From contig NW_019217892.1 of assembly GCF_002571385.2 (NCBI RefSeq), positions 577,614 to 639,510 of the forward strand: 61,897 bases of DNA, written 5' to 3'. The DNA is from Stylophora pistillata (lineage: Eukaryota). The notes beneath the pieces are model-generated. The model made no database searches. It saw nothing but the letters and a program-made list of their open reading frames with translations, and was not told where the DNA came from. The position numbers and the translations under genes are program-made. This document shows, one piece after another, positions 1 to 61,897 of the stretch; within the stretch, counting starts at the first letter, position 1, and every line of letters begins with the position of its first letter.

Positions 1-11300: not shown

Positions 11301-14066
11301 CAAAACAAATTTCTCTTCACAATAATGATTCAATTCGAAATATAAAGGAGCTGAAAAGAGAGATGTTTTGAGATTTCACACAAAGTCTCAGCGTTAAATT
11401 TTAGGAAGGTCTTGGCACAATCACGAGAACTGAAATTGAGATCTTAGTAGACAGGGTCAAATCCGAATGAGAAATGTCAAAATATTCCATTTTGCTGATC
11501 TTCTGTCTTTGTTTACACTAAGGATATAAAACTTCAGTTTCATAAAAGTAAAGTACAGTTAGTCAACAGAGTATTCCTTACCTTCATACTGTTGTGAATC
11601 AGCAAACTCCCTGAAAACATTCAAAAGCTTCTGAAGTTTTGGCATGAAAGAACAATGTCCACTGTCTTCAGAGCCATCACTTTCAGTAAAATTACAGTAA
11701 ATGCCTCGTAGTTGACGCAGCTGGGTGGCACTAAACTCGCAAAACATTCGTCCTTCTTTGCTGCTTTGAACCCTACATGCTCTGTCTAAAAGAAAAGACT
11801 CAGGTTTTTAAGTACATTCTATTCCAGTTGATCAAAGGAACCTCAATGCCATGGTTAATTTTACCTTAATTGGAATAGTTTAGTCTTGGTATACTTTGAA
11901 TTTTTTTTAATCAATGTTTAAGAAATATCTGTTTATGGAGGGCTAATTCTTTGACCTTCGATGTGGTTGGCATCCAATTTCTTCCTCCAACATCACCCCC
12001 TGAATCAATCATTTAGTTTCCAAGAATAATAAACGAAATGATCACCAACTAAAAAAGGCTCTTGATTGTTAAATAAGTTCTCCTTGTCAGCACCTCAGGA
12101 AATATATAAACAACAGTATGGAGAATATATATGTAATTTGATGTTAAGGTGGAAAGAGTAAAAGCAAAATTAAAAAAAAAAATCCTATACTGTCAAAAAT
12201 TTTGGAAGCAGAGGTATGGGATTGTTTCCTATTTTTTGGAAACTAATATTTGGTTTATGTTGACCTTACTATGATTTTTAAAAATCTTGAACTTGGGGCA
12301 CAGCCCAGGGGGTCAGGGTACTCCATTATTTGGGGTATAATGGAAATGAATAAAGGCTGATTTTCTGCCTTTAAAAGCACACACAACCCTCAATACATCT
12401 ATTCGCTCCGTCAAAGGGCTAAAGCTCGAAAGGTCAGCTTATGTAATCCTTACGGTGGCCAATTTACCATTTCAACTTTGTTGATATATCCAAATTATAA
12501 TGGAAGTGGGCTGCTAGACAGGGTATGGTCATTTGGCCTGGCTGTCCTGAACATGGTATGCAAGTTTATTCGCTTCTGTTCTTAACAGGGTCAGAACCTG
12601 TTGTCAATAGGGTATGGTATTACACGCCAAGAGACCTTAACCGGTCATTACTTAGTTCTTATTAACCGAGCGGGAGGTCCTTATGGGAGAATCTTGACTG
12701 AGGTCACCAGTACAGACCAAAAGCAGTGAGGTCTGAACCAGCGATCGAGGTGAAGATTCTCCCATACAGACTAACCTAGCTCGGTTAATATGTTTATTAT
12801 ATGGCTGTGTCTTATATGCCAATTTTTTATATTCTGTGTACCTTTTTTTTTTGAAAGCGGTCTAGATGCCAGTCTAGATGGGAAAATCTAGACCGCTTTC
12901 AATATTAATTTCAGCCAATCAAATTCATGAATTTGGTAGTTCCCAGTCCTTGTGCGACACAGCTATATAATAAAAGGTCATCAATCAACATCAGATCATT
13001 TTCTGAACGAGAATGCTGTTTTTGTCTGTACCCTTCAATTTTAATTATTTTTCTGTTTATCAGTAATTATAGCAACTGAACGTTGACAGAATAGATTGTA
13101 TCAGTAGGTCTAGTTTCTTTGTAATGGATAACATGGTGATAGAAATAATAAATAACTAGGGAGTGTGTATTTTGTCTCTTTGTCCTGGAAAGGGTCTTAA
13201 AAATAGAGGGTGTTGTCCTACACTGGGTAGAGTTTTTGAGTATTTTTGTCCTACTGAGTCAGGATTTCAAACGCTTGGCAGCACCTTCACACCTACAGAT
13301 GGGTCAAGTACCTCCCCCCCGCAGGTGGGGGGGCACAGTCACAATGATCTCTAGAACTGAAACTGTACCATACCTAGATCATCAATTAAGTATTGTGCCA
13401 CTCTGAATGCAGCCCAAGGCCCCAGTTCATCCAACGTCTCTTTACATTCCCTCAGAGCGAACTTAGCATACCAGTGTGCATTCTCATTCTCTCGCTGACT
13501 CACCCGACAGTCGCAGAGAAAACTAATTCCTGGTTTTAAGACATCTGACAGGATTTGAATCAGAGTTTTCACATTTTCGTCAGTACTCTGGTTTGGGTAA
13601 ACAAGAATCAGTTCCTCGGGTTTAGCAGCATATCTTACCACGTCTTCATCTTGACTTGTTTCGCAAGTAGATCTTAAGGTGCGTTCCAGCTCTACGATTT
13701 CTGATTCAATTCTATACGGCTTTACTTTTCCATTAACTATCGAGGCAGTTAAACCCATAACTTTGGGTAATCGGCGCTCTGGGCAGTCGCTGAAGCACTG
13801 CATTATCTGCCTGTAAGGATCATTCTTCTTAGCATGGTGGCATTCGTCAAAGATCAAAAGATTCACTTGTGAAAGAAGTATATAGCTATGTAACAGCAAG
13901 TCGAGAAATATTTGAGCTGTCATGACCAGAACATTGCATGTGTTGAACTCCTTTTCCCAAATTGGCTTGTCCCAGAAATCTACTCCCATTTCTCCAACGT
14001 AATGCTTGACTTTCAAGTCTGTATGTTTAGCGATCGCTTTTGCTTGTTGACTAGCGAGTGGAACTG

Positions 14067-14120
<54 letters not shown>

Positions 14121-14691
14121 AGAAAGAAGATGTGGGATACAAAAGAAGCAGATTTCCTATAGACCCTCTAGCTCCTCGCGATTAAAAAATTTAAACCACA
14201 TTCTTGATCTTATATTTTAGTTTCCGGCAACGAAAGTTGCAATATTTCATAATCCGGCAGAAAGAAGGAATGATCTTCGATCATTTGTTCTGTTTCTCTC
14301 GAATTGTATTTAAACGTGCGAAGGTCTTTTGAAAGAACCGCCACAGTACCCCTCTCCGTTATCCTGACTCGACCCCACGCCAAGATATCGTACCCCCTCC
14401 CCAAGATATCGTACCTCCCTCCCCCTCCCCCCGATCTCATAAGAACTACTCGTACATACCTGTATTTACAAGGAAGAAAGTTCTTCGCCCGCCATCTTTA
14501 TAGTTTCCTCTTACTTCATGAGCGAGTTCTTTTATAAGCATGACACTTATAAACGTTTTACCAGTTCCGGTGCCCAAACATACGATGGTGTTCCTTTCCT
14601 TCGCGCGTTCTAGGAGCTCCACTTGGTACGGCCGAGCTGAAAAATTTCCTTCGGCTTCTCCCTTTGTTTCACTTTCGGAAGCCTTTTCCAT
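1851..14691 (-). CDS. DICER1: Dicer (helicase-DUF283-platform-PAZ-RNase IIIa-RNase IIIb-dsRBD), about 1538 codons, interrupted by 3 in-frame stops (pseudogene, null allele or split gene). Family-level call; paralog not assigned.
   Basis: GT-AG exons with consistent phases: 14691-14460, 14063-13374, 11785-11582, 10799-10360, 9810-9641, 8791-8659, 8203-7991, 6970-6797 (duplicate at 6239-6066), 5411-3474, 3194-3023, 2731-2659, 2028-1851. Motifs: [31 protein letters not shown]; DUF283 [10 protein letters not shown]; [12 protein letters not shown]...YEEYFRLKY...NQPL...RLNFL; RNase IIIa [16 protein letters not shown]; RNase IIIb [16 protein letters not shown]; C-terminal dsRBD. Stops at 5160-5162, 4971-4973 and 4656-4658. 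Confidence 0.93.
5949..7409. repeat. Direct tandem duplication of about 730 bp (5949-6678 and 6680-~7409) joined by a single N; includes one Dicer exon
   Basis: Near-identical copies at offset 731 with scattered substitutions; N at 6679. Confidence 0.95.
7172..7487 (+). repeat. Interspersed ~320-bp hairpin-rich repeat family (other copies: 12652-12972 on -, 29830-30153 on -, partial 6441-6678)
   Basis: Shared ATGGCTGTGTCTCACAAGGACTGGGAACTACC...TCTAGACCGG...GGGAGAATCTTGAC...GTCAAGA.TCTCCCATA...TTAATAAGAACTAA, with a long internal inverted repeat. Confidence 0.85.
8344..8377 (+). ncRNA. Minimal type I hammerhead ribozyme within a Penelope-like terminal-repeat fragment (~8338-8440)
   Basis: Stem I GCT/AGC, core CTGACGA, stem II GGGC-TAAC-GCTC, GAAA, palindromic ACGT stem III, cleavage triplet GTC (cut after 8374). 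Degenerate copies near 12404-12438 (+) and 35197-35275 (-). Confidence 0.75.
12652..12972 (-). repeat. Copy of the ~320-bp hairpin-rich repeat family
   Basis: Reverse-complement match to 7172-7487. Confidence 0.85.
14067..14119. repeat. Poly(A) run of 53 nt, serving as the poly(T) polypyrimidine tract of the Dicer exon 2 acceptor
   Basis: Homopolymer directly abutting the CAG acceptor at 14064-14066 on the minus strand. Confidence 0.95.
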
Positions 14692-17600
14692 GGTGTCACT
14701 TATTGTGCATTTGAAATAAGAGAAAGCTCTAGTCTCATTATGCAGCCCTACATTGGAAATCCTTTCACGATGAGGGGCGCTTCAGACCAACAAGGAATTA
14801 CCTTAGATACGGTAGGTCAGCAAGGAAATAATGAAAATTAAACAGTAATCGAATCAGGGATCAACAATCGATCGCTTCTGATCATGAAAATGCTTTCTTT
14901 AAGCTGATAATTCCTCCACCAAAGCTCAAAATTTTCTTCGACGGTAGAATATTCTTAAATAGCCGAAGGCAAGGAATATATACAAATGCTTCGCTAAGCA
15001 AAATCAATACCATAACGTCACTATGTTTTCCGAGAAAGTACTTAGCATCGATTTCCGGGAAAACTTTGAATACGTCAAAACAAAAGATCGAAAGAAAACA
15101 GGAACTACAAAAGGTATGTAAATAATCCACGTGACTCACTCTGGTTCGTAACACTTCTATCAAGCGCGCTAAAAGAAAGTTGTGGCGCGTTTGAATAAGG
15201 AACTCAACCAGGACCCAACCATGCATACTCAATAAATTACTCATTTAAAGAATCTCTGATTTTGTAATGAAAGTTAAACAATTCTATTGTCGATGCCAGT
15301 CACCAAGATTACTCAGATAAGAAGAAGATAGTATGTTTCAAGGAACAATTTTCAAAAATCATAACATTTCTGAAGCAAGGAGGCGAAAGTTTGAAAGTAT
15401 TACTGCATTGTACTTGAATATATAATTTTCACAAACGGTATTTTTCACTGTATTCAGGTGCAAGTGCTAACGGGTGACCCGGTGCTTCTGCGAACACCTA
15501 TTTACTCTGAATGGGTTACGCCAAAAGTTTGCCATTTGGAATCTGGAATCGATTCTCGCTGGTACAATATAACTTTCTTCTTATTTTTGCATCGTTATGA
15601 ACTAATATATTTTGGCTTCTCTTCTAAGCCGAAGGTAGTTTTACACGGTACAAGAAGATTCTGAAAGTATTTTGAAATAGCTCTGTCATGACAACGGTGC
15701 ATATTTAAGCTGGAGTTTTCTGCTCAGTTTAGACCCATTTCGGCGAATTCATTCTAAGCGCCACGGAAATTCTAAGAAAGGGATTGACGTCTGTGACTGG
15801 AGAGCCTTTGATATTGAACACCCAAAAGTGGACCGTCAAACAAGTTGTCGGTATTATGTGGTCGCCGAAAGGAATTTTTCAAACTCTGACGTTTCGAGCG
15901 GCTTTTGACATTCCTCCAATTCTTTTCTCTTAACAAAGATAATAGATGAAGAACTTATTTAAGCAATAGACCGTACTTTCTGTCAGTTTATAGGCGTAAT
16001 AAATACACACGCGGAGAGAGCTGGGAGAACGGCTCTAAAAATTTGTAGATCAAGAGCCGGAGGCCAGGGATTTACAAACGTTTTGCTAAGCTACCTCAGT
16101 TATTTTATGAATTGTGTTTAAATCAACTCATATATCATTGCAAATTAGTCTAGTATCCATCCTTCCACAGCCAAGCGGTTTTCAGTTACAATAGACTATT
16201 TTCGCTGTATTAATATTCAAACTTGGCTTCGAGGCTCGGTGAATAACGAAAAAAAGAAAAAAAAAAAAAGAAAAAAAGAAAAACCACTTCGAAGTCGAGG
16301 GATGAATAATAATTTTTCTTTTATTCCTCCTAGCCTATAAATCATGTTAGAGTTTTGATATATCGAAAATGGCCATGGAAGGATTTGGGCACGAGATCAC
16401 ATACAAATATAAACGAATCTGTATTAGCGGTCACCCACGGGGAATGGCAGGGTGACCGCTAGTACAGGTTCCACAGAATAGACATGTTATAAAAGACGCC
16501 ATTTTTATCCCATAACTGACCTCTATAGCTCTAATGTACAGAAAATTTGTGAGAAAATACTTCAAACCTTGATTCCGGGAGGTAATCATAGATTAAATCT
16601 TATTTGAAGGATTATTCTTAGTTTTATTTTGTGGGGTCCTGCTTTAAGTGACCGTTCAATTCGGGTGGAAGGTGATAGAAACAGGCCGTTGGGACTCAGT
16701 AAAGGGTAACCGCTTGTTAGAGGTAGCTAAAGGGAAAGCAACTAAGGGAAAAGAGAATTCGGGTTGGTGTAGGGGACTGGGGCACATATTGCCTAATTAT
16801 GTAACCCGTGACAACGGAAGCACGTGCTTATTATTATTAAGAGCCTGCCCACCCTGTTTAGTTGTCAATTCGAATCAAATGAATGAGAGAGTTAGCTTGA
16901 CCGTTATTGTGCGAAGACCTTGTGAATGTTGCGATTATTAAACACGTTAACATCAACTTTGTGACTCGTCTTGGATACTGTCTCCAGCGGGCGGAGGAGT
17001 CCAGCAAAATGCGCTTTACAAGTAACGAAGATAAGATATTTCCATATGGTTTATTCCACCCTCGTTAACTCTCTCTTTAAACCCCTCACGTAATCTTTCA
17101 CAGAAGCCTTTTCGGGTTGAGGAGAGGGAGGCAAGAATAACTGACTGACTTCGAACCCAGCAGGAAATAAGTTAGAGCTAAGAATGGGACGTTTTCTCCT
17201 CTCTCACAGGGAGAAAGTGAAATTGGATTAACAAAGTGTAAGACACTAATAGCCCCTATCAGACATCAGGAAAGATTCCAGTGCATTTTATTCTGATCAC
17301 ATTAGCAAGTGAGAACTAATCATATCAAGAAAACCAACGAGGACGACATTGCATCTATAAGACTGATAACCGGTATGCCTGATGCATCCCGCGAGCGAAT
17401 GCGTTCGCTTTTGGACTCCTTACAATTGACCCCTGGCTTATTTTCGGTTATTATACAGTGTTATGACAACTGAAAGTAACGAGGAAAGCTTAATTTTGAC
17501 ACGCATTCACTCAGCCTCTCTTTACATTCAATCGCCCTTCTTGGCTGTGTGTGCGACTGATTTACGCATCGAGTTCCAGTTTCACGTTTATCGGCAAATG

Positions 17601-20600
17601 CTTTAAGTCGTGAATCACAAACTACAAGAAGAAGCGCACAAGCCACTAACCCTAACAAAGTAAACAACGAAACTGTACTTCGGATTAAAATCTTGCATAG
17701 TTATTGGCTTTGAAGTGATCATCTCTCAAACACTTATATCGTTGTATATAGCTGGCTTAAAAACCTCCATTGCTTAAAACTTGTGTTTCGCCCTTTATTT
17801 CATCCTAAATGGAGACGTTTTCCACATCATGTTATTTCAGAGCTCTCTCAGGCTGCACAAACAAATTAATACCTGTTTTAATTGATAAACAGAATTTACT
17901 GACTGAGAGCATCCTTCTCAACCCAGTTTTCAGTCTTTTTTACGGGCTGAAAAGCTTTGTATTAAAACTTCCGGGACCAATGTGTTGAAGATATTTCCTG
18001 TCTCATTACTATACAATAAAATTTCATAATATTTACGTGGAGGTAAGAGTATTTCTTTGCAATGCTTTGATTGTGTGTTTCCTTAAAGCCGAAATTCGAA
18101 TAAAGTTTGCCCGGCTATCATTATATTTTGTTACAAAGTGGACCCGTGCGCGTACAGAAATGTAGGATTGTAAGACGGATAGGCAGAGGAAAATCTTCTC
18201 TAGAAAATAGGATCCATTTAATTCATAATGTAAACAAGGGGCAGCCAGTCTAAACAATTTCTTCCAAAACGGTTGTCTGAGGAGCCAATCATCACCCCAC
18301 AAGGGGAGGTGGGGAAGAAGTGGGGAGGTCAGGAAAGCCATTCGTTCAACACTTTGGTTATTGAAAAATCTGTGTTTTCGAAAAGTTTGTTTTGTTCTTG
18401 TTTTTGCTTTTTTTGTTTCTCCTTGAAAAATACCTTTGATTTATTGTGACTGTCGTCGCAAACTTAGTATTTCACTGTTGGTTTGAAAGTTTATTTAGCG
18501 GGTAATTAATATAACAGGGAAAGTTTGGACTGTCTGTGGTTGAAACCGCATTTCATTGAATTGGACTGATATAATTTTATTAAGAACTTAATTTGTCTGC
18601 GACTGAATCGTTTAGCAACATTATCTGCCGCACTGATCTGTCACCAGAAGGATTTTCTTACCTAAAATAATGCGTTTACTGCTGGAATGAAAATTCACAA
18701 AATGTATATGGATTTTAAAGGATCAAAATCTTAAGTCGCAGATTTTTTCCAGTGATCTTAAGTACAAAGTACTTGAAGGTACACGGAGCGAACAGCACTC
18801 CGCTGCAAACCTGTCACCGATTTTTCCGATTTTTTTTAATGTAAAAAAAGTATGTAACACTATCTCGAGAATTCTTGAAATGTCTCGTTTGAACGAAAAA
18901 ATATAAGGTGACAACATCTCTTCTGTAAGTCCGGAAATGTTTAGAATTCGCCCAGGGGACCCTAATGGTAAGTTCATGTACCAACATTCGATGTCTCGAC
19001 AGCCGGCGGCCTGTGGGAGTCGAACGTAATCCTAACCTTGGAAATCACGGGGTGAGCTTAACCTACTAAAGTCAATAAAATTATGTAATGCACTCTGAGT
19101 ATTAAAGTCACCAGATCTTCATGCCAACAAGTGTCTGCAACGGTAAGCGTGCACTGCTTGTCTTATGCTTACTTCTACCAACAGTTTGTGATAGCATACC
19201 GCATACATTCTGCAAATTAATCCAATTTCATTGAAAGCACCTGTCCTTTTGAGACGAAGGTTCGTATTTCCAATATCGCTCTTGAAAGGCATTTTCAGTT
19301 AATCTACGCCGACACTTTACAGAGACTGTGTACAATCATCATCCGAGAACGAAGACTGAAAGCGTTTTACCTCTTCTGACTTTTCCGGCGACCATGAAAC
19401 ATTGGCTGAGGAGAAATCATCCATGCAACTTTTTCAATCTTCAAGTAAGTTACCATTGTATTTTTCTTAACTGATTTTCGTCTAATATTTCTTGCACAGG
19501 CACATTAATTAACGTCACCCTGACTCTACCCTTTAATGTGTGGAGTTTTTCAGTAGATTACAGAGTCTAAGCGTACAAGATTTTTCAAGTTTGTTAAAAA
19601 CTGATGTCGCGTTTGTCAACTGGAAACTAACGTTTTTCATCAGGGGAGGGAAAATTGCACTGGTTTGGTTAAGTTACCGCCTTAGCAAAGTAGTTTATGA
19701 CTTAAAAATAGGTACGCTTAATCAAATGGGAGGTCATTTTGCCTTCTCTTTTCTCCATGGTGAACTTTGCACCCTCAACGCATGTTTACAACCACTTAAG
19801 ATTTCCCTGTTTCAATTAAAACTTTTGCTAAGTGCTATATATGAATTAGCATAGAAAAGGAAATAGCGTAAATCAATTTTATTTCGAACTGTTCAACCTG
19901 TTTTCATAGGTTTCATGGGAATCTTAAAGCATGTGGAAAGAAAATTTCTTATAAAAATATATACTGGTATTACTAATACTGGATAGATTGGAGTAATAAC
20001 CGGATTTTCAGGTTTGCGTGAGCGTGAGGTTCTCTCAACTTAGCTGTCGGCCTCACCATCCCAGGGGATTTTGACACTGACGCTATGTTGAGAAGTGAAG
20101 TAGTTTTTGAATTGAAAACCATATCTTTCTCCAGACTAATCTACCATCAGATGTTCTTAATCTCTTTTAGAATGTTTTATTCCCTTTTTCTCCTTTCAGT
20201 AATTTTCACCTCTTTACTCGATGAGACCCTCATCGCAGAAATCTTCAAATCAAACTATAAATGACAACTGCTTCAAACACTTATTCAAACCAAACCTGTT
20301 TTACGTTTTCTGTCCATAAGATATCCATTTCTTCTTACTCTTATACAGAGAAAATGTTTTCGCACTAGCTTTCCAAGCCCTTTTAACGTGCTTTTTTTAT
20401 TTTGTCTGTTTGAAGTTTACTCCTAAAAAAACATACTAGCCATTTTTCTCTTTTCAGAAGTGTTACATTTTTCTTCAAAGGTAAAATTAAAAAGCTTAAA
20501 ATGTCATGTTTGCTATCCTCCACCCTCACACCCCTCGTTTTTGAGGAACAAACTCTACACATTTGTACCGTGTATGTGTCATTGTATTCTGACGCTTTAG

Positions 20601-22139
20601 TCTATCACTTCAGCTTCTAATGCATTCGAGGTTTATCTATCAAATCTTTCCCAATTTGAGTAACGCCGGTCTACCACACAAAAGTTCATAACAATGGGGA
20701 AAAATTTCTTAAGAATCACGCGTCGAAACTAGACACCTATTTCCACTCCCGAAGAGCTTTGTTGACAGATTCTTTGGCATTCAGCCACGACAAACTGAAA
20801 TTGCGAGAGAGAAATTAGGCAGTCATGAATTTACCAAAAATAGAAGCACTTCTGTTGTTGTTGTGGTTGTGTGCTGCATTTTTGTCTGAAAAACTTACCA
20901 CTGTGACAATAAGATGTGGTTGTCTGGTCGGGAACCTGAAATTCAGCATCTGTTTTAATGTGTACAATGAGTTAAATCAAAACCTGGTGGGCAGAAATTC
21001 TTGGCTTAGTTATATGGAGAACAAAGTGTGTGACGGCACGTGTCAGTTTGCGGTGATGCAACTTGCGATCAAAAATTTTTTTTTGTGCTCGAGACCAGTG
21101 GCTGAGAAGCTAACATAACCCCTCCTTCTGTCACGTGCCAACCACGCAGATATCATGACCGAATTTAGGGGAGGGGGGAAGGGGAAGGGAAAGATATTTC
21201 AAGCGAGCAGTTATCCTTTTTCGTTTTTGTTTTCTCTGATATTTTTATAAGAAACCGTCCCTCCCGTGGATTAATGGTTCCGCCCCCCTGTTTTGAATAT
21301 TTAGGATCCATTCGTTTAGATGGCATTAACTCACAGAAACACACGATGAACCTCCCTGTTGGTAAGATAAAGCATCCTTCAGGAGGCGTTATCGGAAAAT
21401 TTGTTTTCTTGGCTTCTATTATCTTTTTTCTGACCTCATAATCGTTATGTCATACTGATGCCTATACCTATACCTTGCATGTGCCGTTACCAAACTTTCC
21501 CACGTGAGATAAGCATGCACGTGAATTTGTTTTGTTACGCAACGACCGCTCTAATTGCTACCCGTGCGCTGAAGGTGCCGGGGACTAGGCACACTGCCAA
21601 ACTCTTGTAGTTGTGCAGAAATATTACACCAAAGCTTTCATTTTTATGTCCAACACTCGAGGTAGGATCAAAGGCCTAAAATATACCTTCTTCAGCGTTA
21701 AATAGATTTTACAAGAAAAGAGGGATATATGTTTTTATGCAAACAGCGAAAGCTATCAGAGGTTCACATCAAATAAAATAATAATAATAATAACAATGTG
21801 GGTAATGGTTTTTCCTCTCGTACATTTCCAAATTAATTGACACGGAACACATCTGTTAAATTCGGTTCTCTAGGATCAGACTCGTATCAGACCCAATCTA
21901 ACTTTGATTGCAAAAACGACCCACGTATAAAAAACACGAAAGCAACTACTAGTTAGTATTGAAAGAATTTCAAAAAACCGTCCATCAAAATTATCCTTAT
22001 AAAAGTAAATTACATTAAAAAAATATATGAGAAGGGAAATGACACTCTTACTCTAAAAAAACTTTAAAAACAAATATTAAAAATGTCTAGCCTATATTTG
22101 CCTATAGCATTGTCAATTAAAAAATCTGTATCGAATGTC

Positions 22140-23000
22140 TCAAACGTTCTTCCCTTCTTTCTTGTACCTCTTAAGCATAAGAGGACGCATCATAAGAGCG
22201 TAAAAGAGATTTTGGCTCTAATCCAGGACATAGTGGTAGAGTATGTTTCACATTTCTTAATGGATATGAGTTCAGCTTAGCGTTTATGGTAAATTTTGCA
22301 TTCAGTGCCCATCTCTCCGGTGGTACTAAAGATCAGGGGCGTAAAGGATCCTTGCTCTATTTTCAATACTCTACTGGCATACTTTCGTTTCTTCTCATTT
22401 TCGTGCTGTTTAAAGACTTGCTCAGATGTCTTCTCGCGATAGGAGTCAGCATAAGGGTGGAATACCCGGACATCAAAGTATGCAGACTTCTTTCGCTCCA
22501 AAAACCTCTGGCTAGAATATCAAGACGAGCATCTTGGGAAGTTTTGGCTCCATTATTCAAAATTTCTCCCGTAATCTGCTGCAGGGGAGGCTCGATTTCC
22601 ACATCTTTACATACGGTGCTAAGCAGTGCCGCCTCCAGGTCTCTTGTGGCGTTGTATCACAAATCCGCCATTTCTGCAGGTCATTTCTGCAGGTCCATGC
22701 ACGTCAAAGATGTCACCACAGACGCACCGGTTTGGGATGTCAGAGAATTCCCAATTATAACTCAGCTTAAGGGCATCTCTAAATTCTCCTTTATTGAGAT
22801 CGTATCCTAGGTCTTTTAACGGGATGACAGTGAGCCAACTGGAGGAACCTCGTTCTGATGCTTGTTCTTTCACTTTGAGCGAGGTCGGTGTTAACATGTT
22901 CTTTACCCTCACTTCAGATTCTTTCAGGGCCTCACGTTTCTTAGCTTTTGCCTGGGACTTTGCAGCATTGTTATTTGCTTCATCTGGAGTGTGGTGATCT
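22140..23000 (-). mobile_element. Decayed non-LTR retrotransposon, C-terminal region with restriction-like endonuclease (CRE-like)
   Basis: Frameshifted pieces: GSSSWLTVIPL...EFRDALKL...C-x-C zinc knuckle...GGFVIQRH; EPPLQ...[11 protein letters not shown]; [10 protein letters not shown]...EKKRKY...[10 protein letters not shown]. Confidence 0.85.
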
Positions 23001-23015
23001 TGATGTATGATACGC

Positions 23016-23062
<47 letters not shown>

Positions 23063-23086
23063 AATAATAATAATAATAATAATAAT
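23016..23086. repeat. (TTA)n-(TAA)n compound microsatellite palindrome
   Basis: About 45 nt of TTA repeats followed directly by about 26 nt of TAA repeats. Confidence 0.95.
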
Positions 23087-23389
23087 CGATATTTAAACAG
23101 GGTGACCCCCTCAGTCACAGGACTGGTGTCAACGGGGGTCCTGCATAACATAAAATAAAATAAAAGAGAGTAAAATAAATCATATATATACACATATCAA
23201 TAAAAACTAACTGATATAAAAAGTAACGATTTTTGATTTCAGATTGAAATACATAAAAGTAGCTAAAAGGAAACATCGGAGGTTATCCCTAACGAGGACG
23301 CTGCCCGAAAGCCAGCTAATAATTTAATATAACCAAGTTTTCCAATAATTTTGCACGCACTATGCATTTCGTGTTTGATAATGGTACCA

Positions 23390-23574
23390 ATAGACCACTT
23401 TCATAAATGACTGCCGGATTAATATTCTTTTGTTTAAATTTAAATTAGCCCTTCTGGCCTCGCTTGAGATAATGTATTCTTTTGAATTTTGTACTGGAGA
23501 ACGAGGCCAGAAAGGCTGATTTCAATTTAAACAAAAGAATATTAATCCGGCAGCCATTTATGAAAGTGGTCTAT
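23390..23574. mobile_element. Palindromic MITE (~185 bp); second copy at 55333-55520
   Basis: Inverted arms of about 80 bp, ATAGACCACTTTCATAAATG...CATTTATGAAAGTGGTCTAT. A 2-bp TSD (AT or TA) cannot be separated from the termini. Confidence 0.9.
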
Positions 23575-24157
23575 AGGTGAATAGCTTTCAATTCAGTGGG
23601 TTACCGAATTTCATCACGGTCTCCTCTGGCCATAGGCTCGATTACCAGCCACTGTTCGGGAATCGGAGCCCGCGCTCCTCCTCGGGGAACAGGCAGCCCA
23701 AGCTCACTACTCGAAGAGCGGACGTGACTCTTACAGTGTTGCGCAACGTTTTATATTTATGAAGGTTTGTAAAGGATGTTATCGGTTTGCCTTAAAAGAG
23801 AGAAAAAATGTCTTGTTTTGAAATAAAATGGACTTACGCTTCAAAATGCCTGAGACGCTGGTAATCAACAAAGAAAACAACAAGGCAATTGTCACCAAAA
23901 TTATCAGAGTGCAACAAGGTTTTTTTTTTTTTTAAACGTATCGAATCAGGAGCCCAAACTCTTTTTTTTTCTCTTTTGTAAGAGCCCTATTGGATAGCAT
24001 GACACTGAGTTATTTTTCTCGCGTGATGCAAGGCGCAACCTTTTACCGTTGGAAACTAGGTACTAGTTTTGATTTTGGCTCGCAATTTTGGAAGCGTTTT
24101 GTGGCCATCATTATTCGGAGGGAACGATCGAATACTTCGTACCTAAAATGAGTTAAA

Positions 24158-36180: not shown

Positions 36181-37191
36181 CTAATTTGGTCGTGTTTGCT
36201 CCCTCGTAAAATGAAATGCATCTTCGATTGACGGTCTCAACCTTGGCTCGGGCATCAAACAAGAACGAATCAAATTCTCTATGCAGGAGCCGCATGATTT
36301 ATTATCTGCTTCATTAAGTGTCGCGGGTGGAACCCCGTGAACGATGTTATTCAAAGTTTCAAAAATATTTTCACCTGGTCGAAGCGGAAACGCTGGTTCC
36401 AAGAAAACCATTTCGAACGCGACGCATCCCAGCGCCCAAGCATCTTGTTTGCTCGAATATCTCTCTCCTCGAATTCTCTCCGGGGCAACATAGATTCCGT
36501 AAAAGGAATCTTTACCATCAACGCATACATTAAGCTCTGTTTCACTAGGAGTGTAAATGAGGAGATTGTGGAGCAAAATATCTCCTGATTTCGAAAGAGA
36601 CAATGTCTTGCTTTGGATTTCCGTGTGCACAATCTGACGTCTCTGTAAATACCACAAGGCATCGCAGATTTGATGCAACATCTTCCACAAAAGTCCCTCG
36701 GAAAATGTCACTCCTGCTTTGCGATATTCGTGGACCAGATCGTAAAGACTCGGTGAAAATGGCTCCAGGACGACTCCTATAGTTTCTCGTTCCCTGAACA
36801 AAACCAGTACCTGCATAATGTTCTTGTGGCGTATTTCGGCCCATCTCTTAAGGAGACGCGAAGAATTTGTAGAGTTGAAAGTCTTGGTGCTGATGCACTT
36901 GAGTAGAACCTTAGAATTATCCAGCAAACTCCTGGTTGGATAAATACAATGAACCCGCATATCTCTGGAGAGATTCAAGTTTTGTGCCTCGAACTCTCGG
37001 AAGCTGAAATCCGATGTCAAAAAGTCGATTAAATGTTGCGGTAAAGGCAGTTTTTTACGCGCTTTTCGAAGTCGCCGCAATCCGGTGTTTTTGATAATCA
37101 CAGCCCTGCAAAGTTCTCTGAGACTGATCATTTTAGACTCGCAAGTTCTCCGTCTCTTCCAGCGTATGTCAGCTTCGACGACAGAAGACAT
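36181..37191 (-). CDS. Intronless SOCS-box plus NEK-like pseudokinase fusion protein, 336 aa
   Basis: aa 22-58 SLRELCRAVI...LPLPQHLIDFL (BC box plus Cul5 box). Kinase fold landmarks: VLLK, HKNI, FSEGLLWKMLHQICDALWYL, YVAPE, YSSKQDAWALGC, RPS. HRD reads HTE, DFG reads NLL, no glycine-rich loop. Confidence 0.88.
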   Translation of the reverse strand: MSSVVEADIRWKRRRTCESKMISLRELCRAVIIKNTGLRRLRKARKKLPLPQHLIDFLTSDFSFREFEAQNLNLSRDMRVHCIYPTRSLLDNSKVLLKCISTKTFNSTNSSRLLKRWAEIRHKNIMQVLVLFRERETIGVVLEPFSPSLYDLVHEYRKAGVTFSEGLLWKMLHQICDALWYLQRRQIVHTEIQSKTLSLSKSGDILLHNLLIYTPSETELNVCVDGKDSFYGIYVAPERIRGERYSSKQDAWALGCVAFEMVFLEPAFPLRPGENIFETLNNIVHGVPPATLNEADNKSCGSCIENLIRSCLMPEPRLRPSIEDAFHFTREQTRPN

Positions 37192-38678
37192 TAGAGATGA
37201 TATTTTTTTGTTCCGTAGATTTTACTTAATTCACTGCCCTATAGGCGTTGGAAATTTTAGTACTAGTTGAGGATGATAAAATGCCCCGTTTTGAACATGG
37301 TTGTAAGTCATATGCAATTGCTTCTGTATGACAAAGCAGGTCCATGACTTAAATAGCCCTCACTGCATTTATTATTATCGCGTTGTAAGTCAGCAAAATT
37401 AGCGTATGATGTCATTTCCGTTTAGCATAAGTCTGCAAGTTCGGACTTGTAGTTTCCAAACTAAATTTATAGACTTTTACAATGACAAAAATCGTTTAAA
37501 AAATATCTTTCTTACTTAGGTTGACAGAGAGAAATTTTCTTCGAGTGCAATTGAATTATTTCTATGAGGAAATAGGTTCAAATGTAAATCAAATCAACTT
37601 CTCAACTTTTGACTCGAGTATTTTAGTGCGTGACTCTTGTCACGCACCTCAAAGGAACGCTGGAGACGTGTAAAAGCACATCTTAAAGAAATTATTCTGG
37701 ATTCCCAGAGCAAATATCATCGATATTTAAGATAAATAATTTGTTTGTGAATTGAAAGCTATTCACCAGGTAATTAAGAAATTAAACGGTATTGTCTCTT
37801 CCACGACCTATTGTAGAGATTTTCGCTGTTCTGAAAACCGCAGAATAGATAACATTTTGAGGAGCGATTCTAAGTCTATCTTCCCCCTTCCAAAAATAAA
37901 CCCTATTTCAACACAACTTGAAGGGCGATCGCGACTAGGCTTGTCCCGATTGTGCTCGGCAACTTTTTAGCAACTAATTACTTTTGATGTTTGGAGCCGA
38001 CTTCGAGCAATTTTTGCCCTTCTGAGCAATTTTTGAGCAAAATATAGGTTTAGAGCACATATCAAGCACGAAAAAGTCGACGATTTCATTAAAAAAGAAG
38101 AGATTGACGCGTAACCACGCTTGACAACGTTTCGCAAGCCTATTGCGATCTTTATCCAATATTCTAACTAAAAATGACGTTCGGCAGGACGTAAAACGAA
38201 TCTTGTGTTTTGTTCCGTCATTAGTCTTGAATCCTTAAATATCGGCCATATTTGCAAGCAATTCTTTAGAGCCTACTTTCAAGCTATTTTCCTTGACTGT
38301 TGTTGGTTATTTTTGTGAATAACGAAAAATAAAGCCTTAATCAACGTTTTTATAAAAGTAACAAGGTAGCAACTTTTGAAATTTAGGCAGTAACTTTTGG
38401 ATTTTGGCATTTCTTAGCAACTTTTTGGCATTCTAGTGGGCAAATTTCCAGCACAGGCCTAATCACGGCAGCAAAGAAGCTCGAACCTTTTGCTTTAGGG
38501 CTCGACATCAGGATTTGGTGATAAAAACCCAACAGTGACCGTGGAAGCCTGAGCCTAACTCAGCGGTGAAACAATCGATCGATATAATATCGGCCATGTT
38601 CGTTCGTTCGATGATTCAACGGAAAAGTTCGTTGTTAGACATTGTCGTATAGTAATGGCGACAAGCTAGGAATCAAAG

Positions 38679-44587
<5,909 letters not shown>

Positions 44588-45968
44588 AAAAAGGGGGATG
44601 ATTAATAACAGAATGACAGTTGGAGAAGGAAGAAGATTGAGGAATAAACTGAGTTTTACTTTTTCCATGCTTCTGGTAGTTTGCTAAGATGCATATAAGG
44701 TCTAGTGATCACTACATCTTGGCTGTAGACAGGATGTTTTTCATGGGGGTCTTAGACTATCAGCATAGTGGCATCCAAGGGTGCTGCTTTTGCTGCAATT
44801 ATAGACCATTCCTATATCTTGATAAAAAGGGGCTTTGCCTATCAAGGTTGTGTTGGAGTAGGCAGCTTATGTTGGTTAGACGGTGGTACCACTAAGATTA
44901 AGTAGATCAATTAATGTGTTTGGTAATGGCAAACTGGTTGATTAGCCTCTGGAGAAGTTGTTTCTTAGTCTTTATTTGAATTAGCAGATGTTTGCTGTGG
45001 TTAAAATTGATTTTTTTTTAGTTCTTCAGTTGAAATGTTATTTGCTGGCTTTAAGGTTTTTCTCCTTTCTCTGAAGAGCTATAATGTACTTGGCATTGTT
45101 CAACATGAAATTAGACTAGTAGTTGAAATAGAGTCTGGTTGCAGTAAAATTAAAGATGATGGCGATTTGTCAAACATTAGGGCAGTCTGAACCTCCAAAG
45201 GAGAGATTATATATCATTTCTTTATAAATAGGTTTTTTTTTTTAGGGAGAAGCTGTGTGGAGTGCGATTTGAGTTACAATATTTATTAATTCTGTACATA
45301 CTGCACTGTTGGTAACTGTATTCACACTCTCTTCCTGCATGCAATCCATTTTTCATTATTATATAGCTTTGCTTATTCAAATTTGATAACATCTTCAGTT
45401 TGCAGGACAAATAAATATTGATATGTAATTACTAATCAAATGTTAAACTTTTCACAGTGCAAATGAAGATAAAGTGGAAAGTGAATTCTGCAGTGATAGC
45501 TAGCATTCATTACCTGTTATTTGTTTTAATTTTCTAAGATGCAGCTCTGCTAATGGGTGATTTTTGAGTGTTTGTAATTAATTATTTTTGTTCATATTAG
45601 GATATTACAAATCATTCTGCACTAACTTATTACTTTGTTAGGAGGTGCATGTCCTCACTTGGGGGCAAATGAAATTTTAGACATCTGGAATTTCGATAGG
45701 CTATTCAAAGCATTTACCAAACATATCTGTTGTGAATTAGTATTCTTTGCTGTACATATGCCATACCTGACAAATTCAGACATCAATCATGTTCCAAGCA
45801 AGTCTAATTGTAAATAATGAAACAAAAGTTTTGGTAACTTAACTTGTTCAGCATTTACTGTAGATTTCATGAAGCATAAGATCCAAATAAAAAAATTAAT
45901 TTAGTTTACCATTAATGTTTTGTACACTGGTTATCGAACTTATTGAACTTACAAGAATACATTTTTTT

Positions 45969-48900
45969 TTATTTCACTTGATAAAAGAAAATGTTCTGTA
46001 CTTCATCCAAGTCTTCTTCTAAAAGAGAAATTTCTGGTACATCATAGTTAACTGTACATGGCTTTACCCAACTGTTGACATCAATACAGGGCTGTAGGAA
46101 GTGAGAGAACAGAAATATTTGTTTCAACTAAACCATTCCCGTCTCAGTAGAAGCATGAACACCCCTAAATTAAGCCAAAGGGTTTGCAAAACAAGCAATT
46201 ATATCAATTAGCACTATGTACCTTATAGTTGAACACTGTGGCTTCTTCAAGACTTGGAACAGTGACTAAAATACATCCTGGTTTTATCACATGCTCTCTG
46301 ATGAATTTCCAGGTTCTGTGCATAAAGAAAATGACTCAATGTTTCTCCTACCACAGTTGAAGTTCTCTCAGTACATTTTGGAAAGGATGTGGAGTTACCC
46401 ACACTTTTTTTTTAGGTTTTAGATACAACTGAAAAGATAAAGAACATTGATTATTCTAATTTTTCCTACCTTATTTGCTGATCTGTTGATAAAAAAAACT
46501 CAAACACATTGTTGAGAATCACAATGTCAGCTGCAGAAAAAAGTTTAGAATAACTATTAGACAGTAAATTCTAAAACGGGGGTTACTCAAACTCTGAATA
46601 TCCTTAGTTTGCTTTCCACCTTCAAGTAACGACTGTGCAGAATTTCCACTAAAAAATATTGTTACTGTTGCAGGAATAAATAAGTTAAAATCATCCTTTA
46701 TAGGATATACTAGGACAACTATTCACCTTTTAGTGCCTGTGGCTCACAGTGGATATTTACCTCGCCACTTTGCCGTCCAGTAAATATCCACTTCCACTTC
46801 AGTAAATAATTATTAATTAGTATATACCACACATGTGGAGGTGTGGTAGCCTCATGGTTAGTGCGCTCGACTCCGGATCGAGTGGTCCCGGTTCGAGCCC
46901 TGGCCAGGACATTGTGTTGTGTTCTTAGGCAAGACACTTCACTCCCACAGTGCCTCTCTCCACCCAGGTGTATAAATGGGTACCGGCAATTTAATGCTGG
47001 GGGTAACCCTGCAATGGACTAGCATCCCATCCAGGGGGGAGTAGAAATACTCTTAGTCGCTTCATGCTACAGAAACCGGAGTTAAGCACCGGCCTAATGG
47101 GCCACTAGGCTCGTAAACAGACTTTACTTACTATATACCACACAAGTGAATATATGCATTTCATGCCTGCTGATTGGCTAGTTTGGAAGTGAATTGCAAG
47201 TACTTTTCACCAATGGGCAGCCAAAGAGACAAAATTGTGCATCAAGAGTTTAATTTCGGATCATTTTGAAAGAAATAATTAAAACTTATTTATTGGTATA
47301 TTTGCAGTCTAAACTAAAACAATCATTCCCCTCAGAGTTGGTGAAAGTGGTGGATATCTACTTTCACCTTGGTGTATAACATTTTGTTGTCTAGCACTTT
47401 ATGCTAGATACATTGTTATTTGTAAGCCTTGTAAACCTGACAGTAGATAAAGATTATCTATCATATGACCAGTACAACCCCTTGCTTGCTTTAAGCAAAA
47501 AAAAAAAAAAAAATTGAAAATTCAGAGCAAGAGGCAAAGTGGTGTGAGCAGGGTTGGAAAAAAGCTGCTCAGCAACTGTACTTCCCTAAGAATACTTTCT
47601 TTCCACTCCCAGTTATCAGTGATAAAAATTTTAAGTTATTTTTTTCAACAAGTGTGATCACTGTCATACCTTGTTCCATGAGGGATTGCTCACTACAAAT
47701 ATCAGCATGTCTAATCTTAGATAAAAAAAGAGCACTTGTCATTTCACATCATGTTTCCATAAAATGTTGGATAGAACAAACTTTACTCTCATGACACTTA
47801 TCATCAGCAGTTTATCCTAAATACCTTGTTTTAAAAACACAATGGTCGCTTCTGACGATCAGTTTCTATTTGAAGTGCTCAGAAAAGAATTTCACTAATT
47901 TATGATCAATTGTTATTACTAAAATAAAATTACAGTTCCACAGTAAAACACTAAGTAACTGATGGTGTGATTGGGCCGTGAATCTCATGGCCTTTTTGGA
48001 AGCTGGCATGCAAATAATTCCAATCTTTACCAGTCCTATTACTTTTCAGTTCAACAAACTCACCTCAACCCGATCATGCATTCTGTACTTTTCTGTTATT
48101 TCTTGTTGTAAATTGCACAGCTCCAAGTTAATTTCAACTCCAACAATCTTCTTTATTGGACTGAAATGATAAGCCTGTGAGTAAACAACAACAAAAAAAA
48201 AAAACATTTTATACAATCATGTAAACTATGTACCATACTTGTGAGAGGCATGGTGGCTAGATAAGAGTTTGCATGCTGCACTTGGGGTTGAGAGGCTCAA
48301 GTTCAAGACCTGGCTGGGTAATTCTGCTGTGTGCTTAGGCAAGATAATCTACTTTCAACATGCCTCTTTTCACCGAGGAGTAAATAAATGGGGTATCCCT
48401 GAAATGTCACCAGAGCCTGACAAAATGCTGGGTGTAACCTGCAATGGACTAGCATTCCATCCAGGGGGGGGGAGTGGTGATCCTTCTTACTGATTCATGC
48501 TGCAGAGACTTAGACTGTGGGCTTCTAAGCACAAGTGCAGAATTTGGAACCTGTTATTTTTTAGATGTGGGGGGGTGAGTGAGGCTGGTATAATTTTTAA
48601 AAACCAGTTGCAGTTTTACATACCCTTGCCCAATTTCATGCAGAAAAAATTATCACCCACCCTCTCATGTGATCCAAAAAAGTTATGATCCTCCCCACCC
48701 TAAGCTTAAATTTTTGGTGACCCTCTCCTTTTTGGTTGCACAAAATGTAATCAACCTCTATTGCTCAGTACACCAGCCCTCCCCCTGTAGTAGGTGACAG
48801 GTCCCTTAAATGTTTTCTACACCAATCAATGTTTTTTTTTGCACATACTTATTACAATTATATAGATCTCTGTCATTGGCAAACAATTTTTTCATAGTAC

Positions 48901-50844
48901 GTTTCTGACATCAGTAAGTTGTGGTAATTGCAACATTATTGGTTTAGAATAGTTATAAATCTAATGATAAAAACAAAACACATGAAAGTACTTGCCCCAT
49001 AAAGAACAGCACCCAGTCTGGAGCCAACATCAACTAACAACCTATCTGCTAGATTTGTTGCAATGGAAGGAAGAGCTGCTTCAAATATGAATTTTAACTG
49101 CACAAGTGACGATGAATGGGAGATGAAAGCTGTAAAAAGTACATTACAATGTTATGGAGAGTGTGTTGCATTACAGAATTGCTAAAAATAGAAATGAAGA
49201 AGTTTCAAGAATGCTTAGTCATGCTGACTCATTGAGAACTTTTAATAGAACTTTCTAGAACCCTTTGTCAGCATATTTTGTTATGATGCAATAGTAATGT
49301 AATGATACTAAAAACAGTTGTGTTACTGTAACAGATCTCTAGAATATTCTAGAACATTTTGTAAAACATATATAAGGAGTTGCGATCGGTTAAAGTTAGA
49401 CCTTTTTTAGTGAGTTAGTGCTGTCGTGAAGAGCCCAGAGGAGCTGGTGTTATTACAGAGCCGGACTACAGAGAGTTGTTGCAATTATTTACTGTTATTG
49501 GAATCGTCAGCCATGTGGAAGGCTTCAGTGAGAAAAGTACTGTGGATGTCAATAAGTTACAAGGATCTCTAAAGAGAACTGTGAGTTGTGCAGTAGTGTA
49601 CTGAGGTTATAGTTTTATAGAGGGCTCTAGGATAAGAGGTTAGTTATTGTATTGGTTATTGGTATCACTCCGTAATAAGATTATTACGTCAGTTAATAAA
49701 GTAGTTGAGTTGGTACGAGTTGTATCTTTCTAACAGTTGAGAAAATACTGTAACAACAATAACATGAGTATTGCTTTGTCACGGTGTTAGCTAAACAATA
49801 ATTCTTGAATTTTTTTTTTCCATATATTTTGTAAGGAGTTGACAAAGAGACTTTGTTTAACAATCAAGAGCTTTTTCAGTTGGTAATCATTTCTTTTATT
49901 CTTGAAATCTTGATGTGCGGTTCACGAGTGCCATGGTAAGGAGATGCTACTTAGGAATCAAAGGGTTAAATATCAATAAAAATTATAATTAATAGCAAAT
50001 ATATATATCTTATTAACCAAGTGCGAGGGCCGTACTGGGAGAATATCGGCCCGAGGTCTTGACAGTATGGACTGAGCGCAGCAAGGTCTGTACAAAAAAG
50101 AACGAGGGCCGATATTCTTCCAGTACGGTCCCGAGCAAGCTTGGTTAATACGAGATTTATTATACGACTGAAGTTCAAAGGGACACAAGTGCGGTATCAT
50201 TCGGGACAGTGCCTGGTCCAATACTGAGAGAATATTGACCGGCAATAGAGCATTTTGATTGGTTGATTTTAGTTATTGGCCCTCTGACTTCCCGAGTCGT
50301 GTATTATAACTCACATACTTAGTGGGGCGGTATTGTGAGATCCACATTGTTTACAGTAGTTACGACTCATTTTTCCTTCATCACAAAGTCTATCGATGTC
50401 TTCATCGCTATACAAGAATGAGTCAACATGCACTGTGGTTGAAGGTTGACACGCTAGGCCCTGCAGTGAATAACAAACAGAGAGGTATAAAAACTGAGAT
50501 TTGTTTTCCCTTAACAAAATTGTTGGTACTTTTAGCTCACTCTTACTCCAGAGAACTCTTACCTTTCCTTCTTCAGGGTGTCTGATCTTTTCTGTGTCCA
50601 GTACTCCTTGCAGTGGAATTATCCTTTTAATGTCCTTTGCGATCTTTTTTAACCTTTTCTCTGCCCAATTCAAAGTGTCATCAATAGTTTCTCCGGAATG
50701 TTTACTGGTATATGCATTAGAACAATGTTCCATAACCCATTCAACAAAATCTTCAGAATCGTTGGGGTCAACTTTTAATAGAGTGCGAAGAAAGGTCGAC
50801 CTTGCTTCTTCGAGAGAGCAAGTGCAAGAGTCGTTCTCTTCCAT
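45969..50844 (-). CDS. Uncharacterised class I SAM-dependent methyltransferase with a CxxC motif, about 330 aa
   Basis: Exons 50844-50563, 50460-50319, 49129-48996, 48174-48064, 47715-47670, 46530-46470, 46315-46222, 46091-45969, all phase-consistent. Motif I LVDVGSRLG, then GVEIN, HADI, DIVILNNVFEFF; YCKQCGS upstream. Confidence 0.85.
46834..47131 (+). mobile_element. Full-length tRNA-derived SINE (MetaSINE-like core) with 13-bp TSD; degenerate copies ~48243-48545 (+) and ~42330-42635 (-)
   Basis: Box A TAGCCTCATGG, box B GGTTCGAGCC, core GGCAAGACACTT...CTCTCTCCACCCAGGTGTATAAATGGGTACC, ACTTT-like tail. TATATACCACACA at 46821-46833 and 47132-47144. Confidence 0.9.
49150..49755 (+). mobile_element. 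Solo LTR (Gypsy-like), 606 bp
   Basis: TGTTA...TAACA termini; 4-bp TSD ACAA (49146-49149, 49756-49759); TATATAAG near 49369; AATAAA near 49695. Confidence 0.75.
50001..50308. repeat. Hairpin-rich interspersed repeat, architecturally related to the 320-bp family
   Basis: TTATTAACCAAG...CCGTACTGGGAGAATATCGGCCC...GGGCCGATATTCTTCCAGTACGG...CTTGGTTAAT long inverted repeat. Confidence 0.75.
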
Positions 50845-51009
50845 ATGACTCAAGTAATCAAGTAACTCACACAATCACAACCAGAAACAGCTTGGTGTTA
50901 GATGAGAGCTCAAACTAGCTCCTTCAAATGATAAAAAATTTGAAGCTTACACGTGCGTATGGCTTGGTTTCCAAGCCAAAACATCGCGTGGTCACAGAGC
51001 CGAGGTAAG
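50845..51009. promoter_or_regulatory. Compact bidirectional promoter region (methyltransferase / POLR3F) with an E-box
   Basis: Only 165 bp separate the divergent ATGs. CACGTG at 50950-50955; AAGATGGCG (YY1-like) over the POLR3F start. Confidence 0.7.
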
Positions 51010-54000
51010 ATGGCGGTTGCCGATGTGGTTATCAAGCAAGAGGCTGTAGATGCCGTGGATTTAGAAGAGAGAGTTGTCCAGCTTTGCAAAGAGAGTCCTA
51101 AAGGAATAACAGATCAGATTATTTCGCAGGATATGCCAAATATTCCACCGCAGCAAAGAGTCACGGCCATAAACAGACTTCTCTCAATGGTGAGTCTTGG
51201 CTAGAATCGCTCAGCTGAGTTTCAGAATTTATGCTTATTATCTCCTCGTTTCAACAAACATGTTTGACATTGAATAGTTTAACTATTTCGAAGGAAACTA
51301 AGACGAATATTTGGGTAAAATGTACACTTAATTATTAGAAATTAATGACGCAGCCTCACGAGTACACAGAAATTCGTTATGTTAGCAAGTTTGTTTTTCT
51401 AACTTTCGACAATTCTTTCGCGGTAGGGTAGGATTGAACTTCTTAAAAGTGGTACACAACTTTTATACAGATACAAAGATGCCCAAGCAACAACGTAAGT
51501 TTTAGCCTCTCATTTTCTTAATTTCTTAAGGGTAAGATCAAATTAAATATGGCTAGATAACAGCAGCAAAGAAAGTTGTAGATCACCCCATGTAGGGCAA
51601 CAAATTTGGAGTCAATAACAGATGTTGAGTTCCTGAAGATGAGAAGCTTTGAATGTCTAGTCATAGAGAGAGAACAGGTCGAGATCTGCAGAACCCAAGA
51701 ATTTTTCCCCTGTGTTCTAGATCTGTAAATGGCTGTTCTCAATATAATACCTGTATTTCCCTTTTCCTTGTTTAGTCAATATTACTTTGTAGATAGAGTG
51801 TGAAGAGAATTATACAACAATGCAGTGAAATAACTTCTCTTCAGATTTTCTCCAGTGTGGTGGATGGGAAGAATTTTTTAGTTATGGCCATGCTCATTTT
51901 GGTAAATGAGCTAATAAGTTTGCTGTCAGGCTGAAATATTACCTGATAACTACAGACTGATATAAAAACTGTCAAACTATCAAGTGGACATACAATGGGT
52001 ATTTATTGATAGATTAATATTATGACCTCTCTTCAACAGAAAAACTAAAGGATTTGAATTAGAAGAGAAACTTGTTTATCAGATTATAGAAGAGGCACAA
52101 AACAAAGGTACATGCATTAATACTGTTGCATGTTTTAACTTTTTATCAAAAATGTAATAAAAATAGCTTTGATTGTTTTTTTTTTAACTCATGTCCATTA
52201 GCAGGGGACTGGCCATCTCTCATACATATACGTATAGGTTAATTGACCACTCCCCATAGGGGCTTCTCAGGGCCAACACCCACCCATCCCACCCAGGGGA
52301 GGACATCCACCACACAGTAATCTCGTGCATGGGAAATTAATGTCTCCTACCCCTAACCCTGCAGGAGACGGGACCTACAGTTTATTCGTCCTTATCCGAG
52401 AAGACTAGAATATCTATCCATTTTTTATTATAGAAAGGTAGCAAATTCTCCTCACTTTTTTTAAGACTATGAGTATCGGTCCGGCCGGGGCTTGAACCCT
52501 CAACCTCCCGCACAACACAATCCGGAGCTCTAACCAATTGAGCTAACTGGGAGGTGGTTAGCTCAGTTGGTTAGAGCAACATCACTTGACATCACTTTTA
52601 AACCTCTTCCAAAATCTAGATAACATTACTCCACACTTCTCCACACTTTCTGCAGAGCATTTCTTATAATTTCAGCTCTGAGAATTTGGTGTCAGATTGA
52701 ACAAGTCTCAATTTTTATTTCTACTCCTAACCATTCTGCTTTAAAAGTTAGTGATATTGTAAGAAGTTCTTTTTTAATCACTGGTGGGCATGAAATTTTG
52801 TCATGTTTTATGTGGCACTACTTGTTAGGAATCTGGATCAGGGACATTAGATTCAAAAGTAATATACCAATGACTCAAGTCAACAAGATTGTAAAGAACT
52901 TGGAAAGTAAGAAGCTCATTAAAGCCATTAAATCAGTTGCTGTAAGTATTACAAGTATTTTTTTTTTTTTGTTTGTAAAATCAGTGGTTTCATAACAAGC
53001 CGGTGACCACTGGAGTTCTGCCAGCTACTTGATTGTATGTCACTGGCTACTCTGGTCATAACAGTCTGCTTGTGACAAACAATCTCAGCATTATCACAGC
53101 CGCTTACTTTTCCAGAGTCGGCCGCCTACTTCAAAACATTTTGAAACCACTGAAAATTAATATGTCACAATTTTTGTTGTGTTCTTTGTGGGTCACTCAT
53201 TTCATCCATGACCATTGTAACCCTTTAATTAACTCCTCAGATCTTTTGTTGATTCTCCCCTCTAGCTCCTATACATTTTGTTGTCAATTGGCTATGAGAA
53301 TTTGGTGTTGGATCAAGACAACAACTTCTGCCTGATAAGTCTGGGTATTCTTGTAACTTTTTTTTGGATAATGGTGGGAATGCATTTTTGCTGTACAAAT
53401 CTCAAGCAATTTACAATTCTCTACCAAGGTCCTAAAATTTGGAACTCTCTCCCTATTTCAGACACTCGTTCGTCAAACTTTCTCAGCTTTAAGACGAAAT
53501 TGCAAGAGTTTTTACTTGATAAATAATCACTGAATTGGCCAAGCCGCTCATTTGCAGCACTTTTTCTTTACTTGATTTATTATTGTAAGTGAGGTGGCTC
53601 TCCCATAAGCCCAGTGGCTTCTTGGGTCTCCTCACCTTGAAACTGTTATCGTTGTAATTAAATATTTTCATTGTTAAAATAAGGCAAATAAAAGATGATG
53701 ATGATATTATAGGGAGAAGTTACATGTTAATCACTTCTGGGAGTTAAAGGATTAAATTGATATGGTTGAATTTCCCAACAGAAAACTTTACATTGACTGT
53801 TTTTGATTGAAAGTGATTACCAGACATCTTTGTGCCCACAAGTTGAGGAAAGACAAGATTGCAGCCTGTTCTCCTCATCTCTGGCTTTAGACAGTTGTCT
53901 TTCTGGCACATTAGTACTCATTTATCCCACCTCTTTTACAATATCCATCACAATTCATTAACTTAATGTGTTTCTTGGTGCCACAAGTCCAAAAAAAAAA

Positions 54001-56100
54001 AATTGGTCTGTGAGTCAACAGAAGACCATATATTTACAAACTTACCCAAATAAAAACAGTGAAAATCTTCTTTAAGTTCTTTTGTGATAAGAACCAGGAT
54101 AAAAAGAGTTTTTTTTTCTGTGGATATTGTCTCAGGTTTAATGACCATCTTTTTAGGCCTCCAGGAAGAAAGTGTACATGTTGTTCAACTTGGAACCAGA
54201 TATAACAGTGACTGGAGGAGCTTGGTACAGTGATCAGGATTTTGAATCAGAATTTGTGGATGTTCTCAATCAACAGTGTCACAAGTATCTAGAACAAAGG
54301 GTATGAAAGTTGCTGTTCCATAATCTCAGAATTACTTCTCAGTAAGCAAGATGTGGCTCCCAAAGTTGATGTGCTTCAATGCGTAGAATTTGTCATCTGG
54401 CACAAGTTAGCAAAATTAACAAGGGGGAGGGGGAATCAGTTTATACCCCCACCAACTCTTCCCTCTCCAGGTTGGTAAAAAATTATAGCCAACAGTGGTA
54501 AAACTTCTCTTTTTATAGGCATCCTTTGAAAGTTGATTTTTTCACCCTAATTTGTGTTGTTTTTCTGTGTATACTTATTTCTGTAACTCCCACCCCTTGA
54601 AAGAACAAACCTCAGTAAATAACAATTAACACCAAATAACAAAACAGCACCAAATTGCCTTTAGTTTTATTTTAAAAAAAATTTGCTGACAAAGTAACAT
54701 TAACCATCAAGCGTTACAATTGAGGATGTCTTGGAATTGTTTTTATTATCTGTCACTAGTATCTCTTTTGAAAATTTGAAATTAATGTATTTTTGTTCAT
54801 TACAGGCTTTACAAGCTGAACAAATGAATGTGGATCCACTGGCCAAGAGGAATGCATCTTATTCATCATGCTATGATGTATGGAAGTATATCTCTGAATT
54901 AGGGATTAGCAAGGTAAATTTAATTGAAAAACAGTGTTTTTTTTCTTGAAGTAGTAACCTGGTTGCTGGTAAAATTTACTTTTTGTAGTACCAAATATTA
55001 CCAACTAAAATCACTTGGAATTCTTGAAAATTCAACAAGTAAAAGATTGTTCTACCCAAGTGATGTCCAAGCATAATTATATGTCAACTTTTTTTAATAC
55101 TGTGTTAGGTTCAACTGGCTGAAGGGGACATTGAAACAATTTTAAACACGCTAGTCTTTGATGGAAAGGCAGAAATGTCACTGGTTGTTGATAACAGCTC
55201 AAGCAGATCATCGCAAGATGGTCAGAAGAAACTTTACAGAGCACTTGCCCCATTGCTGCCAGCAGCAGGACTCATGAGTACACCATGCGGTGTTTGTCCA
55301 GTAAGGCTTGGTTTACCCTGTCTAGAAATATTATAGACCACTTTCATAAATGGCTGCCGGATTAATATTCTTTTGTTTAAATTTAAATTAATAGCCCTTC
55401 TGGCCTCGCTTGAGATAATGTATTCTTTTGAATTTTGTACTGGAGAACGAGGCCAGAAGGGCTAATTTAAATTTAAACAAAAGAATATTAATCCGGCTGC
55501 CATTAATGAAAGTGGTCTATAATAACAATCATAAATAATCATAAATTGTTACAATATGAATCACAAACAGGTGGTCAAACACTCCTTGAACAATCTTGGT
55601 GGCCATCTGAGAATGATGTGAACTGATAATTATTGTTCCTTACTTGTTCATCAACCAAAACACAATAAATCCCCATAAATGTGTGTGGAAAGAGTAGCCT
55701 CCATATATTCCATTAAATCCAGACCAATGCTCCACATTCCCTCAGACAGGCAACAAAAATGCATGAATCCCCCACCCACTTGAGAGTGGATCTGCCATTA
55801 ACTAAATCCCTCCCAAAGCAGATGTATCCCAAGGTGGGCAGGAGGGGGTGGGAAATCTCAGAGTTAAGTTCAACAGGGGCACAAGAAGCAGAGTATTGGA
55901 TCTCTACTTTGTGTTAAGATTGGGAAAGAACAAACCAAAAGGTAACTATCCTCCCCTTGGGACTGAAGACCGAAGGGTAGATTCTCTAACAATGATGTTG
56001 ATATTTCATCCCATAACAGGTCTCCAATCAGTGTCGCGATGGTGGGCCCATATCTCCAAGCAAATGTATTTACATGAGGGACTGGCTCTCTGAGCTTTAA
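51010..56100 (+). CDS. POLR3F: RNA polymerase III subunit RPC6 (C34), 317 aa
   Basis: Exons 51010-51189, 51427-51494, 52040-52107, 52829-52941, 54157-54300, 54806-54913, 55109-55300, 56020-56100. Motifs NKGIWIRDIR, KKVYMLFNLEPD..VTGGAWYSDQDFESEFV, and the Fe-S motif PCGVCPV..QC...ISPSKCIY. Confidence 0.97.
52222..52558 (-). mobile_element. tRNA-derived SINE (Nin/Deu-like core)
   Basis: Reverse complement of 56789-57132. Box A TAGCTCAATTGG, box B GGTTCAAGCC, core AGTCTTCTCGGATAAGGAC, LINE-like tail GGGGAGTGGTCAATTAA followed by (TATG)n. Confidence 0.85.
53378..53705 (+). mobile_element. 5'-truncated CR1/L2-group LINE 3' end, inserted into a MITE
   Basis: FCCTNLKQFTILYQGPKIWNSLP...SFKTKLQEFL*, then a 3' UTR, AATAAA and a (GAT)n tail. 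Confidence 0.8.
55333..55520. mobile_element. Palindromic MITE, same family as 23390-23574
   Basis: Near-identical sequence and termini. Confidence 0.9.
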
Positions 56101-56788
56101 CACTCTCATTGACTTGGTAAATGAAAAATAACTGATGGTGACAGGCATGTATTTAGGGCGTTTGGGTCAGATGGTGGACTTTTATTTCATTTAGGCACCT
56201 GGACAACAATTTACTGCTTAGCAGTTAAATTTTAGTAGGGTTCTAAGATTTAGGATTTCACCCTGCTGAGATGCTTCAGAACAAAATAAAATTATGATTT
56301 TTTTTGGAGACAAAGTAGTCTTTATTGGGGAACCATTCTTCATTTTTGTAAAAATGATAATTGTTTCATTGTTAAATTTCTCATTGCATTAACTGCTTGC
56401 TGAAATGTATTGAAGGAAACAAAATGCTTTAAAGTAAACTTTTGATTTGAACTCATTTCTTGGTATTTACAAGAAAATTTAACTTTTTCACCAAGTTTGT
56501 TCGTTACTTTTAACCCTTTTACTCCCAGAAGTGATTAACATGTAACTTCTCCCTATAATATCCATACATTATCCAGCAAACAGTTAAGGAGAATACTCAA
56601 ACTTATGAGGTAGAAGTTGTGATCTTACTTTAACTCCAAATTCTCATAACTAATTTAACACCTAGCATAACTGCTAGACAGGAGAATTAAAAACCAGATC
56701 CAGGGTGGATCCTGGGAGTTTAAGGGTAAAAAAAGGGAAATGCAGAAAGGAAACCAACTGTGGCAACCTTTCTCAAAATTCTTACAAC

Positions 56789-57132
56789 TAACCGCCTCCC
56801 GGTTAGCTCAATTGTTTAGAGGGCCAGATTGTGTTGTGCGGGAGGTTGAGGAATCAAGCACTGGCCGGACCAATACTGATGGTCTTAAAATAAGTGAGGA
56901 GAATTTGCTACCTTTCTATAATCAAGAAATGGATAGATATTCTAGTCTTCTCGGATAAGGATGAACAAACCGTAGGCCCCGTCTCCTGCAGGGTTAGGGG
57001 TAGGAGACGTTAATTTCCCATGCATGAGATTACTGTGTGGTGGATGTCCTCCCTTGGTGGGATGGGTGGGTGTTGGCCCTGAAAAGCCCCTATGGGGAGT
57101 GGTCAATTAACCTATATTTATATATGTATGTA
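56789..57132 (+). mobile_element. tRNA-derived SINE (Nin/Deu-like core); older relative at ~9870-10150
   Basis: Same family as 52222-52558, opposite orientation. Confidence 0.85.
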
Positions 57133-57872
57133 ATTGGTTCAAGGGAGTAAAAGAAAACTATTCTATGACTTGTACATCAATACAAAAATTTAAGTAGCAA
57201 TAAAAGATAAGGAATCAAGTTAGCAAGAAGGGAAACCAAGGAGAAGCAAAAATGTTGATCACCACTGAGAAAATAACAACAGTTGGAAACTACCAGTATA
57301 CATCGATTACTATGCAATCATTAAGGGACCGTGATTGATGTTTGGCAACAATAACAGAATTGTGATTTTTGTACAACAACTAGTCATAAATGGCTGTGTA
57401 TTTACTAACGTGTTTGGTGTTTAGAAAAAACAAGGACACCTATAGTGGCAACATCATGGAAAATTGTTGTGTGTTTTATTCTAATCATTATAATTACTTT
57501 AGAAAATACCACCTGTGTCGTGAATACAGAATAATCCATTATTTTGATGCTGGATGCATTATTTCCATTCGTCAGAAGATTCTAAGAGCAATGTCCATGA
57601 AACTTTGTTCAAGATAAGTACATATTAAATAATTCAACTTAAACAATTACATGAAATTTCTATCACGAATGGAGGAAAATGTGTATATATCAGTGTTTCT
57701 TTTTTCATTTTTTTCAGCTATTTTTTTTAAAAAAAATGTTTGAAATACACGTAATGCAGCCTTATTACTTACATAGATGGCCCCCAAAAATAAGCAAATT
57801 CTAGTTCAATAGCAATTTTCCTCTTCAGCTTCAAATACAAAACATAATTATGATAATTATTGTGCCAAATAT

Positions 57873-60800
57873 TCAAATGAACGCCTGCTGACTTGACAAG
57901 CTGTCCATGAATGGTTTAACCAGCTCAGTAGTGGCAAAGTTGAAAATAAGTCCAAAGGTAATTGATATTGGTAAAGCAGGTAGAGCTTTCTTGTAGATAG
58001 CTAGAAGAAGGAGTGTTAGGCACAGGCCCTGCAAGGAACAAAATAACAAAGCCTATTAAGAAGTGAATAACAAAGCTGAAATAATTCCCACTTAAGTTAT
58101 AAACATGGTACAGTAGGTGGGCCAAGAATGGATGTCACTAAAAATTGGAAGCAATGAGAATTATAGTCTCTTGCAGAATTCTTGTTGTAACACCTCCAAG
58201 CAAGGCTTCTGTGTTTGATGTCAGGGATGGTCTTGATCAGGGTAATAATGTTGGAGATGATTTTGTGATTATGAAAACAGTTATTGATAATAGTGAGGAT
58301 GATCAACAGCATTGGTAGCCATCGCATCAAGAGGGGGTCTTAAAAGTGTTTAAAATTACTAAGATCATTGTTTAGAGACCAAGGGAAACTCTGATTTAAC
58401 ACTAACAAATTCAACCGTATCAAGCTGTCACAGAAAGGAGACTGCCCTCAGAGGGTTTACAGCAATGTTCTGCACTATGCTTATGATGCTAAATACTAGT
58501 AACTTCCCAAATTTAACACTGACTGCTCAGTCAGATCAAGACATCAGAATTTGAAGAAAAAAAAAAAGAAAATACAAAACTGGTCTCCTTCAAATGTACT
58601 TTCAGTACTTTTCCAACATCAGTGAGCAGAATCATCACTGAGGTGATTTCACAACATGGAAATTAAGAGGAATTAATTAACGAGGGAATAATCAGTTTTC
58701 AGCACTCACTATAAGTATAGCTACAAAGCAAGCAATTGTTGTGTTCCAATCCTTATAGGAGGATGCTTTGCCAACCAGAACACTGTAGAATATGAAATCT
58801 CCAAGGCCTAGTTTTACACCCTCTGTTGATGAAAATCATAATAAATAACATCAAATTTAATAGACTGCTTCACAAGTTACTGTAAATCATTAAACAATGC
58901 ATGATTCTTAATGCAAAAAAGAAACAATACAAACACAACACATTAATTTCTGTGTTTTACGTCTTCTTTACTATAATCATGTAAATTTATCCTGAAGAAA
59001 TCATGCTTGATTATGTTGAACAACTGGTCAATATGTCAAAACGAGAGGAAGAACTCTCTGAAGAATGGACACCGCATGTGAATAAAAACCCTGAAGCATT
59101 TTGACTGCGGCAAAACACACATGCATGCACACTCACACAAGCACATACTTTCAACACACAAAAAAATAAACATTCAACAAAAAAGGCAAGAATTATCCAA
59201 TTATTATCAAGATTATGTGTACTACATGAACAGATTCAAAAGTAATAGTAAATTATCTTCAAGACTCTGATAATGACTTATTCAATGTCACCAACAACAG
59301 TTCTTTTCAGAGCTCTGCTTACTGTGAAAATCTCACTAAATAATCGAATATTCAAAAGTATGCAATAATTGAATTTACTTTCTTCTTCTTCATCATCTTG
59401 ACCATCATTTGCTAGTTCTTGTTGTTCCTCTTGTGAACCTAGGGCCCTTATGGCATTTTCTGCAGCCTCATTTGTGGGTCCTTCCCCTTCAGTTGACTCT
59501 AGTGATTCTTCTTCGTCTTCTGAATTAACCCGCGTGACTGATGTCACTCTTGCACCTCCACTGTTGTCTCTATCAGCCATACCAATTGACCACATCATGG
59601 TAGCTGGAAAAGCAACAAATAATTTAACTTTTCTTTTTCCAAAATATGCCTGCATCACTAATTGGAGAAACACTTTTAGACAATGTTTTACATGTTGAAC
59701 TGTACCCTTGCAAGACAATAAACTTACAGGAGTAAATTAGTGATGGGAAGAGAGGCTCATCTCTTTCTTGTGCAGTTTGCACCAAAATCTTCAAAGGCCC
59801 TTTGGGACATAGAACAGCACACAAATCTATGGGGGAAAAAGAGAACCGAACATCATAATTATTATTGTTATTAGGGGTATTTCACAAGCAATGTTATACT
59901 GAAAAGAGGGTGTTACTGCTTACCATAAAGTGAAATAGCTGCTAATATTGCCCAAGTAGTCCAGTCTGGCAAAAATTTGATAAACACCAGAGCCTATGAA
60001 GTAAAACAAGCTTTGCATCACTAAATGAAAAACAGAAATATGAAAGTTGTTACCAGCAGTCTGGAATTGTTAAGACTTACCACCACCCGTTTCACCTGTT
60101 TGGGTTTTACCTTACACTCCCATTCCTGGACACAGCTGCCTAATACTGGTAACACCACTGGTAGGTGCTTAAATTAATGAAAAATGTTTTTGAAACCCCT
60201 TAGTATGTTTTAGTCTGCAAAACTTGCTTTGTGCCTCATTGAAAGAGAATATTCTGGGGCATCTTTAATTGTCAAACATTGGGGATCTTACAGGATTCCT
60301 TTCAGATTGGCCACCACATTCTTTCATTCTTTGCTCCAAGTGAAAACCTCATCCGATATGTAAAGAAAGGTGGCAATTGTGGAATAAAGTGTCCAGAAGT
60401 GGACAAAATGTACAATGTAGCTTTGGTGTGTTTTAGCCTAATACCGTAATTTTCTTGCCTTAAACACCTGCCACTGTGGGTAATAGGGAGGTGTGGGTTA
60501 TGCGACAATTTTGAAATCTACTGGCAGTTGAATCAAAGAAATTCTCACCTACCTGTGTTTCCACCTCTCAGATGAATTTTATTGTATTAATAAGAATGCC
60601 ATAAAGCGGCACGAAAACATGATGCTGACTTAAGTTTATTCACGCACAATTAGTTGTGCGACAAACAAATTTATCAGCACGCATGTAAACAAAACTTTGA
60701 TGGCGACAAAAATAAACCAAGGATAACTGGTGCATCAGTAACAAATTTCCAGTTAACACTAGCTTAAGCTGAAGAGAATTTTCCTGTTTTAAAGGACTTG

Positions 60801-61782
60801 TTAGGCCCAGTAGAACTGGAGACAATGATTTTTTTGAGAAATCAACAAATCAACATGGCGCTGAACGATGATCATTCACACAAAATGTGGCCACAAATTT
60901 GCATTCTGTCAAGTATGAAATCTTGTAAATTCTAGAGCATTTTTGTACAAATTTCCTTTGCTTTTAAGGTGTAGGTTATCCACCAGTGCAGGTAATCTGT
61001 TGAGTTTTTTTTTGCTGCATGCAATAATCGGCCAGTGTGGGTAATCAGCTGTGCAGGTAAACGGCCAGAAATTACGGTAAGTGTTACCAGTCACTTGTTA
61101 TTTACTAGGTACATTTTATTTTATGCTTTAAAAACAGTGACCATCTCAAAATATTAGAAAAATTGAGGCTTACCATCAAAGCACTAACTAAGATAAGATA
61201 TGCTTGTTGTAGTCTAAGGGGTCCTTTCCAATGTATGCAAATCATCCCAACGACCCCAAAATTCCAGAGTATCAGTGACAATGTGAAGTAGTCCATTGCT
61301 ACATTGTACACCTTCAGCACCTCTCTGTTGAGAACAAGGACAATGATTGCACATTAAAAAAAAGTCTTGTGACTGACATACAAAGCACCTTGACCAAGAA
61401 CACAGACAAGCCTTGGATAGATGACAACTTTGGAAAACAGAATGGTGTGGCAAGGAACACACAGTAAATAGAGATATTTTCAATGGGTGTCAAGACTAAC
61501 TGGTGATTGAATTAGGTTTAATTAAACAAGATCTGCTATAGGCTTTGAAAACTTACTAGACAATTGATAAAACTGAAAGTCCAATACCAACAATTATTTA
61601 CATTACTTGTTTAAGAAGTTATACAATGGAACAAGTTCTGATTGATTCCTTTAATGGAAAAAAAAAAACAAAAAACAAAGCTGGTCAAGTGAGTGTGAAG
61701 TATGGATGACTTACTGGAAATAAATGTAGCCAAAGAAGAATAACAACATTAAAGATGATAGCACCAGCCATCCTGATATAAC
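57873..61782 (-). CDS. PSEN: Presenilin (gamma-secretase catalytic subunit), 3' part; 5' exons lie beyond the window
   Basis: Exons 61782-61715, 61324-61174, 59993-59924, 59826-59728, 59603-59379, 58822-58710, 58028-57873. Motifs [13 protein letters not shown], catalytic YD (split by an intron), [18 protein letters not shown]-terminal QAFI*. Confidence 0.97.
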
Positions 61783-61897
61783 CTAGGAGACAACCAGAGC
61801 ATTTAAAAGAATTTTTAACAATAAATTTCTGGGAATGGAAAAGAATCTATATTCCTTGATAGCTGCCTTCTGGTACAATGTAACAGATCAGAAATAA

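What the first reader, a model, noticed from the sequence alone, without database searches (positions are those of the whole stretch)
36181..37191. N-terminal SOCS box fused to a catalytically dead NEK-like kinase: candidate new Cullin-5 E3 substrate receptor
Seen: an uninterrupted, intronless 336-codon ORF. aa 22-58 (37018-37128) match the SOCS box: BC box SLxxLCRxxI followed by Cul5 box LPLPxxL. The kinase domain keeps its structural motifs (beta3 Lys in VLLK, APE, DxWxLG, subdomain XI Arg). It has lost the GxGxxG loop, the alphaC Glu, HRDxKxxN (now HTEIQSKT) and DFG (now NLL). Two basic clusters (KRRR, RRLRKARKK) look like nuclear localisation signals. Established: SOCS boxes recruit Elongin B/C-Cul5-Rbx2 and are usually C-terminal; pseudokinases such as Tribbles and NRBP1 act as ubiquitin-ligase adaptors, but with other architectures. 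Inference: a kinase fold repurposed as a degron-recognition module. I do not recognise this architecture in any named gene.
Basis: partly seen in the sequence, partly recalled or inferred. Interest (0 to 1): 0.8.

Follow-up and report, generated by a model that had tools for sequence, protein, structure and literature searches.

The report
SOCS-box NEK-like pseudokinase gene family
A coral gene joins a ubiquitin-ligase docking motif (SOCS box) to a kinase-shaped domain lacking its catalytic residues; it belongs to a conserved, apparently unstudied family in corals, jellyfish and molluscs that probably marks proteins for degradation.

Summary
Window 36181-37191 (-) is an uninterrupted 336-codon ORF. 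Pfam finds a SOCS box at aa 23-59 (28.3 bits, cut-off 23.5) and a protein-kinase domain at aa 90-327. NEK7 is the closest solved structure.

Against NEK7, HRDxKxxN reads HTEIQSKT, DLG reads NLL, and the alphaC Glu and the Gly loop are gone. The beta3 Lys, APE and the subdomain XI Arg remain.

The gene looks real:
- PolyA RNA-seq contigs cover 35095-37530 without a splice, while the flanking intergenic DNA is silent.
- Synteny with three other corals is kept.
- dN/dS is 0.08-0.17.

It is not a one-off. A profile search finds about 20 clusters with the same architecture in Anthozoa, a jellyfish, an oyster and limpets. All lack HRD and DFG, and 25 of 27 hit the SOCS_box HMM. The SOCS box is the family's best-conserved segment. 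Databases call members "Nek6/7-like", and I found no paper on them.

A fold of the SOCS-box segment with coral Elongin C gave weak support only (0.59; best control 0.19).

Best reading is a new pseudokinase class of Cul5 SOCS-box substrate receptor, by inference and not shown. NRBP1 is the nearest precedent.

The parts
36181..37191 (-). Complete single-exon coding sequence (336 codons plus stop) of the SOCS-box pseudokinase
   Evidence: Orthologous CDSs are also single uninterrupted ORFs on long genomic contigs.
37015..37125 (-). SOCS box, aa 23-59, predicted as three helices (24-36, 41-47, 52-60)
   Evidence: Pfam PF07525 at 28.3 bits against a 23.5 cut-off. Genome-wide HMM hit. AF2 model. 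Coordinates checked.
37096..37125 (-). BC box SLRELCRAVI (Elongin C-binding helix)
   Evidence: Across 43 family members L24 is kept in 41, C28 in 39, R29 in 42 and I/V32 in 41.
37018..37050 (-). Cul5 box LPLPQHLIDFL (the LP-hydrophobic-P motif)
   Evidence: P51 is kept in 43 of 43 and L48 in 42 of 43. PMC4812663 states that LP-Phi-P is required for Cul5.
36211..36924 (-). NEK6/7-like protein-kinase fold, aa 90-327 by Pfam; the N-lobe strands start near aa 67 in the model
   Evidence: Pkinase at 84.4 bits. NEK7 is the best PDB sequence match and the best Foldseek match, TM 0.8 on the target.
36604..36627 (-). Degenerate catalytic loop HTEIQSKT in place of HRDxKxxN
   Evidence: Alignment to NEK7. 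The family table shows no member with HRD.
36559..36567 (-). NLL in place of DFG/DLG; the Mg-binding Asp is replaced by Asn
   Evidence: N209 is invariant in the coral clade, and no member has Asp there.
36898..36900 (-). Retained beta3 Lys (K98, in VLLK)
   Evidence: It is conserved in at least 90% of the family.
35095..37530 (-). Approximate extent of the unspliced transcript: 5' UTR about 340 nt, 3' UTR about 1.1 kb. Strand is inferred, not shown.
   Evidence: RNA-seq contigs at 35095-37530, 35097-37395 and 34565-37452, with no joint inside them. DNA at 37600-38600 is silent. The Logan contig L001 is colinear at 99.5%.
35072..35077 (-). AATAAA on the minus strand, the likely polyadenylation signal
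   Evidence: It is the only minus-strand signal near the contig boundary. There is no plus-strand signal near 37400-37530.
37255..37444 (-). Upstream block (5' UTR or promoter) conserved with Oculina patagonica
   Evidence: tblastx matches between L016:5763-5947 and window 37255-37444.

Best explanation
The gene encodes a member of an old, conserved family in Cnidaria and Mollusca. An N-terminal SOCS box (BC box plus Cul5 box) is fused to a NEK6/7-derived kinase fold that has lost its catalytic residues. The most likely mechanism has three steps. The BC-box helix docks onto Elongin C of the Elongin B/C dimer. The LPLP Cul5 box selects Cullin-5/Rbx2. The pseudokinase domain serves as the substrate-binding module, so bound proteins are ubiquitinated (a CRL5 substrate receptor). 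Shown here: the architecture, its conservation, purifying selection, transcription of the locus and the predicted fold. Inferred: Elongin BC/Cul5 binding (weak in-silico support only), lack of kinase activity, and substrate-receptor function. The substrates are unknown.
For: Architecture:
- Pfam SOCS_box and Pkinase are both above their cut-offs.
- The SOCS box is found blind in the whole genome.
- NEK7 is the best solved relative by sequence and by fold.
- NEK6-subfamily kinases are the nearest non-family hits of the family profile.

Family:
- There are 27 close homologues at 34-99% identity.
- About 20 further clusters at the 50% level have a match that begins inside the SOCS box.
- 25 of 27 members hit PF07525, best E 6.4e-13.
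- Named members come from Oculina, Rhopilema, Saccostrea and Patella.
- None has HRD or a DFG Asp.
- The SOCS box is the best-conserved segment: 40% mean identity against 24-27% for the kinase lobes among 16 deep representatives.

Selection and gene reality:
- dN/dS is 0.08-0.17 overall and 0.05-0.25 in the SOCS box.
- Synteny with a MYST acetyltransferase gene is kept in other corals.
- PolyA RNA-seq contigs cover exactly the gene, unspliced.

Structure and docking:
- The AF2 model has pLDDT 87.5 and pTM 0.85, with a three-helix SOCS box.
- Folding with coral Elongin C gave ipSAE 0.59 against a best control of 0.19, rated 'weak support'. The runs agree in at least 87% of contacts and the partner's pLDDT is at least 65. 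The mark was reached by 51 of 78 solved complexes and 2 of 108 mismatched pairs. At 0.60 or under it was reached by only 5 of the 78 solved complexes, and by all 4 mismatches that passed.

Precedent:
- The pseudokinase NRBP1 is a substrate receptor of an Elongin B/C Cullin-RING ligase (PMC12254500).
- LP-Phi-P specifies Cul5 (PMC4812663).
Against: - There is no biochemical evidence.
- The complex score is in the weak band and could reflect the model's memory of solved SOCS-box/Elongin C complexes.
- Elongin B and Cul5 were not modelled, and Cul5 was not sought in this genome.
- The SOCS box is N-terminal, whereas the Cul5 review describes it as C-terminal in the CIS/SOCS family (PMC4812663). 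The same position in the other classes is from my own knowledge.
- The beta3 Lys is conserved, so nucleotide binding or an unusual activity is not excluded.
- The RNA contigs cannot show strand or expression level.
- No substrate can be named.
Confidence: 0.6

Rival explanations
1. The protein is a signalling or scaffolding pseudokinase, for example an allosteric partner or decoy in a NEK9-NEK6/7-type pathway. On this reading the SOCS box controls the protein's own stability or localisation through Elongin B/C and does not deliver substrates to Cul5.
For: The kinase fold is NEK6/7-like. The activation-segment sequence is almost invariant among the coral orthologues but modelled with low confidence, as expected for a regulated or partner-binding loop. 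From my own knowledge, Elongin B/C binding stabilises some SOCS proteins.
Against: Both the BC box and the Cul5-specific LPLP are conserved more strongly than anything else in the family. That argues for recruitment of the full ligase and not only Elongin B/C binding.
Confidence: 0.2
2. The protein is an atypical but active kinase, or a nucleotide-dependent switch, that also carries a SOCS box and so couples phosphorylation to degradation.
For: The beta3 Lys is conserved in at least 90% of members. A Glu sits at the HRD-Asp position and an Asn at the DFG-Asp position in the coral clade, which are conservative replacements. From my own knowledge, some proteins predicted to be pseudokinases have turned out to be active.
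Against: The Gly-rich loop, the alphaC Glu, and the catalytic-loop Lys and Asn are all lost together. The catalytic-loop sequence is not conserved between subfamilies, which is unexpected for an active site.
Confidence: 0.1
3. The ORF is a decaying retrocopy of NEK6/7, or a chance ORF lying antisense in the neighbour's 3' UTR.
For: The gene is intronless. The RNA contigs are unstranded, and in two runs one contig joins the gene to the neighbouring plus-strand gene.
Against: dN/dS is 0.08-0.17. The intact ORF is conserved from corals to molluscs. A second intronless paralogue is also intact. The true multi-exon NEK6/7 gene lies elsewhere in the genome. In two other runs the contig breaks at 35095-35124 and depth differs on the two sides. 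A minus-strand AATAAA lies at 35072-35077, and there is no plus-strand signal at the other end.
Confidence: 0.02

Closest known systems
NRBP1 (nuclear receptor binding protein 1), a pseudokinase substrate receptor of Elongin B/C Cullin-RING ligases
   Same: A kinase-like domain without activity is combined with an Elongin B/C-binding BC box, and the protein acts as the substrate-recognition subunit (PMC12254500).
   Different: [quoted passage not shown] Its kinase-like domain is related to WNK (abstract of PMC12266122), not to NEK. That NRBP1 lacks a canonical Pfam SOCS box with LPLP is from my own knowledge. NRBP1 did not appear among the hits here, so there is no sign of common descent of the two architectures.
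Canonical SOCS-box substrate receptors of CRL5 (CIS/SOCS, ASB, SPSB, WSB, Rab40 and LRR classes)
   Same: The same about 40-residue box, with a BC box followed by an LP-Phi-P Cul5 box, and the same modular logic of box plus protein-binding domain (PMC4812663).
   Different: The partner domains listed in that review are SH2, ankyrin, SPRY, WD40, LRR and GTPase. None is a kinase fold. The review places the box C-terminally in the CIS/SOCS family, whereas here it is at the N-terminus.
NEK6/NEK7 protein kinases
   Same: They are the closest fold and sequence relatives of the C-terminal domain. Database annotation calls family members 'Nek6/Nek7-like'.
   Different: NEK6/7 are active kinases with HRD and DLG and no SOCS box. 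This genome has a separate multi-exon NEK6/7 gene with exon identities up to 79% to fish Nek6.
Tribbles pseudokinases (adaptors for the COP1 ligase)
   Same: The principle is the same: a pseudokinase domain binds the substrate and a short motif recruits an E3 ligase (my own knowledge, not tested here).
   Different: Tribbles use a different ligase (COP1, a RING E3) and a C-terminal peptide motif. They descend from a different kinase lineage and have no SOCS box.

Membership tests
SOCS box (Pfam PF07525) | Match to the family HMM above the curated cut-off | tested here: met
   28.3 bits against 23.5. The paralogue scores 42.3 bits. 25 of 27 relatives match, best E 6.4e-13.
SOCS box (Pfam PF07525) | BC box of the form (S/T/P)LxxxCxxx(hydrophobic) (consensus from my own knowledge), followed by a Cul5 box with LP-Phi-P (PMC4812663) | tested here: met
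   S23-L24-xxx-C28-xxx-I32 and L48-P49-L50-P51. The LP-Phi-P requirement is quoted from PMC4812663.
SOCS box (Pfam PF07525) | Three-helix fold | tested here: met
   The AF2 model has helices at 24-36, 41-47 and 52-60, with pLDDT 85-93. This is a prediction only.
SOCS box (Pfam PF07525) | Binds Elongin C/B | tested here: inconclusive
   Predicted complex scored 0.59 against a best control of 0.19, with the verdict 'weak support'. No experiment was done.
SOCS box (Pfam PF07525) | C-terminal position in the protein (usual, not defining) | tested here: not met
   The box is at aa 23-59 of 336, and at the N-terminus in all relatives.
CRL5 substrate receptor | Assembles with Cul5/Rbx2 and promotes ubiquitination of a bound substrate | not testable with these tools
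   Only the LPLP motif speaks for it. Cul5 was not sought in this genome.
Protein kinase superfamily (fold) | Bilobal kinase fold and a Pkinase HMM match | tested here: met
   Pkinase at 84.4 bits. Foldseek to NEK7 gives E 8e-17 and TM 0.8 on the target.
NEK6/NEK7 orthologue (active kinase) | Intact catalytic motifs (Gly loop, Lys-Glu pair, HRD, DLG/DFG) and orthology | tested here: not met
   The motifs read HTE and NLL, with no Gly loop and no alphaC Glu. The true NEK6/7 gene is elsewhere, at G000:C29.
Pseudokinase (by sequence definition) | Lacks at least one of the beta3 Lys, HRD Asp and DFG Asp | tested here: met
   The HRD Asp is replaced by Glu and the DFG Asp by Asn, and this degenerate state holds throughout the family. 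Lack of activity itself was not tested.
NRBP family | WNK-related kinase-like domain with BC box and dimerisation region C-terminal to it | tested here: not met
   The domain order is reversed and the kinase lineage is NEK-like. NRBP features are taken from PMC12254500.
Processed pseudogene / retrocopy | Relaxed constraint, disrupted frame or lineage-restricted copy | tested here: not met
   dN/dS is 0.08-0.17. The ORF is intact across phyla. Synteny is conserved.

The most novel reading that the evidence does not exclude
The family is a NEK7 mimic. On this reading the dead NEK6/7-like domain keeps NEK7's ability to dock onto NEK7 partners, such as NLR-type innate-immune receptors or NEK9-like activators, and the SOCS box sends them to Cul5 for degradation. 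That would be an ancient brake on inflammasome-like or mitotic NEK signalling, present in cnidarians and molluscs and not found here among the named members from other phyla.
Probability: 0.08. Interest if true: 0.85.

Novelty: new variant of a known kind. Interest (0 to 1): 0.62.

Why it matters
SOCS-box proteins are classified by their substrate-binding domain, and a pseudokinase class is not among those reviewed (PMC4812663). If this family does recruit Cul5, it adds a new receptor class. It would also be a second, independently evolved case, after NRBP1, of a dead kinase fold used to choose ubiquitination targets.

The family is conserved from corals and jellyfish to oysters and limpets, yet it is hidden under automatic 'Nek6/7-like' names. 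Kinome and ubiquitin-ligase censuses of these animals are therefore likely to mis-file it. The gene is small and intronless, so binding and activity tests are straightforward.

Tried and rejected
- **phmmer of the SOCS segment alone against PDB:** only a chance hit at E 0.66. The segment is too short to be informative.
- **ESM Atlas:** only generic kinase clusters and no structure record.
- **Second word-index search with the family profile:** no further named members.
- **Multi-stretch top hits of the profile search (P0031 and others):** these are proteins with 2-10 ordinary kinase domains whose scores add up, not special relatives.
- **Skp1_POZ HMM on the genome at the default E-value:** found nothing because Elongin C is split by introns. 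Relaxing E recovered exon 1.
- **Elongin C for the complex test:** I searched the exon-1 open frame by reference and used a database coral Elongin C, P0224, which differs from this genome's exon 1 at one residue within the part folded.
- **Complex prediction:** 'weak support' only.
- **Rfam on 33900-38700:** nothing.
- **Careful ML tree:** it did not finish in time. Only the quick tree is reported, and family monophyly against five NEK outgroups is trivial in it.
- **Retrocopy and antisense-artefact readings:** rejected.
- **NLS claim:** could not be tested.
- **Organism:** I did not try to name the coral species.

Full report
**1. The observation**

The minus strand of window 36181-37191 carries one uninterrupted ORF of 336 codons. 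It starts at the first ATG after an in-frame stop.

Pfam places a SOCS box at aa 23-59 (PF07525, 28.3 bits, curated cut-off 23.5). It places a protein-kinase domain at aa 90-327 (PF00069, 84.4 bits). A blind six-frame scan of the whole 398-Mb assembly with the SOCS_box HMM recovers the same place at E 3.7e-5, as one of 23 hits.

The BC box reads SLRELCRAVI and the Cul5 box LPLPQHLIDFL. I checked the coordinates by translation.

The closest solved proteins are NEK7 structures (E about 2e-17), well ahead of the Aurora kinases. The NEK7 alignment shows the following:
- H-T-E-I-Q-S-K-T lies opposite H-R-D-I-K-P-A-N.
- N-L-L lies opposite D-L-G.
- A Leu sits at the alphaC Glu position.
- There is no Gly-rich loop.
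- K98, APE 236-238, D250/W252/G255 and R319 are kept.

**2. It is a real, expressed gene under selection**

*Transcription.* Contigs from polyA-selected RNA-seq libraries lie on 35095-37530, 35097-37395 and 34565-37452 with no joint inside them. The DNA at 37600-38600 is not covered, and both neighbouring genes appear in spliced form. Genomic contamination is therefore unlikely, and the mRNA is unspliced, UTRs included.
- Two of the RNA runs look like one data set filed twice, so I count at least two independent polyA libraries plus one run whose RNA label is a guess.
- Contigs cannot show strand.
- In two runs the contig breaks at 35095-35124 and depth differs on either side.
- The only nearby minus-strand AATAAA is at 35072-35077, and there is no plus-strand signal near 37400-37530.
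- Together these fit a minus-strand transcript that converges on the plus-strand neighbour.

*Synteny.* In Oculina patagonica the orthologue has a single-exon CDS. It is flanked by a MYST-family acetyltransferase gene (head to head) and a KH/PNO1-domain gene (tail to tail). The same genes lie at window 38577-43133 and around 34565-34648. A third coral contig also has a MOZ_SAS fragment upstream.

*Selection.* Pairwise Nei-Gojobori dN/dS against four coral orthologues is 0.08-0.17 at dS 0.3-2.1. By segment it is 0.05-0.25 in the SOCS box, 0.05-0.07 in the linker and 0.08-0.16 in the kinase domain. Only the first 21 codons evolve fast.

**3. It is a family**

The word-index search gave 27 homologues of about 340 aa at 34-99% identity. 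One is annotated 'serine/threonine-protein kinase Nek7-like [Oculina patagonica]'. Within them L24, L27, R29, P51, K98, N209, L211 and APE are invariant, and the HxEIQSKT and LHNLL states are shared.

The exhaustive profile search found about 20 further clusters at the 50% level, each 300-460 aa long, whose match begins at profile position 14-29. That position is at or just before the start of the SOCS box. Of 27 representatives, 25 hit PF07525, best E 6.4e-13.

Members with names come from these species:
- the jellyfish Rhopilema esculentum ('Nek6-like');
- the oyster Saccostrea cucullata ('Nek6-like');
- the limpet Patella vulgata ('Nek6');
- the limpet Patella caerulea ('hypothetical protein').

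The window's own genome holds one further intact, intronless paralogue of 353 aa at 32% identity.

A table of motifs across 43 members shows that none has HRD or a DFG Asp. The catalytic loop differs between subfamilies, while the BC box and LP-x-P are nearly invariant. Among 16 deep representatives the SOCS box is the best-conserved segment, at 40% mean identity against 24-27% for the kinase lobes.

A quick ML tree shows at least four subfamilies:
- the window's anthozoan clade;
- a clade joining the anthozoan paralogue with the jellyfish sequences;
- a Patella/Saccostrea clade;
- a clade with an inserted Cys-rich loop that includes a Patella protein.

The nearest proteins outside the family are NEK6-subfamily and other NIMA-related kinases. 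When fish Nek6 is used as a query on this genome, the SOCS-box paralogue is the second-best place. A separate multi-exon locus with up to 79% exon identity is the real NEK6/7 gene.

**4. Structure and docking**

AlphaFold2 with the 43-sequence alignment gives a confident model (mean pLDDT 87.5, pTM 0.85). It has three N-terminal helices at 24-36, 41-47 and 52-60, followed by a kinase fold. The activation segment (about aa 211-230) and aa 291-300 are less certain. Foldseek ranks NEK7 structures first, with TM about 0.8 on the target.

To test Elongin C binding I located Elongin C exon 1 in this genome. I searched its open frame by reference and took a full-length coral Elongin C from the database (P0224).

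Folding Elongin C residues 17-122 with aa 10-70 of the protein scored ipSAE 0.59 in all three runs, against 0.19, 0.03 and 0.00 for the controls. The tool's verdict is 'weak support'.
- The mark was reached by 51 of 78 solved complexes and 2 of 108 mismatched pairs.
- At 0.60 or under it was reached by only 5 of the 78 solved complexes, and by all 4 mismatches that passed.
- The runs agree in at least 87% of contacts, and the partner's pLDDT is at least 65.
- A pass may come from the model's memory of solved SOCS-box complexes.

Given the strong prior from the motif, this raises my odds a little. It proves nothing.

**5. Mechanism**

The best-supported reading is a Cul5-type SOCS-box substrate receptor whose substrate-binding domain is a NEK6/7-derived pseudokinase.
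- The BC box binds Elongin C.
- LP-Phi-P is the element required for specific Cul5 binding (PMC4812663).
- The pseudokinase supplies specificity.

The conservation pattern fits a protein whose constant job is ligase docking and whose variable job is target binding: the box is the most conserved part, the catalytic loop drifts freely, and the fold is kept.

Rivals are a signalling pseudokinase whose SOCS box only controls its own fate (0.2), an atypical active kinase (0.1), and a non-functional retrocopy or antisense artefact (0.02; contradicted).

The NLS proposal is untested. The second basic cluster lies in helix 2 of the SOCS box, where it may instead face Elongin C or Cul5.

**6. Comparison with what is known**

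The nearest functional precedent is NRBP1. It is a pseudokinase that binds Elongin B/C through a BC box and acts as a substrate receptor (PMC12254500). [quoted passage not shown] The resemblance is therefore one of principle, not of descent.

The review of Cul5 ligases lists SH2, WD40, SPRY, ankyrin, LRR and GTPase partners for SOCS boxes, with no kinase fold among them (PMC4812663).

Eight full-text searches found no paper describing a SOCS box joined to a kinase or pseudokinase domain. The library lacks most subscription journals, so this is absence of evidence only. The proteins themselves are already in NCBI and UniProt under automatic Nek6/7-like names.

**7. Verdict**

I rate it a new variant of a known kind: a new class of SOCS-box receptor and a new pseudokinase family.

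It is conserved across at least two phyla, and no vertebrate or ecdysozoan sequence appeared among the named members. Most clusters are unnamed, so the true taxonomic range is open.

The single N of the window (position 6679) was left untouched.

Noticed in passing
window 38577-43133 (+): A multi-exon MYST-family histone acetyltransferase gene (Tudor-knot, zf-MYST and MOZ_SAS in the Oculina orthologue) lies head to head with the SOCS-box pseudokinase gene. The intergenic gap is about 1.1 kb. The arrangement is conserved in Oculina and in a third coral contig.
   Followed up: partly
window 33966-35124 (+): These are the last exons of a plus-strand gene, with a GT..AG intron at 34035-34564. Its Oculina counterpart carries a KH_PNO1_2nd domain. 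The gene converges on the pseudokinase gene, and the two 3' ends meet or overlap near 35095-35124. No canonical plus-strand polyA signal was seen.
   Followed up: partly
window 34400-34540: A short interspersed repeat of about 140-155 bp lies inside that intron. It has more than 2000 first-look candidates in the genome, and the 40 scored copies are 76-85% identical. It explains the roughly 4800-fold word depth and the many loose ends in the RNA contigs. There is no Rfam match.
   Followed up: partly
L003:1408-2469 (+) = G000:C391: This is a second intact, intronless SOCS-box pseudokinase paralogue of 353 aa, 32% identical to the window's protein, with a SOCS_box hit of 42.3 bits. It groups with jellyfish sequences in the quick tree.
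   Followed up: partly
G000:C20:202477-202593 (-): This is the strongest SOCS_box HMM hit in the genome (56.3 bits), inside a 349-aa open frame. Several other hits sit in 450-490-aa open frames. These look like other intronless SOCS-box genes and were not examined.
   Followed up: no
G000:C29:863752-866235 (+); L020:1384-2250 (-): The likely true NEK6/7 orthologue is multi-exon, with exon identities of 44-79% to fish Nek6. On C85 a separate exon encodes an active NEK-type kinase with intact GxGxxG, HRD and DFG.
   Followed up: partly
L006:1420-1599 (+) = G000:C93: Exon 1 of Elongin C (60 codons) ends at the conserved SGPG, just before the first intron.
   Followed up: partly
P0031 and cluster members (ENA contigs): These are predicted proteins of about 2900 aa with ten consecutive protein-kinase domains. 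They are either tandem arrays read as one gene or true poly-kinase proteins. Their origin is unknown.
   Followed up: no
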